The position numbers were made by a program, and so were the translations under genes. The notes beneath the pieces were generated by a model that saw only the letters and a list, made by a program, of their open reading frames with translations, searched no databases and was not told the DNA's origin. A stretch of DNA of 64,000 nt, from sequence record NC_052656.1. One strand, given 5' to 3'. The first letter of the stretch is position 1. Every line of letters starts with the position of its first letter. Below, one piece after another: positions 1 through 64,000 of this stretch. This DNA comes from Escherichia phage anhysbys.

Positions 1-166
1 CATTCCAAATCATGCTTTGAACAATCTTATTTTGGTCCCCTTCAGGCATAAATTCATCTAAACGGTAATCGTCATTACCTACCGCTTTTGCTGCATAACG
101 GCTTTCAATCTTTGCTGAATTAGCCAGTTTCTGCCGTTGTGTTTTAGCTGCGGTTTTATTTCCCAT
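1..166 (-). CDS. hypothetical protein, N-terminal fragment (gene runs off the window start)
   Basis: minus-strand ATG at 166-164 with AGGAG ~8 nt upstream; frame open to position 1; missing from the ORF track only because no stop lies inside the window. Confidence 0.35.
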   Translation of the reverse strand, partial: MGNKTAAKTQRQKLANSAKIESRYAAKAVGNDDYRLDEFMPEGDQNKIVQSMIWN

Positions 167-182
167 AGTAGCACTCCTTTTA

Positions 183-203
183 GAAGGGGCCGAAGCCCCT
201 TTA
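183..203 (-). terminator. GC hairpin GGGGC-CGAA-GCCCC 3' of lysozyme gene
   Basis: perfect 5-bp stem with tetraloop at 186-199; U-run is weak on the minus strand, so terminator function is uncertain; same 14-mer recurs at 4478-4491. Confidence 0.35.
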
Positions 204-704
204 TTAGTTGTAAGCATCTAAAGTTCCAGAAGTCAGAACTTTAATTACTCGTTCAGCACGGTTTGGCGTCTGGCTATACCATCGGCTTTTACGCATGTTT
301 TTACCTGCTTGAGTATAATATGCATTGCTGATTAAAGTCAAGCTATTTTGAAACCCTTCAGCACCTTTTAACCCCAACTGGAAAACCATGTTGATTATTC
401 CCAATTTACGAGTATCACTAACCTTATCATAGATTGGTGATAAGATAGTACTGTTTTTTATGTCTCTCTTCACTTTTGCAACATCGTCAGCAAAGATTTG
501 ACGGGCTTCTTTTTCTGTGATAACTCCATTAGTCTTACGACCAAGAAGATTATCTAAGATTTGAATAGCCTTTGCTTTATCTTTTATTTTAGTCAGAAGG
601 TGTCCTATGCCGACTGTCCAATAACCAAGATGGTCTTGATAAACAGTAAGCTTCAGTCCTTCATCGACTCGTAGCATATCAAACTCATCTACTACTTTAG
701 CCAT
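204..704 (-). CDS. endolysin, T4-type lysozyme (glycoside hydrolase family 24)
   Basis: 166 aa; N-terminus [30 protein letters not shown] closely parallels T4 lysozyme [30 protein letters not shown], including the catalytic Glu/Asp/Thr positions. Confidence 0.9.
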   Translation of the reverse strand: [166 protein letters not shown]

Positions 705-711
705 TTACTTC

Positions 712-861
712 CTACTCGTCGTCTCCTACTCCGTGATCCAACTCGTTAAACAACAGATGTTCTGGAGAAGTTTCACGTTTTGGTTTCGTTTTCTTTATGT
801 TGGACTTCAGCTCATTTGCCAAAGCACGAGAAAAGATCTTACGTTTCTGTTTACTTTTCAT
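712..861 (-). CDS. small basic protein (49 aa), hypothetical
   Basis: ATG at 861 with GGAG ~11 nt upstream; Lys/Arg-rich; below ORF-track size cutoff; fills the gap between glutaredoxin and lysozyme. Confidence 0.25.
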   Translation of the reverse strand: MKSKQKRKIFSRALANELKSNIKKTKPKRETSPEHLLFNELDHGVGDDE

Positions 862-866
862 AATTG

Positions 867-1127
867 TTACTCCGCAATTTGAGCCATGAGATCACGCAGT
901 TCGGTAAAACCGCCTACGTATGTTACCTCCCCGTTCACTTCAGACAGAATTTGTGGAAATGTGCGTGGAGGAACTCCGGTAAGATCAACAACTGTTTTAG
1001 TCATTGATTCTAAATCATAGTCTTGATCAAGACTTAAATATTCAAACTGTTTATTGCGCATGGTTAATAGTTGTTTTGACATTTCGCAAAATTGACAGTT
1101 AGGTTTACCAAAAATTACAAATTCCAT
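867..1127 (-). CDS. glutaredoxin/NrdH-like redoxin
   Basis: 86 aa with N-terminal CQFC (CxxC) active-site motif; thioredoxin-fold size; same module as nrdAB. Confidence 0.75.
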   Translation of the reverse strand: MEFVIFGKPNCQFCEMSKQLLTMRNKQFEYLSLDQDYDLESMTKTVVDLTGVPPRTFPQILSEVNGEVTYVGGFTELRDLMAQIAE

Positions 1128-1969
1128 TACCTCTCCTTATTAAGTAATACTGCTAAAGACTGTTCAATACCTTTATTTAAATCTGATTTTGTAAGATAGT
1201 GACTGGTTACTAATTGTGACTTCACCGGACGTGCTGCTGGAGCATTATAGGTTGAAGCTGATACCGCCGATATCTTAACAGGTTCTGGCATCTGTGTCAA
1301 GATCTTTTCCGCAAACTCCGCCCAAGAAATAAAATGGCTTCCTGCAAAATGGTAAGTCTTAACAGACCTTGACCAACCTGTTTTTAATACTTCAAAAATA
1401 GCTTCTGCTAAATCTGGAGCATATGTTGGACAAGAGAACTGATCAGCAACAACAATAAAATCACGTTGTCCATCATTATAGCGAGACAACATGGTTTTTA
1501 GAAAGTTATTTCCAAATTCGCTATATACCGAGGCTGTTCGAATAATATATGCATTTGGGTTAACTCCTCGCACCATTTTTTCACCGAGTTCTTTCGTATA
1601 CCCATAATTGTTTATTGGGTTAGGTGTAGTATCTTCAAAAATAGGATGAGAATAATTAAAAATATAATCTGTAGAAATATGCACAAAATCAATTTTAAGT
1701 TTGCTGCACACTGCCGCAATATTTGCAGGTCCATACGCATTAACAGCCAAAGCAGTAGCAAAATCATGTTCTGCTTTATCTACAGCCGTATAAGCAGCGC
1801 AGTTAATAACACCGTCTACATAATCTTCAACAATAGCGTTTCGCACAGCTTCAAAATTTGTAATATCTACACGTTCTTTAGGATAAATTAAAGATACATT
1901 CGAAGGAACCACTTTACGTAAAGCTTGTCCCAGTTGTCCATTACCACCTAATACCAGATATGTTAGCAT
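1127..1969 (-). CDS. rmlD: dTDP-4-dehydrorhamnose reductase-like (RmlD family)
   Basis: 280 aa; Rossmann GGNGQLG; NCAAYTAVDKAE, STDYIF, YGYTKELGE (YxxxK), NNFLKTML parallel E. coli RmlD as recalled from memory. Confidence 0.75.
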   Translation of the reverse strand: MLTYLVLGGNGQLGQALRKVVPSNVSLIYPKERVDITNFEAVRNAIVEDYVDGVINCAAYTAVDKAEHDFATALAVNAYGPANIAAVCSKLKIDFVHISTDYIFNYSHPIFEDTTPNPINNYGYTKELGEKMVRGVNPNAYIIRTASVYSEFGNNFLKTMLSRYNDGQRDFIVVADQFSCPTYAPDLAEAIFEVLKTGWSRSVKTYHFAGSHFISWAEFAEKILTQMPEPVKISAVSASTYNAPAARPVKSQLVTSHYLTKSDLNKGIEQSLAVLLNKER

Positions 1970-2529
1970 ACACCCTCACTACGTAGCTGTTGAAAAGATT
2001 TAGCCATTGCATCTTTTGTTGATAAAATAGGTTTAAAATCTTCATCAAAAATCATATCAAAGCCCCAATCGATCCCTATATCAGGATCATCCCAACGTAA
2101 ACTTTGTTCACTAGAAGGGTCGTATGGAGTTGTGCATTTGTATTCAAAGATAGCATCCATACTCAAAACTATAAAACCGTGTGCCAAACCAGGTGGAAGC
2201 CAAAACTGCGTATGGTGTCGTGCACGAAGAACAACACCGTCCCAAGCACCGTAAGTTGGACTATCTTTACGTAAATCTACAGCGAAATCCAATACTTCTC
2301 CACTTACACAACGAACAAGCTTACCTTGCGGGTTGTTTGTTTGGAAGTGCATTCCTCGCAAAACACCGAAGTTTGATTTAGACATGTTATCTTGAACGAA
2401 AGTTTGTCTACCAATAATATCTTCGTATTTTTGTTCATTGTATGTTTCTAAAAAGAAACCACGATCATCTTTATAAACGTCTGGTTTGATAATTACCGCA
2501 CCTTCAATTTTTGTTTTTTCTACTTTCAT
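1963..2529 (-). CDS. rmlC: dTDP-4-dehydrorhamnose 3,5-epimerase (RmlC, cupin fold)
   Basis: 188 aa; DDRGFFLETYN, FVQDNMSKS, VLRGMHFQ, GKLVRCVSGEV.DFAVDLRK, FWLPPGLAHGF, PSSEQSLRWDD track the RmlC family almost block for block. Confidence 0.85.
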   Translation of the reverse strand: MKVEKTKIEGAVIIKPDVYKDDRGFFLETYNEQKYEDIIGRQTFVQDNMSKSNFGVLRGMHFQTNNPQGKLVRCVSGEVLDFAVDLRKDSPTYGAWDGVVLRARHHTQFWLPPGLAHGFIVLSMDAIFEYKCTTPYDPSSEQSLRWDDPDIGIDWGFDMIFDEDFKPILSTKDAMAKSFQQLRSEGVC

Positions 2530-2538
2530 TTTCTCTCC

Positions 2539-2865
2539 TTACCAGACATGTTGAGAAATAATAGTTTCCGTTTTAATGTTATATTTTTCAAGTAGCTCTG
2601 CATAGGCTTCTTTTGCATTCTCATTTAATTGCTCAAGATCTACAGCTACGCTTCCTTCTCCGCCTTCTAAATAAATACCATATATGCAATAAGACTCATC
2701 AGCATCGTAGAAAGGAGAGATGCGACTTAAGTCCAGACCTTCTTGTAAGAACCAGTTAAAATCTCCGTCAAATTCTTCTTCAATTCTAGGATCTTCTCCT
2801 ACAGCCTCTTCCCACTTATTAAAAGGTGCACCCTGTAACATACGCCATTCGATATCAATACCCAT
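2539..2865 (-). CDS. hypothetical acidic protein
   Basis: 108-aa ORF, coding-like composition, in operon context; no recognisable motif. Confidence 0.5.
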   Translation of the reverse strand: MGIDIEWRMLQGAPFNKWEEAVGEDPRIEEEFDGDFNWFLQEGLDLSRISPFYDADESYCIYGIYLEGGEGSVAVDLEQLNENAKEAYAELLEKYNIKTETIISQHVW

Positions 2866-3019
2866 TTTTCATCTCCTCCTCTTCTTGAGCAGCTTTAATA
2901 ATTGCTTCATAAATATCGTAAGCAATGCCTCCACAACATCTAGCTTCGAAAGCTATTGCTTCTGCAATGTGGTCTGTTAATTCTCGTGGAATTCGGACAT
3001 ACTCTTTTTCACTCTCCAT
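2855..3019 (-). CDS. small hypothetical protein (54 aa)
   Basis: ATG at 3019 with GGAGG 7 nt upstream; stop overlaps the start of the downstream gene (translational coupling); below ORF-track cutoff. Confidence 0.3.
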   Translation of the reverse strand: MESEKEYVRIPRELTDHIAEAIAFEARCCGGIAYDIYEAIIKAAQEEEEMKNGY

Positions 3020-3161
3020 CTTCTACCTCCGACCCTGCTTTTTCAAATACTACTACTCGTCCTTCACCATGACAATTCAGGCAAGGAAATGTTACCATAA
3101 TTTCCACTTCCATCTGTCCAGTCCCACCACACACAGGACAAAAAATAAGTTTTTCAGCCAT
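3009..3161 (-). CDS. small zinc-ribbon protein (50 aa)
   Basis: ATG at 3161 with GGAGG upstream; two CxxC pairs (CPVCGG...CLNCHG); stop overlaps the next small ORF's start. Confidence 0.35.
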   Translation of the reverse strand: MAEKLIFCPVCGGTGQMEVEIMVTFPCLNCHGEGRVVVFEKAGSEVEDGE

Positions 3162-3370
3162 TATTCCTCCTTAATTATTTCAAACTTGGCAACACCATTT
3201 ACAATAATATGACCACAAGACATAACTCCTAGCCAAGGATCGCCGTTTTTCTTCAGGCGTTTACCGAATACATCACAAAAACCATTCTTCATTTCGGAGG
3301 CTTCATAAGAAGCCCCTTTGTCAAAAACGTCTTTGAATGTGTCGATTATACCAACACATCTCAAAATCAT
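3161..3370 (-). CDS. hypothetical protein (69 aa)
   Basis: ORF with ATG/TAA overlap to nrdB stop; no motif recognised. Confidence 0.45.
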   Translation of the reverse strand: MILRCVGIIDTFKDVFDKGASYEASEMKNGFCDVFGKRLKKNGDPWLGVMSCGHIIVNGVAKFEIIKEE

Positions 3371-4455
3371 TAGAAGTCAAGCTCCTCATCATCAGAGAGA
3401 TCTTTGTTAGCTGAATTCAATTTGTAATTAGTTAACTGAATCTCTTGGGCTGCTGACTGAATCAAATCAGGATTCAACCATTTTTCCATCCAAGCTAAAG
3501 GACTATGTTTAGGTGCTTTAAACTTGGCTTTCATTTTCAATCGACGATAAATAGGAGCAGCATTGAAATAAACCCACTGTTTAGACAATTCGGCGTTAAG
3601 ACCTACAATAAAACGACCTTCACTAAACAGGTAGTCACACCACTGTTCCTCTTGTTCAACAACAGTGTCGAGGATCAAAGTCAACTCTTCAATATTGTCT
3701 TCGTAAATTTTACGCCAAATTGGGTCATGCATCAATGCATCAATTACAGCATAATCCATCTTAACATGCAAGATTTCATCTAGCATAATTTTCTGGATCA
3801 GCTTACAAGCCCCAACAAACAATTGTTGTTCTGCCATAGCAAAAGTAGCAGAGAAGGAAGATATAAACTGAATACCTTCTAATCCAATCAGGGCTACCAT
3901 CCCTTTAAGAATCAGCAATCGAAGTTCATCGTTAGCTTCAATCAATCCTAGAGCATACTTATGACCAGCTTCTTCCAACTGACCCATGATATCAGCAATG
4001 ATACCCATACGATTGAAAATTTTATCATTAATCATAATCTGATTGATGACTTCAATTGGATCTGGAGTACATTGACGGATTATTTCAGAATACGTTAACG
4101 CATGGAGAACTTCCATTTCACTCTGCTTCATCATCATAGCACAGGCTTCATTGTTACTCAAGAATGGAGAGAACAAAGTGATGATTGATTTTGCAAGAGA
4201 ATCATTTTCCCATTGGAACGATAAGTTTTTAATCATAACATCATAGTTGTTTTTAGAACAAGCTACGAAATCTTTACGTGTCTGATCCAAGTTAACTTCG
4301 TTTTCATCCCAATCTTGTGCTTTTTGAAGTTTGTAGAGTTTGTGCATTTCTGGATAAGTTACGTTAACAGAATCAAAGATCCCTAATTGCTCCCCCAAAA
4401 ATACTGGATATTTTCCTGTTTTGTAAACTTCGTTGTGTAAATTAATTGCTGCCAT
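3370..4455 (-). CDS. nrdB: ribonucleotide reductase class Ia small subunit (NrdB)
   Basis: 361 aa, ferritin-like helical protein directly downstream of nrdA; typical size and architecture; uninterrupted (no intron). Confidence 0.85.
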   Translation of the reverse strand: MAAINLHNEVYKTGKYPVFLGEQLGIFDSVNVTYPEMHKLYKLQKAQDWDENEVNLDQTRKDFVACSKNNYDVMIKNLSFQWENDSLAKSIITLFSPFLSNNEACAMMMKQSEMEVLHALTYSEIIRQCTPDPIEVINQIMINDKIFNRMGIIADIMGQLEEAGHKYALGLIEANDELRLLILKGMVALIGLEGIQFISSFSATFAMAEQQLFVGACKLIQKIMLDEILHVKMDYAVIDALMHDPIWRKIYEDNIEELTLILDTVVEQEEQWCDYLFSEGRFIVGLNAELSKQWVYFNAAPIYRRLKMKAKFKAPKHSPLAWMEKWLNPDLIQSAAQEIQLTNYKLNSANKDLSDDEELDF

Positions 4456-4469
4456 TTAAAATTCTCCTC

Positions 4470-4492
4470 AATAAAAAGGGGCCGAAGCCCCT
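4470..4492 (-). terminator. intrinsic terminator/attenuator between nrdA and nrdB
   Basis: minus-strand GGGGC-TTCG-GCCCC hairpin followed by TTTTTATT. Confidence 0.55.
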
Positions 4493-4499
4493 AGTTTCA

Positions 4500-6740
4500 T
4501 CACATCTTGCAAGCTTCACAACCACCATCAGAATCTTCTTGTGCTAAAGAGTCTGCTGATTTTGTTCTACTATTAAGGTAATACAACGACTTACCACCCA
4601 GTCTAGCAAAATTCAGAATAAACTGCATCTCAGCTTTCACTGATAAACGTCCACCTACCAATTTAGAATAATCTAGCCAAGAATCACAAGAAATTCCTTG
4701 GTCCGTAAACTTGGTAAAGATACCATACATTTCTGCAAGGTCTTTAGCAGGAGTGTCCCAGGCGGACTGGTAGAACATTTTCAGTTTTTCGTAGTCTGGA
4801 ACAATAAATAATACACTACCTTTCTGACTTTGTTTATACATAATAGTATCACGAACAGGATACAGAGAGTTAGTAGTATTGCTTACCAAACTGCTGGACT
4901 CATTAGGTGCGATAGCAGCCAAGACACTGTTACGGATACCACCTTGTTCAATGATTTCAGCACGTAAGCCTTCCCAATCCATTTTAAGATCAAAATTACC
5001 GATACTATCTACTGTTTTAGCATAAGTGTCAATTGGTAGCCAACCTTGAGGCCATTTGGTCTTATCGATCCATTCCGCATTACCTTTTTCCTTAGCCAGA
5101 CGCAGAGAGGCTTTTGCCAACCAAAAGTAATGACGTTCTGCAAGTTCATGCATTAATTTTTTAGCATAAGCATCTGAATAATTTACAAAATTACTTGCCA
5201 AGTAATGTGCTAAGTTTGTAATACCTACACCAATAGATCTACGTGCTTTAGCAGTTATTTCGTTATGTTTAAATGGATAATCCATTGTTTCAATAACGTT
5301 GTCAATTGTCAATACAGTGTAGTATGCAACATCCTCATATTCTTCAGGTAAGACACGACCAGCAACAATAGAAGATAAGAAGCATAAAGCCAATTCTTGA
5401 TCTTCTGTATTCTCACCAGTAAAGAGATCCGGCATACTGTGGAAAGCTTTAGTTGGTAAGAAGATCTCTTGACACAGGTTTGATTGATACACCGTATCCA
5501 GGAAAGGTGTATGGTTGTTAACGTTGTCCGCAAAGAACATGTAAATACGTCCTGTTTCTGCACGTTGAACAATAATCTCTGTCAGAAGATCACGAGCCTT
5601 AACAAATTTTTTCTTAATGCGACGACGGCTTACTTTGTCATAAACTGCATCAAACTCTTCTTCACTTTTATACAAAGCTTCATAAAGTTCAGGAGCATCA
5701 TCACAACTAACTAACATCCAATCTTCGTTTTTTGCTGCTCGACGCAAGAACGAACGGTTAACAACAATAGAATAATCCAGTTTGTCTACTCGTTTATCTA
5801 TAGGTGTTGTTGGATTCTTCAGTCGAATCAGATCGTCGAAGTCTGGTTCAAGTATGGTAAAGGTAACTGTAGCACTACCTCCACGGCTTGCTTGCTTCGA
5901 AGCTCCAACACTATCTTCCATCCATTTCAGATACGGAAGAAGACCACCATGAATAATACGATTATTCTTAACACCTTGACCTGTGGCACGAGTTTGAAGA
6001 TTAACACCAATACCTGCGTTATTCAACGTATACTCATGAGCTAAGTAATTAGCAATGGCTAAAGACTCTGCTGTGTCATCTGCACGGAATAAACAACAAG
6101 ACGCACTTCCTTTGATTGGAGTTCGTAGAGTTGTCAGATATGGTGATGGCAGATTAATCTTAAGATCGCTAACATAAGTATACAGTTTTTTAATATCTTC
6201 TATACGGCGTTCTTTTGGTTGGATCTCCATAACCTTCATTGCGATACCAATGAAAAGAAACTGTGGAGACTCATGCACCACATCGTTTACTGCATCTCGG
6301 ATAAGATATTTATCCACCATCTGACGTAAAACAGAATAGCCATAAGTTAGATTTTTATTATGCTTTACAATCTTACCAATTTCTTTGATCTCTTCATCAG
6401 TATAATCCATTTTAGCCCAATGTCCACGTTCTACCATATCATGATAAAAGGTATTCAGTGAAGGGATACTGTGGTATCCCCCATGAGCCTGTTTGTAAAT
6501 CATACCCAGAAGAAGTCTTCCTGCCATATCACTGTAAGCTTGTGTTTTCTTGTCAATACACGCTGCAATCATTGCTTTATGCAGATCACGTGTAGACACA
6601 CCGTCATAACACCGCTTCACAGCTTCTAATTCAATTTCAGACCAGTTTAGTTTACCTGCTGCAAATTCAGACCACTTGCGAAGTTTTTCTGGATTAAACT
6701 CCTCTATCTTACCGTTAGATTTAGTTACAAAACGAATCAA
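4500..6740 (-). CDS. nrdA: ribonucleotide reductase class Ia large subunit (NrdA)
   Basis: 746 aa; active-site region SNLCQEI, C-terminal Cys pair (CEAC), size matches NrdA. Confidence 0.9.
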   Translation of the reverse strand: MIRFVTKSNGKIEEFNPEKLRKWSEFAAGKLNWSEIELEAVKRCYDGVSTRDLHKAMIAACIDKKTQAYSDMAGRLLLGMIYKQAHGGYHSIPSLNTFYHDMVERGHWAKMDYTDEEIKEIGKIVKHNKNLTYGYSVLRQMVDKYLIRDAVNDVVHESPQFLFIGIAMKVMEIQPKERRIEDIKKLYTYVSDLKINLPSPYLTTLRTPIKGSASCCLFRADDTAESLAIANYLAHEYTLNNAGIGVNLQTRATGQGVKNNRIIHGGLLPYLKWMEDSVGASKQASRGGSATVTFTILEPDFDDLIRLKNPTTPIDKRVDKLDYSIVVNRSFLRRAAKNEDWMLVSCDDAPELYEALYKSEEEFDAVYDKVSRRRIKKKFVKARDLLTEIIVQRAETGRIYMFFADNVNNHTPFLDTVYQSNLCQEIFLPTKAFHSMPDLFTGENTEDQELALCFLSSIVAGRVLPEEYEDVAYYTVLTIDNVIETMDYPFKHNEITAKARRSIGVGITNLAHYLASNFVNYSDAYAKKLMHELAERHYFWLAKASLRLAKEKGNAEWIDKTKWPQGWLPIDTYAKTVDSIGNFDLKMDWEGLRAEIIEQGGIRNSVLAAIAPNESSSLVSNTTNSLYPVRDTIMYKQSQKGSVLFIVPDYEKLKMFYQSAWDTPAKDLAEMYGIFTKFTDQGISCDSWLDYSKLVGGRLSVKAEMQFILNFARLGGKSLYYLNSRTKSADSLAQEDSDGGCEACKM

Positions 6741-6756
6741 CTTCTCCTCCCTATTA

Positions 6757-6999
6757 TTAATGCATATTCAAAACATCTACATCATAACCGAACTTCATTT
6801 CATTAAAAAGTCCATTAGCATATAGAAAACCTTCAAAATGAGTTATGTCATCAAACCCTTTTGCTTTTGCTCGACGGTCTGCTTCTTGTCTTTTAGGAGA
6901 TAAACGTTTTGAAGTGTCTAGAATTACAGTTACATTACAACCAACAGTTTCATCAAAATAGACTTCGATTTCACAGCCTTCATATTTATTATCAGTCAT
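6757..6999 (-). CDS. hypothetical protein
   Basis: ORF 6757-7011; start placed at the second ATG (6999), which has a GAGGG Shine-Dalgarno. Confidence 0.45.
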   Translation of the reverse strand: MTDNKYEGCEIEVYFDETVGCNVTVILDTSKRLSPKRQEADRRAKAKGFDDITHFEGFLYANGLFNEMKFGYDVDVLNMH

Positions 7000-7007
7000 T
7001 GTCCCTC

Positions 7008-7418
7008 TCATTGATTAGTATCATCTGCTTTCGCAGGATCATAAGAGTTACCGAAATCATCCATCTTAATATGTGACGCACCCCAACCTGTAAATTCTTC
7101 ATCACCAAAATGAAAAATATCGTTTTCTTGATAGATTCGTTTAAAACCACAATTAGGTGAAACAGGGAAAGTGAAAAGCGTTGTATTTGCAAACACTACT
7201 CGCTTATCGTTATTGCTTCGGATATTCACATTACGCTCAACAGAATAGTGTGAATCTTCAGCCATACCCAGCATTACAAGCGACGCTCTAATAACAGCAT
7301 TTTGTTTCTCGTGTGGGATATTGCCATTGTGTTTATTTGATTCTAGTTTCCAGATAGGGGTAGACATTACAGTAGACATGCTTACGGTAGCCCAAGTTGT
7401 AGTATTTACTAATGACAT
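7008..7418 (-). CDS. hypothetical protein
   Basis: ORF-track start at 7451 is a GTG inside a hairpin; ATG at 7418 has AAGGAG 5 nt upstream. Confidence 0.45.
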   Translation of the reverse strand: MSLVNTTTWATVSMSTVMSTPIWKLESNKHNGNIPHEKQNAVIRASLVMLGMAEDSHYSVERNVNIRSNNDKRVVFANTTLFTFPVSPNCGFKRIYQENDIFHFGDEEFTGWGASHIKMDDFGNSYDPAKADDTNQ

Positions 7419-7470
7419 ATTTTCTCCTTCATTTTGAATGGGAGGACTCACCTCCTCCCAGTATTGTGCT

Positions 7471-7500
7471 ATATTATACTAAAACTAATACTAAAGTCAA
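7471..7500 (-). promoter_or_regulatory. sigma70-like promoter (TTGACT-16-TATAAT) on minus strand
   Basis: reverse complement of 7495-7500 is TTGACT and of 7473-7478 is TATAAT; followed by 5'UTR hairpin GGGAGGA/TCCTCCC. Confidence 0.5.
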
Positions 7501-7516
7501 TAATTATTTAAACAGA

Positions 7517-8515
7517 TCACCATTTAGTATGATTTGTTAAAAGTTGACGATGTTGAATCCAGCCTTTGAAATTGCCAGACCAAAACTTACCATTACGATC
7601 TACATGGGTAATACCTGGTTCCCAAGAGTTAAAATCCCAAGGAGCATTGATAAACAAATCTTCAAAACAGTTCTCCCCATATTGTTCGCATGTTTCTTGC
7701 ATTGGGGTGGCTTGATGTTCAAACGGAGAAGCATGAACCTTGCGCCCAGTCAGCAAACGACCATAGATATCTAAAGCTTTATCTTTAGTTGCATTCAAAC
7801 GACGATAGCTAACCTGTGCACAACACGAAGCTGAAATAGCTTTGGCTTCTTCCAAAGTAAGCACAACAACTTCTCCAGATTCATCTTGAACATAGTATCC
7901 ACCAAAAACAAAATGATCGTCACCTTCTGTGCCAATATTATCATAGAAATGGTCTACATAAGGTGTGTGCCATTGCCCTGGTTTCAGCACTTCTGGTGTA
8001 GATTCTTCATACTCTTTGTGCATCTCTTTAGCCAAAGCTTCGATAGTAGGATCGGCTTCTTTGTCATCACGTAGCCACCAGAAATTTTCATATTCTGTTG
8101 CTGTCAGAACTGTTTTAATTCGTTGGAAAGGTTCCAGAAGACGGTTTGCAACTTGTTTGTGGTACCCTGCCAAAGAGAATTCTTCTGCAAAACGTGCTGC
8201 ACTAAGCGCGGCAAGATCCCACCACTCTTGAGCAGTATAACCTGCATCAATAAGAGCATCATGGTCAACACCTTTGTCCTGCATACCAGGTTGGTTAGCC
8301 CCAAAACGATAAGGACGAGCAGGCTGATTTCGAACCATTTCGATCAGTGTTTTAACAGGTATAGCACGGCTAGAAGCAGCATTACGACTGAACAGGCGGT
8401 GAGTCATCAGTTCTGAATGAATAATACGTGGATATTCAAGTTCGAAAGTTACAATCTCTTTTCCGTCTTCAGTGATGGAATGCGCAATAATACTAGCCGA
8501 AATCTGTTTTGTCAT
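7517..8515 (-). CDS. thyX: flavin-dependent thymidylate synthase-like (ThyX family)
   Basis: 332 aa; THRLFSRNAASSRA matches the ThyX signature RHRx7S (cf. RHRIASYNELSGRY) but with Thr replacing the first Arg. Confidence 0.6.
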   Translation of the reverse strand: MTKQISASIIAHSITEDGKEIVTFELEYPRIIHSELMTHRLFSRNAASSRAIPVKTLIEMVRNQPARPYRFGANQPGMQDKGVDHDALIDAGYTAQEWWDLAALSAARFAEEFSLAGYHKQVANRLLEPFQRIKTVLTATEYENFWWLRDDKEADPTIEALAKEMHKEYEESTPEVLKPGQWHTPYVDHFYDNIGTEGDDHFVFGGYYVQDESGEVVVLTLEEAKAISASCCAQVSYRRLNATKDKALDIYGRLLTGRKVHASPFEHQATPMQETCEQYGENCFEDLFINAPWDFNSWEPGITHVDRNGKFWSGNFKGWIQHRQLLTNHTKW

Positions 8516-8524
8516 TTTTTCTCC

Positions 8525-9133
8525 TTAGTTTTTAAAATTGTTCAAAGTGTTAAAAACATCCAAACATGTTAGCCACTGATCTTCTAAACCTGTGATCACA
8601 ACATTTGGTTTTTTCTTTAGTTCTTCTAGATGGTTATCTTTATAAGGCGTATTAAAATATATTTTAACCACTTCATCTGGAAAATATAGTAGGTTATCAG
8701 CCCTGTCATCTATTGCTATATCACAAGGCAATAAGTATTTTTCTTTCGTAGCAAAAAAGCCGTTGCCAGATCCTTTGCTAAAATCAATCGTATCTAATGT
8801 TCTTAAAACATGCTTATGTTTAGAACTTAAGTGACCACCTTTTGTCACACTTGCGATCAAAAGATTGCTACCTTTCCTTGAAACATACTTTAAGAAATCT
8901 GGCATACCTGGAACAAAACCCATTGTATCATAGAGATGAGGATTATCCAGAAATCCGTAAGGATCTATATTGAACTCCTCCCTGAAACCAGGAAAGTAGT
9001 TGGTAAGATCATAGTCTGCATTTTTTGTGAATGTGTCTATCTTAACACCAAGTCCACTAATCTTATTCAACCATTCTAACCAAGCAACATCTAATGGAGC
9101 CACAACTAAATCCCAATCACATACTATCTGCAT
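8525..9133 (-). CDS. HAD-superfamily 5'(3')-deoxyribonucleotidase-like
   Basis: N-terminal DxD (VCDWDLV) and C-terminal IAIDDRADN resemble the NT5C/HAD motifs. Confidence 0.5.
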   Translation of the reverse strand: MQIVCDWDLVVAPLDVAWLEWLNKISGLGVKIDTFTKNADYDLTNYFPGFREEFNIDPYGFLDNPHLYDTMGFVPGMPDFLKYVSRKGSNLLIASVTKGGHLSSKHKHVLRTLDTIDFSKGSGNGFFATKEKYLLPCDIAIDDRADNLLYFPDEVVKIYFNTPYKDNHLEELKKKPNVVITGLEDQWLTCLDVFNTLNNFKN

Positions 9134-9149
9134 AAAACCTCCTCTCTCT

Positions 9150-9180
9150 TTTAGTATAGTTATCTTATACTAACTTTCAA
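9150..9180 (-). promoter_or_regulatory. candidate promoter (TTGAAA-16-TATACT) on minus strand
   Basis: reverse complement of 9175-9180 is TTGAAA, of 9153-9158 is TATACT; very short leader before the 9133 start, so uncertain. Confidence 0.35.
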
Positions 9181-9745
9181 TTTCCTGCAATAGGATTTTG
9201 ACTATTTGTTTACGGCGTTTTGCTACTGTGCTTTCAGGTTCTATTTTACGCTTCTTCAGCCATGCTTTATCTTTCTTAGCTCTGCACAAAGCTATCGCTT
9301 CTTTTTCAGCTTTCGCTTCTTCAAAAGATATACCTTGTTTATCTGCATAAGCAAGAATAGAGTTGCACAATTTACAAACCATTCGCAAATCTTCTTCTTT
9401 CACATAGATTAAACGGAAAACAAAAAGAGGAATATCATCAAAACATTGAAGTTGTTTTGCTGCGTGAATATGATCCACTTGGAAGTCTTTCATTCCTCCT
9501 CTATGTCCACATATTTCGCACTCACAATTCCAAACTTGTTTTGGTTTTCCAGTTTTCTTGTCTATCATCACATTGCCGTCTTTATCTACTCGATCAACTT
9601 TAAAACGCCTTGCATTGATAACCTTAATTTTATTAGGGTGTCTCATCCATGCTTTTCTAAAACATCCCCTAAGATAAGTATAAAATTCAGCTTGTGTTTT
9701 CCAGGGTGTTCCTTCACCCCACATTATTTTTGGTTCACCTGCCAA
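9170..9745 (-). CDS. HNH endonuclease (free-standing, homing-endonuclease-like)
   Basis: 191 aa; CECEICGH...DHIH...CKLCN = CxxC / DH-x-H / CxxC-N arrangement of the HNH fold. Confidence 0.6.
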   Translation of the reverse strand: MAGEPKIMWGEGTPWKTQAEFYTYLRGCFRKAWMRHPNKIKVINARRFKVDRVDKDGNVMIDKKTGKPKQVWNCECEICGHRGGMKDFQVDHIHAAKQLQCFDDIPLFVFRLIYVKEEDLRMVCKLCNSILAYADKQGISFEEAKAEKEAIALCRAKKDKAWLKKRKIEPESTVAKRRKQIVKILLQEIES

Positions 9746-9790
9746 TATTGCTCACCTTTTTAGCTGTATATTCCCCTGGTGGGATATTGT

Positions 9791-9823
9791 GTTTAAAAAA
9801 CAAAAGGCGGTCTAACCCCGCCT
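9791..9823 (-). terminator. intrinsic terminator
   Basis: minus-strand hairpin AGGCGG...CCGCCT followed by TTTTGTTTTTT; lies inside ORF-track entry 9735-9968, which is therefore rejected. Confidence 0.6.
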
Positions 9824-9912
9824 TGCACATTGTTTCTGGAATAGTCAAAGTTAGTAAAAGTTTATCACCTTTTCGGTTGAATATTTTATAAACTTCTCCT
9901 GCTCCATATTGT

Positions 9913-10314
9913 TTAGTATTGCTCGCCACTAATACGTTCCTTAAGTTGTTTAATAGCTTCGATTGCATCTACATAAGAAGAGTTATACATGTGTTTCAGT
10001 GCTACTCGTACTAAAGGATCTTTTGTGAAGAAATCAATAAGAAGCATAGCTTGATCATGTTTAGCTGCATTTGTCATAGATGGATAATTTTCACGAACCA
10101 TATACGTGTTATTTTGCATAAGGGTTCTTTCTAGTTCAATACAATGAATAGCTTTATCTAGGTTAATCTGACGTTCACCTTTAATACGTGTTGCGTATTT
10201 TGCCAATTTGCAAAAACAAGGTGTGCCACCAACCAAATAAGCTAGTTCAATAGGTTGCATTGCCATTTTTGTGTAGTGATCACCGTCAACCTGATTATCA
10301 AAAGCATTAGACAT
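9913..10314 (-). CDS. DUF3310-like phage protein
   Basis: GDHY...QPIE...KYATRIKG...DLDKAIHCIELE pattern recalled for the DUF3310 family. Confidence 0.45.
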   Translation of the reverse strand: MSNAFDNQVDGDHYTKMAMQPIELAYLVGGTPCFCKLAKYATRIKGERQINLDKAIHCIELERTLMQNNTYMVRENYPSMTNAAKHDQAMLLIDFFTKDPLVRVALKHMYNSSYVDAIEAIKQLKERISGEQY

Positions 10315-10579
10315 AATTTTCCTCCTGAATTCCTACTGCGCCTTCTTCTGGGTAATCTGTATAATAAGCTACCCTACCTTGATAGATAACATCACCATCA
10401 TCATTGTAGATTGCTGTATCTTCTTGAATTGTTATTTCAACGTCAAGTAAATCTGGGTCTTTCTCGATGGTATAGTTTAAACCTAACATTTCAAACAGTT
10501 CGAAAATTTCGTTACCTGTTAATGTAATGCTCATATTTCCTCCTTTTATTGTGGTTAGCAGAGTATACACTAATATCAA
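10307..10579 (-). CDS. hypothetical protein
   Basis: 90-aa ORF downstream of a strong promoter; acidic. Confidence 0.45.
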   Translation of the reverse strand: MILVYTLLTTIKGGNMSITLTGNEIFELFEMLGLNYTIEKDPDLLDVEITIQEDTAIYNDDGDVIYQGRVAYYTDYPEEGAVGIQEENYV

Positions 10580-10590
10580 ATTTTTGTCAA
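10562..10590 (-). promoter_or_regulatory. sigma70-like promoter (TTGACA-17-TATACT) on minus strand
   Basis: reverse complement of 10585-10590 is TTGACA and of 10562-10567 is TATACT, 17-nt spacer. Confidence 0.6.
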
Positions 10591-10614
10591 TAAAAAAGGG
10601 AGCAATAAGCTCCC
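10591..10614 (-). terminator. intrinsic terminator
   Basis: minus-strand GGGAGC-TTATT-GCTCCC hairpin followed by TTTTTTATT. Confidence 0.65.
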
Positions 10615-10620
10615 TGATTA

Positions 10621-11580
10621 TTAGATTCCAATAATAGTTGCTGCTCGTTTATCTTTGGATCTGGTGTTTGCTCTACTACGTGACAAACCTCCACAAGATT
10701 CACAACGAATGATATCGAAAGAACTTACCGCAGTGTGGTATTGCTTACCAGTAACAACGTGAACATGATCACTGCCGCAACGAGAACAACGGACTTTCTC
10801 ATCTGGGTAATAAGCGGATAAGTTAGGATGCTGTGGAATCCACGGAAGGATTTTCATATACAAATCACGAAGTGAAACAACATCACCATCATTGTAAATC
10901 TGCATACGTTCAAAAGCATCACGATCACCTTCACAACATGCTTTCCATAAAGGGAACCCCTCGTTATCCAGTTTTTCACTTTCTGTTTCAAAATACGCTC
11001 CCATCTCTTTAAGAGAATTGGAAGGAAGTGCAAACTGTTTCTTAGCTGCCTTCAAGGTATCAACAACTACATAGTTAGAAGGTGGAGCCATATCATGATA
11101 TGCGAAGCGTTGGTTAATGTATGCACGGTCAAACTTGTACCCATTGTGAGCCACAACAACATCAGCTTCATTCAGAAGATTCCAAAGATCTTGGCAAAGT
11201 TCCCAATCATCTGTATGATCGATATCGAAAAGAGGATAAGAAGATAAATTCTTACCTTCTACTTCACCTGTATACAAATCAGCAGAAGAGTAAGATAACA
11301 AATAACCCCTACGAATTACCTGGTCTGGAGAAATGAAGGCTTTGAATCGACGGAAAGTATATGCAATCTCTGGTGCAGTTTCAACATCAATAATTTTAAT
11401 AACTGGTTGTTTCTTTTTAACTGGCTCTTGTTTACTTGCACCGAAACGTGCAAGAAAATCATTTACTGTGCTTTTTCTTGTTGGACTACCTAAAACAATT
11501 GCTGCAATATTGCGAGAAGACATACCCTCTGCACTCATACTAAGGATATCTGCTTTCTGCTCTTCTGTTAATCTGCTCAC
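10621..11580 (-). CDS. DEDD-type 3'-5' exonuclease with N-terminal HTH and C-terminal zinc ribbon
   Basis: IIDVETAPE (Exo I DxE), VVVAHNGYKFDRAYI (Exo II), YNDGDVVSLRDLY (Exo III); CSRCGS...CESCGG zinc ribbon. Confidence 0.5.
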   Translation of the reverse strand: MSRLTEEQKADILSMSAEGMSSRNIAAIVLGSPTRKSTVNDFLARFGASKQEPVKKKQPVIKIIDVETAPEIAYTFRRFKAFISPDQVIRRGYLLSYSSADLYTGEVEGKNLSSYPLFDIDHTDDWELCQDLWNLLNEADVVVAHNGYKFDRAYINQRFAYHDMAPPSNYVVVDTLKAAKKQFALPSNSLKEMGAYFETESEKLDNEGFPLWKACCEGDRDAFERMQIYNDGDVVSLRDLYMKILPWIPQHPNLSAYYPDEKVRCSRCGSDHVHVVTGKQYHTAVSSFDIIRCESCGGLSRSRANTRSKDKRAATIIGI

Positions 11581-12695
11581 TCTGCCTCCTGTTGTGAGAT
11601 GTATGACTGAAGCATACTCTCAAATGTTGTATCGTCATTATCCCAGCGTTTCATGTATACCAACTGGAAAATTGTTTCTATCCATTCATCTGTTGTCATA
11701 TGGACTTCTTCTCCATCCCAAGAAGTAAAATTAACGCCATCTGGGAACCACGAGTAGTAAGTATCTTTAACTGTTTGGAAAAGTTCTGCTTGAGTTTTAC
11801 AAGCTGAAAGAAGATTAAAACAAGTAATATCTCCGAACTTAATATCAAAATCTTGATAAGGTCGGATACTATCTGTTTTATCTCCCATTAGCATCTGATA
11901 GGCTAACCAATAACTTCCCCAACCTTTAACTTCTTTCTTTTTACCTTTATCTACGATCCATATGTCGCCAATAGACTCGTCAATAAGAATTATATCTGGA
12001 TTTTTAAATACTCCATCCTCTTTGTAGAAATTAAAAAGGATACTAGGAGTATGTAAACTATCTTTATCTATAGACACTACGATATAAGAAAATTTACCCG
12101 TCCTTTTATAATCTTTATAACCTTGGAAACCATACTTCTCTAACTCATCGTCAGCCTCTATTACAGTAACAACATCACCATTGTGGAACTCCACAAGATA
12201 ATCTTTGGTTTCTGAAAGCTGAAGTGGTTTGATATCTAATCGTTCAGATTTATATTCTACAGGCATTTTGAAGGCGTGTCTGAAAGTTTTTCCTACGCCA
12301 ATAACTCCGCAATATTTTTCTAAACGTAGATGTTTTAGAATACCTAAGACTTTTGTTTTAGCTGCTTGGAAGGTGTGTCCGATATCTTCTGGCGGGTATT
12401 GCTTATCAATAATTTCGAACTCTTCCTTTGTGAAGGGACGTTTGTTTTTGGAGGCTCTTTCTGCATTTGTATCTCCTAGCCAACCTCCAATTTTAGTCTT
12501 ACTTTTACCCCAAAACTCTGTCTTATTTTTAAATTCCTTTTGAGCACCTGAAGGGATGTGCTTCGCAATGATTGTTCTTTTCTCTAATGCAGACGCTGCT
12601 TGGAAAGCGATCTGATCATAATCAATTGCAGCTATTGTTTCTTCGTTGACATATAAATGAAGATCTTCAGGTTTAATTAAAATATAACCGCTAAT
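11577..12695 (-). CDS. rnh: T4 RNase H-like 5'-3' exonuclease/flap endonuclease; boundaries uncertain, no canonical start codon
   Basis: frame is open from 12707 to 11577; upstream part encodes ETIAAIDYDQIAFQAASAL (cf. T4 RNase H ICLIDFSQIALSTAL), then EADD, SIDKD, GDKTD motifs; first in-frame ATG is 12266 (ORF-track start), far too late; candidate AUU start at 12695 after GGGGG. Confidence 0.55.
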   Translation of the reverse strand: MSGYILIKPEDLHLYVNEETIAAIDYDQIAFQAASALEKRTIIAKHIPSGAQKEFKNKTEFWGKSKTKIGGWLGDTNAERASKNKRPFTKEEFEIIDKQYPPEDIGHTFQAAKTKVLGILKHLRLEKYCGVIGVGKTFRHAFKMPVEYKSERLDIKPLQLSETKDYLVEFHNGDVVTVIEADDELEKYGFQGYKDYKRTGKFSYIVVSIDKDSLHTPSILFNFYKEDGVFKNPDIILIDESIGDIWIVDKGKKKEVKGWGSYWLAYQMLMGDKTDSIRPYQDFDIKFGDITCFNLLSACKTQAELFQTVKDTYYSWFPDGVNFTSWDGEEVHMTTDEWIETIFQLVYMKRWDNDDTTFESMLQSYISQQEAE

Positions 12696-12707
12696 ATTTC
12701 CCCCTAA

Positions 12708-12917
12708 TTATTCATCGTCATCCTCTGTTGAGAATGTTTTAGTATACGGACATTGACGACTTTTCGGGATTGCTATAACTTCATCTTGGTTAGCGTTAGA
12801 ATAGTAGCAATATTTTGTGTTGCCATTAACTTCAGAATCAGACAAGATTAAAGTAATTTGACCTGCTGCTACTGTGAAACTAAAAGCTAAAAGAACGACT
12901 GTCAGAATCTTTTTCAT
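12708..12917 (-). CDS. small secreted protein (signal peptide, two Cys)
   Basis: MKKILTVVLLAFSFTVAAG signal-peptide-like N-terminus; AGGAGG RBS. Confidence 0.45.
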   Translation of the reverse strand: MKKILTVVLLAFSFTVAAGQITLILSDSEVNGNTKYCYYSNANQDEVIAIPKSRQCPYTKTFSTEDDDE

Positions 12918-12927
12918 AACGCCTCCT

Positions 12928-12956
12928 AAAAAGCCTACCTCATTAAGTAGGTAGGC
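12928..12956 (-). terminator. hairpin terminator/attenuator
   Basis: minus-strand GCCTACCT...AGGTAGGC hairpin followed by TTTTT, then AGGAGG RBS. Confidence 0.45.
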
Positions 12957-12989
12957 ATAATATCATAACTAATCCCGCAAGTCAAGAAC

Positions 12990-13868
12990 TTATTTAAGGA
13001 TTGTTGCTTTGGTTAAATCTTCCATCAGACCTCGAATCTCATTGAAGCACAGAAGGACTGAAGCTTCAATACTACCTTCTTCGTCTGCAAAATATTTCGG
13101 AAAACGTAGTTTAGAAAGTTTAAACTCTTTATCCACTACAAAATCTACAACACCATCATATTCAAGACCGATTGCAACCACATCTTTACCATCTTCTTTT
13201 AGTTCGACAGCTTTAGACTCGTATAGGGATTCTTTACTCCAAACAACAACGCCCTCGCTATCCTCCATTTTGATATAATTTCCGAGAGTAATACGATCTG
13301 CTTCGTGATTCTCCAACAATTCGCCAAAACCTTTTACAATAGCTTCTTCGTGCACACTAAAACCTACCGAAGGGAAAGTCCCCAGAACGGAACGGAGGAA
13401 AGAAGTAATCTCTTCTGCAACCTTTTTACTTCCATTAAGAACATAAAGAAGATTCGTAGTTTTATCCAAGACAACATAGTTAAAGAAATCTTCAGGTTCT
13501 GTTTCAGGCAATAGTGCAAATTCAATATCTTCCTTCATTGCTTTGACTACTTCTTTATCAACATAAAACTCTTTACCTTCGCTCCCCATGTCCTGACGCA
13601 TTTCTTCTAGACGTTCATTCAGAATACGTTTAACTTTCTTTTTATCTACTTTCTTCACAGATTGACCTACATTAAGTAGTTCAAGATCTGAAAACTCTTT
13701 TACAAATTTAGAGTCATCTTCGAAACGAACAAGACCGATAGTGTGTGACTGGGAGCCTTCTGCCGTTACAAATTCCAGAGGAATATCTGTAATGCTGTTA
13801 AGGGATGCTACAGAAGCATTGTCACCAACAACCATAGGCAGAGCGGATTTAAAAGATTTTACAAACAT
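12990..13868 (-). CDS. hypothetical acidic protein (292 aa)
   Basis: long ORF with AGGAGG RBS; no confident motif. Confidence 0.5.
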   Translation of the reverse strand: MFVKSFKSALPMVVGDNASVASLNSITDIPLEFVTAEGSQSHTIGLVRFEDDSKFVKEFSDLELLNVGQSVKKVDKKKVKRILNERLEEMRQDMGSEGKEFYVDKEVVKAMKEDIEFALLPETEPEDFFNYVVLDKTTNLLYVLNGSKKVAEEITSFLRSVLGTFPSVGFSVHEEAIVKGFGELLENHEADRITLGNYIKMEDSEGVVVWSKESLYESKAVELKEDGKDVVAIGLEYDGVVDFVVDKEFKLSKLRFPKYFADEEGSIEASVLLCFNEIRGLMEDLTKATILK

Positions 13869-13924
13869 GTTTCCTCCTATTTAATACATCTCACATTACC
13901 GCCCATAAAGGGCGGCTTACAACA

Positions 13925-14650
13925 TTACTTGTTAATAATACCTGCAATATTAGGTTTGACAAAGGTCGATGGTTTCATGATCTTACCTTTATCATCAAAG
14001 AATACATACACTTTCTGTTTTTCATTATAAACAGCATGAACACCAGTGTATGCCCCTTCTGGACGATTGGCATTTCGTTCTTCAATTGCAGCGCATTCTT
14101 GTGCAATTGCTGAATCGATATCTGAAGTTTTCCAGGTTTTCAGCAACTGTTGTTTAGTTGGATACTTGGAATCATTACTTTTCAATACCTCTTTAATAAC
14201 TTTCTTTTCTGGATATTTTGAACGGATTAGAGTGTCACGAGACATACGCATAATACCAGCAGCCATTAGTGCCATTTGAACTGGCTCTGTAAATGTTTGT
14301 TCCAAAGCATCGAAATCGGTATACACAGTTGGAGTAAAAACATCGCCTACAGCATAGTCCAAGAAATTCATCGTATGTTCTTCACCAAAGAACATGTAAG
14401 TCAGATAACTGGATACTACAAAAATATCCGCTGCTGCATCCAAGAGTTCTACATGATCGTTTACTTTCGCGGCTGTTTCATACTCTTTAAGCTCTTCACG
14501 AACGAACCCGATTTGGGACATAAATAGCTCTTGAGTGAATTCAGGTTGTTCACCACCTCGTGCTTTGGCATTCCAATCAATCACGTGCTTTGCTGCATTT
14601 TTGAAAAATTCAGTATCGAATTTAATATCTTTAAAAAAATTCTCGATCAT
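13925..14650 (-). CDS. MazG-like nucleoside triphosphate pyrophosphohydrolase (putative)
   Basis: EELKEYETAAKVNDHVELLDAAADIFVV resembles the MazG EExxE/D helix motif; weak. Confidence 0.4.
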   Translation of the reverse strand: MIENFFKDIKFDTEFFKNAAKHVIDWNAKARGGEQPEFTQELFMSQIGFVREELKEYETAAKVNDHVELLDAAADIFVVSSYLTYMFFGEEHTMNFLDYAVGDVFTPTVYTDFDALEQTFTEPVQMALMAAGIMRMSRDTLIRSKYPEKKVIKEVLKSNDSKYPTKQQLLKTWKTSDIDSAIAQECAAIEERNANRPEGAYTGVHAVYNEKQKVYVFFDDKGKIMKPSTFVKPNIAGIINK

Positions 14651-14659
14651 TATAACTCC

Positions 14660-14842
14660 TTATTTAAAATAGCTTTCTAGAAAGTTGCTAATATTTACTA
14701 CAGTCTCACCCATGTAAATTCCTGCGAAACCGAAAACAAGCATACGTGGAATATTGAAATACCATTTATCCGCCGGAAAAGATGCCAGAATTACAATAGC
14801 AATTGCTATCAACATCATAAGAATTGTTGCTAAAATTATCAT
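14660..14842 (-). CDS. small membrane protein (60 aa, two hydrophobic segments)
   Basis: ATG at 14842 with GGAGG 7 nt upstream; ATGA overlap with upstream ORF stop. Confidence 0.35.
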   Translation of the reverse strand: MIILATILMMLIAIAIVILASFPADKWYFNIPRMLVFGFAGIYMGETVVNISNFLESYFK

Positions 14843-15033
14843 AAAAATGCCTCCAGGTATTTTGCACAATGGTAAGCTAAGAAACAAGAAACTACCGCAT
14901 ACCCAACTCCAGACATACATGAATCAATCGCAATACATACGGTTCTTTTCTTTGAATTCTTAGGAAAGCTTTCCGAAGCATTCATACAATAAAAAGAAAG
15001 CACACTGAAAACGATTAAAATGGCTAAGAACAT
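14839..15033 (-). CDS. small membrane protein (64 aa)
   Basis: GGAGGAAAA-ATG start; N-terminal TM helix MFLAILIVFSVLSF. Confidence 0.45.
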   Translation of the reverse strand: MFLAILIVFSVLSFYCMNASESFPKNSKKRTVCIAIDSCMSGVGYAVVSCFLAYHCAKYLEAFL

Positions 15034-15042
15034 TTTTCCTCC

Positions 15043-16170
15043 TTATTCTGCTGGTTCCCAAGTACCTGGGATCATTTCTCGAATACGAACACCAACAGGT
15101 TTTGTTGGAATACCTTCATCTGAAAATTCTTCATACTCTATTTCAACGAACTGATTAATCAAGGTAGAAGCATTCTCTGCTTTACGATAATTGATAGTCT
15201 CATGAGCATCTTTACGCATTAAGAATTCGACTACTTTACCATTTTCCATCTCACCTGTCAACACTCCATCACCATTTTTATCACTTTTTGAATTTGTTAC
15301 TTTAACTTCAAGGGTGTGGCGAGGCTTACGTTTAATAACGTCATAAGAACGTTTATCAAATTCGTAAACTCCGTGAGCATTACGATATACTACACCTTCA
15401 GCTTTCTCAAGTAAAGCTTTTTCATAGAAAGCATCAAACTGTTCTTGGTTTTCAATATACTCTGTATGAACTACGCAAATAAGCTCGTCAAGACCATAAT
15501 CTTCAACTACTGCCTTAAGAGCAGTAAGAACATCAACACGTTTTTCAAACGGTAGATCTGGAACTGGAATATCATATACGTAATAATTCAGCAAAGGTGT
15601 ATTTGCATTATGCTTCTTCCAGGCACTGTTAATTTGTTGCAGACTAAGGACACCTAACCCAGCAAACACTTCACCATCAAGAGGATGACCAACAACTTCA
15701 CTAATAAAGTTTGGAATACCTTTCCAATGAGGTGGCAGGTTATACACTTCCCCAGCTTTTGATAAACACTCCCCTTTCATGTTAATCATAGAACGTAACC
15801 CGTTCAGTTTGTATTGTGCATAACCAGGGAACACAACCCTTTCAGGATAATCTTTATAATCCTGGCATTTCATTGGTGTAGAAGGAACATGGTTTTCAGC
15901 TTCTTCTTTTGTTTTATAATAGCCATTCTTTAACTGTTTTGTCCATTTGGCAAAAGCTTCAAGTTCAGCTTGTTCTTCTGGTGTTGTTTCATTGGAACGA
16001 CCGATGTTTTTTGCTTCTGCTGTATAAGATTTTTCTGTGATTTTTCCACCTACCCTTCCATGAGCTACAGTAACAACTGCACCATCTGTATACACTGTCC
16101 ACTGTTTAAGTTTTCCTTTTGAATCTTTACCATACAGCGTTTGATTTGTTTGTTGCATTAGTCCTCCCAT
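15043..16170 (-). CDS. ATP-dependent DNA ligase
   Basis: 375 aa; adenylation motif I variant KLNGLR (KxDG-type); small size typical of phage ATP ligases. Confidence 0.65.
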   Translation of the reverse strand: MGGLMQQTNQTLYGKDSKGKLKQWTVYTDGAVVTVAHGRVGGKITEKSYTAEAKNIGRSNETTPEEQAELEAFAKWTKQLKNGYYKTKEEAENHVPSTPMKCQDYKDYPERVVFPGYAQYKLNGLRSMINMKGECLSKAGEVYNLPPHWKGIPNFISEVVGHPLDGEVFAGLGVLSLQQINSAWKKHNANTPLLNYYVYDIPVPDLPFEKRVDVLTALKAVVEDYGLDELICVVHTEYIENQEQFDAFYEKALLEKAEGVVYRNAHGVYEFDKRSYDVIKRKPRHTLEVKVTNSKSDKNGDGVLTGEMENGKVVEFLMRKDAHETINYRKAENASTLINQFVEIEYEEFSDEGIPTKPVGVRIREMIPGTWEPAE

Positions 16171-16379
16171 TTAAAAACTGAAATTTTCAATCTGTTACAC
16201 ACTTCATCCAAATCTGCGTCGAGTAACGTTGTAGATGTTGCCAACATATAATCAATGCTTGTGAAACCTTGCCCTTTGGCATAGTCAAGCATATCTTCAT
16301 ACATATCTTCAAGATCACCGTCATCAAAAGTAGCTAGAAAATCCTCGTCCCCGCTACGAACATAAAATGCAGTACTCAT
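16158..16379 (-). CDS. small highly acidic protein
   Basis: 73 aa, Asp/Glu-rich. Confidence 0.45.
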   Translation of the reverse strand: MSTAFYVRSGDEDFLATFDDGDLEDMYEDMLDYAKGQGFTSIDYMLATSTTLLDADLDEVCNRLKISVFKWED

Positions 16380-16567
16380 TCATCTTCATCCCAAGATTCA
16401 AAAACGCAGCAATCATCGGTTTCTATAATACCAACACGTCCGCAGGTATTGCAAGTGATTTTATCACCGTAGAATAAATAATTTTTATCACCCTCTGTGT
16501 TTACAGTTATGTCATTACTACCACAAGGGCAAGTCAGCCAACCAACAACAACGATATCTTTTTTCAT
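16376..16567 (-). CDS. small zinc-ribbon protein
   Basis: CPCGS...CNTCG Cys pairs. Confidence 0.45.
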   Translation of the reverse strand: MKKDIVVVGWLTCPCGSNDITVNTEGDKNYLFYGDKITCNTCGRVGIIETDDCCVFESWDEDE

Positions 16568-16576
16568 AATCCCTCC

Positions 16577-16903
16577 TTAAGCGTTCAGTTCGTTGTTGAG
16601 TTCGTAAATCTCTTCTTGAAGAGCATCAATCTCTTCCTCCAAACGGGAGATCTCTTCTTTTAGATATACCATTTCTGATTCTTTCTCTTCTAATTCATTT
16701 TCAAATTTTACTTTATTCGCCTCATTTTCATAATGCAGTTCAGCGTAATCATCACGCATTTGTTCAATAAGATGAATCAGAGATAAGATATAGTTATCCC
16801 CAGTTTCATCTCGCCACTCTTCCCCGTGGCGCAAGATTGTGATTCGTCCCGTGTTTTCATCTAAAATTGTCTCATATTTACGATCATCTGTATAAATCTG
16901 CAT
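16577..16903 (-). CDS. coiled-coil protein, hypothetical
   Basis: C-terminal heptad-like E/L-rich segment. Confidence 0.45.
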   Translation of the reverse strand: MQIYTDDRKYETILDENTGRITILRHGEEWRDETGDNYILSLIHLIEQMRDDYAELHYENEANKVKFENELEEKESEMVYLKEEISRLEEEIDALQEEIYELNNELNA

Positions 16904-16912
16904 TATTACTCC

Positions 16913-17317
16913 TTATTGAAGTTTAAGTGAACCACGAAGACGTTTCTCTTGCTGATCACGAATATATTGTGGAACCTCGTGAATTGAATCATTACCGTGC
17001 CTATTTTCAACAACTAAAGAGATAACTTGATAACCAAACTCTTCAGCAAGAGTTAGATAAGGTTTAAGTTCTTTCTCTGTGGTTGAAGTGTTAGAAACAA
17101 TAATCTTGTTAAGATTAGATGCCATAGCATCACGAACAATACTCTGACACCATGCGTGTGCTTTACCTACATTTTCTGGCTTCCAATCGTAAACACCACT
17201 TTCTGTATAATGATATTGATCTGCCTCACAGATAGGCCAATAACCTTCAGAAATAATTTCTGCTACCGTAGATTTACCAGCACCTGAAACGCCACGTAAA
17301 ATGATAAGTTGTTTCAT
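16913..17317 (-). CDS. P-loop polynucleotide 5'-kinase (Pnk kinase-domain-like)
   Basis: Walker A GVSGAGKST near N-terminus; 134 aa, size of T4 Pnk kinase domain; adjacent to RNA ligase. Confidence 0.6.
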   Translation of the reverse strand: MKQLIILRGVSGAGKSTVAEIISEGYWPICEADQYHYTESGVYDWKPENVGKAHAWCQSIVRDAMASNLNKIIVSNTSTTEKELKPYLTLAEEFGYQVISLVVENRHGNDSIHEVPQYIRDQQEKRLRGSLKLQ

Positions 17318-24477: not shown

Positions 24478-24749
24478 CCAACACAACATTAAGGGCACTG
24501 TGATTGATCGTCGTATCCTGTGCACAAGGTCTGTTCGAAAGACAGTGTTCTTAGTATTGTGTTGATCACACAAAGAGTCACCTGAAACTTGACCGGAGTA
24601 GGGTTGGATGGGGCAAAAGAAGAAGCGGCTCTCCCATCGACAGCAACGAAGAATAATATTTGACTTTGGTTTTGTATTATTTTAAGTTAGCTTACCGAAC
24701 GTAGGGCTAGTCACCCAATGGGATACTCGTCACTGTCCCACTCAATAAA

Positions 24750-24783
24750 ACTATTGACAACCAATAGTAAAATGTAGTATAGT
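24750..24783 (+). promoter_or_regulatory. promoter with conserved ACTATTGACAA -35 element
   Basis: TTGACA at 24754-24759, TATAGT 18 nt downstream; precedes tRNA-Gly. Confidence 0.55.
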
Positions 24784-24794
24784 AAAGATGTAGG

Positions 24795-24865
24795 GCGTTC
24801 TTGGTGTAGCGGTAGCATTCCGTCCTTCCAAGTCGGCGGCACGAGTTCGATCCTCGTAGAACGCT
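24795..24865 (+). tRNA. tRNA-Gly (anticodon TCC)
   Basis: acceptor GCGTTCT/AGAACGC, anticodon loop CTTCCAA, discriminator T, T-arm ACGAG-TTCGATC-CTCGT, CCA. Confidence 0.75.
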
Positions 24866-24966
24866 CCAAATTATTTAATAAAGGGTTGCCAGAAAACTTT
24901 CTCTTTTACTCATGGTTTTCTCCTTCTCTCACACCTCTTCTGGTTGCCCTTCATTAAATGATTTAT

Positions 24967-25039
24967 TGGTTTGTAGTGTAGTCCGGTAGCACACGACACT
25001 TTGACTGTCGTAGGTTTGGTTCAAATCCAGACAGACCAG
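24967..25039 (+). tRNA. tRNA-Gln (anticodon TTG)
   Basis: acceptor TGGTTTG/CAGACCA, anticodon arm CGACA-CTTTGAC-TGTCG, T-loop TTCAAAT, discriminator G, CCA. Confidence 0.8.
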
Positions 25040-25047
25040 CCATATAA

Positions 25048-25121
25048 CGGAATTTAGCTCAGTTTGGTAGAGCATACGCTTTGGGAGCGTAGGGTCGCAG
25101 GTTCGAATCCTGCAATTCCGA
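25048..25121 (+). tRNA. tRNA-Pro (anticodon TGG)
   Basis: acceptor CGGAATT/AATTCCG, D-arm GCTCAGTTTGGTAGAGC, anticodon loop TTTGGGA, T-arm GCAGG-TTCGAAT-CCTGC, CCA. Confidence 0.85.
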
Positions 25122-25130
25122 CCAATCAAA

Positions 25131-25201
25131 TGTTTCGTAGTTCAATGGTAGAACCCACGACTGATAATCGTGAGACACAAGTTCGATTCTTGTCGAAACA
25201 A
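25131..25201 (+). tRNA. tRNA-Ile (anticodon GAT)
   Basis: acceptor TGTTTCG/CGAAACA, anticodon arm CACGA-CTGATAA-TCGTG, T-arm ACAAG-TTCGATT-CTTGT, CCA. Confidence 0.8.
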
Positions 25202-25206
25202 CCAGT

Positions 25207-25276
25207 TTCCCGTTAGACTTACAGGATAAGAGTTCCACAACTTATTGTGATGCTGGTTCGAATCCAGCACGGGATA
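25207..25276 (+). ncRNA. tRNA-like element with 4-nt anticodon-position loop (pseudo-tRNA or structured RNA)
   Basis: perfect T-arm GCTGG-TTCGAAT-CCAGC and 6/7 acceptor pairing, but anticodon-position hairpin is CACAA-CTTA-TTGTG (tetraloop); no encoded CCA. Confidence 0.25.
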
Positions 25277-25282
25277 CATAAT

Positions 25283-25358
25283 AGCGGGATAGAGGAGTCT
25301 GGTCGTCCTCGCCAGTTTCATATGCTGGAGATCATCGGTTCAAATCCGATTCCCGCCT
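25283..25358 (+). tRNA. tRNA-Met (anticodon CAT), second copy; could be initiator or Ile2 type
   Basis: acceptor AGCGGGA/TCCCGCC with A1-C72 mismatch, D-arm GAGG...CCTC, anticodon loop TTCATAT, T-arm ATCGG-TTCAAAT-CCGAT, CCA. Confidence 0.7.
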
Positions 25359-25476
25359 CCAAATATCGCTTGCCAGCGGTATCTTTGAAGACCTTGCCTG
25401 GTTCCTTCTAAGATGGAGGGGTGCGACTCCTTAACGCACAATTATAATAAAGCATTTCAAATTAACAGTATTTATT

Positions 25477-25500
25477 AGCCTCCTTATTGGAGGCTTTTTG
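25477..25500 (+). terminator. intrinsic terminator after tRNA array
   Basis: AGCCTCC-TTATT-GGAGGCT hairpin followed by TTTTT. Confidence 0.7.
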
Positions 25501-25518
25501 CTATCTATTGAATAAAAC

Positions 25519-25547
25519 TTGACTTATTATTTTTTATATGTTAAGAT
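25519..25547 (+). promoter_or_regulatory. candidate promoter (TTGACT-17-TAAGAT)
   Basis: hexamers upstream of the AGGAGG RBS of the 25569 ORF. Confidence 0.45.
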
Positions 25548-25568
25548 AAAGTTTAGGAGGATTTTATT

Positions 25569-25865
25569 ATGCCTAAACTAAAACGTGGTCGTGGAAGACC
25601 AACAGCCGAAATGCAACAGATCTACGCAATGGATGCGGCGCAAGCAAGTGTAAAAGAATTATTTGCAGAGCATTATTTAGAAGCTATGCGATATATTGTT
25701 GAACTTGTTAATGATAAGGATGCAGCAAAACCTCTCCGCTTCCAAGCAGCTAAAGCTATTAAAGAGCAAGTAGAAGAATGGTTAGAAGAACATTATGAAG
25801 CTATGGAAGAAGAAACCCCTGCCGTGCAGAATACAGATGACGTTCCTAAAAAGATCGTAATCTAA
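25569..25865 (+). CDS. hypothetical DNA-binding-like protein (possible small terminase subunit)
   Basis: 98 aa; N-terminal KRGRGRP basic patch, acidic C-terminus; position ahead of terminase but separated by spanins, so assignment is weak. Confidence 0.4.
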   Translation: MPKLKRGRGRPTAEMQQIYAMDAAQASVKELFAEHYLEAMRYIVELVNDKDAAKPLRFQAAKAIKEQVEEWLEEHYEAMEEETPAVQNTDDVPKKIVI

Positions 25866-25879
25866 TCCCTCTCCTCTCT

Positions 25880-25950
25880 TGGGGCTTTGCCCCTCCTCCT
25901 TGTTATTTTTAACACCCCTCTCCGAAAGGTTAGGGGCTTTTTTATTTTTA
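25880..25950 (+). terminator. tandem hairpin terminators
   Basis: GGGGC-TTT-GCCCC then CCCCT...AGGGG followed by CTTTTTTATTTTT. Confidence 0.6.
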
Positions 25951-25954
25951 ATGC

Positions 25955-25984
25955 TTGCAATTGTATATCATTTTGTGATAAGAT
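25955..25984 (+). promoter_or_regulatory. candidate promoter (TTGCAA-18-TAAGAT)
   Basis: upstream of GAGGAGG RBS at 25992. Confidence 0.4.
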
Positions 25985-26005
25985 CAGATATGAGGAGGAT
26001 AAAAT

Positions 26006-26176
26006 ATGCGCAATTTTGTAGTTAAAAATGATTTTAACCGTTCTTCTTATCATAAAGATAAAAAGAATGATTACACACGGGCTTGGAACTTGGAGGAAGA
26101 ACTTTATGATGACAGAGAAGACGTGGGAAGAGATCCTAGCGGAGGCTCAACCGATGGAAGTGAAGAAGATAGTTAA
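26006..26176 (+). CDS. small hypothetical protein (56 aa)
   Basis: ATG with strong GAGGAGG RBS 7 nt upstream; competes with overlapping ORF-track entry 26028-26243 (RBS-supported internal start at 26106). Confidence 0.3.
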   Translation: MRNFVVKNDFNRSSYHKDKKNDYTRAWNLEEELYDDREDVGRDPSGGSTDGSEEDS

Positions 26177-26226
26177 CAACGCCCCTTCTCTTCCTAAAAT
26201 AAAATTTTATGAGGAAGTAGAAGATA

Positions 26227-26613
26227 ATGAATCTAAAGACTAAAACTGTATTAAGTTTTGTTTTAATTGTTATTCTTGCAGGAATGTTTGCTTATAACAA
26301 GATACGTGAGTCTGGCTACAAAGATGGTGTTGCCTATCAAACACAAGTATATCAAGCAGCCCAAGCAAAAGCAAAACAAGATTTTGATGTTCTTCAAAAA
26401 AGAGCAGATGAAGAAAGAGCATTATTAAATACTCAAATAAACAACTTGTCTAAAAACAATGCACAATTAAAAGCAGATTTAGAGAAGAAGAAACAAACGA
26501 TCAATGAGGATACAACGAATTATGCAAAAACTAATTCTGGCAGTATGTCTTGCTTTGCCCCTAATGATGACGGGTTGTTCATCATCAACAAAAGTTTCCC
26601 CAGTTCTTATTGA
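26227..26613 (+). CDS. i-spanin (Rz-like): N-terminal TM anchor plus periplasmic coiled coil
   Basis: TM segment VLSFVLIVILAGMFAY followed by K/Q/A-rich coiled coil; o-spanin ORF begins inside its 3' end in another frame. Confidence 0.55.
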   Translation: MNLKTKTVLSFVLIVILAGMFAYNKIRESGYKDGVAYQTQVYQAAQAKAKQDFDVLQKRADEERALLNTQINNLSKNNAQLKADLEKKKQTINEDTTNYAKTNSGSMSCFAPNDDGLFIINKSFPSSY

Positions 26614-26848
26614 TGAGTGTAAGGCTGTAGCCATAGAAAAGGTTAAAGGTCCAGATTCGGACTTGATGGATAAAGTATCGACACCTGTGCCATACACTAA
26701 AAATCAAATTGCAAAAGGGGTTAGTAGATCTGAAGTTGTTAACAACCAAACTCAAAACAATGCTCTTTGGGAGCAAGATAGACGAAAGGTTCTAGGTTTA
26801 CAAACATATATTAAAACACTGCAAGAAAAAGGTATTATTGCTGAATAA
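26522..26848 (+). CDS. o-spanin (Rz1-like outer-membrane lipoprotein), start overlapping i-spanin gene
   Basis: signal peptide ending in lipobox-like LMMTGC; start could also be the upstream in-frame ATG at 26504. Confidence 0.55.
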   Translation: MQKLILAVCLALPLMMTGCSSSTKVSPVLIDECKAVAIEKVKGPDSDLMDKVSTPVPYTKNQIAKGVSRSEVVNNQTQNNALWEQDRRKVLGLQTYIKTLQEKGIIAE

Positions 26849-26857
26849 GGAGGGAAT

Positions 26858-28933
26858 GTGGCAAAGAAAAAGGCAGCAGGTAGTTTAGCTGGAGTAGATA
26901 TTGAAGTAAAGGCTCAACCAGGTAAACAGACTCTTGCAATGGATTTAATGCCAGAAGTTATGATTTATGGTGGTGCCGCTGGATGTGTTTCTGCTGAAAC
27001 GGAATATCTTACAAAAGATGGTTGGAGGCAGATTAGTGAATATTCGGGAGAGGATATTTACCAATATAATCCTAAGAATAAGCGTTTAGAATTGGTAACA
27101 CCTTATTTTGTAGAATACGATTTAAATGGAGATAACCTATACAGAATAACAAATGGTGTAGGATTATTCCAAGAACTTAGTATGGAACACCGTTTTGTAT
27201 TCTATAAGAAAAAGAAATCAAAGAAACATTTCGAGATTCTTGTAGGAGATCTTATTGCATTACAGCAAATAGGAAAACCCCTGCAAGGTTATGTAGAAAA
27301 TCCATTCGGTAAACGTGTTCCTTTTAACATACCTGGTAAAAAGAGCACTTACTTAAAAATACACGAGGTTATTTCAACAGATGATAAGAAATATTGTTTT
27401 GAGACTCCAAGCAGCTATATTGTCTTTAGACGTGGCGATCACTGCTTCGTTACTGGGAATAGCGGCAAGTCTCGTCTGCTATTGCTGAAAGCTTTAAAAT
27501 ACGCCTACAAAGACCCTTTGTTTGGTGGAATACTTTTCCGTAAGAACACCACTGCTCACCGTAAACCAGGTGGTCTGTTTACAGAAGCAAAACGTTTGTA
27601 TCTTCCTTTACAACCACACGTAAAAGAAAGTACAATGGATATCATTTTTGAAGCCACTGGTGGTGGAACCCTCAAATTTGACCATTTGGAAAATGATAAC
27701 GTAACAGCAGAAACAAACCATCAGGGTACCCAGTATTCAATGGTAGGTTTTGACGAGTTAACCCACTTCACACAATATGAAATGCTATATCTTCTGGGAC
27801 GTATGCGTTCAGAGTCAGAAACAAGTTTCATGTTGTGCACATGTAACCCTGACGCAGATAGTTGGGTTTTGAATTGGGTGTTACCTTATCTTGATGAGGG
27901 TGGTTATCCTAGAGAAGATATGTGTGGTAAACAAAAATATTTCATCATTGTTAACGATGAACCTGTTTTTGCTGACACACCTGAAGAACTGAAAGAAAAA
28001 TATCCAGAAAACTGTTTCATGGAAAACCCTAATACAGGGGAGACAGTTGTTATTGAACCACAAACTTTCGTATTTATTGGTGGGACAATATTTGATAACC
28101 CAGAACTCATTAGGCTTAACCCTAATTACTTAGCACAGCTTAAATCACAAACAGCGATCAAAAGAGCACAGCTTCTGGACGGTTGTTGGTTTGCACGTAT
28201 CCAGAAAGAATCTTTCTTTCAACGTGAATGGTTACATAAAATATCTTATAAAGATGTTCCTAACAATCTTAAACTAATGCGAGCATGGGATAAAGCTGTT
28301 TCAGTTCCTACAGAAACTTACCGTTATCCAGACTATACAACATCTGTCAAAATGGGTAAAGATCAAGATGGTAATATCTACATCTTTGGCGACTATGATT
28401 ATGATGCTGTGGATGAGAAAAGTAAAATTTTCGGAAGGTTTCGAAGACTACCTGGGGAAAGGGATAACCTGATTCTAAATCAATGTAAGATTGATGGACC
28501 AGAAGTTACAGTAGTGCTTCCTAAAGACCCATCTGGTGCTGGGACAATAGAATACACAGAGTCTGCAAAGAAACTTATTCTAGAAGGTTTTGTTGTTAAA
28601 CCAGATGCTATGCCAGGTAACAAGAAAAAGCTTCAGCGTTTTATGCCTTTTAGTAGTGCGTGTCAAAACGGTTTTGTTTATATTGTTGAAGATTCTTTCC
28701 CTAATGTGGAAACTTTAACCCACTTTTATAAAGAATTGGAATCTTTCAATGGTGAAAGATCTACAGCCACTATTAAAGATGACATTCCCGATGCTGCTGC
28801 CTCTTGTTTTAATACTCTGTCAAAAGAGAATACTTTCAAAGCAGTAGCTATCCCTACAACAACAAATGCTCCTACAGGATACAGTAGAATGAACAGCGGA
28901 TTTCACCAGCCGTATAGTGTCCGTAAAAGATAA
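26858..28933 (+). CDS. terminase large subunit (TerL), interrupted by an in-frame mini-intein
   Basis: GTG start after AGGAGG; Walker B MVGFDELTHF, coupling motif LCTCNPD, nuclease Asp motifs GDYDYD / VLPKDPSGAG; Walker A is split as ...IYGGAAG | 159 aa | SGKSRLL. Confidence 0.85.
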   Translation: MAKKKAAGSLAGVDIEVKAQPGKQTLAMDLMPEVMIYGGAAGCVSAETEYLTKDGWRQISEYSGEDIYQYNPKNKRLELVTPYFVEYDLNGDNLYRITNGVGLFQELSMEHRFVFYKKKKSKKHFEILVGDLIALQQIGKPLQGYVENPFGKRVPFNIPGKKSTYLKIHEVISTDDKKYCFETPSSYIVFRRGDHCFVTGNSGKSRLLLLKALKYAYKDPLFGGILFRKNTTAHRKPGGLFTEAKRLYLPLQPHVKESTMDIIFEATGGGTLKFDHLENDNVTAETNHQGTQYSMVGFDELTHFTQYEMLYLLGRMRSESETSFMLCTCNPDADSWVLNWVLPYLDEGGYPREDMCGKQKYFIIVNDEPVFADTPEELKEKYPENCFMENPNTGETVVIEPQTFVFIGGTIFDNPELIRLNPNYLAQLKSQTAIKRAQLLDGCWFARIQKESFFQREWLHKISYKDVPNNLKLMRAWDKAVSVPTETYRYPDYTTSVKMGKDQDGNIYIFGDYDYDAVDEKSKIFGRFRRLPGERDNLILNQCKIDGPEVTVVLPKDPSGAGTIEYTESAKKLILEGFVVKPDAMPGNKKKLQRFMPFSSACQNGFVYIVEDSFPNVETLTHFYKELESFNGERSTATIKDDIPDAAASCFNTLSKENTFKAVAIPTTTNAPTGYSRMNSGFHQPYSVRKR
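26984..27460 (+). mobile_element. mini-intein (Hint domain only, no homing-endonuclease domain) in the TerL P-loop
   Basis: 159 aa starting Cys (CVSAETEYLTKDG, block-A-like), ending ...FVTGN followed by Ser +1; SMEH as block-B-like SxxH; excision restores the P-loop GAAGSGKS. Confidence 0.6.
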
Positions 28934-28936
28934 TTG

Positions 28937-28965
28937 TTGACAAAAGTCACTTTAAAGTGTATTAT
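28937..28965 (+). promoter_or_regulatory. sigma70-like promoter (TTGACA-17-TATTAT)
   Basis: near-consensus hexamers between terminase and portal genes. Confidence 0.6.
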
Positions 28966-29034
28966 AACTAGATAGGTGAGGTTGTATATAATACAGCCTT
29001 GCCTTAACGATTTTATACCTGACTGGAGGAACAA

Positions 29035-30600
29035 GTGTCAACAGGAAAAAGAACGTACACTAAAAAGTCAGAATACTGGGACAAAGGTGCTGCAAATAAA
29101 GCTGCTCTCTCTCCAACAAAAGAGGCAGAGAAAGAGAAAACGTTACTCCTGTCACCTGAAATAGGAACGATCGGATTAAACTCAATCAAAGCATTTACGA
29201 ATTTCATGCAACCCTATGAGACTCGTTTCCCAGAATGTATTCGCACTTTTAAAGAGATGGGTGAAGACCCTGATGTAGCTACTGCTCTTGACGCTACATA
29301 TATCTTTGTAGATAGAGCATTCTTTGATTTCAAGATAAAATACAATGTAAACTCGGCAAAGTCAAGAAAAGCTGCTAAGTTTATTGATTACATGTTACGC
29401 AATATGCAAGCCCCTCTACGTCAATATGTTAGATCACTTTTGACATATAAGCAATATGGTTTTGCATTCGCAGAGAAAGTTTATGAGTTGGATGAAGATC
29501 CTAAAAGTCCTTACTTTGGGTATTGGCGATTGACCAAATTGGCTTTTAGACCACAAGACACTCTTCACATGGCTCAACCTTTTACATATTCGGCAGACGG
29601 ACGTTCTATTCTATCTGTTAACCAGAATATCACCAATACGATGTTAGCTCCAGGTAATACAACTTTAGAAACGGGTATTAAAGAAATTCCTTTCAGTAAA
29701 GTTTTATTTGTTGGTAGCAACATTACAGAGAATAACCCATTAGGAGTTAGTCCGCTTTTAGCTGTATATCGTAGCTGGCGTGAAAAATCTCTTATTCAGG
29801 AATTTGAGGTTATTGGGGTATCTAAAGATTTAGGCGGTATGCCAGTTCTTAAGGTTCCAAGTGACATTCTAAACAGGGCATCTTTAGATCCTGCGGGGGA
29901 TGAAGCACAATCTCTTCGAGTTCTCCAAGCCAACATCGCTAACCTGCACTCTGGTGAGCAAGCCTACATGGTGTTGCCTTCAGACGTTTATGAAGGCACA
30001 GTGATGCGTCAATACGATCTTGTATTCCAAGGTGTTGATGGCACGGGTAAACAGTTTGACACTCAAGCACTAATCAAACAACGTAAACTGGATATTTATA
30101 ACCGCTTTGGTGCGGGTGTGTTGATTATGGGTGATGGTGACGCAGGAAGTTTTGCGCTTTCTGACAACAAACAAACACTATTGTCTCATTTTATTGAGCG
30201 AGATGTAGATATTGTTGTAGAAGCTATAAACTCTCAACTGATCCCTCAAACACTACGACTAAACAATATCTTCCTTTCTGATGAAGATATGCCTAAGTTT
30301 GTCAGTGGTGAAATGGGTGATCCTGATATTGAAGTAAATGCTAAAGCTATTCAGCAGTTGGTAGCCTCTGGTGCAATACCTTTAACCCCAGAAGTTATTA
30401 ACGAGTTTCTTGAAAAAATTGGTTTTGAATATCGCATCCCTGATGATATTGTTGCCAATAAAGAGAAATTCTTTGAATTCATGGATAACTATATGCCTGA
30501 CAAAACTTCACGATCAGGAGATGGTTTAGCTACAGCGGGAACTGGAACGTCTGATACTGTTTCTGCTCTAGATCCTTCAGCACAAAACCTGTCGAATTAA
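29035..30600 (+). CDS. portal protein
   Basis: 521 aa, GTG start after GGAGG; assignment by position directly after TerL and by size. Confidence 0.6.
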   Translation: MSTGKRTYTKKSEYWDKGAANKAALSPTKEAEKEKTLLLSPEIGTIGLNSIKAFTNFMQPYETRFPECIRTFKEMGEDPDVATALDATYIFVDRAFFDFKIKYNVNSAKSRKAAKFIDYMLRNMQAPLRQYVRSLLTYKQYGFAFAEKVYELDEDPKSPYFGYWRLTKLAFRPQDTLHMAQPFTYSADGRSILSVNQNITNTMLAPGNTTLETGIKEIPFSKVLFVGSNITENNPLGVSPLLAVYRSWREKSLIQEFEVIGVSKDLGGMPVLKVPSDILNRASLDPAGDEAQSLRVLQANIANLHSGEQAYMVLPSDVYEGTVMRQYDLVFQGVDGTGKQFDTQALIKQRKLDIYNRFGAGVLIMGDGDAGSFALSDNKQTLLSHFIERDVDIVVEAINSQLIPQTLRLNNIFLSDEDMPKFVSGEMGDPDIEVNAKAIQQLVASGAIPLTPEVINEFLEKIGFEYRIPDDIVANKEKFFEFMDNYMPDKTSRSGDGLATAGTGTSDTVSALDPSAQNLSN

Positions 30601-30628
30601 AAATATTTAATATTTTTTAATTTTTCTA

Positions 30629-30657
30629 TTGACAAAACAACAAATATCCTGTAGACT
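30629..30657 (+). promoter_or_regulatory. sigma70-like promoter (TTGACA-17-TAGACT)
   Basis: hexamers upstream of the 30694 gene. Confidence 0.5.
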
Positions 30658-30693
30658 AAGATTTATGGGATATCTGTTTTTAAGAGGTTTCAA

Positions 30694-31173
30694 ATGGAAC
30701 TCAATAAAGATACACTGTGGGAACTCTTCAAAACCTTCGCTGGTTTTAAAGAGAATTCTGAATCCCAACAAGATTCTATACCATCTCAAAAACCTGAAAC
30801 TCTAGTCAAACAAAATAAATTTGATGAAGAAAAGATGCAGGTTATTGAGGTCTTGTATTGTCCACCTGAAGAAGACGATCTCCACGGAGAGCGCATGTCT
30901 GATTTGGAAATCAGGAAGATGGTTGACAACTTCAATGAGAATATTACCAATATTAGCGGTAATCTTGGTCACATGAAGAACACCGATAAGTTTGCTCCAA
31001 TTAAAGCTTGGGTAAATGAAGTCGATTGTTACATTGGTGACGAACTCGTTGTGGAAGGAACTCCCCTCGTTAAAATCCAATTCAACGACCCTGAATTATA
31101 TCAAGCTCGTAAAGACGGCGTTCTTAAAGGTTTGAGTATAGGCGCAATGGGCGTTAAAGTCAAGAAGGACTAA
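30694..31173 (+). CDS. head morphogenesis protein (possible prohead protease, XkdF-like)
   Basis: position between portal and scaffold; GLSIGAMG motif; assignment weak. Confidence 0.35.
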   Translation: MELNKDTLWELFKTFAGFKENSESQQDSIPSQKPETLVKQNKFDEEKMQVIEVLYCPPEEDDLHGERMSDLEIRKMVDNFNENITNISGNLGHMKNTDKFAPIKAWVNEVDCYIGDELVVEGTPLVKIQFNDPELYQARKDGVLKGLSIGAMGVKVKKD

Positions 31174-31175
31174 TC

Positions 31176-32291
31176 GTGGCAAATACATATTTAACTAACG
31201 TAGACTTTTCAGGAAAAGCTACGGAAGAGTCACTAGGTGCTCATATTGCTTACACTTTTGATTTTCAAGGTGGAGCGGCATCTGGTTATAATACCCCCCT
31301 TTTATTTAAGTCAGACGGATCTCCAGACATAACTTTTGAAAAGTTAGAAGCTCTCACTAAAATGGGAGAAGATGTTACAGAGTTACGTAAAAGCTATATT
31401 CAACAAGTGATGGATCGCATTTCTGAAAAAGTGCGTGAAAAATTTGAAGCTGGTTGGGATTGGGTTTACGTTATTGATGCTGACTTCGATGCGAACGTTG
31501 CAATTTTCTGTTCAGATAACGGTATGTTCTCTGTTGGCTTTAAAGTTGACGGACTGAATGTTGAAGTTGAAGAGGTTGCTAAACCTGTTGTTCGTGTTAC
31601 TGATTATCAAGTTGTTGATGGTGATGTAATGATCTCCATTGATTTCTTTGAGGACGTTTTAGACGATGCTTTGAGTAATCTCGTTAAGAGTTCCTTGAAA
31701 CAAAGTCAAGTTAAAGATTATTTAGTGAAAGCTCACGCTAAAGCTAATACAAACTCTGTGGATGCAGAGGCTAACCCCGCAGGTGATAAATCTGCAAACA
31801 CAACTGGAATCAATAAAGGAGAAACCCCTTTGGAAAATATCAACAAAGAAGAATTCCTGAAATCTGCTGAATTCCAAGAACTGATGAAAGCACAGATCGC
31901 TGAAGCTGTAGAAAAAGCAGCAGCAGATGCACGTGCAGCCGCAGAACTTGAAGCACAGGAAAAAATCGCTAAGGCAGAACAGGAAGCAGAAGAACTTCGT
32001 AAAGCTGAACAAGCTCGTATCGAAGAAGAATATACAACTGTTGTTAAATCCTATTCTTTCGTAGAAGAAGACAAAGTTGAAGCTCTCGTTAAATATCTGG
32101 TAGACAATAAAGATATCGCTGAAACTATCGTCAAAGCATTCGAAAAAGCACGTGCAGAAGTGGACGCAGTTAAGAAAGAATTTGGAACAGAACGTGGTGT
32201 TGACGTGATCAATACTCAACCTGTAGCTAAATCTTCTTCTGAACTGATTAGTCAGAAAGCTGCTGAACTTAAAAAAGCCCAGAAACAATAA
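31176..32291 (+). CDS. scaffolding protein (putative)
   Basis: GTG start 2 nt after upstream stop; long Ala/Glu/Lys-rich coiled-coil C-terminal half; position before capsid genes. Confidence 0.45.
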   Translation: MANTYLTNVDFSGKATEESLGAHIAYTFDFQGGAASGYNTPLLFKSDGSPDITFEKLEALTKMGEDVTELRKSYIQQVMDRISEKVREKFEAGWDWVYVIDADFDANVAIFCSDNGMFSVGFKVDGLNVEVEEVAKPVVRVTDYQVVDGDVMISIDFFEDVLDDALSNLVKSSLKQSQVKDYLVKAHAKANTNSVDAEANPAGDKSANTTGINKGETPLENINKEEFLKSAEFQELMKAQIAEAVEKAAADARAAAELEAQEKIAKAEQEAEELRKAEQARIEEEYTTVVKSYSFVEEDKVEALVKYLVDNKDIAETIVKAFEKARAEVDAVKKEFGTERGVDVINTQPVAKSSSELISQKAAELKKAQKQ

Positions 32292-32310
32292 TCTTAGGAG
32301 ATTAAATTAA

Positions 32311-32709
32311 ATGGCTAAAGGAATTACTTTATCTAACTCTCGCCAGGAATTCGGACACCTGGTTCTGGGTGGAGTGTTTAGCTCTGACCTTGGACACTGT
32401 GTACGTGAAGTTAACCTGGTTAAAACAGCAACCATGAAAATTGGTTCTATCCTGAAAGCTGACAACACTGAAGCTGCTAAAGCTGAAGCTGCCGATGCTG
32501 CTAAAGTTCTGATTTGGACTGATGCTCTGTTCGGTATTGACGATGTAGCAGTAGGTGACACTTTCACCGCAGTTGTTGGCGTACGTGATCTTACTCTGAA
32601 CCGCTTTGCAGTATACTACAAAGATGGCTCCCTTGTAGATGAAGCTGGCGTAGCAGCACTGGAAACACATGATCTGAAACTGACCGAAAAAGTCGTTTTC
32701 ACTTCTTAA
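32311..32709 (+). CDS. head decoration protein (putative)
   Basis: 132 aa immediately upstream of the major capsid gene, same TAGGAGATTAA RBS and host-like codon usage. Confidence 0.4.
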   Translation: MAKGITLSNSRQEFGHLVLGGVFSSDLGHCVREVNLVKTATMKIGSILKADNTEAAKAEAADAAKVLIWTDALFGIDDVAVGDTFTAVVGVRDLTLNRFAVYYKDGSLVDEAGVAALETHDLKLTEKVVFTS

Positions 32710-32730
32710 TTTTAATAGGAGATTAATATA

Positions 32731-33732
32731 ATGCCAGCAGTAATTTTAGATCAGGTTGTAGATTTCAGCCCTATGATCGAACTTCAGGATTCCCCTGATA
32801 CACTGATTGCCAGCCTGAATCTGTTCAGTGTTGACTATCATTCAACTACCGCTATTGAAATCGGTAAAGAAAAAGCTGAAGATGCTCTGATCTCCGCTCG
32901 TGAGCGTGGTGGTGAGCGTAACTTCCTGAGCATGAAAAATCCAGAACTGAAAGCGTTCCGCATTCCGTTCTTCCCTCTGGATAAAAACATCAAAGCTCAA
33001 GATATTCAATCTTTCCGTAGCTTTGCAATGGCAGGAATCAATGACTCTCTGCGCACAGACGCTGAAGTTGTTAACCGCTATATGTCCCAGATTCTGCGTG
33101 ACGTAGCAAAAACCAAAGAGAAAATCTTTGCAGAAGCAGTTATGGGTCGTGCCTATAACGGCGTAGGTGGTGCAGCTAACTCTGCATACAACTGGTATAC
33201 AGAATGGGGTGCTACCCAGAAATCTGTTGCTGTAGACTTTGCTTCTACCACTGTTTCTCCAGCAGCCACTATCGAGAAAGAAGCTCGTGCTTACATCATC
33301 GATACTAAACAAGATGGCTCTACCGCTACTCGTATCGTAGCTCTGTGTTCTCGTGAATTTTTCGCATCTCTGGTTAACTCTCCATTTGTTCGCCAGGCAT
33401 ATCAGTATTTCCAGGGAACTCCTAACCTTCTGCGTGATCGCCTTAGCGGTAACATGGATGTTCAGGTGTTCGAATGGAACGGTGTAACTTACATTGAAGA
33501 TATCCACGGTAACATCCCTGCTGGTGAAGCATATGTTCTGCCTATGGGTATCGAAGGTATGTTCCAGGCGCACTACGCTCCTGCGGATACTCCAGAACTG
33601 GCTAACACCCAGGCTCGTGAACTGTATACCTTCATGATCAGCCAGCACCGCACTATTCAGCTTCAGTCTGAATTCTCGCTGCTCGCAGTTAACACCCGTC
33701 CAGAACTGGTAGTTAAACTGACTACGGCTTAA
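32731..33732 (+). CDS. major capsid protein
   Basis: 333 aa; strongly host-optimal codon usage (CTG/CGT/GGT); followed by strong terminator; lambda-like order portal-protease-scaffold-decoration-capsid. Confidence 0.7.
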   Translation: MPAVILDQVVDFSPMIELQDSPDTLIASLNLFSVDYHSTTAIEIGKEKAEDALISARERGGERNFLSMKNPELKAFRIPFFPLDKNIKAQDIQSFRSFAMAGINDSLRTDAEVVNRYMSQILRDVAKTKEKIFAEAVMGRAYNGVGGAANSAYNWYTEWGATQKSVAVDFASTTVSPAATIEKEARAYIIDTKQDGSTATRIVALCSREFFASLVNSPFVRQAYQYFQGTPNLLRDRLSGNMDVQVFEWNGVTYIEDIHGNIPAGEAYVLPMGIEGMFQAHYAPADTPELANTQARELYTFMISQHRTIQLQSEFSLLAVNTRPELVVKLTTA

Positions 33733-33751
33733 TAGAACTCTGTTAAGATTA

Positions 33752-33786
33752 GAGGCTCGTCCGTGATGGGCGAGCCTTTTCTGTTT
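33752..33786 (+). terminator. intrinsic terminator after major capsid gene
   Basis: hairpin AGGCTCG...CGAGCCT followed by TTTTCTGTTT. Confidence 0.65.
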
Positions 33787-33816
33787 ACAATAAGAGTTTA
33801 CAACGAGGAGATTGAT

Positions 33817-34161
33817 ATGTCAAACCCAGAATTGAAACGTTACTTTAGTTATCACGAAATGATTCGTGATTTCGAATCGCTTTCACCACTGATCGATGCT
33901 GATAAAACATTAGTATCTGCGCCACCAATGTCTTTCTATCTGAAAGATGGTCGTGTTGCATTAGGTGGAAACTTCATTCACTTCCTCACGCGTTTGAGAG
34001 AAGAAACAGGTATTCTTGTGCATCCTTTTGCAAGTGAAGAACACATGGGTTACTATCTTGTAAGTTACGAAGATTATGCACCTGTAAAAATCAAAGAAGA
34101 AGTTTTAAAAGTAGAAGCGGTAGACACTCCAGCTAAAAAACGTTCCCTTCGTAAAAAATAA
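33817..34161 (+). CDS. head-tail joining protein (putative)
   Basis: start moved to ATG 33817 (GAGGAG RBS) because the ORF-track start overlaps the terminator. Confidence 0.4.
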   Translation: MSNPELKRYFSYHEMIRDFESLSPLIDADKTLVSAPPMSFYLKDGRVALGGNFIHFLTRLREETGILVHPFASEEHMGYYLVSYEDYAPVKIKEEVLKVEAVDTPAKKRSLRKK

Positions 34162-34170
34162 GGTGGGTTT

Positions 34171-34719
34171 ATGCTGAATGCGGTAGAGTTGGCACCACTG
34201 ATCCGAATTCTTGTTTATAACCCTTCTCAAGAAGTATTGCCAGATGCAATGCTGATTCAGATCATCCAAACTTGGATTGATATTATAGGGAATGAAGATA
34301 AGGATAAGTGTGCAGTATTGTGGAACAGCTTGATTTCTGTTTTAGAGTATTTATGGAACAACGATGTTCTTAACAACAGTACTCAAACAGGAGGAGCTAT
34401 GTCCCGCAGAGAGAAGATGGGTGAAGTCGAAGTTGAAGTTAAATTTAACAACGGTCAAGTAACTTATAAGTCTCCGTGGGAAGATATCTATCATAACTAT
34501 TTAAATGGTCTTATGGTCATTCCTGGGTGCACGGCAGGACGAGGGGCAACCAGTAAAGTTCTTATTGGCGGTGTTGATGCTCGTGAGATTGATCGAGTAA
34601 ACAGCGATCCTAACTCTGTGAATGGTCTTGGTAATGTTGCAAGTGTTGATCGTAATACCCGCAACGTTAATTATTTGCGAAATTACGGACCTGTTTCTTT
34701 TTATCGTAGGGACAAATAA
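34171..34719 (+). CDS. head completion/connector protein (putative)
   Basis: position in head-tail junction block. Confidence 0.4.
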   Translation: MLNAVELAPLIRILVYNPSQEVLPDAMLIQIIQTWIDIIGNEDKDKCAVLWNSLISVLEYLWNNDVLNNSTQTGGAMSRREKMGEVEVEVKFNNGQVTYKSPWEDIYHNYLNGLMVIPGCTAGRGATSKVLIGGVDAREIDRVNSDPNSVNGLGNVASVDRNTRNVNYLRNYGPVSFYRRDK

Positions 34720-35207
34720 TGGAAAGTGAGATCTTACCAGGTGACGATACAGATTGGGAAACCATTATCAAAAAGATGATGGACCTTGAACAAGTTCAAA
34801 TCGAAGCTGGTTTTTTAACAAACAAAAGGCATCCTGAATCAGATCTCACTATTCCTGCAATAGCAGCTATTCAACAATATGGTAATGAAACAAATAACAT
34901 ACCTGCTCGCCCTTTTATAACAGATGGTGCTGTTATCTCACAGAACAATATCGCTAAAAAGATGAAGCAGGTGTTTGCAAATTACTTACTGAATAATGTC
35001 GGGTTAGCTGTTTTTGAGCCTATAGCGAGAGCCTCTAGAGAAGGAATAGCTCAAGCGATTGCAATGCAACGTTATCGTCCTTTATCTCCTGTGACAATTA
35101 AGATACGACAAGATAAAGGCAACTATTCTAATCATATCTTAATAGATACGGCACACATGATAAATGCAATCGAAACAAAAATCACAAAAAGCAAGTCTAA
35201 AAAATAA
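34719..35207 (+). CDS. neck/tail completion protein (putative)
   Basis: ATGA overlap with upstream gene. Confidence 0.4.
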   Translation: MESEILPGDDTDWETIIKKMMDLEQVQIEAGFLTNKRHPESDLTIPAIAAIQQYGNETNNIPARPFITDGAVISQNNIAKKMKQVFANYLLNNVGLAVFEPIARASREGIAQAIAMQRYRPLSPVTIKIRQDKGNYSNHILIDTAHMINAIETKITKSKSKK

Positions 35208-35252
35208 CTTGCATAAACTTTGTTTTTGATGTATACTAAAAAGGAGATACAA

Positions 35253-35669
35253 GTGTTACTAGATCAATTTACTCTCCTTGATCTAACTGAATACCAAGGT
35301 CGTAGACGAGTCTACAAAGAGGCCGTTGGTTCAGTTATTGCTAACTTAGAAAGTAGTGTAGAATATGAACCATTTACTATTGAAGCGGCAAGCTTACAAC
35401 CGATATCTGGTAAAACACTGAATGCACTACCCGAAGGTTACAGATCTAAGGCTCAATATAGTTTCTGGACTAAAACAGAAATGAAGGGGTTACAACAAGG
35501 AACAGAACAGTTATCAGATCAAATATTGATAGATGGTAAATGGTATTCTGTTTATTCCCTTAAAGATTGGACCAGAACATCTTTCTTAGTCCATCATCAT
35601 TGTGTTGCAATATTAGACGATCAAAACAACTCCTGGTCTTATGGAACAGAAGGAGGAAACTTTGGCTAA
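35253..35669 (+). CDS. hypothetical structural protein
   Basis: GTG at 35253 with AAGGAG 6 nt upstream; ORF-track start 35220 is a TTG without RBS. Confidence 0.4.
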   Translation: MLLDQFTLLDLTEYQGRRRVYKEAVGSVIANLESSVEYEPFTIEAASLQPISGKTLNALPEGYRSKAQYSFWTKTEMKGLQQGTEQLSDQILIDGKWYSVYSLKDWTRTSFLVHHHCVAILDDQNNSWSYGTEGGNFG

Positions 35670-36300
35670 TATTTACCAACAAATAGAAGCATACGAAAAT
35701 GCCATCTACTTAAATATAGGTGGCTTCCTTCAAGAATTAGTGGGGTTGCCAGTCTATGTTATGGATAAGCCATTCATTAAACCGGATACTCCTTACCTAG
35801 CACTACGTATTATCACTTCCAGCGATTCTGGAGGTTGGTCTTACCGAAGCTCTATTCAAAATGATATGTATTCCTACGAGATGGATAATACCTACGAGAT
35901 TGAACTTGTAGCCTATCGTGGAAGACCTACCACTTTGATGAGCTATGTTCTGGCTGCTCTCCGTGGTGCAGAGGAATTAAAATACAAACATCTCTATTCT
36001 AAAGGTCTTGGTTTTTTAGGAGCCTCCAATATAGCTCAAGCCAATACAATTGTAGACGGAGATAAGACTGAATTAAGAGCGCGTATGGTTATGACGTTCA
36101 ACACTCGTATGAGTATTGAAGATATTGCTACTACACCAATAGAAGCAATCAACATGCACATCCGTTCATTCAGAGATAGTTACAATGATCCTATCCCTTT
36201 AGATTTAATTCTAAACAGGGTTTATGCAATTACTTTGGTTCCAGGCGAATACTCGTCAGTCAATCAAAATGGATCATTATTTAACAACCCTACCGAATAA
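35641..36300 (+). CDS. tail terminator/neck protein (putative)
   Basis: 219-aa ORF; alternative TTG start at 35663 has AGGAGG 5 nt upstream. Confidence 0.4.
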   Translation: MEQKEETLANIYQQIEAYENAIYLNIGGFLQELVGLPVYVMDKPFIKPDTPYLALRIITSSDSGGWSYRSSIQNDMYSYEMDNTYEIELVAYRGRPTTLMSYVLAALRGAEELKYKHLYSKGLGFLGASNIAQANTIVDGDKTELRARMVMTFNTRMSIEDIATTPIEAINMHIRSFRDSYNDPIPLDLILNRVYAITLVPGEYSSVNQNGSLFNNPTE

Positions 36301-36334
36301 ACTCATTGGAATTAAGTTTCTAACAGGAGCATAA

Positions 36335-37708
36335 ATGGCAACTTTTCGTGAAAAGGTAGCAACCGTAACTTTACTGTATGGTGCTACATCAATTCGTGAA
36401 ACCCAGTTCGATATTCCCCTGATCCTTACAGGTCAGAACGTAACTGGCGAAGCGATTCAATATTACTCTTCTTCCGATGCACTTTTGGAAGCAGGTTATG
36501 GATTAAATGATCCAGCGTATATTATGGCAGTCAAACTGTTTAACGGTTTGTTCCCACCAGATCAAGTCATGGTTGGTAAGCGTGAAGTTACAAACTTTAC
36601 TCTAACTCCAATCGTAGAAGATAGTGCAACTTACACAATTACCATCAAAAATGGTACCAAGAAAAAAGAATTTAAATTCATTGCTGATGACACTGCAACT
36701 GCACAAGAGATTGTAGTTGGTCTGACTGAAATGATCAATGCAGATCTTGTTTATGGCCCACTGTTTACAGTAGCTAACAACGGCGCTGCAATGACTTTCA
36801 CTCCAGTAGAAGGTAAGTTTGGTTCTATTGACAGCACAGGTTTCACTCAAGAAACTGTCTATGCTAATGCTATTACGGAAGATATTGCTGCTCTGCATGA
36901 TATTGATAGTAGCTGGTTCTGGACCCTTTCAGATTCCCATGAAACAGAAGATGTTCTAGCTTTGGCTGCATGGGTAGAAGAGAATGATAAAGTTTACTTC
37001 TTCTCTAGCTCTGAACCTGGAATTAAAACGAAAGCAGAAGATAACGTTCTGGAACGACTGAATGACCTCGGTTATAATAACACTTGCTTTGCTTTGTGGA
37101 TGACCGATGCAGATTCTGTATTCCCAGAAGCGGCAGTTGTTGGTGCAATCTGTTCTCGTCAACCTGGTTTAACTACTCTTCACGGTAAAACACTGGTAGG
37201 TGTAGAGATCGAGAAACTGGATCAGACTTCGGAAAACAATATTGTTCAACAGAACGGTAACATCTATCGTAAAGAGCATGGAACTCTGTTCTATCGTGAT
37301 GGATTGATGGTTAGCGGTTTCTTTGTTGACTATGTTGTTCATGCTTTGTGGTTTAAAGCTCGCACAGAAGAATCACTGTTTACACTGTTTAAACAACAGT
37401 CTATGCTGGGTGGTGGTGTTCGTGCTACTTCAAACGGTCTGGCTTTGATTCGACAAGCTGTTCTGGCTAACCCGATCCAAGTAGGTATCCTCAACGGTTC
37501 CATCGCTAATGAAGTTGTTACTTCTGAAGAGACTGGTTTGCGTGTCGATCTGAAACCTATTGTTTATATTCCTTCTCGTGCCGATATGACTGATGCGCAA
37601 ATCAATGCTCGTCTGGTCGATGGGATGAAGATTGAATATGTTTACGCTGGCTTCTTCCATTACGTTAAAGTTCAGGTCAACGTCCTGACTAACCGTACTG
37701 CAAACTAA
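36335..37708 (+). CDS. tail sheath protein (putative)
   Basis: 457 aa followed by a 159-aa tube-sized protein; host-like codon usage; terminator downstream. Confidence 0.55.
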   Translation: MATFREKVATVTLLYGATSIRETQFDIPLILTGQNVTGEAIQYYSSSDALLEAGYGLNDPAYIMAVKLFNGLFPPDQVMVGKREVTNFTLTPIVEDSATYTITIKNGTKKKEFKFIADDTATAQEIVVGLTEMINADLVYGPLFTVANNGAAMTFTPVEGKFGSIDSTGFTQETVYANAITEDIAALHDIDSSWFWTLSDSHETEDVLALAAWVEENDKVYFFSSSEPGIKTKAEDNVLERLNDLGYNNTCFALWMTDADSVFPEAAVVGAICSRQPGLTTLHGKTLVGVEIEKLDQTSENNIVQQNGNIYRKEHGTLFYRDGLMVSGFFVDYVVHALWFKARTEESLFTLFKQQSMLGGGVRATSNGLALIRQAVLANPIQVGILNGSIANEVVTSEETGLRVDLKPIVYIPSRADMTDAQINARLVDGMKIEYVYAGFFHYVKVQVNVLTNRTAN

Positions 37709-37710
37709 TA

Positions 37711-37736
37711 CGGCGGGGGTTAAGCCCCCGTTATCA
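37711..37736 (+). terminator. hairpin terminator/attenuator
   Basis: CGGGGG-TTAAG-CCCCCG hairpin after sheath gene; weak U-run. Confidence 0.45.
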
Positions 37737-37754
37737 AAATAAAGAGGATCTATA

Positions 37755-38234
37755 ATGGATAAAATGCTTACTGGCGTAATGGCCTACGACCCATCTCAAG
37801 TTATCCTTTCATTAGGTGGTTGGGAACCGTGGGGTTTTGCGGCTGATACTAAAATCGTTATTGCTAAATCTAACGATATTATCAACCCTTATTCAGGGAC
37901 TGATGGTGACGTTTCACTAGCTTTGAGTCGTAACCGTTTGGGAACACTCACAATGTCTTTGCAACGCACATCTCCAGCTAACGAAGTACTTGCAACATAT
38001 GCACAAACAATGTATTCTACTCGTCAAGTAGCATTCAGCGTTTACTTGGAAGACCCACGTGGCTATTACATTAGCACGATTGGATGGATTCAAAGTCAGC
38101 CTGAAGATACTATTGGCGAAATGATTACAGAGAACCAATGGGTTATTGGTCTTAAAGATGCAAGCCTTCTGCGTAATGAAGTTGGTGTAGGTTTGAGCAC
38201 CCTTAACTCAATCTCTGCTCTGACAATTCAATAA
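37755..38234 (+). CDS. tail tube protein (putative)
   Basis: 159 aa between sheath and chaperone genes. Confidence 0.5.
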   Translation: MDKMLTGVMAYDPSQVILSLGGWEPWGFAADTKIVIAKSNDIINPYSGTDGDVSLALSRNRLGTLTMSLQRTSPANEVLATYAQTMYSTRQVAFSVYLEDPRGYYISTIGWIQSQPEDTIGEMITENQWVIGLKDASLLRNEVGVGLSTLNSISALTIQ

Positions 38235-38241
38235 TAAATAA

Positions 38242-38262
38242 AGGGCAGAAATGCCCTTTTTA
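38242..38262 (+). terminator. intrinsic terminator
   Basis: AGGGCA-GAAA-TGCCCT followed by TTTTTAT. Confidence 0.7.
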
Positions 38263-38279
38263 TCATTAGAGAGGAAAAT

Positions 38280-38762
38280 ATGTCACAAGAACAAGATAAC
38301 ACAATTCAAAAATATGCTCGACCAGAAGAAGTAGTTGAGATTCCGTTAGATGGAAACAGATCTGTTACTTTCCGTATTATGAAGTGGAGTCCATCTAAAG
38401 TGTTTGACAGGATTCCAGAATTGGGTAGTGTTCTGGTTGTTCCTATGACTATGTACAGCACAGCAACAATGTCCGCAGACGAAGACCTTGAGTCACGTAT
38501 TGCTATGGCACTGATCCAACTTTTTGCAGGTTTGGAAGAAAAGAATTTAACTGTCTTTTTGCGTAAAATTTTAGATGAGGTTTATACTCAAGACGGTTAT
38601 AACGTTGCAGAAAATTTTGATGAATTATTTATGGCTCACCCAGAACTAGTGTTAGATCTTACGGCTAAAGTTCTGGAGGTAAACTACGGCCCTTTTTTCA
38701 AACGAGGTTTCGGAAAACTGTTCACACAGCTTCAGGCGATGACGAGTTTAGCAGCAAATTAA
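38280..38762 (+). CDS. tail assembly chaperone (short, in-frame product)
   Basis: two-ORF arrangement between tube and tape-measure genes. Confidence 0.55.
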   Translation: MSQEQDNTIQKYARPEEVVEIPLDGNRSVTFRIMKWSPSKVFDRIPELGSVLVVPMTMYSTATMSADEDLESRIAMALIQLFAGLEEKNLTVFLRKILDEVYTQDGYNVAENFDELFMAHPELVLDLTAKVLEVNYGPFFKRGFGKLFTQLQAMTSLAAN

Positions 38763-39028
38763 CACCTGCGATTGAACATGCTATCGACACAGCAACGAAA
38801 ACCCTTACTTTGAAGTGGTATGAGGTTATTCTTTGCAAAGTCGTTAAAGATACCTCGGAAACACTGAAAACATTGGATAACTACGGTGTAGATTATCTTT
38901 TAAAACTATATGAGTATTTAACATACGAAGAGTATGTTGAAGCCATGTATGTTAAAGACACTTCAATAAAGAGAAAACATCAAAACCAGACAAATAAAAT
39001 GTCAGATTTGTTTAAGAAACTTGTTTAA
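38280..39028 (+). CDS. tail assembly chaperone, -1 frameshift fusion product
   Basis: slippery heptamer T_TTT_TTC at 38693-38699 in frame 0; the -1 frame is open from 38669 through ORF 38810-39028. Confidence 0.5.
38693..38699 (+). other. programmed -1 ribosomal frameshift slippery site (U UUU UUC)
   Basis: X_XXY_YYZ heptamer inside the overlap of the two chaperone frames. Confidence 0.5.
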
Positions 39029-39048
39029 TCCAACACGAGGAACATACT

Positions 39049-41037
39049 TTGTTAGAAATTAACGCCTCCAAAATTAGTAACGTGGTTACGTTTAAGGTGG
39101 ACAAGAACAGTCTCAAGGAAGCAAAAGATGCCGTGTTGAGTGTTCAGAAGTTTGCAAATAAAATGCAACCCACTATGAACATGACCAAGTTTAGACAACA
39201 AATGAAAGAGATTGAGCGTGAACTTAAGAAAGCTCAAACTCAAAGTCAAAAACCTATGCGAGCACCTACTCCCGCTGGAGCGGGTGCTCCTGTAGGTGGA
39301 TCTGGCAGACCAAGAACTCCTAAAACCCCGCAAGGAAGAGAAGAAGAAAAAGCTCGTAAAGCGGCTGAACGCGAAGCTAAAGCAGCAGCACGTAGGGAAG
39401 ACTTAGGTAATCTTCGTTTGCAAAACTTTAACTACCGAGCAAAAGCGTTTAGTAAAGCCAGCCCTGGCGCTATGCAAGAAGCTAGAGACGTTATGGGTAA
39501 AGCTGTAGAGCAATACAAAAAGGGTGAAATAACTCTTCAACGTATGAACCAAGCTCTTGCTCACCAGTTAGATGCCTTACGCAGATCTCATCGTGAAAAG
39601 AATGCTGAAATAGAAGACGAGGTTCGCGGTCGTCGCCGTATTCGTAGAGAGCTAGAAGCAGAAGCTAAAATGCGTATACGTATGCGAAATCGTGAACTTA
39701 GAGATATAGAACGCAACCGTAAGCGTGAATTAGCTCAACAAAAACGTGATCGTGATCGTCGATATGGACAATTAAAAGAAGGTGCAGCAGGTCTTAATCC
39801 ACGTATGATTGCATCCTCTTTGATAGGTGCTGGGCTGTTTGCAGGTGGTTCTGTAGTTGGTAACACTTTGATGAATACTAACGAAAGAATTAAAATGGTT
39901 AGTCGCGGTGCTGAAAACGTCCAAACAAATGCTAACTCTATTTTAACAATGACCGCATGGGGTGAACAAAACGGTGTAGACTCGGCAAATATTATTAAAG
40001 CAATAGATAACATTAAAGACGTTCGTGAACGTCTAGGTAATACCATGATGAACACCAAATGGAACGCAAAAGAAGGGAAATGGAAAGGTGGTGATAACGG
40101 TATTACTGATATTATGAATGCTTTTGGTTGGAACCCCGATCAAATAAAACATTTGCAAAATGACCCGTTAGCTTTTATCCAAGCCACTGTTAATGAAGGC
40201 GAACGTCGAGGCATGAACTCTGCTCAAATCGGGCGACTTCTTGAAAACCTTGGTGATGACCTTATGCACTACCAACGCATGTTTAGTAAAAATGGCGAAG
40301 GTTACAATGAAACATTGAAAATGCTTCAAAGAACAGGTGCAACATTAACTCAAGAACAAATAGATGCTTCTAAAGAGTTTACTCGTTTTGCTGCAACAGT
40401 TCAGCTTGTAGGTCAAGGTATGCAGAACCACTTCTTAGAGGGTTTTGTGAAAGCGTTACCTAAAGATGATTCTTGGTTGGATAACGTTAAAGTGCTAGAT
40501 CAGTTTGCCAAAGATTTAGGTGAAGAACTCGGTAAGACAACAGTTCAATTAGGAGGTTTTGCTAAAGAATTGGGAGATGGTTTCGGATCTTTTACCAATT
40601 GGCTTAAAGAAACATTCCCAGATACATTCGGAGACAACACAGATCCTAATAAATCTATGGCACAAAAAGCATACGAGGCAACGCAAAGTGGAGACAGCAA
40701 TCCTGTAGCAGATTGGTTGTATAATTTAACAGGTATTGATACACAAGATATTGGTCGTATGTGGAGAGGAGAACAAACAAGGACACGTGCTTTTGGATTT
40801 GGTAATCCTCTTGAAGATTTACGTGAATCAGCCTATACACCTAACGTAAGTTTGGCTCGTAATCAACCTGTTGTTGAGAATACGGTAGCAATACCAAGTG
40901 ATCTTATCAAAGTTACGATCAGTCCTTCTTCCGAGTTTGGAAATATTCTTGATGCAAGAATTCAAAATAGCGGAAATAGCATTTTCCAACGTTTATCTCT
41001 TTCAACTCTAAGTGGACAATCTAACACTGGTGGTTAA
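39049..41037 (+). CDS. tail tape measure protein
   Basis: 662 aa, TTG start; Arg/Lys/Glu-rich coiled-coil N-terminal third; position after frameshifting chaperone. Confidence 0.7.
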   Translation: MLEINASKISNVVTFKVDKNSLKEAKDAVLSVQKFANKMQPTMNMTKFRQQMKEIERELKKAQTQSQKPMRAPTPAGAGAPVGGSGRPRTPKTPQGREEEKARKAAEREAKAAARREDLGNLRLQNFNYRAKAFSKASPGAMQEARDVMGKAVEQYKKGEITLQRMNQALAHQLDALRRSHREKNAEIEDEVRGRRRIRRELEAEAKMRIRMRNRELRDIERNRKRELAQQKRDRDRRYGQLKEGAAGLNPRMIASSLIGAGLFAGGSVVGNTLMNTNERIKMVSRGAENVQTNANSILTMTAWGEQNGVDSANIIKAIDNIKDVRERLGNTMMNTKWNAKEGKWKGGDNGITDIMNAFGWNPDQIKHLQNDPLAFIQATVNEGERRGMNSAQIGRLLENLGDDLMHYQRMFSKNGEGYNETLKMLQRTGATLTQEQIDASKEFTRFAATVQLVGQGMQNHFLEGFVKALPKDDSWLDNVKVLDQFAKDLGEELGKTTVQLGGFAKELGDGFGSFTNWLKETFPDTFGDNTDPNKSMAQKAYEATQSGDSNPVADWLYNLTGIDTQDIGRMWRGEQTRTRAFGFGNPLEDLRESAYTPNVSLARNQPVVENTVAIPSDLIKVTISPSSEFGNILDARIQNSGNSIFQRLSLSTLSGQSNTGG

Positions 41038-41044
41038 TAAAATA

Positions 41045-41067
41045 CCTCGCTTCGGCGGGGTTTTTTC
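41045..41067 (+). terminator. intrinsic terminator
   Basis: CCTCGC-TTCG-GCGGGG followed by TTTTTT. Confidence 0.7.
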
Positions 41068-41075
41068 GTTTCCCT

Positions 41076-41106
41076 TGACACGAAGTTTCTATATGTGTTA
41101 CAATAA
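41076..41106 (+). promoter_or_regulatory. sigma70-like promoter (TTGACA-18-TACAAT)
   Basis: hexamers after the tape-measure terminator; leader contains GGAAGA...TCTTCC hairpin. Confidence 0.5.
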
Positions 41107-41163
41107 TCAATATGGGAAGATCTTGCGTCTTCCTTTTGGCATTATCATTACCACGAGGTTATC

Positions 41164-41871
41164 ATGGCAGCAATGACTCCACAACAGTCGGTGAGAGCCG
41201 TCTACAAGGCAGAACAGGAAATCAACTCTACCGAGAATAAAAATACCTCGGCATCTACCGTAAAGGGTGATAATGGTTTCTGTATTTTAGCAAGTGTTTA
41301 TAATAGTTCAAGCGATCAATACATTCAAAACTTTAAAGCAATTACTTTCGATTCAGTCCCTGAAATAGGTGTAACTCGTGAAGCAGATGTTACAAGTTTT
41401 CCTGTGGAATCAGGATCGGATGTAAGCGATCACGTTCAGATAAAAAATAACAGATTTAAACTTTCAGGTATAATTACCGAAACACCAATTCGACTTATGC
41501 GAGATCAATTATACAGTGCAGGTGTAAATGGAGCGAGGATTTCTCAAGCAATAGAATATCTGGACCAAATATTTGAGTCAAGACAACCAATAGTCCTTTT
41601 GACAGAACACAGAACTTTTGAAAATGTTATTCTCAAAGGCTACTCTTATGATTATAAATCTGAATTTGCTATGCAATTTGATTTAGAGTTCGAACAAATC
41701 CGTCTAGTCTCTAAGGCCACTACTAACGCTATCGCTGTAAAAACAGCACCAAATAAGTCAACTGGTGGTGATGTGAAAGGACAGGTTCCATCTGGCGGTC
41801 CTAAAGTGGATAACCCAATTACAAGAAACACTGCGTCATCTACTGGAACACCAACTAATACGGGGAATTAA
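41164..41871 (+). CDS. tail/baseplate protein (putative)
   Basis: position downstream of tape measure. Confidence 0.4.
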   Translation: MAAMTPQQSVRAVYKAEQEINSTENKNTSASTVKGDNGFCILASVYNSSSDQYIQNFKAITFDSVPEIGVTREADVTSFPVESGSDVSDHVQIKNNRFKLSGIITETPIRLMRDQLYSAGVNGARISQAIEYLDQIFESRQPIVLLTEHRTFENVILKGYSYDYKSEFAMQFDLEFEQIRLVSKATTNAIAVKTAPNKSTGGDVKGQVPSGGPKVDNPITRNTASSTGTPTNTGN

Positions 41872-41873
41872 TA

Positions 41874-42287
41874 ATGGCAACATATTCTAAGACAACCCGA
41901 TCTACAAGCAATTCTGGTTATAGTGCAGTATATTTAGAAGATCATTCAACATACTTTGCATGGTATTTGAAAACAGAGGAATATCCAGACCAAACCTATA
42001 CAGTAACTTTAGATGGTGTTGATTACGATATCCGTTTAAGGTGGAATACAAGAGATGAATCTTGGCAATGCCAAATAGGATTGTCTGGGGGTGATCCAAG
42101 TATAAGTTTCAAAGTTACAAATGGTTTAGATCTTCTTAAACCTTATAAATATCTTGAAAGTGTGCCAGATGGTCAATTGTATATAGTAGATACAGTTAAG
42201 ATTAATGGTCGTCCTGGGTATACAACTACAGGTCGAGATAAACGTTTTGTATTGGTTTATATTGATAATAAACCTAATCAGGCGTAA
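41874..42287 (+). CDS. baseplate assembly protein (putative)
   Basis: 137-aa ORF in baseplate block. Confidence 0.4.
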   Translation: MATYSKTTRSTSNSGYSAVYLEDHSTYFAWYLKTEEYPDQTYTVTLDGVDYDIRLRWNTRDESWQCQIGLSGGDPSISFKVTNGLDLLKPYKYLESVPDGQLYIVDTVKINGRPGYTTTGRDKRFVLVYIDNKPNQA

Positions 42288-42296
42288 GGAGATAAT

Positions 42297-43307
42297 ATGG
42301 CAGAAAGAGAGTATACAAAAGCTCCTGCCCCTAATTTAAACAGGGCATACAAATTATTAATTGGTTCTGCCACAAACACAATACAGAAGAGAACTAAGAA
42401 CTCGGCATTTAAATCTACAGTAGATTTGGATACCAAGTTAGGGACAACAGAAAAATCCTCTTCTAATTTGTATTTGTTGCAAGACCATCAAATAACCTTC
42501 AGTATTAAGAAAGATAATAACAAAGATCCTAACCAAGCAGAGATTGTAGTTTATAACCTTTCGGATGATACTGTTAACTATATAAACCGTGGTATCCGAA
42601 ATAACTTGGCTGTTGCTTTAGCGGTAGGATACGAAGGTGAAGAGTTGGTTATGATCTTCAAAGGAACTATCCAGTGGGTTAGTGATACTTTTGACTCGGT
42701 AGACAGGAAAACCACTTTACACTGTTTGGATGGCGGTATTAACATTGCAGAAGCAAGAACAAGTCGCAGTTATCCAAAAGGAACTAAAATCAAACGTGTT
42801 GTGACAGATTTGGTAAAGGATTTAGGAACTACAGAAGGTAATATACACGTAGATAATGATCAAACCTTATCTTCAGCAACAGCTATGTGTGGAAACACTT
42901 CACATTACCTAGAACATATTTGTAAAAGTATTGATCATAATGTGTCAATACAAGATGGATCTGTTTATGTCACTCCTCGTTCACAAATGTCTAGTGCACG
43001 TAGCGCCTATATTAGCCCTGAAACTGGTTTAATAGGAAGCCCAGAACCATTCCACAACGATATTAAACCTACTAAAAAAGTTACCAAATCCTCTAAGAAG
43101 GCAAAGAAACCTACAGATGGTGTTAAATTTAAATGCCAAATGAATGGTGCAATCTTACCAGAAAAAACAATCTGGTTAAAAAGCCGAGATTATGATGGTC
43201 CATTTAAAGTAGTCTCTGTTTCCCACAATGGGGATAAAGAAGGTAAAGAGTGGGTTACTGAAGTGGAATGTGTATCCGTGTCTGAAATAATGACTAAGGA
43301 GAAATAA
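42297..43307 (+). CDS. baseplate hub protein (putative, gpD-like)
   Basis: 336 aa, size and position typical of myovirus baseplate hub. Confidence 0.4.
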   Translation: MAEREYTKAPAPNLNRAYKLLIGSATNTIQKRTKNSAFKSTVDLDTKLGTTEKSSSNLYLLQDHQITFSIKKDNNKDPNQAEIVVYNLSDDTVNYINRGIRNNLAVALAVGYEGEELVMIFKGTIQWVSDTFDSVDRKTTLHCLDGGINIAEARTSRSYPKGTKIKRVVTDLVKDLGTTEGNIHVDNDQTLSSATAMCGNTSHYLEHICKSIDHNVSIQDGSVYVTPRSQMSSARSAYISPETGLIGSPEPFHNDIKPTKKVTKSSKKAKKPTDGVKFKCQMNGAILPEKTIWLKSRDYDGPFKVVSVSHNGDKEGKEWVTEVECVSVSEIMTKEK

Positions 43308-44041
43308 TGGACGCATTAAATTTTGTCACAGCAATGCGTGGCTTAATGACAGAACAATTGGCAGAAGTCCATACAGCCCTGCCAGTCCGTGTGACTGGCG
43401 TTAATTATGGTGCTAAGACTGTCACCTTAGAATCTATTGTTAAAAACACCCGATCTAGCGAAGATGAAATAGATTACCCTACTTTTGAAGATGTTCCTTT
43501 TATGGTTAATGGTGGTGGGACAGGAAGAATCTCATTCCCTATTAAATCAGGAGATTTAGGGACCGTTATATTTTCTGAACGAGATCCTTCTAATGCACTG
43601 CAAACTAGTGGGGAAACTTCTTCATCATCCACTTTTATGCAGCCTTGTGGATTATACCCTATTTGTTTTATTCCTAAAATAGCTACAGGAACAGATTCAA
43701 CAGAAGCTGTAGATTCTGAAAAGGTAGTTATTTCTAATAACAAAAACACGTACGCTTCTTTCGACCCTACAGGTAATATTTCAATATGGAATAGTCAAGG
43801 GATGAAAATAGATATTACTACCTCCGGTATTACTATTACAGATGGCACAGGGACTTTGGATCTAAAAGGTGGTAATTTAACTTTCAAAGGCGGCGTAGCA
43901 GATATCAATGGTCTTAAAATAGATCAGAACGGTTTGATGACAGATGGTAATGGCATCGGATTCCATACTCACACGCACACGGTTCGTAACATTCAGAGCG
44001 GTAGCTCAAGTGCCGAGTCCTTAAAACCAACAGGAGCCTAA
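43307..44041 (+). CDS. baseplate central spike protein (putative)
   Basis: C-terminal Gly/Thr-rich repeats (ITITDGTGTLDLKGGNLTFKGG) and HTHTH, as in spike/needle proteins. Confidence 0.4.
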   Translation: MDALNFVTAMRGLMTEQLAEVHTALPVRVTGVNYGAKTVTLESIVKNTRSSEDEIDYPTFEDVPFMVNGGGTGRISFPIKSGDLGTVIFSERDPSNALQTSGETSSSSTFMQPCGLYPICFIPKIATGTDSTEAVDSEKVVISNNKNTYASFDPTGNISIWNSQGMKIDITTSGITITDGTGTLDLKGGNLTFKGGVADINGLKIDQNGLMTDGNGIGFHTHTHTVRNIQSGSSSAESLKPTGA

Positions 44042-44042
44042 C

Positions 44043-44669
44043 ATGGGAATCCCTTTTGACTTAAAACTTGGACCAAACAACGACCTCATCATGGACGATG
44101 GGGATTTGGTCCTTACCACAACCAGAACAGAAATTGCAGCACAAACTCTTGGGATAACTCTGAACACGTATCGTGGGGAGTGGTTTTTAAATACTAACTT
44201 TGGTGTTCCTTACTTACAAGAGATTATTGGTGTTGCCAGAAAGAAAGATATTGTAGACAGAATATTTTTAGCAGAGATTGCCAAAAACGTTTACATCGAT
44301 ACAATAAACAGTTATAAATCTGCTTATGATATGGACCAACGTTATTACTCAATGACAGTTATGGTCACAGTTGGAGCAGATACAGTAACATCTATATTCA
44401 ATACTCAACCTTCTGAAGAGTTTATTTACCCTGAAGCTGGTGAAGACAATGCAGCGATCATTTGTGAAGCTTACAGTATTGTTGAGAATTCGAATAGACT
44501 TTATCGCTTTATCAACTTTGTTGGTTTGCCACGTGATACCTACTCTACTTGGTGGAATGAATGGTCCACAGAGTCAGCAGTGGAAAGAATCATGGTTAAC
44601 GAAAAAGGTGATGCATTAGCTACAAACAATGATTTCGGTATAACAGCTATGACAGGAGTAGAAGAGTAA
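44043..44669 (+). CDS. baseplate protein (putative)
   Basis: 208-aa ORF, 2-nt spacing to neighbours. Confidence 0.4.
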   Translation: MGIPFDLKLGPNNDLIMDDGDLVLTTTRTEIAAQTLGITLNTYRGEWFLNTNFGVPYLQEIIGVARKKDIVDRIFLAEIAKNVYIDTINSYKSAYDMDQRYYSMTVMVTVGADTVTSIFNTQPSEEFIYPEAGEDNAAIICEAYSIVENSNRLYRFINFVGLPRDTYSTWWNEWSTESAVERIMVNEKGDALATNNDFGITAMTGVEE

Positions 44670-45142
44670 TGGCAGATTTAACTACGATCAAAATTTCTGA
44701 TCTTACACAAACAACCTCTGTATCTGATACAGATTTCTTTGTAACAGATCAGGCTGGAATAACAAAGAAAACTTCTTTGAAAGTGCTATTGAGTGGTGCA
44801 GGGGTAACTAGAAACCGTCTGAATGCACGGGGAACAGTAACTAGCACCTTGGCATTAGATATTAGTTCAGCAGAATACTTTTCAGCAACTTTATCTTCTT
44901 CAACGTGCACAATTAGTTTTACTAATATTCCAGTAGCAACAAATGCAGTTTTAAACTTTACTTTAGCTTTGCGTCAAGGAAGTGGTGCAAATAAAGTCGT
45001 ATGGCCTTCTTCTGTAAAATGGAGTTTTGGTCGTTCCCCAGTTTTGAGTTATCGTCAAGGTGCAACAGACACTTTTGAGTTTATCAGTTATGATAATGGA
45101 GCAACTTGGACAGGTAGCTTAGTTTTAGCAGGAGTTATTTAA
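44669..45142 (+). CDS. baseplate/tail fibre-associated protein (putative)
   Basis: 157-aa Ser/Thr-rich ORF. Confidence 0.4.
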   Translation: MADLTTIKISDLTQTTSVSDTDFFVTDQAGITKKTSLKVLLSGAGVTRNRLNARGTVTSTLALDISSAEYFSATLSSSTCTISFTNIPVATNAVLNFTLALRQGSGANKVVWPSSVKWSFGRSPVLSYRQGATDTFEFISYDNGATWTGSLVLAGVI

Positions 45143-48018
45143 TGTCAAGAGTTAAGCACAATATTGACAACACGTTTCAGTTGATTGAAGGGTTGGTTCA
45201 GTTTTTGGAAAGAAATACTGGGCTTACCATAGATCCTACGGTTCAGCATTACATTATCAACCCACAAAACGTATTGGCGAACAACAGACACTTTATTAAC
45301 TGGACAGCGCAGGAAGGGCAACCAAACGGTGACGCTACTACCGAAGGTCAATCTGTGCTTATCACTGGTTTTGCTTATGCATATTTGGCTACAGGGGATA
45401 AAAAATATCTTGAATCTGCCGAGAAGTATTGGCAAGCCTATATAGATCACTTCTTCGGGGGCCAACCTATTCCTGATCCTCCGGCTAAGTATCGTCCCAA
45501 CTGGATCATCAATGGTAAAGAACCACGTTTAGCACATTACCCTCTCACAGATGATGGGTATCCTACGCACGGTGGGTTCAAAGGTAGTATGATGACTTGG
45601 ATTAACGGAAGGACTGTTATTCCTAAAGGTGCACCGCATTGGGGGGAATACTTAGATAAAGCTTGGTTTGCTTTCAATGGCAATCTTGGTTGGAACTCCG
45701 TTAACGCAACAGTTTATGCAACTAATCCAGATGGTTCAACCAACTGGAAAGAATATGGAGATCAGTGGGACGTTGAATGGATTATAGATCGTCTAGGACG
45801 TAAAGTTGATTGGGATGGTAACATTTTATCTACAGGTCACAGCTTCGCAGAATATGGAACAGTGCAACTTAAAAATGCTTCTGTGAACGGTGATTATAAA
45901 TTCAACTACGCTACATGCAATCCTGTAGAACACGGTGGATATCTGCTTAAGCGTAATGAGATGTGGCATAACCGTCCTGTAAACGTTCCGGTAGAGTTAG
46001 GTTATCAAGATAATGCTTCCGATGCTGAAACGTGGTGGTGTGATGCAAACTACTTGATGTATCAGATCACAGGAGAGAGAAAATACTGGCTTTGCTGGCA
46101 ATCTTCTTTATTGTTGTGTCAAGACTACTCAAACATCGATATGTTTGATAAATTCTTCCGTAGATCTACGACAGCAATAATTCCTTTTACAGACGGTATC
46201 TCGTATGATTACTCATACCCATCTACAGCAATACCTAAATATTCTCGTGACGAGTTAGGCTACACAGTAATTCGCCAAGATGTTGCAGCACAAACAACTC
46301 TAGAACAACAGGCAGTTTGGTTCAGAGTGGATCAGAATTCAAAACTGCGTATTGAGTTTCAAGGTGTAGATGATGCAGGGGAAGGTGTTCTTTTCCGTCC
46401 AGAGTTAGAATTAAGCAAGACTAAGAGTGAAACAGACACAGTGACATATCGTTGTGGCTTACCTCTTGGTGCAGCTAATATGACTAAGATGGATATACCT
46501 TTATCTAGTTTTATGCGCACTGAACCTCCTGGAGGTGGTGTATATATTATTGCTGAACCCAGAATTATTGTTGACTGGGGAAGCAATACTGTGATACAAT
46601 ATAAATATGCAACTGGTATTGCTGGGACAAATAGTGATCAGATAGTTTCTGCTAATATGGATTCAGATGGTGGTTTTACTGTTGGGTTTTGGTTAACACC
46701 AACTAAAACAGCCAATTTAAAATCTATTACATATCGTTCATACGCAGATGATTTTAACATCACTATTACGGATTCCGCAGGTTGGAGATGGTGGGCCATG
46801 TTAGAAAAAACAAATTCTGCATGGGTTACTAAAGCTTTAAGTCCTGCTGATTTCAAATTAAGCACTTGGCAACCTAATCACAATGACACAGAGACAAAAC
46901 CTTCGTCAATAAACCTGACTACTGTTGATCAGATCAACATTGCATTGGATTCTGAACCTGCAAATGGCTTGACAGGGGCAATCGACTTTTATTGCGTTAA
47001 CGATATCCCATCTTTGTATTCTTCAGCCGCTGGCGATGATTACACAATGTATTTCAGGGTTACAGTTTCATCTGAAAATCCTTATACAGCAAAACTTGGA
47101 GATTGTACAATACTGGACTACAAACTTGACAGTTTGAATTATACTCCAGGAATCATTCCATTTTCCAATATTAGTGATCCTAACACAGCATTATATGACG
47201 GTTGGCGTGGTATTCCTTACCCAGGTTATCAATACCCATCCTTATATTGTTTTAAAGGGAGAGATATTGACTGGGTTCGTATGAACAACAGTATAGACTT
47301 TTTATATGATTCACAAATGTGGTTTTATAATAAGTTTGCCCCTGTAATGCCTGGGCCAATGGCACAAGCTTATGTTTGGGATCGTTGGGATGCTCATAAA
47401 TATGGAAACAAAAATGAGTTCACAATGTATCATTGGAACGATAAAGCTTGGGATGGTTATGAAGCACGAGCATTCTTCTGTGCGTGTCATACGGTATACG
47501 AACTAAAGCGACGAGGAGCCGAAGTTCCTGAAAAACTTTTAACAGTTTGTAAAAACTGGATCAACTACCTGAAGTGGTTCCAAGATAACAACGAAGGAAG
47601 AACACCAACAATATTTTATCCCAACGGAGAAGTGGCTGCGCCTGTAGATGACTTTACAAGTCACATGTCTGCGCTCTTTATGGCGGGATGTGCTATAATG
47701 GGGATGGCTGGATATGATTCAGAAATTCCTAACATTAAAATAGTAGCAGACCGCTGTTTTGAACTTATTCAGGAAAACTATATTGTTCTTGGTCCTAATC
47801 ACGTTATGAATGGTTGTTGGAGTGCTGCTCCTAGACCAGACAGTGATAACGGAGTCTTCTTTGGCTTCCACGCTGGAGAGTTGTTACGTGGTTTTGGGTT
47901 GTATGCTTTATACAAAAAACTTAATCCCCAAAATGCATTACCTGTTTTGGATTCGAGCAATATTCCTGCACTTACTGTTTTGACAATGGCAAACATTAGT
48001 GTGGACGTTACCGAGTAA
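45142..48018 (+). CDS. large tail-associated protein with alpha/alpha-toroid glycoside hydrolase/lyase-like regions (candidate depolymerase)
   Basis: 958 aa; VLITGFAYAYLATGDKKYLESAEKYWQAY and C-terminal aromatic/Gly-rich helical segments resemble (alpha/alpha)6-barrel enzymes; inferred. Confidence 0.45.
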   Translation: MSRVKHNIDNTFQLIEGLVQFLERNTGLTIDPTVQHYIINPQNVLANNRHFINWTAQEGQPNGDATTEGQSVLITGFAYAYLATGDKKYLESAEKYWQAYIDHFFGGQPIPDPPAKYRPNWIINGKEPRLAHYPLTDDGYPTHGGFKGSMMTWINGRTVIPKGAPHWGEYLDKAWFAFNGNLGWNSVNATVYATNPDGSTNWKEYGDQWDVEWIIDRLGRKVDWDGNILSTGHSFAEYGTVQLKNASVNGDYKFNYATCNPVEHGGYLLKRNEMWHNRPVNVPVELGYQDNASDAETWWCDANYLMYQITGERKYWLCWQSSLLLCQDYSNIDMFDKFFRRSTTAIIPFTDGISYDYSYPSTAIPKYSRDELGYTVIRQDVAAQTTLEQQAVWFRVDQNSKLRIEFQGVDDAGEGVLFRPELELSKTKSETDTVTYRCGLPLGAANMTKMDIPLSSFMRTEPPGGGVYIIAEPRIIVDWGSNTVIQYKYATGIAGTNSDQIVSANMDSDGGFTVGFWLTPTKTANLKSITYRSYADDFNITITDSAGWRWWAMLEKTNSAWVTKALSPADFKLSTWQPNHNDTETKPSSINLTTVDQINIALDSEPANGLTGAIDFYCVNDIPSLYSSAAGDDYTMYFRVTVSSENPYTAKLGDCTILDYKLDSLNYTPGIIPFSNISDPNTALYDGWRGIPYPGYQYPSLYCFKGRDIDWVRMNNSIDFLYDSQMWFYNKFAPVMPGPMAQAYVWDRWDAHKYGNKNEFTMYHWNDKAWDGYEARAFFCACHTVYELKRRGAEVPEKLLTVCKNWINYLKWFQDNNEGRTPTIFYPNGEVAAPVDDFTSHMSALFMAGCAIMGMAGYDSEIPNIKIVADRCFELIQENYIVLGPNHVMNGCWSAAPRPDSDNGVFFGFHAGELLRGFGLYALYKKLNPQNALPVLDSSNIPALTVLTMANISVDVTE

Positions 48019-48026
48019 GGGGTAAA

Positions 48027-50180
48027 ATGAAACAAGCTATATTTACTGTCACGCGAGACAAGAGAGTAAATGCGAGTTCATTTAACTACACGACTGTTGA
48101 CGGAACAGCAGTCGCTGGTAGAGATTATATTGCAAAATCGGGAACACTTGTGTTCCCTGATGATGCTGATTCTGCTACTATTGTGGTTGAAGTATTTGAA
48201 CGACCAAAGAACTCAATAGATCTTAACTTCTCCCTCCAAGTTTCAGGGATTAGTCAAAATAACATGATGGTTGAAACAACCATCAATTGTATTATAACTA
48301 CTATCCAAGAAAATACTACTCCAATAACTTGGACTACAAAAGACGTTAAAATGTTCTCTCCTATGTATTGGACAATAGATTCTCAAGCAACGGAAAGTTG
48401 TTCTATTGTATCTCATGGAGACTCTTTTACTGCAAGATTTGTAAACAGAACAACAGCAGGTTTGGCAGGGGTTATCTGGAGCACAGTTGACAAATATGAC
48501 CATAAAGGTGTTGGGTATTTGCCTCACACAGATTTAAGTTCAGAGAAACTTTGGTTTAAAATGGAAATTAGTCAAAACATGCCAGGTTTTAAAGAAGAAC
48601 CTTTGGTGCCGACTTTGACTGTAACTCTCCTGGATAAAAGTGTTCATTATGTCAGTTTAGGATTCTACGCTTCAGATATTTCAGAAGATGGTAAAACAGC
48701 CACAATAAAGTTAGATTTTGGTAATATCTTTTCTGGCCCTAATAATGATATTCCTTTGGATATGAGTGCTGTAGATAATATTTTCTTCTCTTTGATTACA
48801 GCAAGGTATGAAGAAATAGAAGAGATTGTACCTATTGCCAGTCAAGAGGCTTGGTTTACTTTCACTCTTCTTGAACCTACTTCTGGTTACAGTATGATGA
48901 AAGTCAGCAACCTTGTCCAGCCTGAACATGATATTCACATGTGCACATCTTATGATGATATGTATAACCTGACTCCAGAGAGAGTTATTTATAATACATA
49001 TGCACTAGGTTATCGTGGAATGATTAACCATTACAACGGAATGTCTCACTATTATGAGTTCTCATGGAACGGAACATCTTGGGCTTTAAATAGATCTGTT
49101 TTCCTGAATCCGGCTACAGAAGCTTGGCTTAACAGTTTCCATTCTATAGCTAATGAAAATGGCTACACAATAATGAACTCTTTGAGTTTTGAGTTGATGA
49201 GCACAGTTTGTCCTGTTGAATGGGTCCAGCATGATTGGAACGATGCTCTTGCAGCAACAGGGTATAAGCCTCCTAGTTACGTGTTGTCTCCAACTATTGA
49301 CGAAGGTATGGAATATTTGCAAAATGTTATTAACAAAATAGCATCTATTTCTCAAGCTAATAACATTCCAGTCGTCATTCAAATTGGTGAACCTTGGTGG
49401 TGGTATAATACAGCAAGTAAAATGCCTTGTATATATGATTACACTACCAAACTGGCATTCAATACAGAAACAGGTTTATTTGCACAAGATGCAGGAACAA
49501 TAGATGATTATAAAACAGGAACGCCGTTTGACGAATACTATGCATTTTTGTCTCGTAAACTAGGATTAAGAGTTACAAAGTTTGCAACAGATACTAGAGC
49601 AACTTACCCAGGAGCCAAGGTAACATTGCTTCCGTTCTTGCCATCAATTATCGGCAACGGTTTGATGGAGAAAGTTAACTTCCCGTCTGATTACTACATT
49701 CCTGAAGCTTTTGATTTTTACTGTTCAGAGTGTTATGACTGGCTTCTGGAAGGTAAGATGATGAAAGCATTTGATGCAATTACTATACCACATGAAAAAT
49801 TAGGTTTTGAATATTCTGATATTCACTACCTTTCAGGTTTTGTTCCAGATGCTACTCTTGCACCTTTGTATGGCTTTGATCCTAAATCAAACTACCGCAC
49901 ATATCTTTGGAAGATGATTATAGGTAACATAGTGTTGAACGCCAATAAGTTTGACGGACTTACACAATATATATGGGCCTATCCTCAAATAATGCATGAT
50001 TCTATCACGGTAGTTAATTCTCAATCCCAAGTTTTCTATATGGGTAACGTGCCTTTGAACGTTTATTTACAGGATATCACTCTTAAACAGGTAAATGTTG
50101 AGATTGCCACCATAAGTGGAATTACATTAGCCACTAAATCTGGAGAAGATTTAGTAACAACACAAAAATTTTATATATAG
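48027..50180 (+). CDS. tail protein with N-terminal Calx-beta domain
   Basis: 717 aa; VTRDKRVNASSFNYTTVDGTAVAGRDYIAKSGTLVFPDDADSATIVVEV matches the Calx-beta consensus. Confidence 0.5.
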   Translation: MKQAIFTVTRDKRVNASSFNYTTVDGTAVAGRDYIAKSGTLVFPDDADSATIVVEVFERPKNSIDLNFSLQVSGISQNNMMVETTINCIITTIQENTTPITWTTKDVKMFSPMYWTIDSQATESCSIVSHGDSFTARFVNRTTAGLAGVIWSTVDKYDHKGVGYLPHTDLSSEKLWFKMEISQNMPGFKEEPLVPTLTVTLLDKSVHYVSLGFYASDISEDGKTATIKLDFGNIFSGPNNDIPLDMSAVDNIFFSLITARYEEIEEIVPIASQEAWFTFTLLEPTSGYSMMKVSNLVQPEHDIHMCTSYDDMYNLTPERVIYNTYALGYRGMINHYNGMSHYYEFSWNGTSWALNRSVFLNPATEAWLNSFHSIANENGYTIMNSLSFELMSTVCPVEWVQHDWNDALAATGYKPPSYVLSPTIDEGMEYLQNVINKIASISQANNIPVVIQIGEPWWWYNTASKMPCIYDYTTKLAFNTETGLFAQDAGTIDDYKTGTPFDEYYAFLSRKLGLRVTKFATDTRATYPGAKVTLLPFLPSIIGNGLMEKVNFPSDYYIPEAFDFYCSECYDWLLEGKMMKAFDAITIPHEKLGFEYSDIHYLSGFVPDATLAPLYGFDPKSNYRTYLWKMIIGNIVLNANKFDGLTQYIWAYPQIMHDSITVVNSQSQVFYMGNVPLNVYLQDITLKQVNVEIATISGITLATKSGEDLVTTQKFYI

Positions 50181-50188
50181 GAGTAAAA

Positions 50189-52264
50189 ATGTCAACTACA
50201 ATTACTAATTTACCCGAAACATCAAAAGTTAATGATTCTGATTACCTGGTTTTAGACCAACCTGATAAGACTGTTAAAAGCACAGTTTCCAACTTTCTTA
50301 CTGACACTGGGGTGGTTTTAGCCACCCAGTTGAAAGATACAGATGGAGCAGATATGATCGGGGTTCCAACAACAGAAACTTCTTTGGGGGAATTGCTTTC
50401 ATCTGATGATATGGCCATCAAATATAGTTATGTCAACCCAACAATCAGTGAAAGGCTTGGGCGTGAAGGGGCGAAGGTTGTTTTGGTCGGCGACAGTCTG
50501 AGCAGTTTCTTCAACATAGATTCTGTAAACACAGCGTCTATCTTTGAGTCTTACCTGCGCCGCAAGATCATGGAATTCAACAGTACGGCGAAGTTCTATA
50601 ACAGAGCCATCGGCGGCAAGCGTTACTATGACTTGGGTAGAAATGAACCGCCTCTTAATGCTCTGAAGAGCGGATACCCTTGGTATACAGACACGTCCAA
50701 GCGTTGGATGACTTACTTGGACGATCTTAAACCAGATGTGATCTTCTTGGCCTTTGGTATGAACGATGGCGCTGGCTGGGACGTGGGTAACTTTCAACAA
50801 GATAACTTCTTCAAGATGATGGAAGAACTTAAGTCCATCAGTTCAAGCCCTGAGTTGGTGTTTTGTACTAATATTCTTCCTTCTACAACACATGTTGATA
50901 CCGCAACAGAAGACCAGCAGCAGGGGCGTGATGCGATGGCTGGCTGGACAAGAAGTTTTGCCAGAAAGGCGGGATATAGCTTCCTTGATCTTCATAGACG
51001 TTTCAAATGCTTACGTGATGGTGTAGACCCGTGCATGGCTAGTTATGCCCGTAAAACCATTCAGAAAGTGGTGTCGCTTCCGTATGTACACACCGCCCAG
51101 TGTGATATGTATTCGGCTCGGGTAATTTTGATCGATCCAGCCGTCGCGACCACAGGTATTAGATTCCAGTTGTCGAAGTATTCTAACAACTTCATGACCT
51201 TGAAATACGATACCACGACATCGCGCTGGATAACGACCGCATATACAGCTTCTTTCTCTTCCGTTGGCATCGCTGATCAGAGTTCTATGCCTGGCCCAGC
51301 CCCGGCTGAGGGAACAGAGATATACTTCACCATGAACGGTGACGTTGTCGTAATAACCATCGGCATCAACACATATCCGGTGTTCAGCCGTAATATTGTG
51401 CGCTTCGGTGGTAAATTCTTCCCTCAAATCGGCGGAACTGGTGATATTCGGATTGACATGATTGAGGGTACACCTATCCCTGTTAAATCAGAGTTGACGG
51501 ATTATGATTGCTACAACACTGACGGCGATGGCGGGAATGGCATCAACCACCCAACAGCCAAAGCGAGTTCCCGAATTTATACTCGCGTTGTTGACGACTG
51601 GTTCAGTATGTTTGCTGGGTCTGTTAGTTCCAGAAAGCAGGTGCTGGACATTGACTTTGTCAACGGCACTGTTGTGGTGAGAAACCCGTATAGCCCAGAA
51701 CTATCTTGTGAAGACAAAATCAGCGCCGCCCTGACTTTTATCAACGGATCACTCGCATACCAACGCGACGCTCAGGGACGTGTCATTGGAGCGGTGTTTG
51801 GGGCTACGAACAGAGCGTATGTTGACCAGGCTTTCTTCAATGCTTATGCGGGGAATTACAGCCAGCTCACATTTGAAGTAGAGTTCGTTGCCCCGAGCGC
51901 CCAGGCATACATCTGCACGTTCGGGGAAAACACCACAAGTGACCGAATCATAGCTCAGGTCACAAGTGATTTACGCCCAAGAATCACGGCAGCCGTGGCA
52001 TCACAAGCCAGCGACCTTTTCGGTTCAGCTTCGTTCCCATTTGTTGCTGGACGGAAATACGCTTTGAAATTCTCTTTAGATTGTGAGAATTCGGTCGCGC
52101 AGATGTGGGGGCAGAACAACTCCGCGCGAGGTAACATCAACGTCACCCCTATAACCGCCATATCTCCGGCGACGCTATCCAAGCTGAAACTTGGTTATGC
52201 GTCAACTGGAACATTTGGTGTAGATGTCGTGGTTTCAAGAATCAGAGTCTGGTTCTCCAACTGA
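50189..52264 (+). CDS. tail fibre/spike with SGNH (GDSL) hydrolase domain (candidate surface-polysaccharide esterase/deacetylase)
   Basis: 691 aa; block I VVLVGDSLSSFF, block III GMNDGAGW; AT-rich N-terminal ~80 codons, GC-rich remainder. Confidence 0.6.
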   Translation: MSTTITNLPETSKVNDSDYLVLDQPDKTVKSTVSNFLTDTGVVLATQLKDTDGADMIGVPTTETSLGELLSSDDMAIKYSYVNPTISERLGREGAKVVLVGDSLSSFFNIDSVNTASIFESYLRRKIMEFNSTAKFYNRAIGGKRYYDLGRNEPPLNALKSGYPWYTDTSKRWMTYLDDLKPDVIFLAFGMNDGAGWDVGNFQQDNFFKMMEELKSISSSPELVFCTNILPSTTHVDTATEDQQQGRDAMAGWTRSFARKAGYSFLDLHRRFKCLRDGVDPCMASYARKTIQKVVSLPYVHTAQCDMYSARVILIDPAVATTGIRFQLSKYSNNFMTLKYDTTTSRWITTAYTASFSSVGIADQSSMPGPAPAEGTEIYFTMNGDVVVITIGINTYPVFSRNIVRFGGKFFPQIGGTGDIRIDMIEGTPIPVKSELTDYDCYNTDGDGGNGINHPTAKASSRIYTRVVDDWFSMFAGSVSSRKQVLDIDFVNGTVVVRNPYSPELSCEDKISAALTFINGSLAYQRDAQGRVIGAVFGATNRAYVDQAFFNAYAGNYSQLTFEVEFVAPSAQAYICTFGENTTSDRIIAQVTSDLRPRITAAVASQASDLFGSASFPFVAGRKYALKFSLDCENSVAQMWGQNNSARGNINVTPITAISPATLSKLKLGYASTGTFGVDVVVSRIRVWFSN

Positions 52265-52276
52265 CGGAGTCTTTAA

Positions 52277-52405
52277 TGAATATTGACATATCTCCTATTC
52301 TTCACACCCTGGTCGCTACCACCCTGCAAGCAATTGCGGGGTTACTCCTGGGAGACTGGGTGATCGGAGCAGTGATGGGTTGTACGTTCTTCGCCGCCCT
52401 TTAAT
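52277..52405 (+). CDS. small hydrophobic peptide (42 aa), GC-rich
   Basis: ATG with GGAG 8 nt upstream; single predicted TM helix; GC-rich codons unlike surrounding phage genes. Confidence 0.3.
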
Positions 52406-52430
52406 TCCTGTCGGCGCTATTGATAGGCAT

Positions 52431-52453
52431 CCCCGCTTCGGCGGGGTGTTTTA
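52431..52453 (+). terminator. intrinsic terminator
   Basis: CCCCGC-TTCG-GCGGGG followed by TGTTTT. Confidence 0.7.
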
Positions 52454-52477
52454 AAACTACAACATGAGGACTAACCC

Positions 52478-52786
52478 ATGAATAAGATGTTCACACAGCC
52501 CACTGGCCCAGTGGCTAAACAGGTTAATAAACAAGGCATTGCCCGTAAGTTTGGTGTTAAACAATCTGAGGTTGTTTACTTCTCAGTTGGTGTGGATTTG
52601 GGTGGGTATAAGGTTATCTATGATAAGGAGACGCAAAGGGCGTATTCCCTACCTGCTGATATTGCCCCAGGTACTACTGCCATTAATCTTAGTGCTGCCG
52701 GAGTATTAGTTCACTCTGCGGGTAATGTGGACCTTGGGGAATTAGCTGCATATCGTGATTTAAAAAGTAATGAGAACGCACTATGA
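52478..52786 (+). CDS. hypothetical protein
   Basis: 102-aa ORF; ATGA overlap with downstream membrane protein gene. Confidence 0.4.
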   Translation: MNKMFTQPTGPVAKQVNKQGIARKFGVKQSEVVYFSVGVDLGGYKVIYDKETQRAYSLPADIAPGTTAINLSAAGVLVHSAGNVDLGELAAYRDLKSNENAL

Positions 52787-53025
52787 GAAAATTTTTAATA
52801 GGTATGTTCTGTACATATCCTGATAATAAAGTCAGTTCTACGAAAGTCTGGAACGCTGTAGGCATGTCGGTTATGACAGGCATGTTTATCTTTTTAGGAA
52901 TAGAAAAAGAAATTCCTGAATGGATGGGTTGGGCTTTTGTTTTCATGATAACTCCTTCTCGCCTCATGAAAAATCTTATTGATTTACGCTGGGGCAGATC
53001 ACAATCTACCAAAGAGGATGACTAA
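52783..53025 (+). CDS. holin-like small membrane protein (two TM segments, charged C-terminus)
   Basis: 80 aa; hydrophobic stretches VWNAVGMSVMTGMFIFLGI and WMGWAFVFMITPS, C-terminus RWGRSQSTKEDD. Confidence 0.4.
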   Translation: MRKFLIGMFCTYPDNKVSSTKVWNAVGMSVMTGMFIFLGIEKEIPEWMGWAFVFMITPSRLMKNLIDLRWGRSQSTKEDD

Positions 53026-54512
53026 TGGACGAATATGGTTTGACAGATGCGGGATTTGTAATCCCGACTTTTGACGATGTTTTAAACAACTACATGACAG
53101 CAGTAAAAAACACATTTGGTGCAGATGCAGCCACTTCGGAAGATACTGTGATCGGACAACTGTTTAGAATAATTGCATACACAGATTACACATTGTGGGA
53201 AGGTATGCAAGGTGTTTATAATACTCAAACACTGGATGGTGCAGAAGGTATTTATCTTGACGAAATCTTTTCTAAACGCGGTTTCTATCGAGCAGGGGCA
53301 GCAGCAAGTACAGGTTATGCCTATGTTAAGAGTAATAACAAAGCAGCTTGGACTTATGAGTTAGGCACGGATATTTACTTCAACTCTGATAGTGATATGA
53401 ACTACTATGTTAGCACACCAACTATGTTGAATGCTAAGATTGCAGCTTATCAAATCTCTCGTGCTAATGCAACTGCTACAGGTGTTCCAAATATTACTTT
53501 TTATGCACAAAGTGCGGTGGATGGGGGACTAAACAGTAAAACACTTGCACCTGGTTCTTCTACATTTATAACCGATCTTGAAACTTTTATCAAGGCGAAT
53601 TTAACAGAAGCTGATCGTAGTCTTGTATTTTCTGATTCAGGTAACTTATCAATTGGTTTTACTTCTTTAACCAGCGATACTCCAGTGGGACTAGTAACTC
53701 CTATCAAATTTTATGCCAGTGTTCCAGTTGGAACCAAATGGAGTGAAATTCCAGTAGTTGCAGCAGAGAAAGGATACAATCCTGTTGGTGTGGAGTCTAT
53801 TACAGGGATATCTTCTACCTTTACAGGTTATCTTGACAGTGGTAACTTTTATTCATTTTCTCCTGGTCGGGATGTTGAGACAGACGCAGAATTCCGCTCT
53901 CGTTTCAATGACAACGTTGATGAAGCTAACGCAGGGACACGAGCAGCTATTGTGAAAGCTCTGTTACTTACAGATGGTGTCACTAAGGTGAAGATTTATG
54001 ATAACCCTACGTTACATGATCAAGAACACGCTCCAGCTATGACTTTCCAGACTATAGTTTATGGTGGCAGTGCAGAAGAAATTGCAAATGTTATCTATAA
54101 AACCAAACCAATCAACACTTTGACACACGGAACAACTAACATAACAGTTACAACAGAAGATGGAGGACAAGAAATTATTCGCTTCTCTCCTGGTGCTTCT
54201 GCTATGTATTCCGTAAAACTTGTTTATCAAACTGTCAACGGAACAACTTTAAGTGGAACAGAAAAACAAAACATCGTAGAAGCTTTACAAAACCTGCAAG
54301 CTTACTTTGAGTTAGGTTCTTCAGTAACGAACGATCAAATCAAAGGTGTTATTTACGCAGCACTTGCTTTTGGACGCTTGACTTCTCTTCGTGTTTATGT
54401 TAAACTTAATACTGAGGATGACAGTAAATATACAGAGAATAATATAATTCCTGCTTATAATGTTGTCCCTTCTTTTGACCTTGATAACATTTCTTACGAG
54501 TATGGAGTGTAA
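53025..54512 (+). CDS. baseplate J-like protein (putative)
   Basis: 495 aa; position and size; weak N-terminal resemblance to baseplate J family. Confidence 0.4.
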   Translation: MDEYGLTDAGFVIPTFDDVLNNYMTAVKNTFGADAATSEDTVIGQLFRIIAYTDYTLWEGMQGVYNTQTLDGAEGIYLDEIFSKRGFYRAGAAASTGYAYVKSNNKAAWTYELGTDIYFNSDSDMNYYVSTPTMLNAKIAAYQISRANATATGVPNITFYAQSAVDGGLNSKTLAPGSSTFITDLETFIKANLTEADRSLVFSDSGNLSIGFTSLTSDTPVGLVTPIKFYASVPVGTKWSEIPVVAAEKGYNPVGVESITGISSTFTGYLDSGNFYSFSPGRDVETDAEFRSRFNDNVDEANAGTRAAIVKALLLTDGVTKVKIYDNPTLHDQEHAPAMTFQTIVYGGSAEEIANVIYKTKPINTLTHGTTNITVTTEDGGQEIIRFSPGASAMYSVKLVYQTVNGTTLSGTEKQNIVEALQNLQAYFELGSSVTNDQIKGVIYAALAFGRLTSLRVYVKLNTEDDSKYTENNIIPAYNVVPSFDLDNISYEYGV

Positions 54513-54514
54513 AA

Positions 54515-55144
54515 ATGGCAGTGAGTGTTGACCATGTAACAACTTGGGCCAGTATCAATGAAGATGTTAAAAACCTTCTGATTGAAGATTTTAAATCTTC
54601 TCCTAACATTGTCAAACTCCTCTACATCGTATCCAGTGAAAAGCAAAAGATAGATCAGGCAATGATCTATCTTGCTAAACACCGCTTGATCTCTACAGCC
54701 ACAGGCAAATACCTAGATATCCTAGGGGAAGAAATGGGGATCGAACGTAATGGCTCTGATGATGAAGAGTATAGAACAATATTAAAAATCAGGGCTTACC
54801 GCGTAGCCTCGTCGGGGACTCGTGGTGACATAATTGATATCTTCGCCCGTTTCACAGGAACAGAGCGTGAAACGCTTAATACCTATGTAGGTTTGAATAA
54901 AACCTTTGACGTGTTTTTCTACAACCTGTGTCTTCAATCTGATCAAGCTTTAGAACAGTTGCTAAGTGTTTTTCCTATTATTAGCAGCTACCGTCTTGGA
55001 GCAAAAGCAGGATCAGCTTTTGGTTTTAGTTCTTATTATGCTACCAAACCGCCTCATGGTATTGGTGGTTTAGGTTCCCTGTACATGGAATCTACTGGGG
55101 ATGAAACAGGACGCATGTGTACGCTTCTCAAGCAAATAGATTAA
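54515..55144 (+). CDS. baseplate/tail protein (putative)
   Basis: 209-aa ORF following J-like gene. Confidence 0.4.
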   Translation: MAVSVDHVTTWASINEDVKNLLIEDFKSSPNIVKLLYIVSSEKQKIDQAMIYLAKHRLISTATGKYLDILGEEMGIERNGSDDEEYRTILKIRAYRVASSGTRGDIIDIFARFTGTERETLNTYVGLNKTFDVFFYNLCLQSDQALEQLLSVFPIISSYRLGAKAGSAFGFSSYYATKPPHGIGGLGSLYMESTGDETGRMCTLLKQID

Positions 55145-55153
55145 GGAGTTTAA

Positions 55154-56185
55154 ATGGCGAAGCCAATATATTATCCTGACTGGGCTACACAAACTGTAAC
55201 GCTCCCAGGAACTTTAAACACAAACAAAATTAGACCTAAAGAAACTATCCGCGCAGTCGGTATGGACTATGGTCAGATCATGACTTGCGAAGAAATGAAC
55301 TGGATTCTTAATAACATCGGTTTGTGGATTCGTTATTTGGTTGATGATTTTATTCCTACTTTACCTAATACTTACTTGCCTTTAGTGGGAACTAAGATTA
55401 CAATGGCTGGTGATGCTACTGGTGAGGCTACTTGGAATGGTGATAAAGAAGTTATTTTATCTATACAAGTTCAAGATAACAGCCATAATCACTTATCGGC
55501 AAACATTACAGACGCTACTAGTTCAATAGTAAAACCAAATGTATTGGTAAAACGTGATGCAGGTGGTGCTATTTACGGTGGTGATATTTATGTTAATGGC
55601 ACTTCCACAACAGATCCTGCAACCCTGTTCTTCAAAAACTTTGCAGGACAAACAAATGGTGAGATTTCTGCCGAGTATCAAACCGGAGGCCAGCTTTACA
55701 TCTATCGTAGAAATCCTAGCACAGGTGGCATTGCGGCTGGCGTTCGTTTATATGATGCTGGTTATGTTCTAATTGACAATCCAAGATCGAATAGTGGACA
55801 AGATACTTCAAACGGAAATGCTTTGGTCCGCTTAGATTATTTGAACTCTCGTTTAAGCTCTCTTCAAAATACATTACAAACAAACATTAACAGCGTTCAA
55901 AATAATTTGAATAATGTTAATAGTAATTTAAATTCTCGTATTGATAATTTGCAAAACAGCTTACAAAGTCAAATAAACTCGCTTCAAAGTCAAGTGAATG
56001 CACGTGTAACGGCAGTTCGTATTAATGGACGTATTCAGTTAGGTGTATCAGAATCCCCTTACTATGCTGGTCACGTTATGACTGGTTGGGCTTTCGGTAA
56101 TAAGAAAGAACTTCGTGGTGCTTCTTATTGGTCTGGACCATTGCAATACTATGTAAATGGTGGATGGGTAACAGTAAGCTACTAA
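55154..56185 (+). CDS. tail fibre protein
   Basis: 343 aa; Asn/Gln/Ser-rich heptad-like repeats (LQNTLQTNINSVQNNLNNVNSNLNSRIDNLQNSLQSQINSLQSQV); followed by assembly chaperone. Confidence 0.55.
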   Translation: MAKPIYYPDWATQTVTLPGTLNTNKIRPKETIRAVGMDYGQIMTCEEMNWILNNIGLWIRYLVDDFIPTLPNTYLPLVGTKITMAGDATGEATWNGDKEVILSIQVQDNSHNHLSANITDATSSIVKPNVLVKRDAGGAIYGGDIYVNGTSTTDPATLFFKNFAGQTNGEISAEYQTGGQLYIYRRNPSTGGIAAGVRLYDAGYVLIDNPRSNSGQDTSNGNALVRLDYLNSRLSSLQNTLQTNINSVQNNLNNVNSNLNSRIDNLQNSLQSQINSLQSQVNARVTAVRINGRIQLGVSESPYYAGHVMTGWAFGNKKELRGASYWSGPLQYYVNGGWVTVSY

Positions 56186-56200
56186 GTAGGAGAATAAATA

Positions 56201-56740
56201 ATGAATATTGTTTACGATGGTTTTGAACTATATACTCCAGAACCTAATGAAGATACGCTCTTTTTAATTGGTTTAGGGGTAGGATTTTTAAGAGATTCCT
56301 CTGGCAGGGATTGGTATGATTTGTCGAAAGAGTTAGATGCTAAGTATCCTGATGCATATTTTGTTAGTTTAAATACTGATAACTTAGTCTTAGGTGTAGG
56401 GGAAGATGCAGTAGGATTATTCCCCCACAATATGCGTGTTGTTGTTACAGATAGTGTTCCAAAAGGTATGACCGAATATCCAAGACAATGGAGATATAAC
56501 GGAACAACTTTTGAAAAACATAATACTTGGACACAAGAAGATGTGGATACCACGTTAGAGACAGAATTGACGTGGGCTGGAAACCAAATAGGTGCTTTGA
56601 CAGATTTGCAAGAGTTACAAGGTCTGTCAGAGGAACAAGAAAAATGGTTAAAAGCTGTTAAGTTATATCGAGCATCTTTAGTTCTATTAGATCTGAAAGA
56701 CTTGAACAACATTCAATGGCCTGATAGACCTACTCAGTAA
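56201..56740 (+). CDS. tail fibre assembly chaperone (Tfa-like)
   Basis: 179 aa directly after fibre gene; C-terminal ...NNIQWPDRPTQ resembles the conserved Tfa C-terminus. Confidence 0.5.
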   Translation: MNIVYDGFELYTPEPNEDTLFLIGLGVGFLRDSSGRDWYDLSKELDAKYPDAYFVSLNTDNLVLGVGEDAVGLFPHNMRVVVTDSVPKGMTEYPRQWRYNGTTFEKHNTWTQEDVDTTLETELTWAGNQIGALTDLQELQGLSEEQEKWLKAVKLYRASLVLLDLKDLNNIQWPDRPTQ

Positions 56741-56750
56741 GGGATACAGT

Positions 56751-57086
56751 ATGGAATTTCAAGAAGCATGGGGACTTGCCAAGGATGCAATTATCCCTTT
56801 AATCGGAGTCATCTGGTTCTTTTTCAAACAAAAAATGGATAAATTCGGCTCTGATCTTGAGGAAATGGAGGAGAAAAGTCGAGAGCTAGAGAAGAAGTTG
56901 GTTTTTGTTGAATCAACTTATGCAACTAAAGCCGAACTTACCCAGATGCTAAATCAAATTAACTCTACATTAATGGCAAATAATAACACTCTTGAGCAAA
57001 AAATTGAAAAGATTATGGACCTCAAGAATGCGACTATTCAAATGATGCTAGATGACATAGTTAAACGTACACAGAATAAGGGGTAA
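56751..57086 (+). CDS. small coiled-coil/membrane-anchored protein
   Basis: 111 aa; N-terminal hydrophobic segment then coiled coil. Confidence 0.4.
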   Translation: MEFQEAWGLAKDAIIPLIGVIWFFFKQKMDKFGSDLEEMEEKSRELEKKLVFVESTYATKAELTQMLNQINSTLMANNNTLEQKIEKIMDLKNATIQMMLDDIVKRTQNKG

Positions 57087-57089
57087 TTA

Positions 57090-60000
57090 ATGGCAACATT
57101 CCCAACATATCCAGCAACGTCTCTTGAACAGGGCGTAGATCTGGTTATTTTCTCGTCTAACCAACTCCATGATGTTATTAATGGAAGTGCTACAGAGAGT
57201 ATTGAAACAGAATCAGGGTTGATACCAACCCTTAGAAAAGCCCTTGTTGACAACTTCTTTTTTAAGAGTCCCTTGGATTGGGCGCAAGGCACGAATGAAA
57301 CAGTTTTTAACCAACTTCGCTATTTCCAGAATGGAGTGTTGAGTGGTTATTACTATGCGCCTAATGCTACACTGGTAAACCCTATCCCTATGCAAGGTAC
57401 TCCAGTAGGGGATAATAACTGGGTATTGTGGGGACTGAAGACAGAACAATTAGCAACAGAAGTCACCCCTTGGGTATATTCTGGTGCAACTGGTTATGAA
57501 ACAGTAATCAGCCCTCCCTACATCTTTGATAGTGCTATTGTTACGATCAATGGTGTTATTCAGGTTCTGGGAGAAGCTTTCCGCATAGAAGATAGTAAAA
57601 TCATCTTATCTGAACCTTTGGGACATGATCCTGCAACAGGACTACCAAACAAGCTTTTTGCTTATATTGGTAAAATCGTAGCTTCCGCAGATACAGATCC
57701 TAACCTAGAGAACCGTCTTGTCAGTTTAGAAACAAAAACCGAAGAACTGACAGAAAGTATGGATAAAGTTCCGCTGCAAACCATTGCTCGTAAGTATGGT
57801 TTGTTAGACGATGAGGTAGCTTATGCTACAGTAGGACAGTCTTTAACAGGTATTAAAGCTCTGTATGATCCGGTAGCACAGTCTTCCTACACATTACCTC
57901 CTAGCATCACAGGAACTTTAACATCCTTATCTGTTTCTGGAGTAATGACTTATTCTGGAGGATCTGTAGACCTTTCTGCACTGGCTGTTGAGCGTGGACA
58001 GTTTGTTCATTTGCCTACAAGCTTTGGTAATAACGTAACTCTGACAGCTAAAAATCAGACGATTGGACGTGGTGCTGGTCGTTATCGTTGGGCTGGAAGT
58101 TTACCAAAAAGCATTTTGGCCTCTGATACATTGGAGACAAGCGGTGGATTAGGTCCAAATGCATGGGTTCTGACCAATACAGAAGGACTGTTAACTCCTC
58201 GTGGTGGAACATACAACGATTTATTCGATGTTGTCTACTTGTCAGAATTTGCTAACAACACAACAACATATACCACACCAGAAGCAGCTTTCCAAGCGGC
58301 ACTGTTAGCAGCAAAAGCTTCGAAAAGCAAGATTCTCGATGCTTACGGTTGCGATATGACTTTCACGACAAGCTCTTTTGATATTCAAGGTATCACTTTG
58401 CGTGGGGGTGTGTTCCGTGGTCAACGCGACTATCGTGTGCAAAATGCTACAGTAGAAGGCACAACTTTCCGTAACTCTCGTGTTATGTATTGGGGTGGTG
58501 CTGTGCGCATGTTCGATTGTTTGTGGGACGGTGCTCCTCGCGCAGGTCAAGTTGGTAGCTTGGTATTCCAAGGCAACCCAATATCAGGTACTTTTGAAAT
58601 TGATAACTGTACTTTTAAAAACGGGTTGTATGGCATCCTTCAACAAGGAACAGGAGAACCAGTAACACGTGGTGTCTTCCGTAACCTTACCTTCATGGAC
58701 ATGCAAGGTGATGCAATAGAACTGAACGTCATCAATAAACATTATGACGATGGTTGTGTGATTGAGAATATTTACCTGTCTAATATCGATGGAACTAATG
58801 CTCCTATTCCTCTGTCGAACTGGGGTATCGGTATCGGTGTAGCTGGTAAAGGACCATATGGTTACGGAATCCCTGATGATCAATATTGTAAGAATATTAC
58901 AATTCGTAACGTTTTTGCAAAACGTTGCCGTCAAATTGTCCACGTAGAAGTTGGTCGTAATATTTCTATCGAAAACATTCATGGCGATCCAGATCAAACC
59001 GTATCTGTTGGGACAGGTTTGGCAACTGGCGCAGTTGTAATGTATGGAAGTAAAGACTTTACGATTGATGGTGTTTATGGAGAGCCTAAAACAGATGGTA
59101 GCACACTTGCAAGTAATATCCGTATGATTTACTTGGAGTGGGGAACTAACGCAGTTCTGGATGAAGAGGGTAATCCGGTAGTTCCGGCACAGGGCAGACC
59201 TTCAAATCCATGCTTTAACTATTCTGTTCGTAACATTCACACCAAAACTGGGCGTGTTTTTGCGGGAGTTTCCGCTGGGCCAGGTTATGAAAACAGAGTT
59301 AGCTTTGAAAATATTCGTTGCGCTGCATTGCAGTTGTTCGGTATAGCTTCTTGGCTTTCAATGTCTAACATCACTTGTAATATCTTCGATTGTGTTGGTC
59401 AACCTGAATCTGGTCCAGGGACATTTTATGATGGATTCTTCCGTAGAGAAAAATCTGTTCTTGAAATGGTTAACGTAAACTGTTACCCAGATGGCAAGAC
59501 GATGGTTACTGGTCGTCCACAGTGGAGCCGTTGCCGTTACTCTGATATTCATCGTGTCAACTGTAATGTTGAAGCTAATATGTATACCAATATCGCAGGT
59601 GGTATTGGAGCTATCGTAGGAACAACGGGCAAAGTTTATTACTTAGAGCCTAATCCTAGTCGAAACATTGATGGAATGCATTTCCCAACAGGGAAAGAGT
59701 TTGACAAAGGTGATATGATAGTCAAGGCGGATAATACGTTCTTCCTTGTGACAACAAGTGGGGCATATATTCCAGATATCCCAGCTTTCGGTATTCGAGC
59801 TACACAGGCAGGAGATACCTTCCTGACACAGAACTTGACTCCTAACGGGACAGCAACAAATGCTTCTTGGTTGTATCATTACCCTCTGTCAGCAGGGACA
59901 CGTATCCGTATTCCTGGTGCTGGTGTAGGTGGAGCAGATTTGGACACAGTTATTACTCGTGCGCCTTATCAAGATAATGATACGTGGACTAACCCAGTTA

Positions 60001-60143
60001 AAATAGACATTGCAGATCCAATTGTAACGCCTACAAGTGCTGGAGTTAGAATTAAAACCATACCTAATGATTCCAGTAATGTTTCTGTAGGTAATACTGC
60101 GGTTATTCGCCCAACGCCAGTAGTAGATGTGCCAACAACCTAA
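57090..60143 (+). CDS. tailspike with parallel beta-helix (pectate-lyase-like) domain
   Basis: 1017 aa; repeated N/G-x-hydrophobic rungs (NITIRNVFAKRCRQIVHVEVGRNISIENIHGD, RNSRVMYWGGAVRMFDC). Confidence 0.5.
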   Translation: MATFPTYPATSLEQGVDLVIFSSNQLHDVINGSATESIETESGLIPTLRKALVDNFFFKSPLDWAQGTNETVFNQLRYFQNGVLSGYYYAPNATLVNPIPMQGTPVGDNNWVLWGLKTEQLATEVTPWVYSGATGYETVISPPYIFDSAIVTINGVIQVLGEAFRIEDSKIILSEPLGHDPATGLPNKLFAYIGKIVASADTDPNLENRLVSLETKTEELTESMDKVPLQTIARKYGLLDDEVAYATVGQSLTGIKALYDPVAQSSYTLPPSITGTLTSLSVSGVMTYSGGSVDLSALAVERGQFVHLPTSFGNNVTLTAKNQTIGRGAGRYRWAGSLPKSILASDTLETSGGLGPNAWVLTNTEGLLTPRGGTYNDLFDVVYLSEFANNTTTYTTPEAAFQAALLAAKASKSKILDAYGCDMTFTTSSFDIQGITLRGGVFRGQRDYRVQNATVEGTTFRNSRVMYWGGAVRMFDCLWDGAPRAGQVGSLVFQGNPISGTFEIDNCTFKNGLYGILQQGTGEPVTRGVFRNLTFMDMQGDAIELNVINKHYDDGCVIENIYLSNIDGTNAPIPLSNWGIGIGVAGKGPYGYGIPDDQYCKNITIRNVFAKRCRQIVHVEVGRNISIENIHGDPDQTVSVGTGLATGAVVMYGSKDFTIDGVYGEPKTDGSTLASNIRMIYLEWGTNAVLDEEGNPVVPAQGRPSNPCFNYSVRNIHTKTGRVFAGVSAGPGYENRVSFENIRCAALQLFGIASWLSMSNITCNIFDCVGQPESGPGTFYDGFFRREKSVLEMVNVNCYPDGKTMVTGRPQWSRCRYSDIHRVNCNVEANMYTNIAGGIGAIVGTTGKVYYLEPNPSRNIDGMHFPTGKEFDKGDMIVKADNTFFLVTTSGAYIPDIPAFGIRATQAGDTFLTQNLTPNGTATNASWLYHYPLSAGTRIRIPGAGVGGADLDTVITRAPYQDNDTWTNPVKIDIADPIVTPTSAGVRIKTIPNDSSNVSVGNTAVIRPTPVVDVPTT

Positions 60144-60149
60144 TGGAAC

Positions 60150-60172
60150 AGAGGGGGAATCCCCCTCTTCTT
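60150..60172 (+). terminator. hairpin (weak terminator)
   Basis: GAGGGGG-AAT-CCCCCTC hairpin; poor U-run. Confidence 0.35.
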
Positions 60173-60204
60173 CCAATAGAATGGTCTAATGATAGGAGAG
60201 ATAA

Positions 60205-62229
60205 ATGAATTTAACAAGACCTAATAGTGCGATAGCCGATCTGGTAGAAGCTACTTATCGAAAACGTCGCAGCTTTGAGGCAGGTTTTACATTACGTAAT
60301 TCCCGTGAAGTTTTGCTGTTAGCAGCAGAAGGGAATTATTACCAATGGAAAGGAACTTTTCCTAAAATAGTTCCAGCAAACTCTACGCCAGCCACCACAG
60401 GTGGTATTTCTTCCCTTGCATGGCAAAATGTTGGGACCGCTGATGATATAGCAATTATCAATGCCAAGTTTACGGCAGTGCAGCAACAGATTGATGATCT
60501 GTCGGAAACAATACCTGAAGCTGGTAAATCGGCTTATCAGATCGCACTTGATAATGGTTTTGTTGGAACAGAAGCACAATGGCTTGCTTCTTTGAAAGGG
60601 GATACTGGTGCTCAACTTAATATTAAAGGATCATTAGCAAGCACTAGTGAACTACCATCCACAGGTAACGTTGCAGGGGATGGTTATATCGTAGGTGATG
60701 TAATCTACGCTTGGGATGGTTCTGTTTGGAAACTTATTTCTTCTCTTGGGCCAGAAGGTAAATCAGCTTACGAGGTATGGTTGGCAGATGGTAATACAGG
60801 ATCTGTTTATGATTTTCTTACCTCTATAAAAGGTGATAAAGGAGATGTTGGTCCTACAGGGCCACAGGGAGCACCTGGTGTTAACGCCAACGGTTTTGAT
60901 TATCGTGGAGATTTGCCTTCTACAAGTAACTTACCACAACCTAACTCTGAAAACGTAAGCCAAGCTTATTCTATCAGTGGTAATCTTTATGTCTCTAATG
61001 GGACAGCTTGGGTCAACATGGGTAATATTGTTGGTCCTCAAGGTCCACAAGGTGAGGCAGGTAAAGACGGTCTTGATGGAACAGATGGAGATGAAGGGAA
61101 ATCTGCATATCAAAGTTGGCTGGATGCTGGTAATGAAGGGACAGAAGTAGATTTTATTGCTTCCTTAAAAGGAGAGAAGGGTGACAAAGGTGAGAAGGGC
61201 GATCCTGGTCCACAAGGTGAACAGGGTGTTCAGGGTATCCAAGGTCCGGTTGGTGCAGGTCTTTCTGTAAATGGTGAATTGTCAGATGTTTCAGAACTAC
61301 CTTCTGTAGCGGAGGTTGGTGATGCCTACGTTGTAAAAAATGATCTTTACGTGTGGATCGACGACAATCAAACGTGGCTCAATGTAGGTAGTTTGGGTGG
61401 TAGATCTATTACAGCTAAAGGTCATGTTGCAAATGGAGAAGCTCTCCCTGTTTATAATAATTATGGTGATGCCTATTTAACTGAAGACACCAGTAATCTT
61501 TACATCTATACCTACGATCAAGACACCAATTCCGCATCTTTTGTTGACATGGGAAGTATTAAAGGCGACAAAGGTGAAAAAGGGGATAAAGGAGATAAGG
61601 GTGATCCTGGAACAAACGGAACCAACGGTACTGATGGGACCAACGGTAAGGACGGCGCACAGTGGTTTGTAGCAACAACTAATCCAGTCGCAGGAGACGG
61701 TGCTATCAATGATTACGCCTTCAATACTACCACTGGAGCAGTGTTCAAGAAAACAGATTCTTCTACTTGGACACTTATAGGAACTCTTCCTAGTATACCA
61801 GAAGCCCCTCAAGACGGCTTGACGTATGGTCGTTCTGATGGGAACTGGATTGAAATATCAGGATCAGATCCTACGGAAGCTATAACACCAACTAGAGTTA
61901 CAGCAGGTTTCATGGAACTTGAAACAACTACTGCCAACTCTGGAGCATCTTGGACTCCTTCTGGAACTTCCAATATGTATGTTGTTACAGTAACCGATGC
62001 TTTAACAGTTGGAGCATGGCCTGGTGTCACTGGCTCTACAAAACCTAAAGCATTTTCAGCAATGATTTATTTGATTCAAGATACAACGGGACACACGGTT
62101 ACACTAGATGCGTCTTATGGAGCACTGAATGATACAGAAATAGCAACTACTGCTAACGCAGTAACAATTTTGCAATTAACGTATCCTGGTGTGGGTAATA
62201 TCGTGGACATGGTTGTTGTAACACGATAA
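60205..62229 (+). CDS. tail fibre with collagen-like Gly-X-Y repeats and repeated ~30-aa modules
   Basis: 674 aa; GDKGDVGPTGPQGAPG, GEKGDKGEKGDPGPQGEQGVQGIQGPVG, GDKGEKGDKGDKGDPGTNGTNGTDGTNGKDG; three copies of GKSAY(Q/E)xWLxxG...SLKG module. Confidence 0.6.
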   Translation: MNLTRPNSAIADLVEATYRKRRSFEAGFTLRNSREVLLLAAEGNYYQWKGTFPKIVPANSTPATTGGISSLAWQNVGTADDIAIINAKFTAVQQQIDDLSETIPEAGKSAYQIALDNGFVGTEAQWLASLKGDTGAQLNIKGSLASTSELPSTGNVAGDGYIVGDVIYAWDGSVWKLISSLGPEGKSAYEVWLADGNTGSVYDFLTSIKGDKGDVGPTGPQGAPGVNANGFDYRGDLPSTSNLPQPNSENVSQAYSISGNLYVSNGTAWVNMGNIVGPQGPQGEAGKDGLDGTDGDEGKSAYQSWLDAGNEGTEVDFIASLKGEKGDKGEKGDPGPQGEQGVQGIQGPVGAGLSVNGELSDVSELPSVAEVGDAYVVKNDLYVWIDDNQTWLNVGSLGGRSITAKGHVANGEALPVYNNYGDAYLTEDTSNLYIYTYDQDTNSASFVDMGSIKGDKGEKGDKGDKGDPGTNGTNGTDGTNGKDGAQWFVATTNPVAGDGAINDYAFNTTTGAVFKKTDSSTWTLIGTLPSIPEAPQDGLTYGRSDGNWIEISGSDPTEAITPTRVTAGFMELETTTANSGASWTPSGTSNMYVVTVTDALTVGAWPGVTGSTKPKAFSAMIYLIQDTTGHTVTLDASYGALNDTEIATTANAVTILQLTYPGVGNIVDMVVVTR

Positions 62230-62233
62230 CAGA

Positions 62234-62257
62234 AGCCCCGAAAGGGGCTTTCTTTTT
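62234..62257 (+). terminator. intrinsic terminator
   Basis: AGCCCC-GAAA-GGGGCT followed by TTCTTTTT. Confidence 0.7.
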
Positions 62258-62270
62258 ATGGAGGGTTTAA

Positions 62271-64000
62271 ATGTTTCCAATTCCAATATTTACTATTATG
62301 ACCAGCACTGGTGTCGTTCCTCTGCCAGCAGGCATTGTTAAAAAAGTAATTACTTTAGATTACCCAGATAACGCTGGTAATTCTAACAGCAGTTTAGCAA
62401 TTTTGCTTAATGATGGTAGATTGTTTACTCAAGGCGCAAACCTCTTTGGTGAGATTGCAGATGGAACTCGTAGTGCACGATTCAATAATTTCCACTTAGC
62501 TTCTACTGTAGTAGCGGATGTGTTTACCGCAGATCGTTGTTTTGTTATTAAAACTAACAGTGGGGGATGGCAATATTCAGGATTGACAGCAGGGTTGGTA
62601 GGATCTATAGCAGCAGGTGGTACGGATGCATGTGTAACTACTTGGACCAGCTTTCCATCTGTAATAACAGGGACTATTTCTTTAGCCAATCTTAAAGAGG
62701 TTAAAGGAGGGTATAACAATACTCTCTGGTTAATGAATAGTGGTGTTCTTTACGGATCTGGTCAAAACACAGTAGGCAGTTTAGGTGCAAGTACTACTAA
62801 CGAAGTTTCTACTCCTCGTCAGATAACAAGTTCAGCAGTTGCTTTTGATGCAGGTTACAACCAATGCTCTTATGTCAACAATGTGGGAACCTTGCGTGTT
62901 TGTGGAGCTAGTAAAGGTTTAGCAGGTAATAATAACACAACAACCGCTTTTGTCAATGCCACGATATCCACTACTGAAACAGTGTATGTCAAAGATTACA
63001 TCAATACAGTTTCCCAGACAATAATTGTAGGAGATACCTCCGGTGGCGCGGGTACAGTAAACTACTTATATGTTAGATCTAATACAGAAACAACCTACAC
63101 TAAACTGGACACCTTTGCAGCAGGTTTCTCAACATGGAAATTTCCACCAAGCCGCCACTCTTTTTTCGTTGGGATCAATAATTCCTTGTGGGCTATTGGT
63201 AAGAACTACACTGCAAACTTAGGTTTGGGGTATGATTCTGCGAGCGGAGATCCACTACAAGTGGGAAAACCAGTTAAACCTGAAGGAGTGGGTTCCTGGG
63301 ATATAAACAAGCTCACAAGCGTTCATACGCTGAATATGGATATTACTAACCAATTAGGTTATCAAGGAACCTTTTTCGTTTATAACGGGGATATGTATTA
63401 TTCCGGTATTTGGAAAGATGGGAAAGCCTCGTATTTGTTCAATAGTGGTCTAAACTATAATAAATTCACACCAATAGCAAGCTCTGTGATTACGGGGGAT
63501 GTGCTGGCAACTAGCTTAACTACAGATTCTTTAGGAATTTGTATTGTAGGTGGAACTAAACAGTTGACACATTCTGTTAGCCCAGAAGGAGGTAAACTTT
63601 TCAATATTAAATACACTTCTTCTGCCCCTGCAAACATGACAATATCATCCACTGGTTTAATGACTTTCCATGCAGAAGGTGGTTTTGATGCGGGTATGAC
63701 AGCCTTAAACGCTGAAGGAACAACTTTATCAGATACCTCTGGAGGATATGCTTCAACATTAAGTGTTTACACCCCTAGCTTATCTGCAATGGATGTAGGA
63801 ACAACACAAACAATGGTAGCAGAAATAACGCCAACAGGGGCAGCAAGCTTACCTGGTATGGTTGTTGAGTATACAACTACAGACCCTAATGTTGCTACAG
63901 TAGATCCTACAACTGGTGTAATAACTGGTGTTGGTGACGGTGGTTGTAGAATTGGTTGCACAGCTACGTATCAAGGTGTTGTTACCGCTTCTGATAGTTC
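62271..64000 (+). CDS. tail fibre/adhesin with propeller-like repeats and C-terminal Big_2-like Ig domain (runs off window end)
   Basis: GGAGGG RBS then ATG 62271; frame open to 64000 (absent from ORF track for lack of stop); Gly/Ser/Thr-rich repeats; final ~80 aa resemble a bacterial Ig-like domain. Confidence 0.5.
   Translation, partial: MFPIPIFTIMTSTGVVPLPAGIVKKVITLDYPDNAGNSNSSLAILLNDGRLFTQGANLFGEIADGTRSARFNNFHLASTVVADVFTADRCFVIKTNSGGWQYSGLTAGLVGSIAAGGTDACVTTWTSFPSVITGTISLANLKEVKGGYNNTLWLMNSGVLYGSGQNTVGSLGASTTNEVSTPRQITSSAVAFDAGYNQCSYVNNVGTLRVCGASKGLAGNNNTTTAFVNATISTTETVYVKDYINTVSQTIIVGDTSGGAGTVNYLYVRSNTETTYTKLDTFAAGFSTWKFPPSRHSFFVGINNSLWAIGKNYTANLGLGYDSASGDPLQVGKPVKPEGVGSWDINKLTSVHTLNMDITNQLGYQGTFFVYNGDMYYSGIWKDGKASYLFNSGLNYNKFTPIASSVITGDVLATSLTTDSLGICIVGGTKQLTHSVSPEGGKLFNIKYTSSAPANMTISSTGLMTFHAEGGFDAGMTALNAEGTTLSDTSGGYASTLSVYTPSLSAMDVGTTQTMVAEITPTGAASLPGMVVEYTTTDPNVATVDPTTGVITGVGDGGCRIGCTATYQGVVTASDS

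Follow-up and report, generated by a model that had tools for sequence, protein, structure and literature searches.

Does the tail-spike gene of Escherichia phage anhysbys consist of a resident virion anchor joined to an imported receptor-modifying domain, and if so, where does the import begin and end? We addressed this question in a 64,000-nucleotide stretch of the phage genome (NC_052656.1), called the window below. Phage anhysbys belongs to Phapecoctavirus (phAPEC8 group), and its gene order is as in phAPEC8-type phages. The spike gene (50189–52264, +) is located in the variable tail-spike slot that corresponds to gene 143 of phi92, with a 717-amino acid NCTSP-like gene on one side and a 102-amino acid gene (52478–52786) on the other. 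Its 691-amino acid product is identical to YP_009985605.1 of phage anhysbys. The variability of this slot has been remarked on previously, and anhysbys was isolated on K-12 (PMC7552041). In the deposited genome, the spike gene and a 42-amino acid ORF downstream of it are both labelled 'hypothetical protein'. We find that the spike very probably carries an imported, deacetylase-type module on a resident anchor, as an instance of host-range module swapping.

Composition of the spike gene

An earlier reading of the locus, made from the letters alone (the sequence-only reading), had noted a GC-rich segment from 50450 to 52453. This is confirmed, as both GC content and codon usage set the segment clearly apart from the rest of the genome. 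The segment is 49.0% GC, as compared with a mean of 39.0% (sd 2.0, maximum 44.0) for 1153 other windows of 2004 nt (z = 4.96). Fibre codons 56–691 have a third-position GC content (GC3) of 0.519, as compared with a mean of 0.297 (sd 0.048, maximum 0.413) for the remaining 41 ORFs of ≥150 amino acids (z = 4.65). The excess is located mainly at synonymous third positions, with GC at first and second positions raised mildly (0.48 and 0.46, respectively). A two-breakpoint likelihood scan placed the 5' step in GC content at 50446. Antisense ORFs of 133 and 138 amino acids within the spike gene were attributed to the raised GC content.

Extent of the imported tract

The first 55 codons of the spike gene (50189–50353, +; GC 0.376) form a resident N-terminal anchor that is common to all alleles of the slot. 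The anchor has 96–100% nucleotide identity to 79 records of Phapecoctavirus and Justusliebigvirus (Stephanstirmvirinae). The match to these relatives stops at 50317–50361, mostly at 50353, and unrelated spikes lie beyond. Similarity to other phapecoctaviruses ends at codon 55–58, and phage iGC_PHA_EC001 is identical to the anhysbys spike gene up to 50353. An AT-rich resident N-terminus of ~80 codons had been proposed; it is indeed resident, but its length is 55 codons, with similarity ending at 50353–50361. As in deacetylating spikes, the protein has a virion-attachment N-terminus in common with the group's other receptor-binding proteins (those of the 79 relatives), and the 55-codon anchor would attach the spike to the virion. 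Residues 1–38 are modeled with pLDDT < 50, as expected of a segment that needs partner proteins.

The imported fibre part consists of codons 56–691 and the stop codon (50354–52264, +). A metagenomic contig, L003, has 96.6% nucleotide identity to anhysbys over 50342–52399 (10523–12580 in L003) and about 100% identity on to 52581, as compared with 78–80% in the flanking backbone. At the 5' crossover, the sole similarity between the two parental types is a patch of ~12 nt, GATGGAGCAGAT (50342–50353, +), which encodes D-G-A-D. Phage anhysbys is of the phapecoctavirus parental type to 50353 and is mismatch-free with respect to L003 from 50351. The 3' end of the imported tract, also identified by its match to L003, comprises the spacer and the first 27–35 codons of the 102-amino acid gene (52405–52581, +). 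The 3' crossover is located inside this gene, within 52556–52581: there is one mismatch to L003 (52536) through 52581 and ~80–90% identity thereafter, while phage nieznany matches anhysbys from 52556 onward and similarity to most phapecoctaviruses picks up again at 52526.

The imported tract thus extends from about 50351 to 52556–52581 (~2.2 kb) and is broader than the GC-rich segment. The foreign segment had been delimited as 50450 to the terminator; it is foreign, but it starts at codon 55 and continues past the terminator. Recombination boundaries do not coincide with GC boundaries, and 50354–50449, at 39.6% GC, is already foreign. The locus therefore combines a composition break with locally discordant identity, having breakpoints at 50351–50353 and 52556–52581. 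The discordant identities, the unrelated spikes in the 79 relatives, and the several anchors on which the module occurs (see below) support the proposal of a horizontally exchanged module grafted onto a resident fibre anchor.

The GC-rich stretch could in principle follow by chance from the amino acids it encodes, or be a chimera of assembly, with no biological mosaic involved. Other than its prior, what this explanation has in its favor is the behavior of first- and second-position GC, which is raised just mildly. Against it, synonymous third positions hold most of the GC excess, the two junctions sit in frame at conserved motifs, and the chimeric 691-amino acid protein is also encoded by independent metagenomic contigs, 151,118 and 141,977 bp in length (P0121, P0125). 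The discordant identities, the breakpoints, the independent contigs, and GC3 already refute an accident or assembly chimera, and we assign it next to no probability.

Source of the module and direction of transfer

The nearest copy of the module known is in metagenomic contigs that resemble the proposed genus "Wecvirus". Contig L003 is of this kind, and its backbone is 94–96% identical to phiWec phages. Its module is also GC-richer than its own backbone (0.49 as compared with 0.44), and is thus compositionally foreign there too, indicating that the Wecvirus-like lineage is not the ultimate source. A BLAST search for the donor among phage and bacterial genomes, as proposed by the sequence-only reading, yielded the near-identical module in L003 and no isolate donor. 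Among 50,697 phage records, the sole nucleotide match was Kayfunavirus BDX03P1 (67% over the SGNH part), and only seven phage records matched at the protein level. Three of 5,426 complete E. coli genomes matched, all in prophage fibres, and since identity in these is just 67–68%, none is a recent donor.

The module belongs to the family phrog_17220, labelled 'unknown function', whose members are also found in P2-like prophages, T7-like phages, and N4-like phages. It occurs in fibre H of a P2-like prophage of E. coli, and on N-termini other than that of anhysbys: PF03906 (T7 type), PF12571 (P2 type), and PF18668 (TSP1/gp66 type). GC content is about 49–53% across the family, with values of 0.51–0.53 in one Kayfunavirus and one P2-like prophage.

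A cassette that starts at codon 56 of the spike gene and ends near codon 30 of the 102-amino acid gene would have been gained when a related phage infected the same cell and the two genomes recombined. Because similarity at the 5' crossover is just ~12 nt, the real parent may be another phapecoctavirus that already had the chimera; the chimeric 5' junction had 0 matches in an exact-pattern scan of IMG/VR. We infer, rather than prove, the direction of the last transfer, which would have been into anhysbys.

Alternatively, the module might be ancestral to the Phapecoctavirus slot and have been exported to Wecvirus-like and other phages, with anhysbys keeping the old allele. The GC excess would then reflect constraint or slow drift toward genome composition, with no recent import. 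A phapecoctavirus contig (L004) that has a 62%-identical SGNH allele of equal length and intermediate GC content (0.43–0.45) in the same slot fits such a history, as do further 691-amino acid versions on 151 and 142 kb contigs and the foreign composition of the module in L003. However, a GC3 of 0.52 as compared with 0.30 is hard to maintain through long residence, and the spacer and the first ~30 codons downstream are of the L003 type, with the phapecoctavirus allele resuming at 52556–52581. The identity of 96.6% across genera, as compared with ~80% for the backbone, also indicates that the last exchange was recent, in either direction. We consider an ancestral allele unlikely and favor import of the module.

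A split SGNH esterase domain

The GDSL/SGNH catalytic domain that had been recognized in the spike by its motifs VVLVGDSLSS (block I) and GMNDGAGW (block III) is present, with scores above the Pfam gathering cutoffs for PF13472 (Lipase_GDSL_2; 47.3 bits, cutoff 32.9) and PF00657 (27.6 bits, cutoff 23.6). The domain is not continuous, however, but is split by a β-sandwich. Its N-terminal part (residues 90–278; 50456–51022, +) contains blocks I, II, and III. The inserted β-sandwich (residues 279–435; 51023–51493, +) is located between strand β5 and block V of the SGNH fold. Block V (G448-G-N-G-I-N-H454-P-T), identified by conservation and profile match, and a C-terminal helix (residues 457–477) complete the domain (51494–51628, +). 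A C-terminal jelly roll of the LamG or concanavalin A type (residues 483–691; 51635–52261, +) follows and is presumed to be a glycan-binding or distal domain.

In the monomer model (mean pLDDT 83.5), the three-layer α/β/α fold of the SGNH superfamily is present and residues 279–432 are all-β (pLDDT 85–96). With residues 279–436 removed, both Pfam matches reach the ends of the profiles, with scores of 54.5 and 36.7 bits (a gain of about 6 bits), and profile positions 156–174 of 178 and 174–205 of 208 are matched solely when the block V segment is included in this spliced construct. D267-x-H269 was considered as block V and rejected: Possum gp66, a homologous deacetylase, has N at 269, the Pfam profiles stop there, short of block V, and GGNGINHP fits.

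Among 34 homologues, the G, D, and S of block I (G101-D102-S103-L104), G143 of block II, the G and N of block III (G190-M-N192-D193), and N450 and N453 of block V are invariant, and H454 occurs in 33. H454 is ~350 residues C-terminal of S103. In the DxxH of block V, the histidine is present, but the position of the canonical aspartate has no acid (N450-G-I-N453-H454-P-T), such that catalysis may depend on a dyad or on a non-canonical acid in the triad.

This missing aspartate, along with the interruption of the catalytic domain by a 157-residue insertion, raises the possibility that the SGNH domain is catalytically dead and that the protein serves solely as an adhesin of lectin type, or as a structural fibre, with a retained esterase fold. 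The C-terminal 60% of the protein, which is mostly two lectin-like β-sandwiches, would suit such a role. We regard a dead domain as quite unlikely, since S103, G143, N192, and H454 are fully or almost fully conserved in the 34 homologues at identities down to 17–29%, and since Possum gp66, which has an equal split architecture and GGNGINHP, deacetylates the O-polysaccharide of its host. Moreover, some SGNH esterases, such as those of carbohydrate esterase family 2, function with a Ser-His dyad.

The spike is most likely a polysaccharide O-acetylesterase that serves as a receptor-binding protein, as judged from its sequence relationships. The earlier interpretation of the segment as a receptor-modifying esterase module gains support as a predicted function from homology to the assayed deacetylase. 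We infer the activity, substrate, trimeric state, and host-range role of the spike as follows. The split SGNH domain would form an active site with S103, G143, N192, and H454, and the β-sandwich adjoining the active-site loop would bind O-acetylated O-antigen or capsule together with the lectin-like C-terminal jelly roll. The spike would remove acetyl groups and leave the chain uncut, and the virion would then commit to hosts of that serotype, as proposed by analogy to G7C gp63.1 and Possum gp66. To our knowledge, K-12 produces no O-antigen, and the spike would accordingly be dispensable on this isolation host.

The 42-amino acid ORF and a predicted terminator

The sequence-only reading had also placed a 42-amino acid hydrophobic ORF within the foreign segment, at 52277–52405. 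The ORF does lie there, at 52276–52404 (+), and it is an internally deleted remnant of the gene for a 98-amino acid two-transmembrane protein (phrog_1443). Its residues 1–41 are those of a 98-amino acid ORF in L003 but for one substitution, and 168 nt (56 codons) are absent in frame relative to L003. The 9-nt direct repeat TCGCCGCCC occurs twice in L003, flanking the 168 nt missing in anhysbys. A single copy remains in anhysbys at the deletion joint (52391–52399, +), where the two BLAST segments between anhysbys and L003 overlap exactly. The 42-amino acid ORF matches positions 1–39 of 97 in phrog_1443 (E 9e-11), as compared with 1–94 of 97 for the intact 98-amino acid protein (E 1e-40). The second hydrophobic segment (residues 76–98 of the intact protein) is deleted, leaving the ORF short of the ~97 amino acids and two hydrophobic segments of a full-length phrog_1443 protein. 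By these comparisons, it is a truncated derivative and not an intact phrog_1443 gene. A slippage deletion of 168 nt between the 9-nt direct repeats would have cut the 98-amino acid gene to the 42-amino acid ORF after import. An exact-pattern scan of IMG/VR for the deletion joint gave 0 matches.

A pattern scan identified an intrinsic-terminator-like hairpin, CCCCGC-TTCG-GCGGGG followed by TGTTTT, at 52431–52452 (+). The hairpin (52431–52446) has six G-C pairs and a 4-nt TTCG loop, and the T-tract runs to about 52452. Both elements of the terminator that had been placed at 52431–52453 are thus present, at these corrected coordinates. A G+C-rich hairpin followed by a T-tract 3' of a gene is the pattern of a terminator, and we predict one here. 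The fold of the 73-nt spacer includes the hairpin, with stability no greater than that of shuffled sequence (z −0.94). The hairpin region is identical in L003 save for a 1-nt gap directly before the stem, and the terminator and leader are 92–98% identical across Gamaleyavirus, Klebsiella N4-like phages, and ~150 kb phages. No RNA family was found by Rfam within 49800–53200, and hits in a promoter scan were no more numerous than in shuffled sequence.

A tentative suggestion, which we hold to be possible but doubtful, is that the mobile unit is a cassette consisting of the distal spike module, the phrog_1443 gene, and the UUCG-loop terminator and leader, the last serving as a portable homology handle between families. 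The module in this cassette (phrog_17220) would then belong to a family of split-SGNH deacetylases lacking the canonical aspartate, one that is structurally undescribed.

Significance

Swaps of receptor-binding modules set phage host range and guide how therapeutic phages are engineered. The present locus shows such swapping cleanly, but it is an ordinary instance and leaves current understanding unchanged. It provides an example resolved to the nucleotide in the phAPEC8/phi92 group, whose phages have several different receptor-binding fibres. It defines the start of the exchangeable part, at codon 55 and the D-G-A-D motif, and indicates that an exchange can take along a downstream small gene, a terminator, and the beginning of the following gene. 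In addition, phrog_17220 is now linked to an experimentally characterized deacetylase, Possum gp66, and the annotation of the deposited genome is refined.

Comparison with known deacetylases and esterase spikes

The endosialidase-type spikes of phi92 (gp143, EndoN92) and phAPEC8 are alleles of the anhysbys spike slot in Stephanstirmvirinae, with matching position. The anchor of phi92 gp143 is the same as that of anhysbys (first ~50 codons; 50102–50340 of the window, 95.8% nucleotide identity). The distal domains differ, being an endosialidase, that is, a depolymerase, in phi92 and phAPEC8 (Pfam PF12217–12219 in P0090) and of deacetylase type in anhysbys.

The tailspike gp63.1 of Escherichia phage G7C (PDB 4QNL), an SGNH esterase, removes acetyl groups from O-antigen. 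The CCCCGCTTCGGCGGGG hairpin found at the anhysbys spike also bounds the gene for G7C gp63.1, and the N-terminus of G7C gp63.1 is homologous to the 102-amino acid gene directly downstream of the anhysbys spike. The anchors of the two spikes differ. BLASTP between the anhysbys spike and G7C gp63.1 revealed no significant similarity, the catalytic region included, and the sole hhalign alignment of the module family to G7C gp63.1 was to the TSP N-terminal domain carried by other family members. G7C gp63.1 has GDS at residue 274 and DTTH at 470, as would fit a domain without interruption and a candidate canonical DxxH block V.

Accessory β-sandwiches also occur in the O-acetylesterases Roseburia CEX (6hfz) and Neisseria Ape1 (4k3u, 8gld), which are cellular enzymes and not virion proteins. 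The insertion in Ape1 is near block I and the accessory domain of CEX is terminal, unlike the anhysbys β-sandwich between strand β5 and block V.

In Klebsiella prophages, SGNH-domain receptor-binding proteins are common in temperate phages, and two are confirmed active esterases (PMC13123978). By their description, these fibres carry SGNH esterase domains like the anhysbys spike. Homologues of the anhysbys module likewise occur in prophages, namely P2-like ones of E. coli. The hosts of the Klebsiella proteins are different, and their target is capsule.

The closest homologue with assayed activity is gp66 of phage Possum (Cbunavirus, Schitoviridae), for which O-deacetylation of the Pectobacterium versatile O-polysaccharide has been shown by NMR (PMC9569702). 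Possum gp66 has 27% identity to residues 86–468 of the anhysbys spike (BLASTP E 3e-27) and is the best non-self structural match in BFVD (Foldseek E 1e-29, 596 aligned columns). The two proteins share the order of their parts, namely SGNH blocks I–III, β-sandwich, and GGNGINHP block V, and both are virion-attached receptor-binding proteins. The N-terminal part of Possum gp66, ~400 residues including a TSP-attachment domain, is different from the anhysbys attachment region, and the alignment ends at anhysbys residue 468, indicating that the distal regions differ as well. Possum is a podovirus and anhysbys a myovirus, and their hosts differ. The substrate of Possum gp66 is 2-O-acetyl-rhamnose, and of the two spikes, it alone has proven deacetylase activity.

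Phage and spike slot

The 691-aa spike encoded at 50189-52264 and the 42-aa ORF adjoining its 3' end are exact protein matches to YP_009985605.1 and YP_009985606.1 of Escherichia phage anhysbys. This Phapecoctavirus (149,335 bp, 39.1% GC) comes from Danish wastewater and was isolated on E. coli MG1655 (PMC7552041). Relatives share a gene order of a 958-aa tail protein, a 717-aa protein with Calx-beta, NCTSP_N, and TIM-barrel domains (Pfam), a variable spike, a 102-aa 'tail protein', an 80-aa membrane protein, and a 495-aa baseplate wedge. The spike slot is the position of phi92 gene 143, where the putative tailspikes were already known to differ from phage to phage (PMC7552041); the alleles found here include endosialidases and pectate-lyase-type spikes, among others.

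The 717-aa protein lies directly 5' of the spike (48027-50180; TIM barrel, E 9e-79). Its NCTSP_N and TIM-barrel families are named for a 'non-contractile tail sheath protein', yet the anhysbys tail is contractile. The 80-aa membrane protein (52783-53025) belongs to phrog_1322, category 'moron' (E 2e-27); its gene overlaps the stop codon of the 102-aa gene and is kept across phapecoctaviruses. The host labels of two database records look doubtful: MG065650.1 ('Campylobacter phage B15') and OR584014.1 ('Pseudomonas phage PsgM04F') are ~96-98% identical, respectively, to phapecoctaviruses of E. coli and to phages of the Wecvirus type.

Composition and boundaries of the imported tract

The GC-richer segment that the sequence-only reading had placed at 50450-52453 is confirmed by measurement. 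Its GC content is 49.0%, as compared with a mean of 39.0% (sd 2.0, maximum 44.0) in all other 2004-nt windows (z = 4.96). Between 50300 and 50600, the sliding profile climbs from 0.32-0.36 to 0.45-0.51; after 52550 it is back at ~0.40. The excess is synonymous, with third-position GC of 0.519 in codons 56-691 versus 0.297 ± 0.048 (maximum 0.413) in the 41 other ORFs of at least 150 aa (z = 4.65).

A foreign tract is indeed present, but it begins upstream of the proposed boundary near 50450. From 50100 on, 79 relatives match at 96-100% identity, and these matches end at 50317-50361, mostly at 50353. In a five-way alignment, the window is identical to the phapecoctavirus-type phage iGC_PHA_EC001 up to 50353 and, from 50351, to L003, the metagenomic locus carrying the closest copy of the module. 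The only likeness between the two parental types is a 12-nt patch, GATGGAGCAGAT (50342-50353), which encodes D-G-A-D. Together these limits define a resident anchor of 55 codons. Codons 56-87 are already foreign and have a GC content of just 39.6%, which explains why the boundary had been put near 50450.

At the 3' side, the window follows L003 with one mismatch through 52581 and phage nieznany, another phapecoctavirus-type relative, from 52556 on. The crossover thus lies within codons 27-35 of the 102-aa gene (52478-52786), and the tract does not stop at the terminator as had been supposed. In all, it spans ~2.2 kb at 48.2% GC. Within it, a patch at 50700-51180, reaching from the latter half of the SGNH domain into the beginning of its insert, is only 86-91% identical to L003, the tract being otherwise 96-100% identical. 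This suggests a mosaic patch of secondary origin or gene conversion involving a third allele.

Closest copy and spread of the module

L003 (ENA ERZ13616481 NODE_187) is 96.6% identical to the window over 50342-52399, whereas its flanking baseplate and tail genes are just 78-80% identical. This contrast supports, with the corrections described here, the interpretation of a horizontally acquired module on a resident anchor. The L003 backbone is 94-96% identical to phiWec181, phiWec186, phiWec188, and phiWec190, members of the proposed genus "Wecvirus" in the subfamily Stephanstirmvirinae (PMC12695924), and the module is part there of an 814-aa protein whose N-terminal domain is of the TSP1/gp66 type. 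The module has a GC content of 0.49 against 0.44 for the L003 backbone, and the Wecvirus-like lineage is thus not its ultimate origin.

Homologues with 42-74% identity occur on T7-type (PF03906), P2-type (PF12571), and TSP1/gp66-type N-termini. They are located on contigs of ~40 kb, 72 kb, and 150 kb and on E. coli and Aeromonas chromosomes; in E. coli strain I4, one sits at the position of fibre H in a P2-like prophage. Both in this prophage and in a Kayfunavirus, the module has a GC of 0.51-0.53, which fits a family that normally resides in genomes of ~50% GC. Few isolate genomes carry the module: only Kayfunavirus BDX03P1 (52% amino acid identity) and four N4-like records from Pectobacterium (27%) match it over most of its length, and Escherichia phage BP9 has a partial match (15%).

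The same slot in another phapecoctavirus contig (L004, 151,655 bp; slot at 6001-8088) encodes a 695-aa SGNH spike that is 62% identical in protein and ~55-70% identical in nucleotide sequence, with an intermediate GC of 0.43-0.45. This allele is either an older one that has drifted towards phage composition or an independent acquisition.

Small ORF, terminator, and 102-aa gene

The 42-aa hydrophobic ORF does lie in the tract (52276-52404, one base from the earlier placement, which had the fibre gene exactly), but it is a deletion remnant rather than an intact gene. Codon for codon and with one substitution, it corresponds to codons 1-41 of an L003 ORF of 98 aa. Relative to L003, 168 nt (56 codons, in frame) are missing from the window; L003 has a copy of TCGCCGCCC on either side of this segment, and the window retains a single copy at 52391-52399. 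The 98-aa protein has two hydrophobic segments (residues 3-41 and 76-98) and belongs to phrog_1443 (function not annotated; E 1e-40), of which the 42-aa form reaches only profile positions 1-39 of 97. This family occurs 3' of tail-fibre genes in many lambdoid coliphages, and intact 97-98-aa copies lie directly 3' of the 814-aa spike in L003 (12457-12753) and in the Wecvirus-like contig L008 (5923-6216). Weaker partial matches are seen in phages of Aeromonas and Halomonas. The 98-aa protein also has an exact copy on a 151,118-bp contig, and a contig with a 691-aa version of the spike has the same length. This suggests that the chimera originally had the intact gene and that anhysbys would have lost the 168-nt segment later. 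Since other shortened variants (64 aa) exist, the gene appears dispensable.

The predicted terminator is a hairpin at 52431-52446 that fits the intrinsic-terminator consensus in a pattern scan, with a T-tract to ~52452 (previously 52431-52453). Terminator and spacer belong to the imported tract, as had been proposed for the terminator, and are identical to L003 except for a 1-nt gap just 5' of the stem. The hairpin and leader (52417-52480) are also 92-98% identical in Gamaleyavirus AN24P2, Klebsiella N4-like phages, and ~150 kb phages. The spike genes 5' of it are unrelated among these phages, and similarity often begins right at the hairpin (52428-52431). The 16-nt repeats annotated on both sides of gp63.1, the SGNH esterase tailspike of Escherichia phage G7C, are this same hairpin, and a near-copy is found at 41045-41066. 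It is conceivable, if rather unlikely, that the kept terminator and leader serve a defined spike cassette as a portable handle for recombination.

The 102-aa protein stands alone but is homologous to the N-terminal ~95 residues of tailspikes from Kuttervirus and Gamaleyavirus. Its match to phrog_7992 covers positions 328-420 (E 2e-53), and its DNA matches CBA120 orf210 at 76-84% and also the 5' end of G7C gp63.1. It may serve as an adaptor or represent an anchor module that became separated from its spike.

Split esterase domain of the spike

The AlphaFold model of the spike (mean pLDDT 83.5, pTM 0.79) has an alpha/beta domain (residues 90-278), a first all-beta domain (279-432), a loop and long helix (438-477), and a second all-beta domain (485-691). 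By structural matches, the beta domains resemble LamG/LNS, concanavalin A-like lectin, and CBM40 folds and clostridial neurotoxin receptor-binding domains. Pfam Lipase_GDSL_2 and Lipase_GDSL match residues 97-274, both ending before block V. G101, D102, S103, G143, G190, N192, D267, D280, N450, and N453 are invariant in 34 homologues, and H454 is kept in 33 of the 34. The Pfam matches and the invariant G101-D102-S103, G143, G190, and N192 uphold the SGNH esterase domain of the sequence-only reading, with activity being predicted.

D267-x-H269 was rejected as block V; the O-polysaccharide deacetylase fibre gp66 of Pectobacterium phage Possum has asparagine at 269, and both proteins carry GGNGINHP(T/S)A. 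The assignment of block V was tested against Pfam with a spliced construct (residues 86-278 plus 437-482). Coverage was extended from profile positions 2-154 to 2-174 of 178 for PF13472 (48.8 to 54.5 bits) and from 1-173 to 1-205 of 208 for PF00657 (30.6 to 36.7 bits). These gains argue that the esterase fold is split by a ~157-residue beta-sandwich just before the putative catalytic histidine, H454. Block V would then be N450-G-I-N-H454, without the usual DxxH aspartate.

Comparison with known systems

That phage receptor-binding proteins combine an N-terminal anchor with an exchangeable distal enzyme module is textbook knowledge. Deacetylase spikes of the SGNH type are likewise established in G7C, Possum, and PP99, and have lately been found to be common receptor-binding proteins of Klebsiella prophages (PMC9569702, PMC13123978); the UniRef label on the spike already includes an SGNH domain. 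New here are the precise breakpoints, the finding that the small gene, the terminator, and the beginning of the next gene were transferred together with the module, the recognition of the 42-aa ORF as a remnant, and the splitting of the catalytic domain, whose block V is non-canonical. A further new point is the link between phrog_17220 ('unknown function'), which the spike matches at E 8e-157, and an assayed enzyme. That enzyme, Possum gp66, is the best non-self structural match of the spike in BFVD (E 1e-29 over 596 columns), and was shown by NMR to remove 2-O-acetyl from rhamnose of the host O-polysaccharide (PMC9569702). From this homology and the conserved catalytic residues, the anhysbys spike most likely acts as a receptor-binding protein with polysaccharide O-acetylesterase activity.

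Follow-up and report, generated by a model that had tools for sequence, protein, structure and literature searches.

The locus analyzed here raises the question whether a protein of 80 amino acids encoded among tail genes acts as the holin of a whole clade of myoviruses, and what the 102-aa ORF coupled to it contributes. The window, i.e. the entire stretch of 64,000 nucleotides under study (Escherichia phage anhysbys, NC_052656.1), stems from a Phapecoctavirus, a phAPEC8/phi92-like myovirus of ~150 kb. Myoviruses related to rV5, phi92 and phAPEC8 have a broad host range and are common components of cocktails for phage therapy and biocontrol. To our knowledge, no holin has been experimentally identified in this super-clade. 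Published holin guesses vary by lineage: rV5 gp129, CB7_82, and two candidates in BME3. The best explanation of our data is that the locus comprises two unrelated genes, whose translational coupling is coincidental. The 102-aa ORF is an isolated tailspike domain, and the 80-aa protein is tentatively regarded as the holin of its clade, a reading to which we give a probability of roughly 40%.

Both ORFs were found exactly where the sequence-only reading had placed them (Table 1), and they are genuine genes rather than chance ORFs. The translational coupling claimed for them is reflected in the sequence ATGA, in which stop and start codon overlap; the 80-aa ORF is joined in a similar way to the gene behind it, as its stop codon shares nucleotides with the following ATG (TAATG at 53023-53027). 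Upstream, the locus borders on a variable tailspike cassette. Homology between the window and its closest relative is lost exactly across 50353-52417, and a protein of PATM with the same length of 691 aa has nevertheless no homology to the 691-aa tailspike of the window. The hydrophobic 42-aa ORF following this tailspike gene is a piece of the imported cassette; its tblastn matches fall in lambdoid coliphages only, where the ~97-aa parent protein follows the tail-fibre genes. The sequence of the terminator-like hairpin is kept in the alignment with the relative iGC_PHA_EC001.

Table 1. Positions of the features discussed in the text, counted from the first nucleotide of the window.
Feature	Position	Strand	Evidence or remark
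T4-lysozyme-type (GH24) cytoplasmic endolysin	204..704	-	Pfam PF00959; T4L homology
i-spanin, N-terminal TMD + coiled coil	26227..26613	+	PHROG 4297, E 9e-33
o-spanin, lipobox LMMTGC	26504..26848	+	PHROG 1267, E 9e-21
Variable GDSL/SGNH-esterase tailspike, 691 aa, exchangeable receptor-binding cassette	50189..52264	+	Pfam Lipase_GDSL_2, E 4e-12
Hydrophobic 42-aa ORF, truncated remnant of ~97-aa protein	52276..52404	+	PHROG 1443 positions 1-39 of 97, E 9e-11
Intrinsic-terminator-like hairpin, CCCCGC-TTCG-GCGGGG then TGTTTTAAAA	52431..52456	+	between variable tailspike cassette and stub
Orphan tailspike D1 (docking) domain, 102 aa; bodyless tailspike stub	52478..52786	+	PDB and PHROG matches
Inner-membrane hairpin protein, 80 aa, holin candidate; phi92 gp144/rV5 gp29 family	52783..53025	+	PHROG 1322, E 2e-27
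Baseplate wedge, Baseplate_J, phi92 gp145 orthologue	53025..54512	+	Pfam PF04865; PDB 21vq 'Phi92_gp145', E 7e-267
Baseplate wedge, phi92 gp146 orthologue	54515..55144	+	PDB 21vq 'Phi92_gp146', E 6e-121; PHROG 4056
Tail-fibre assembly chaperone	56201..56740	+	Pfam Caudo_TAP, E 3.5e-7
Membrane-anchored coiled-coil protein, 111 aa, rV5 gp31 family	56751..57086	+	N-terminal TMD; PHROG 15210
Colanidase-type tailspike with internal D1-D2 head (aa 226-361)	57090..60143	+	PDB and Pfam matches

The gene for the 80-aa protein is a core gene of the rV5/phi92/phAPEC8 super-clade and is kept under purifying selection. Homologues occur in 370 phage records from at least eight host genera, while the family is represented by only 15 sequences at 50% identity among 1.84 billion proteins. 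The identity reaches 100% within the genus, 85% to phi92-like phages and 39% to rV5, and the pN/pS ratio of ~0.15 against a phi92-like relative indicates strong purifying selection. Among all small transmembrane (TM) proteins of the Phapecoctavirus genome it is the only one having a homologue in rV5, and with 39% identity it is even better conserved than baseplate J (33%), whereas the endolysin and the spanins show no detectable conservation between these same genomes. In these sequence comparisons the gene is co-inherited with the tail module and not with the endolysin or spanin genes. The orthologues phi92 gp144, rV5 gp29 (ORF29), CR9 gp031 and the BME3 'membrane protein-holin' belong to the same family and share the tail-module context; in BME3 the arrangement is identical, consisting of a 102-aa stub, an 81-aa gene and a 495-aa wedge. 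Annotations of the orthologues range from 'hypothetical', 'membrane protein' and 'structural protein' to 'holin' and a mistaken 'baseplate J-like', and the hand-curated BASEL records left the family 'hypothetical'. A faint match of two family members to DUF2644, a domain without literature, was dismissed; its best E value, 0.036, does not reach the Pfam threshold.

The sequence-only reading had assigned two TM segments to this protein, and only the first stands on its own. TM1 (residues 22-40, mean KD 1.65) is a clear TMD, whereas TM2 is weak and aromatic, contains a conserved Pro, and has mean KD values of 0.4-1.4 across the family. It was accepted mainly because of its conservation and the AlphaFold2 model, which shows a hairpin with helices at 19-41 and 46-70 (pLDDT 72). 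For rV5 gp29, no TMD was listed by TMHMM/Phobius. In the family alignment, a loop with the invariant E46-W47 connects TM1 with TM2; behind TM2 come an LRWG helix and a charged, variable tail that spans 8-70 aa and is net acidic (+59/-75). Summed over 17 family members, the charges amount to +65/-30 in the N-terminus, +8/-28 in the loop and +43/-7 directly after TM2. Hence, both termini are predicted to lie inside (N-in/C-in) and the acidic loop in the periplasm; the juxtamembrane helix is basic, and the tail is predicted to be cytoplasmic.

A role as virion component, which had been named as an argument against a holin, found no support. The family profile retrieved no chain from the PDB, although phi92 gp145 and gp146 are contained in 21vq, and the cryo-EM paper on the whole phi92 virion assigns gp143, gp145 and gp146 while gp144 is unmentioned. 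Likewise, there is no MS evidence for gp29 in the rV5 virion proteome, and CB7_32-35 were undetected by MS in the CB7 virion, where CB7_35 is probably the orthologue according to the synteny with CR9. As neither cryo-EM nor MS revealed it in relatives, the protein appears to be non-virion on the available evidence, with the proviso that either method may miss a small membrane protein.

The remaining lysis functions could be confirmed. The ORF proposed as endolysin encodes a full-length homologue of T4 lysozyme, of which residues 7-165 align to residues 3-161 of T4L (E ~1e-47); neither a hydrophobic N-terminus nor a signal/SAR sequence was found. Because this endolysin is of the cytoplasmic T4L type, a canonical holin is required. 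The overlapping i-/o-spanin pair (26227-26848, plus strand) could also be verified, with the terminase gene directly downstream at 26858. This spanin family of phi92 and phAPEC8 has been catalogued before (PMC6139136). With ~26 kb between the 80-aa gene and the spanins and ~52 kb to the endolysin, our analysis supports the proposed T4-like dispersion of lysis genes over separate loci. Such a dispersed layout is already known for the clade, since the lack of a lysis cassette was described previously for rV5 and CB7.

Several features of the 80-aa protein fit a class II holin. It has the corresponding size (80 aa, where holins have about 60-150 aa) and topology (two predicted helices, N-in/C-in), and the C-terminal domain of the family is hydrophilic and charged. 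The gene is situated within the late structural block and coupled to baseplate genes; from this position and the translational coupling, late expression is probable. As holin, the protein would be produced late alongside the tail proteins and accumulate in the inner membrane, where it would form holes at a critical concentration. Through these holes the cytoplasmic endolysin would be released, and the Rz/Rz1-type spanins would then disrupt the outer membrane. The result would be a scattered lysis system of the T4 type, with the holin in the tail-fibre block comparable to T4 t beside gene 38. The idea has been put forward before, as the orthologue is called 'membrane protein/holin' in both the paper and the GenBank record of BME3, where a class II holin is proposed.

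Membership in a holin family was not found. When the protein and 17 family members were searched against Pfam, NCBIfam and the PHROG 'lysis' category at E values up to 10, the only match was a weak one to Phage_holin_9 in one of the 17 members (E 0.13). In a Foldseek search of the AlphaFold2 model against viral structures, a family member alone was significant; matches annotated 'holin/antiholin' at E 0.6-3.6 were dismissed as noise expected for a helical hairpin. The linkage of holin genes to endolysin or spanin genes is usual, not obligatory; here, the 80-aa gene adjoins neither in any of the nine lineages or contexts inspected. Furthermore, it would be unusual for a holin to be better conserved than baseplate J between genomes whose endolysin and spanins show no detectable conservation; this pattern suggests a function connected with the tail.

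The second finding that would have spoken against the 80-aa protein, a different holin elsewhere, was likewise sought: the complete genome of a relative contains no annotated or detectable recognised holin, and its ten other small TM proteins belong to tiny genus-specific PHROGs, none of them a holin family. The claim that the 80-aa ORF is the only holin-like one applies to the window alone, and there only on condition that a charged C-terminus is required: a second two-TM ORF of 60 aa exists within the window at 14660-14842 (minus strand), and the rest of the genome, represented by the relative OR437326, contains several more, as judged from a small-TM scan of both sequences based on a greedy gene call. 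A competing candidate outside the window is a 73-aa protein of the phi92 gp184 family encoded beside TerC. Lineage-specific candidates beside muralytic genes also exist, such as CB7_82, which overlaps a SleB-like gene, and rV5 ORF90, which immediately follows the endolysin gene. Several other candidates could be discarded. The published holin candidate rV5 gp129 has no homologue in the Phapecoctavirus genome or the window (E > 0.5) and hence does not qualify as a shared holin; the ORFs upstream of the spanins (26006-26243) and by the endolysin (712-861) have no convincing TMD, and the small ORFs beside a second, SleB-like hydrolase in the relative genome have no TMD.

The conservation pattern could also be explained if the 80-aa protein had a function in tail assembly. 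The 111-aa protein encoded after the fibre-assembly gene is remotely related to the rV5 gp31 family, as shown by an alignment and a match to PHROG 5345 with E 1e-4; the label 'lipoprotein' attached to its family is wrong, as there is no Cys. Genes for gp31-like and 80-aa proteins co-occur in all nine contexts (9/9), with the gp31-like gene always behind the fibre-assembly gene, and in the most divergent phage the two are adjacent. Together they might represent a non-virion inner-membrane morphogenesis factor of the tail-fibre/baseplate module, i.e. a membrane-bound platform or chaperone in fibre trimerisation or attachment, while the true holin would lie outside the window. T4 gp57A, a small coiled-coil chaperone, offers a functional comparison. 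In agreement with such a role, the 80-aa gene stays in the baseplate/tail-fibre module in every lineage beside changing fibre genes and is conserved like a structural-module gene; its product is non-virion, as chaperones are; and the predicted soluble parts of both proteins face the cytoplasm, where fibres are assembled. However, homology to gp57A, TFA or other chaperone families was not found, the 80-aa protein exposes only very short and variable segments to the cytoplasm, and the genome would still be missing its holin. We know of no membrane-bound fibre chaperone of this kind. Collectively, we consider the morphogenesis factor somewhat unlikely. Rather unlikely appears the broader notion of an undescribed, clade-wide, non-virion inner-membrane pair in the tail module that is either a membrane-bound platform for fibre or baseplate morphogenesis or a novel family of holin and antiholin; the latter would pass vertically along with the tail genes, whereas endolysin and spanins would be exchanged.

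The PHROGs category of the 80-aa family, 'moron, auxiliary metabolic gene and host takeover', points in yet another direction, namely a superinfection-exclusion or host-takeover protein that blocks DNA entry of related phages and is kept with the tail module because the cognate tail machinery is its target. A small, non-virion, two-TM protein predicted for the inner membrane would be suitable, and the co-inheritance with the tail module would fit a tail-specific target. Small membrane protein or lipoprotein genes for exclusion are often found beside receptor-binding genes, as is the case for T5 llp, cor and HK97 gp15. T4 Imm and HK97 gp15 are also small, non-virion inner-membrane proteins, the latter encoded among tail genes; no family shared by them and the 80-aa protein was found, and they are likened to it by size and topology (T4 Imm) or by position (HK97 gp15). 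However, these proteins are expressed early or from the prophage, and a virulent phage requires its exclusion proteins early, while the 80-aa gene is coupled inside the late structural block with no own promoter detected. It also lacks the hallmarks of a moron, such as a patchy distribution or a promoter and terminator of its own, and its occurrence in phages of at least eight host genera argues against receptor-specific masking, albeit not against an injection block. Exclusion is regarded as very unlikely.

A role in lysis was also suggested for the 102-aa ORF, which could be an antiholin or lysis regulator according to the sequence-only reading. Such a protein would be expected in the membrane or periplasm, as an N-terminally extended holin isoform or an RI-like SAR/periplasmic protein that is related to the holin or binds it, and would be conserved jointly with it. 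This suggestion has to be dropped: the protein has no TMD, is ~75% identical to a tailspike domain, and is absent or internally deleted where the 80-aa gene is intact. The comparison with residues 1-95 of crystallised CBA120 TSP1 (PDB 4OJ5, ~75% identity, E 6e-37), further PDB matches (4QNL, 5W6F, 6NW9, 5W6H, 9D84) and matches to tailspike PHROGs at profile positions 1-93 or 328-420 showed that it is the isolated N-terminal D1 'head' of a CBA120/G7C-type tailspike. It aligns across the full D1 of CBA120 TSP1-4 and G7C gp63.1 and ends 8 residues past it; D2, neck, catalytic beta-helix body (D3) and C-terminal domain are missing, and there is no Pfam match to Tail_spike_N (D2). In contrast to those tailspikes it stands alone, varies in length and is encoded by a myovirus of an unrelated family. 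A second D1 copy in the window, the only one besides the stub, is contained in the colanidase-type tailspike, with 44% identity to the stub (BLASTP). Among close relatives the stub has 102, 101, 49 or 0 aa: it is missing from phAPEC8 and PATM, and an in-frame internal deletion has reduced it to 49 aa in KMB37 and UAB_1. All variants leave the frame open up to the ATGA, and in genomes without the stub the membrane-protein gene carries its own SD. Hence, the ORF is probably the decaying rest of a tailspike gene once present at the right-hand end of the exchangeable receptor-binding cassette, is likely dispensable, and may at present mainly serve as upstream reading frame bringing ribosomes to the 80-aa gene via the ATGA.

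Nevertheless, the product may still dock as a bodyless stub on a gp10-like site. In CBA120, D1 is the module docking on the gp10-like XD3 domain, with D1 of TSP1 binding XD3 of TSP4 (PMC8825819), and D1 alone mediates docking there. Extending this view, a D1-only trimer could be a functional virion 'cap' that occupies a gp10-like (XD3-type) docking site in the branched fibre complex, for which the genome encodes no full tailspike, and stabilises the adsorption apparatus. The whole domain is retained behind a good SD (GAGGA, 8 nt upstream), the ORF is intact across many genomes with pN/pS of 0.23-0.45, as computed from a codon alignment with a codon indel, and apart from the internal colanidase copy it is the sole N-terminal D1 of the window. 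However, the phages without stub (phAPEC8, PATM) or with the 49-aa form, which lacks the D1 core, are viable; the stub has a mosaic structure whose breakpoint falls close to codon 23, so the low pN/pS could be inherited by recombination from functional donor tailspikes; and no stub was reported in the phi92 virion model, though phi92 itself may be stub-less. Taken together, a cap is improbable. The decaying stub is a clean example of the scars left by tailspike cassette exchange, which annotation pipelines label 'tail spike protein'.

Our analysis thus leaves one small membrane protein, and only one, that is common to all phages of the super-clade; it appears to be non-virion, and its supposed partner is a tailspike remnant. 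Should it prove not to be the holin, the fact that it is strictly tied to the tail module, along with a second membrane protein, would suggest that the assembly of tail fibres includes a membrane step so far overlooked.

The closest known counterparts of the 80-aa protein as a holin are the class II holins represented by S21 of phage 21, which are likewise small, non-virion, N-in/C-in two-helix hairpins with a charged C-terminal tail and a late-gene position. The 80-aa family differs by its weak, Pro-containing TM2, the net acidic tail and the missing similarity to holin families. It also has no conserved dual-start motif (Met8 is Leu in most members), never stands beside endolysin or spanin genes, and is unusually well conserved across subfamilies. 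Regarding the genome layout, the nearest system is T4. Its holin T has 218 aa, a single TMD and a large periplasmic domain and is not related in sequence to the 80-aa protein, and the spanin genes, in contrast to T4, overlap and abut the terminase gene here. In both phages, however, endolysin, spanins and the putative holin are distributed over three loci (e, t and pseT.3/pseT.2 in T4), and the T4 map of Miller and colleagues from 2003 is said to place t directly downstream of the tail-fibre gene 38, i.e. within a tail-fibre gene block, as is the case for the candidate holin described here.

The 80-aa ORF inside the tail-fibre cluster is a genuine gene whose product, a membrane protein, is conserved and not part of the virion. 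Its family is PHROG 1322 ('membrane protein', E 2e-27); Pfam gave no match. Homologues were found by tblastn in 370 phage records, ranging from Phapecoctavirus (phAPEC8-like, ~150 kb myoviruses of the Stephanstirmvirinae) over Justusliebigvirus (phi92 gp144) and Aeromonas Plateaulakevirus to the Vequintavirinae (rV5 gp29, CR9 gp031, Seunavirus, Mydovirus, Avunavirus), and when 1.84 billion representatives were searched exhaustively with HMMER, only 15 clusters were found, all of small proteins. The family alignment shows a basic N-terminus and an S-H/S-T-K-x-W motif before TM1, a short acidic loop with the invariant E46-W47, an aromatic, Pro-containing TM2, and an amphipathic L-R-W-G helix followed by a charged tail of 8-70 aa. 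AlphaFold2 with this alignment predicted a helical hairpin (H19-41 and H46-70, pLDDT 72) with a disordered tail, and the charges of 17 members (N-terminus +65/-30, loop +8/-28, post-TM2 +43/-7, tail +59/-75) fit an N-in/C-in topology. The 27 synonymous and 17 non-synonymous differences to the phi92-like orthologue (pS 0.59, pN 0.09) indicate that the gene is under strong purifying selection. The orthologue of Salmonella phage UAB_1 (81 aa, L015:3620-3865) is annotated as 'putative baseplate J-like protein' and several others as 'structural protein', labels that appear to have been propagated from the neighbouring gene.

Features of the window discussed in the text
Feature	Coordinates	Strand	Remarks
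T4-lysozyme-type endolysin	204-704	minus	full-length homologue; PF00959
60-aa two-TM ORF	14660-14842	minus	extremely hydrophobic; PHROG 19851 (genus-specific); among replication/nucleotide-metabolism genes
i-spanin	26227-26613	plus	N-terminal TMD; PHROG 4297, E 9e-33
o-spanin	26504-26848	plus	lipobox LMMTGC; PHROG 1267; overlaps i-spanin gene
GDSL/SGNH-esterase tailspike, variable, 691 aa	50189-52264	plus	esterase domain aa 97-274; 5' of stub
42-aa very hydrophobic ORF	52276-52404	plus	truncated fragment of lambdoid post-fibre membrane protein; between variable tailspike and terminator
Strong terminator-like hairpin	52431-52446		5' of stub
102-aa ORF (stub)	52478-52786	plus	tailspike D1 only
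80-aa ORF	52783-53025	plus	holin candidate
111-aa ORF	56751-57086	plus	small membrane protein
674-aa fibre	60205-62229	plus	collagen repeats; Pfam Tail_spike_N (D2-like) at aa 12-77

A cryo-EM study of the whole phi92 virion from 2026 assigned the neighbours gp143, gp145 and gp146 along with 'nearly all' components, and never mentions gp144 (PMC13450770). Both gp145 and gp146 are present in PDB entry 21vq, and the profile of the 80-aa family matched no chain of the PDB. There is no MS evidence for rV5 gp29, and virion MS of CB7, in which the position of the orthologue was deduced from CR9 synteny, detected CB7_29-31 and CB7_36-37 and not CB7_32-35. Given no trace in any of these sources, the protein is therefore not regarded as a virion component; that it is one had been named by the sequence-only reading as a finding that would speak against a holin.

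The 102-aa ORF, in which an antiholin or lysis regulator had been suspected, is a tailspike remnant. More than 20 tailspike PHROGs match it over their first ~93 profile positions or an internal block (328-420) with E down to 2e-53. Among tailspikes with crystal structures, it aligns with residues 1-95 of CBA120 TSP1 (4OJ5, E 6e-37, ~75% identity), G7C gp63.1 (4QNL), and CBA120 TSP3 and TSP4. In CBA120, this D1 head domain is the part of TSP1 that attaches it to the T4-gp10-like XD3 domain of TSP4 (PMC8825819). The ORF ends 8 residues beyond D1, hence D2 (no Pfam Tail_spike_N match), neck and catalytic body are missing. With this homology, no hydrophobic segment in the TM/hydrophobicity check, and a stub that varies among close relatives, the antiholin proposal is clearly wrong. 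Apart from the stub, the window encodes a single D1, located within the 1017-aa colanidase (aa 226-302, 44% identity; D2 at aa 302-361). The 674-aa fibre begins with a D2-like domain without preceding D1; the free-standing stub consists of D1 alone.

Many Phapecoctavirus genomes match 51500-54500 at 95-98% identity (megablast), and positions 11958-76508 of Escherichia phage iGC_PHA_EC001 (OR437326) are colinear with the window except for a single break, caused by a different tailspike gene, at 50353-52417. Nowhere else does the window lack nucleotide homology to its closest relative; hence, the 691-aa tailspike segment is an exchanged receptor-binding cassette, with the D1 stub as its right boundary. 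The stub itself has a mosaic structure: over codons 1-23 it does not differ from iGC_PHA_EC001 and is saturated versus Ro121c4YLVW (pS 0.90), codons 24-102 show pS 0.33 versus iGC_PHA_EC001, and the three phages do not differ in the 80-aa gene next to it, so that a recombination boundary of the exchangeable cassette runs through the stub. The similarity of the 42-aa ORF is confined to the first ~40 residues of a ~97-aa protein (PHROG 1443), the gene of which lies 3' of the tail-fibre genes of lambdoid coliphages; the ORF was apparently carried along, in truncated form, with an imported receptor-binding cassette. The stub has 101-102 aa in the window phage, Ro121c4YLVW, iGC_PHA_EC001 and BME3, is reduced to 49 aa in KMB37 and UAB_1 by an in-frame deletion of residues 10-61 that removed the D1 core, and is absent from phAPEC8 itself and the phi92-like PATM. 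The frame to the ATGA junction stays open in all variants, and stub-less relatives provide the membrane-protein gene with its own Shine-Dalgarno (AAGGA or GAGGT). We infer that the selected feature would be translational delivery to the downstream gene and not the D1 fold.

Regarding the lysis genes, the positions in the sequence-only reading (52478-53025, 204-704, 26227-26848) were all correct, as was the translational coupling of the 80-aa ORF to the stub by the ATGA overlap; the stop of the 80-aa ORF in turn overlaps the start of the next gene. Residues 7-165 of the endolysin align to T4L 3-161 (E ~1e-47), and its N-terminus is without hydrophobic segment, therefore it should require a canonical holin. 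In the PDB, the endolysin is closest to 'Artificial protein L056' (7RGR, E 1e-71) and not to T4 lysozyme; identity over the first ~70 residues shows that the designed protein is in essence a chimera of the natural phage lysozyme lineage found here. The overlapping Rz/Rz1-type pair was confirmed by both PHROG matches, the TMD and the lipobox, with the terminase gene starting at 26858, directly 3' of it; the family of this pair, which includes phi92 and phAPEC8, has already been catalogued (PMC6139136). The scattered layout also stood, and the lack of a lysis cassette, together with spanins beside the terminase, has been described before for rV5, PVP-SE1 and CB7 (PMC3606486; PMC7344957). A second muralytic gene of relatives lies outside the window, a SleB-like Hydrolase_2 (PF07486; OR437326 91225-91746, minus; L007:41225-41746) with a signal- or SAR-like hydrophobic N-terminal segment and 35% identity to its rV5 counterpart. 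If it were exported independently of a holin, the lysis model of the clade would change.

Our main reading, tentative at a probability of about 0.4, is that the 80-aa protein is the holin. The phage needs one, none is annotated in the complete genome of a relative, and none of ten other small TM proteins encoded there matches a holin family, all falling into small genus-specific PHROGs. The 80-aa protein has the predicted shape of a class II holin, its gene lies inside the late structural block, and it is the only one among 19 small membrane or secreted proteins of a Phapecoctavirus genome that is conserved in rV5. The published rV5 candidate gp129 has no homologue in the Phapecoctavirus genome or the window. 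The predicted hairpin and charged tail agree with the holin-like description of the sequence-only reading; its second TM segment, however, is weak, which argues against a holin. Moreover, the family showed no similarity to holin models even at permissive thresholds, the rV5 authors listed no TMD for gp29, and the gene adjoins lysis genes in none of the contexts inspected, whereas other lineage-specific candidates, CB7_82 and rV5 ORF90, do adjoin muralytic genes. A fold search with the model was uninformative. ORF90 (68 aa, annotated with a TM domain; rV5 72109-72315, plus; L018:22109-22315) lies directly 3' of the rV5 endolysin ORF89 and is a holin candidate by position, different from gp129. 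Besides the 80-aa ORF, the window has just one small two-TM ORF, the 60-aa one, which is without a charged C-terminus.

The protein might instead be a membrane-bound morphogenesis factor of the tail module, which we consider unlikely, and a role in superinfection exclusion or host takeover seems considerably more remote. The 80-aa protein is better conserved to rV5 (39% identity) than baseplate J (33%), and in rV5 no counterpart was detected of the T4L-type endolysin or of either spanin; therefore, the gene travels with the tail module and not with the lysis genes, a further point against a holin. The 111-aa protein, encoded 3' of the fibre-assembly gene, accompanied the 80-aa family in each of the nine contexts inspected, which likewise speaks against a holin. 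Its N-terminal TMD precedes a long helix rich in heptads, and it is a remote homologue of rV5 gp31 (PHROG 5345, E 1e-4); its label 'lipoprotein' in relatives was rejected, as it has no cysteine and no lipobox. In the most divergent, metagenomic member both genes are adjacent (J-like wedge, 102-aa gp31-like protein, 78-aa family member, 1878-aa fibre). The 111-aa protein has no PDB match, and gp149, its presumed phi92 number from gene order, is absent from the phi92 cryo-EM paper.

A holin function of the 80-aa gene has been suggested in print before. For BME3, two small proteins with class II holin features were reported; the table of that paper and the GenBank record label the 80-aa orthologue 'membrane protein/holin', and the second is a 68-aa 'holin' beside a phosphatase and TerC (PMC12210895). 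The latter belongs to the phi92 gp184 family, which occurs in Stephanstirmvirinae only, and is encoded outside the window. Both labels are putative assignments, and hand-curated BASEL records list the 80-aa orthologue as 'hypothetical protein'. Overall, the lysis layout was a correct observation, already known, and the interpretation held in part: the holin is plausible, previously voiced and unproven, and the antiholin fell. New here are the identity of the stub and the series in which it decays, the evidence that the 80-aa protein is not part of the virion, and a pair of membrane proteins linked to the tail module. The finding would gain in interest if these two proteins turned out to be a membrane machinery specific to that module or a new family of holin and antiholin. 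The phi92-like BME3 shares the arrangement of the window, with a 102-aa 'tail spike protein', an 81-aa gene and a 495-aa wedge. In T4, t lies directly 3' of the tail-fibre gene 38, a precedent for a holin gene among tail-fibre genes like the 80-aa candidate.

Follow-up and report, generated by a model that had tools for sequence, protein, structure and literature searches.

The window analysed here is a 64,000-nucleotide stretch of Escherichia phage anhysbys (NC_052656.1), in which a complete fibre gene encoding 674 aa occupies positions 60205..62229. The open reading frame begins with ATG, has an AGGAG 8 nt upstream and lies on the + strand, as do all of its parts listed below and the hairpin that follows it. 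Directly past the stop codon, an intrinsic-terminator-like hairpin (GAAGCCCC-GAAA-GGGGCTTT, then a T-run) was identified at 62232..62251. The sequence derives from a Phapecoctavirus (phAPEC8-like), and the fibre gene shares 96–98% DNA identity with more than 60 Phapecoctavirus genomes, where it is labelled "tail fiber protein" by similarity only. In these genomes, it is flanked by a colanidase tailspike on one side and another tail protein on the other. The encoded protein matches the PHROG 15437 'tail fiber protein' profile over its whole length (E 0; residues 1–674 against positions 1–655 of 656) and is 57.7% identical at the aa level to phi92 gp151, full length (aa 3–674). Judged by its sequence, it is the orthologue of phi92 gp151 and of the phAPEC8 'putative phage tail fiber protein'; the orthologue in phiWec phages is named TfpM2. 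A search of NCBIfam returned collagen adhesin matches only, far below threshold. The repeats are real; the protein itself, already annotated, is an unremarkable representative of a familiar type of phage fibre.

The domain order is Tail_spike_N, a three-heptad coiled coil, the series A-B-A-col6-B-col8-A-col10-B-B-col11 (A and B being repeated modules and col a collagen run with its number of triplets), a degenerate fifth B, a foldon-like hairpin and a C-terminal knob. The preliminary description had proposed three copies of a GKSAY...SLKG module alternating with collagen triplets. The three quoted peptides occur verbatim at aa 107–135, 185–213 and 298–326 and four Gly-X-Y runs are present, but the arrangement is not a simple succession of module then collagen: the first copy of module A is followed by two triplets only (GDTGAQ) and then by module B. 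That description leaves out module B, the foldon and both terminal domains. Its suggestion of internal duplication was borne out by comparison of the protein with itself, which revealed significant repeats against shuffled sequences for both module A (z 12.9–17.9) and module B (z 4–13).

The N-terminal docking domain (Tail_spike_N, PF18668; aa 12–79; 60238..60441) was detected at E 5.2e-19, with 68.6 bits against a cut-off of 25, and was modelled by AF2 with pLDDT 85–90. Its counterpart, both in sequence and in Foldseek comparison (probability 1.0), is the D2 part found in the N-terminal modules of CBA120 TSP1/3/4 and G7C gp63.1. A coiled-coil neck of three heptads follows (aa 81–103; 60445..60513), predicted as a helix at 81–102 with I82, I85, F89, V92, I96, L99 and I103 in the a/d positions.

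Module A occurs in three copies. Copy 1 (aa 107–132; 60523..60600) is of an A-type flavour (A8/F13/W20), with a predicted helix-turn-helix at 110–116 / 123–131, and module B comes next. Copy 2 (aa 185–210; 60757..60834) is of a W-type flavour (W8/N13/F20), with predicted helices at 188–194 / 201–209, and its last Gly doubles as the first Gly of collagen run 1. Copy 3 (aa 298–323; 61096..61173) is also W-type, with predicted helices at 301–307 / 314–321. The pLDDT of these two short helices is about 70–77. Pairwise local alignments of the copies scored 70–101 against 18–20 ± 4 for shuffled sequences, with 14–18 identities per ~30 residues and none of 500 shuffles scoring as well. In the family at large, the two flavours covary at three positions (A8/F-Y13/W20 versus W8/N-H-G13/F-Y20).

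Module A matches at least 25,000 protein clusters, and no Pfam model for the copies in the fibre protein was found in the libraries searched. Identification of A or B with Phage_fiber_2 (PF03406, the 'Pf2' of EPclB) was rejected, as the whole protein gave no match at E <= 1 and the isolated modules none at E <= 10. DUF2934 (PF11154) was likewise rejected for module A, matching neither A1 alone nor the whole fibre protein. The A copies of some homologues match PF11154 partially (P0029, aa 330–347, at 35.7 bits; also P0126 and P0227), and homologues with 38 or 13 A copies gave no Pfam match at all; a relation between DUF2934 and module A is a lead only. The module A profile found only chance matches among all PDB sequences (HincII, E 0.44), a full-text literature search for 'GKSAY' returned nothing relevant, and no description of the A module was found in the Deep-Blue/Vp4 and eCIS fibre papers.

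Module B spans ~47 aa with the consensus G..(5)G..LP..G..GD.Y.V...L..W.G..W...G, is present in four clear copies and is predicted to form four strands (pLDDT 80–89). The first copy (aa 136–182; 60610..60750; HMM E 4e-23) has strands at 139–144, 159–163, 166–170 and 175–180 with pLDDT about 85, and the second (aa 229–277; 60889..61035; E 8e-23) at 232–237, 253–257, 260–264 and 269–274. The third copy (aa 351–398; 61255..61398; E 7e-26) forms, together with collagen run 3, a mosaic patch: 33 of the 41 differences from the main allele fall within aa 324–411. The fourth (aa 400–454; 61402..61566; E 3e-23) carries an insertion, with strands at 403–408, 422–426, 431–438 and 443–451. A degenerate fifth B-like beta module (aa 484–530; 61654..61794) aligns with B1 at z 6.1 and is predicted as four strands at pLDDT 80–94 in a sub-model, although it falls below the B HMM threshold. 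Against the PDB, the module B profile gave weak matches only, to PhiKZ gp184 (8y6v_I; E 9e-4) and to a JBD30 DUF2793 protein (8rk3; E 0.075). For DUF2793 (PF10983) itself, B3 alone had no Pfam match, and homologue P0048 scored sub-threshold at 15.8 bits.

It had been suggested that fibre length could vary by gain or loss of modules. Over the long evolutionary scale this holds: 120 homologues contain between 0 and 21 copies of A, 0–11 of B and collagen runs of 4–35 triplets, and a wider search brought the maximum for A to 38 copies. Within the phage's own lineage, however, module number is fixed: every relative that is collinear over the full length has 3 A and 4 B, the phi92-like ones at 58% identity among them. 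Of 66 genomes covering 80% or more of the gene, nearly all have it at exactly 2025 nt; the exceptions are changes of −9 nt and −18 nt in two genomes. Drift in the lineage is confined to the number of Gly-X-Y triplets, in whole triplets, and at the DNA level imperfect tandem repeats of 9 nt are limited to the collagen runs, run 4 included.

Alternatively, the three GKSAY modules could be recently duplicated cassettes, with recombination changing fibre length within the lineage today. Apart from the wide differences in module number across distant homologues, this reading can draw on relative P0015, with two extra B-plus-collagen units, and on the GenBank phage vB_EcoM_EP57, with an in-frame deletion of 162 aa from A3 to run 4. 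The EP57 junction, however, does not lie between two like modules, and this single record could be an assembly error. The fixed module complement and the constant gene length speak against recent duplication, as does the divergence of the A copies, which are 48–60% identical to one another as protein and are not equivalent, one being A-type and two W-type. A search for DNA-level repeats between A copies or between B copies found none; copies that share no DNA repeat therefore provide no substrate for ongoing module-level recombination in this gene. We regard recent cassette duplication as very unlikely.

The four uninterrupted Gly-X-Y runs contain 6, 8, 10 and 11 triplets, and the Pfam Collagen model (PF01391) matches four stretches at E 1e-12, with 48 bits against a cut-off of 27.2. 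Run 1 (aa 210–227; 60832..60885; 6 triplets) is invariant in length among relatives. Run 2 (aa 277–300; 61033..61104; 8 triplets) varies from 5 to 11 triplets, and run 3 (aa 323–352; 61171..61260; 10 triplets), which is rich in K-G-D/E, from 8 to 10. The most length-variable is run 4 (aa 454–486; 61564..61662; 11 triplets), which is absent or comprises 4–13 triplets in relatives. The runs contain 12 KG[DE] motifs and only 9 Pro per 105 residues. Across 121 homologous proteins, which are related and non-independent, the median run is 8 triplets long, 885 of 902 runs are flanked, on one or both sides, by an A or B module no more than 10 residues away, and in 352 of 360 cases the final Gly of A also serves as the first of a run. 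As far as sequence comparison can tell, two small modules directly clamp nearly every short collagen rod in phage fibres.

That the Gly-X-Y stretches might be mere flexible Gly-rich linkers between independent domains, with no triple helix, is suggested by their shortness (6–11 triplets), their low proline content and the low AF2 confidence across them. The collagen runs and the foldon have pLDDT below 50 because the AF2 runs were monomers, and low values are expected when an obligate trimer is predicted in this way. Glycine falls strictly at every third position without interruption, all indels among relatives are of whole triplets, the Collagen match exceeds its cut-off, the K-G-D/E pattern is enriched, runs and modules join with zero gap, and a trimerising foldon lies downstream of the runs. 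A linker role is consequently considered highly improbable.

The foldon-like beta-hairpin (aa 530–552, IPEAPQDGLTYGRSDGNWIEIS; 61792..61860; predicted hairpin 540–544 / 547–551) is identical to the T4 fibritin foldon at 13 of 22 residues, with a score of 76 against 25.7 ± 3.8 for shuffled sequences (z 13.2). Its key residues are kept (Pro4, Glu5, Pro7, Asp9-Gly10, Tyr13, Arg15, Asp17-Gly18 and Trp20 in foldon numbering), and the motif is conserved in most aligned relatives. Foldon chains in the PDB, 1nay among them, were matched at E 0.01–0.02. With the Pfam model Fibritin_C (PF07921), the fibre protein scored 12.4 bits (E 0.18), below the cut-off of 21; the cut-off is passed by remoter relatives that share the Tail_spike_N and A-B-A start, such as P0018 (36.6 bits). 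In engineered foldon-collagen fusions, the foldon nucleates and registers the triple helix, and by analogy with them the same role is proposed for the fibre protein.

The protein ends in a predicted beta-sandwich knob (aa 558–674; 61876..62226; pLDDT 83–95), the presumed receptor-binding tip. It matches residues 678–790, at the C-terminal end, of the phiTE long tail fibre (9cuy_g) with E 9e-8 and shares 50% identity with the C-terminal part of rV5 ORF28, a 'putative tail fiber protein'. The phiTE match provides no solved knob fold, because only residues 14–171 were modelled in that fibre. When the C-terminal 145 aa were used to search for homologues, three fragments were the only matches.

The foldon and knob also raise the question whether the protein sits on the head or neck, for instance as a capsid spike or a whisker resembling fibritin, and uses them as T4 fibritin or Pa223 gp52 do. 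The foldon motif is a hallmark of T4 fibritin, a collar/whisker protein, and the Pa223 capsid spike (9ny6_C) is the only significant fold match for aa 484–674 (Foldseek E 3.2e-4; 7.5e-5 with the full model). In the phi92 study, gp151 likewise matches the Pa223 spike, and its AF3 model fits none of the three baseplate fibre densities (PMC13450770). Against this placement, the N-terminus is the Tail_spike_N of baseplate- or adaptor-bound tailspikes, being neither a capsid-binding arm nor a fibritin N-terminus, and the gene sits in the tail fibre cluster, after a tail fibre assembly protein and the colanidase. Moreover, the knob also occurs in rV5 ORF28 and in the phiTE long tail fibre, a protein observed bound to the baseplate by its N-terminus. 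A head or neck location is therefore judged unlikely.

We favour, with a probability of roughly 0.7, the reading that the gene product is a structural part of the multivalent adsorption apparatus of this phAPEC8-like myophage, namely a beaded homotrimeric fibre orthologous to phi92 gp151. We strongly infer a trimeric fibre from the collagen runs, the foldon motif, the heptad coiled coil, the tailspike-type N-terminus and the full-length PHROG match. In the assembly that we propose, the C-proximal foldon-like hairpin and the knob would bring the three chains into register, after which the four collagen runs would fold as triple helices of 5–9 nm each, about 30 nm in total. Runs of 6–11 proline-poor triplets would be unstable alone and are probably held by the trimeric nodules that abut them without a linker, module A packing its helix-turn-helix around the three-fold axis into a six-helix knot and module B forming a small beta nodule. 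Numerous ion pairs between Lys at Y and Asp/Glu at X of the following triplet (Lys-Gly-Asp/Glu) may add stability. The resulting fibre would be thin and jointed, its length very roughly 60–70 nm.

In the favoured baseplate reading, the Tail_spike_N domain would plug the fibre into a branched fibre/spike complex at the baseplate, and the C-terminal knob would make the first, reversible contact with a surface receptor. Domain content alone points to the adjacent colanic-acid-degrading tailspike (N-terminal region at 57090..58199) as a candidate docking partner, because of the two only this protein carries a baseplate-anchor segment: aa 11–124 of the colanidase match, at E 1.6e-18, the part of the phiTE long tail fibre that is bound to the baseplate, and the collagen fibre lacks this part. 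This N-terminal segment has been modelled on the baseplate in phiTE (PMC11972413). In the phi92 study, gp151 was listed as a candidate fibre, and the reconstruction could not place it in the averaged density (PMC13450770), which is what a thin, flexible fibre would give.

A broader suggestion concerns module A itself (26 aa, G-x-S-A-Y...S-L-K-G, predicted helix-turn-helix), which may represent an undescribed and very widespread kind of cap that trimerises and registers short, proline-poor collagen triple helices in phage fibres. The two mutually exclusive flavours would then be compensating packings of one mini-core, with the W flavour a specialised N-terminal collagen cap, and module A would form, with B and the foldon, a kit for beaded fibres of tunable length. 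We advance this tentatively, as a possibility with the odds somewhat against it. If true, the A/B/foldon kit would be reusable for recombinant collagen design. A family model of module A would be a useful annotation, and the module is possibly a source of natural collagen-registering domains.

The phi92-like and phAPEC8-like phages are candidates for broad-host-range therapy, and gp151 and its orthologues are among the fibre parts still unplaced. The domain map presented here shows what to seek, namely a docking domain, a jointed shaft of the length estimated above, a foldon and a knob. It points to a thin, flexible fibre of a kind that averaging would blur out and indicates which piece to swap or delete for receptor finding. 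The general view of phage fibres is unchanged, since tail fibres that combine collagen-like stretches with non-collagenous trimerisation domains are long established.

Several known systems share parts of this design. In the EHEC prophage fibre proteins EPclA-D, the collagen triple helices likewise have caps made of non-collagenous domains for trimerisation, and lengths vary by multiples of three residues (PMC3368898). In EPclB, two collagen domains are parted by a small repeat forming a globular bead (Ghosh et al. 2012, PMC3368898). The EPcl proteins have one or two long collagen domains, whereas the fibre protein has four short ones with eight nodules, and none of the EPcl domain set (PfN PF08400, PCoil, PfC PF06820 and Pf2 PF03406) was matched in it at E <= 1. 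A likeness in design principle, drawn from their description, is offered by the Tal extensions of Streptococcus thermophilus phages, trimeric adhesion fibres in which short collagen-like helices of variable length alternate with ~60-aa '3-beta domains' (Goulet et al. 2022, PMC9437275). These differ in belonging to siphophages of Gram-positive hosts, in their carbohydrate-binding modules and in having no helical A module described.

The IPEAPxDGxxYxRxDGxW hairpin is common to T4 fibritin and the fibre protein, but in fibritin the foldon ends the protein after a coiled coil, whereas here it is internal, after a B-like module and before the 117-aa knob. Its position C-terminal to collagen is matched by the engineered (GPP)10-foldon (PDB 1NAY). 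The Pa223 gp52 homotrimer (PDB 9NY6) has an intertwined beta middle part and ends, at the C-terminus, in a TNF-like knob. It shares 12–16% identity with the fibre, is devoid of collagen, A modules and foldon, and attaches to the capsid by an N-terminal arm where the fibre has Tail_spike_N. The homologous N-terminal domain (PF18668) of CBA120 TSP1-4, G7C gp63.1/gp66 and the K1F endosialidase belongs, in those phages, to the portion by which spikes are mounted on a branched adsorption complex. Those proteins run on into enzymatic beta-helix or sialidase bodies, whereas the fibre protein, which has only the second half (D2) of this type of N-terminal module, runs on into a collagen/nodule shaft. 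The nearest counterpart is phi92 gp151 (Justusliebigvirus), also encoded after the colanidase and showing the same A-B-A-c-B-c-A-c-B-B-c-foldon architecture (c, collagen) in phi92-like cluster representatives; it differs from the fibre by a few collagen triplets and in nothing of kind.

The 674-aa fibre protein encoded at 60205..62229 (+), an ORF that matches exactly the feature outlined in the preliminary description, carries internal repeats that are real and far beyond chance. The three GKSAY...SLKG peptides quoted there (module A, 26 aa, copies A1-A3) were found verbatim at aa 107, 185 and 298. Aligned locally in pairs, the three copies scored 70-101, whereas shuffles reached 18-20 +/- 4 (z 13-18), and none of 500 shuffles did as well. 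Four uninterrupted Gly-X-Y runs of 6, 8, 10 and 11 triplets, 105 residues in total, were also present, and the protein passed the Pfam Collagen threshold. These runs are proline-poor (9/105 residues), and 10 of the 12 K-G-D/E motifs of the fibre lie inside them or at the first Gly of a run. This charge-pair pattern stabilises triple helices in peptide studies, and it is unlikely that the Gly-X-Y stretches are mere Gly-rich linkers. The suggested interleaving of modules and collagen does exist, but it involves two module types, and A1 adjoins no collagen run. The earlier interpretation was partly supported; it had missed the second module, the Tail_spike_N domain, a coiled coil, a foldon-like hairpin and the C-terminal beta domain.

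The domain order is N-domain, coil, A-B-A-col6-B-col8-A-col10-B-B-col11-B', foldon and knob, where each collagen run is labelled with its number of triplets. The N-terminus matches Tail_spike_N (PF18668, 68.6 bits) and is followed by a coiled coil of three heptads, with I82, I85, F89, V92, I96, L99 and I103 at the a/d positions. Module B, the second internal repeat (~47 aa, pattern G..(5)G..LP..G..GD.Y.V...L..W.G..W...G), is clearly present four times, with a fifth, degenerate copy. The hairpin at aa 530-552 is identical to the T4 fibritin foldon at 13 of 22 positions (z 13.2), keeping all residues that define the foldon core, and a 117-aa C-terminal beta domain, the knob, completes the chain (aa 558-674). 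In an AF2 monomer model of the full fibre, built with 27 homologues, each module A formed two short helices (pLDDT ~70-77) and each module B a four-stranded sheet (80-89), while the N-domain reached 85-90. The collagen runs and the foldon remained below 50, as expected when an obligate trimer is modelled as one chain. A second model covering aa 484-674 gave pLDDT 83-95 for the knob. Foldseek against the PDB matched the N-domain to G7C gp63.1 and CBA120 TSP1/3/4; for the C-terminal third, the Pa223 capsid spike was the sole match (E 7.5e-5 and 3.2e-4). Sequence searches of solved structures returned no match for module A, and only weak matches for module B, to PhiKZ gp184 and a DUF2793 protein of JBD30. 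The fibre is most likely homotrimeric and jointed.

The association of modules with collagen follows a regular grammar. In a set of 121 proteins with 902 collagen runs (median 8 triplets), module A or B lies within 10 residues of at least one end of 885 runs and of both ends of 661. The closing Gly of A also serves as the opening Gly of the run in 352 of 360 cases. Module A occurs in two mutually exclusive flavours, distinguished by positions 8/13/20 and counted in related proteins, so that the copies are not independent events: most of the 319 A-type copies have A/F-or-Y/W there, and nearly all of the 157 W-type copies have W/N-H-or-G/F-or-Y. Neither Ala8 with Asn/His/Gly at position 13 nor Trp8 with Trp20 was seen among 478 canonical copies. 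Collagen follows 139 of the 157 W-type copies; in the fibre, the two copies ahead of collagen (A2 and A3) are W-type, and the copy ahead of module B (A1) is A-type. When 1.84 billion proteins were searched with a profile of module A (E <= 0.001), it was recovered in 25,175 cluster representatives, and a single protein can hold as many as 38 copies. Two proteins built largely from it, P0124 (2782 aa, 38 copies) and P0137 (731 aa, 13 copies), gave no match in a Pfam search; some copies cross-match DUF2934, and a third protein, P0240, combines an N-terminal DUF2793 domain with seven copies. Module A represents a large repeat family without a name, and defining this widespread, candidate collagen-capping domain and solving its trimer structure could be worthwhile.

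Variation in length by module gain or loss, as proposed earlier, holds as a long-term pattern among distant homologues, but the module count is frozen in this lineage. Using HMMs built from the fibre's own modules and iterated over the 120 best homologues, we found three A and four B copies in every relative that is full-length and collinear, the phi92-like cluster (~58% identity) among them. These relatives vary only in their collagen runs: run 1 is constant at 6 triplets, run 2 spans 5-11, run 3 8-10, and run 4 4-13 or is absent, and the indels are whole triplets without exception. The gene spans exactly 2025 nt in nearly all of 66 genomes (>=80% gene coverage), the exceptions being -9 nt, -18 nt and one +76 nt. 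Repeats shared at the DNA level between A and B copies were looked for in the fibre gene and none was found; the only DNA repeat is an imperfect 9-nt tandem inside runs 2 and 4. The lineage therefore shows only triplet slippage, and ongoing recombination at the level of modules is unlikely. More distant homologues among the 120 carry 0-21 A copies, 0-11 B copies and runs of up to 35 triplets, and one relative has two additional B-plus-collagen units; over the long term, this class of proteins has evolved by module shuffling.

A mosaic patch was observed at 61174-61437 (aa 324-411), covering collagen run 3 and module B3. It holds 33 of the 41 amino acid differences from the commonest allele (P0001, 168 members), which suggests an exchanged block or local diversification, and it may be reflected in the two-piece megablast alignment (92-93% coverage) seen in most genomes. 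A 512-aa version, 99% identical, occurs in Escherichia phage vB_EcoM_EP57 (P0006, GenBank). Its in-frame deletion of 162 aa starts within A3 and stops where collagen run 4 finishes (61156-61644 of the window), so that the junction does not join like modules; this version may be a real short-fibre variant or an assembly artefact.

The window derives from a phAPEC8-like myophage (Phapecoctavirus, Stephanstirmvirinae), and 57000-64000 is 96-97% identical to Escherichia phages tuntematon, nieznany, phAPEC8 and ~60 more. The fibre gene was also found at 96-98% DNA identity in MG065650 (Campylobacter phage B15, 99.1% aa identity), OP562383 (Acinetobacter phage ABPW7) and MH252123 (Klebsiella phage ZCKP1); the non-Escherichia host labels of these records look doubtful, unless the phages have a very broad host range. 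GC skew turns from negative to positive near 22 kb, probably where the predominant coding strand switches between genome modules. An AGGAG ribosome-binding site lies 8 nt upstream of the fibre ORF, a strong, canonical terminator-like hairpin with a T-run directly 3' of its stop codon (62232-62251), and a GC-rich hairpin without a clear T-run (AGAGGGGGAATCCCCCTCT, 60149-60168) between the colanidase and fibre genes. Annotated relatives name the orthologue 'tail fiber protein' and place upstream of it a short-fibre gene, a tail fibre assembly protein, a small lipoprotein and a colanic-acid-degrading tailspike, with a large 'tail protein' downstream. The latter (62271-64000 (+), past the window end; 890 aa in relatives) contains repeats of the RCC1-like beta-propeller type along with a Big_2 Ig-like domain, and corresponds to TfpM1, reported missing from phi92-like phages (PMC12695924). 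Two more tail-cluster proteins are encoded at 48027-50180 and 50189-52264 (+). One contains Calx-beta and the N-terminal and TIM-barrel domains of a 'non-contractile tail sheath protein' (PF23845, 265 bits); the other carries a GDSL/SGNH acylhydrolase domain and is possibly the glycan deacetylase fibre tied to ECA recognition in the BASEL paper.

We infer how the jointed trimer would assemble and dock. The foldon-like hairpin and knob would set the register of the three chains near the C-terminus, and the short triple helices (5.1, 6.9, 8.6 and 9.4 nm) would be held by directly adjoining trimeric A/B nodules. The Tail_spike_N domain would anchor the fibre on a branched spike/fibre complex, leaving the knob to touch a putative receptor. 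The adjacent colanidase tailspike (57090-60143, +; PHROG 6117, E 2e-282) is composite: aa 11-124 (57120-57461) are similar to the N-terminal segment of the phiTE long tail fibre that is bound to the baseplate (9cuy_g 14-129, E 1.6e-18; modelled residues 14-171), and aa 226-366 (57765-58187) correspond to the N-terminal module of CBA120 TSP1/3/4 and G7C gp63.1 over its full extent. The collagen fibre lacks the phiTE baseplate-bound segment and has a knob in common with the phiTE long tail fibre (E 9e-8) and rV5 ORF28 (50% identity). The anchor and tip of one phiTE protein are therefore split over two adjacent genes, an arrangement of sequence matches that fits, but does not prove, a collagen fibre riding on another fibre protein and not on the wedge itself. 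A position on the head or neck is improbable: the tailspike-type N-domain, the gene position and a knob common to baseplate-attached fibres speak against it, although the foldon, the similarity to the Pa223 spike and the unplaced status of gp151 in phi92 would suit such an appendage.

The probable tail-borne, jointed trimer can be compared with several known systems. Its A/B grammar and the flavours of module A seem to be undescribed in the literature searched. The 2026 phi92 cryo-EM paper lists gp151, the phi92 orthologue of the fibre, among four candidate fibre proteins; the AF3 model of gp151 resembled the Pa223 spike and fitted none of the resolved fibre densities (PMC13450770). The Pa223 capsid spike is homotrimeric, its middle part being intertwined beta structure and its knob TNF-like. 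In EHEC prophages, collagen-like fibre proteins with non-collagenous trimerisation domains have been characterised, and their length varies in multiples of three residues (PMC3368898). Collagen-like linkers alternate with small beta domains in AF2 models of streptococcal phage Tal proteins (PMC9437275). Given the gp151, EHEC and Tal precedents, the fibre belongs to a known kind of protein.
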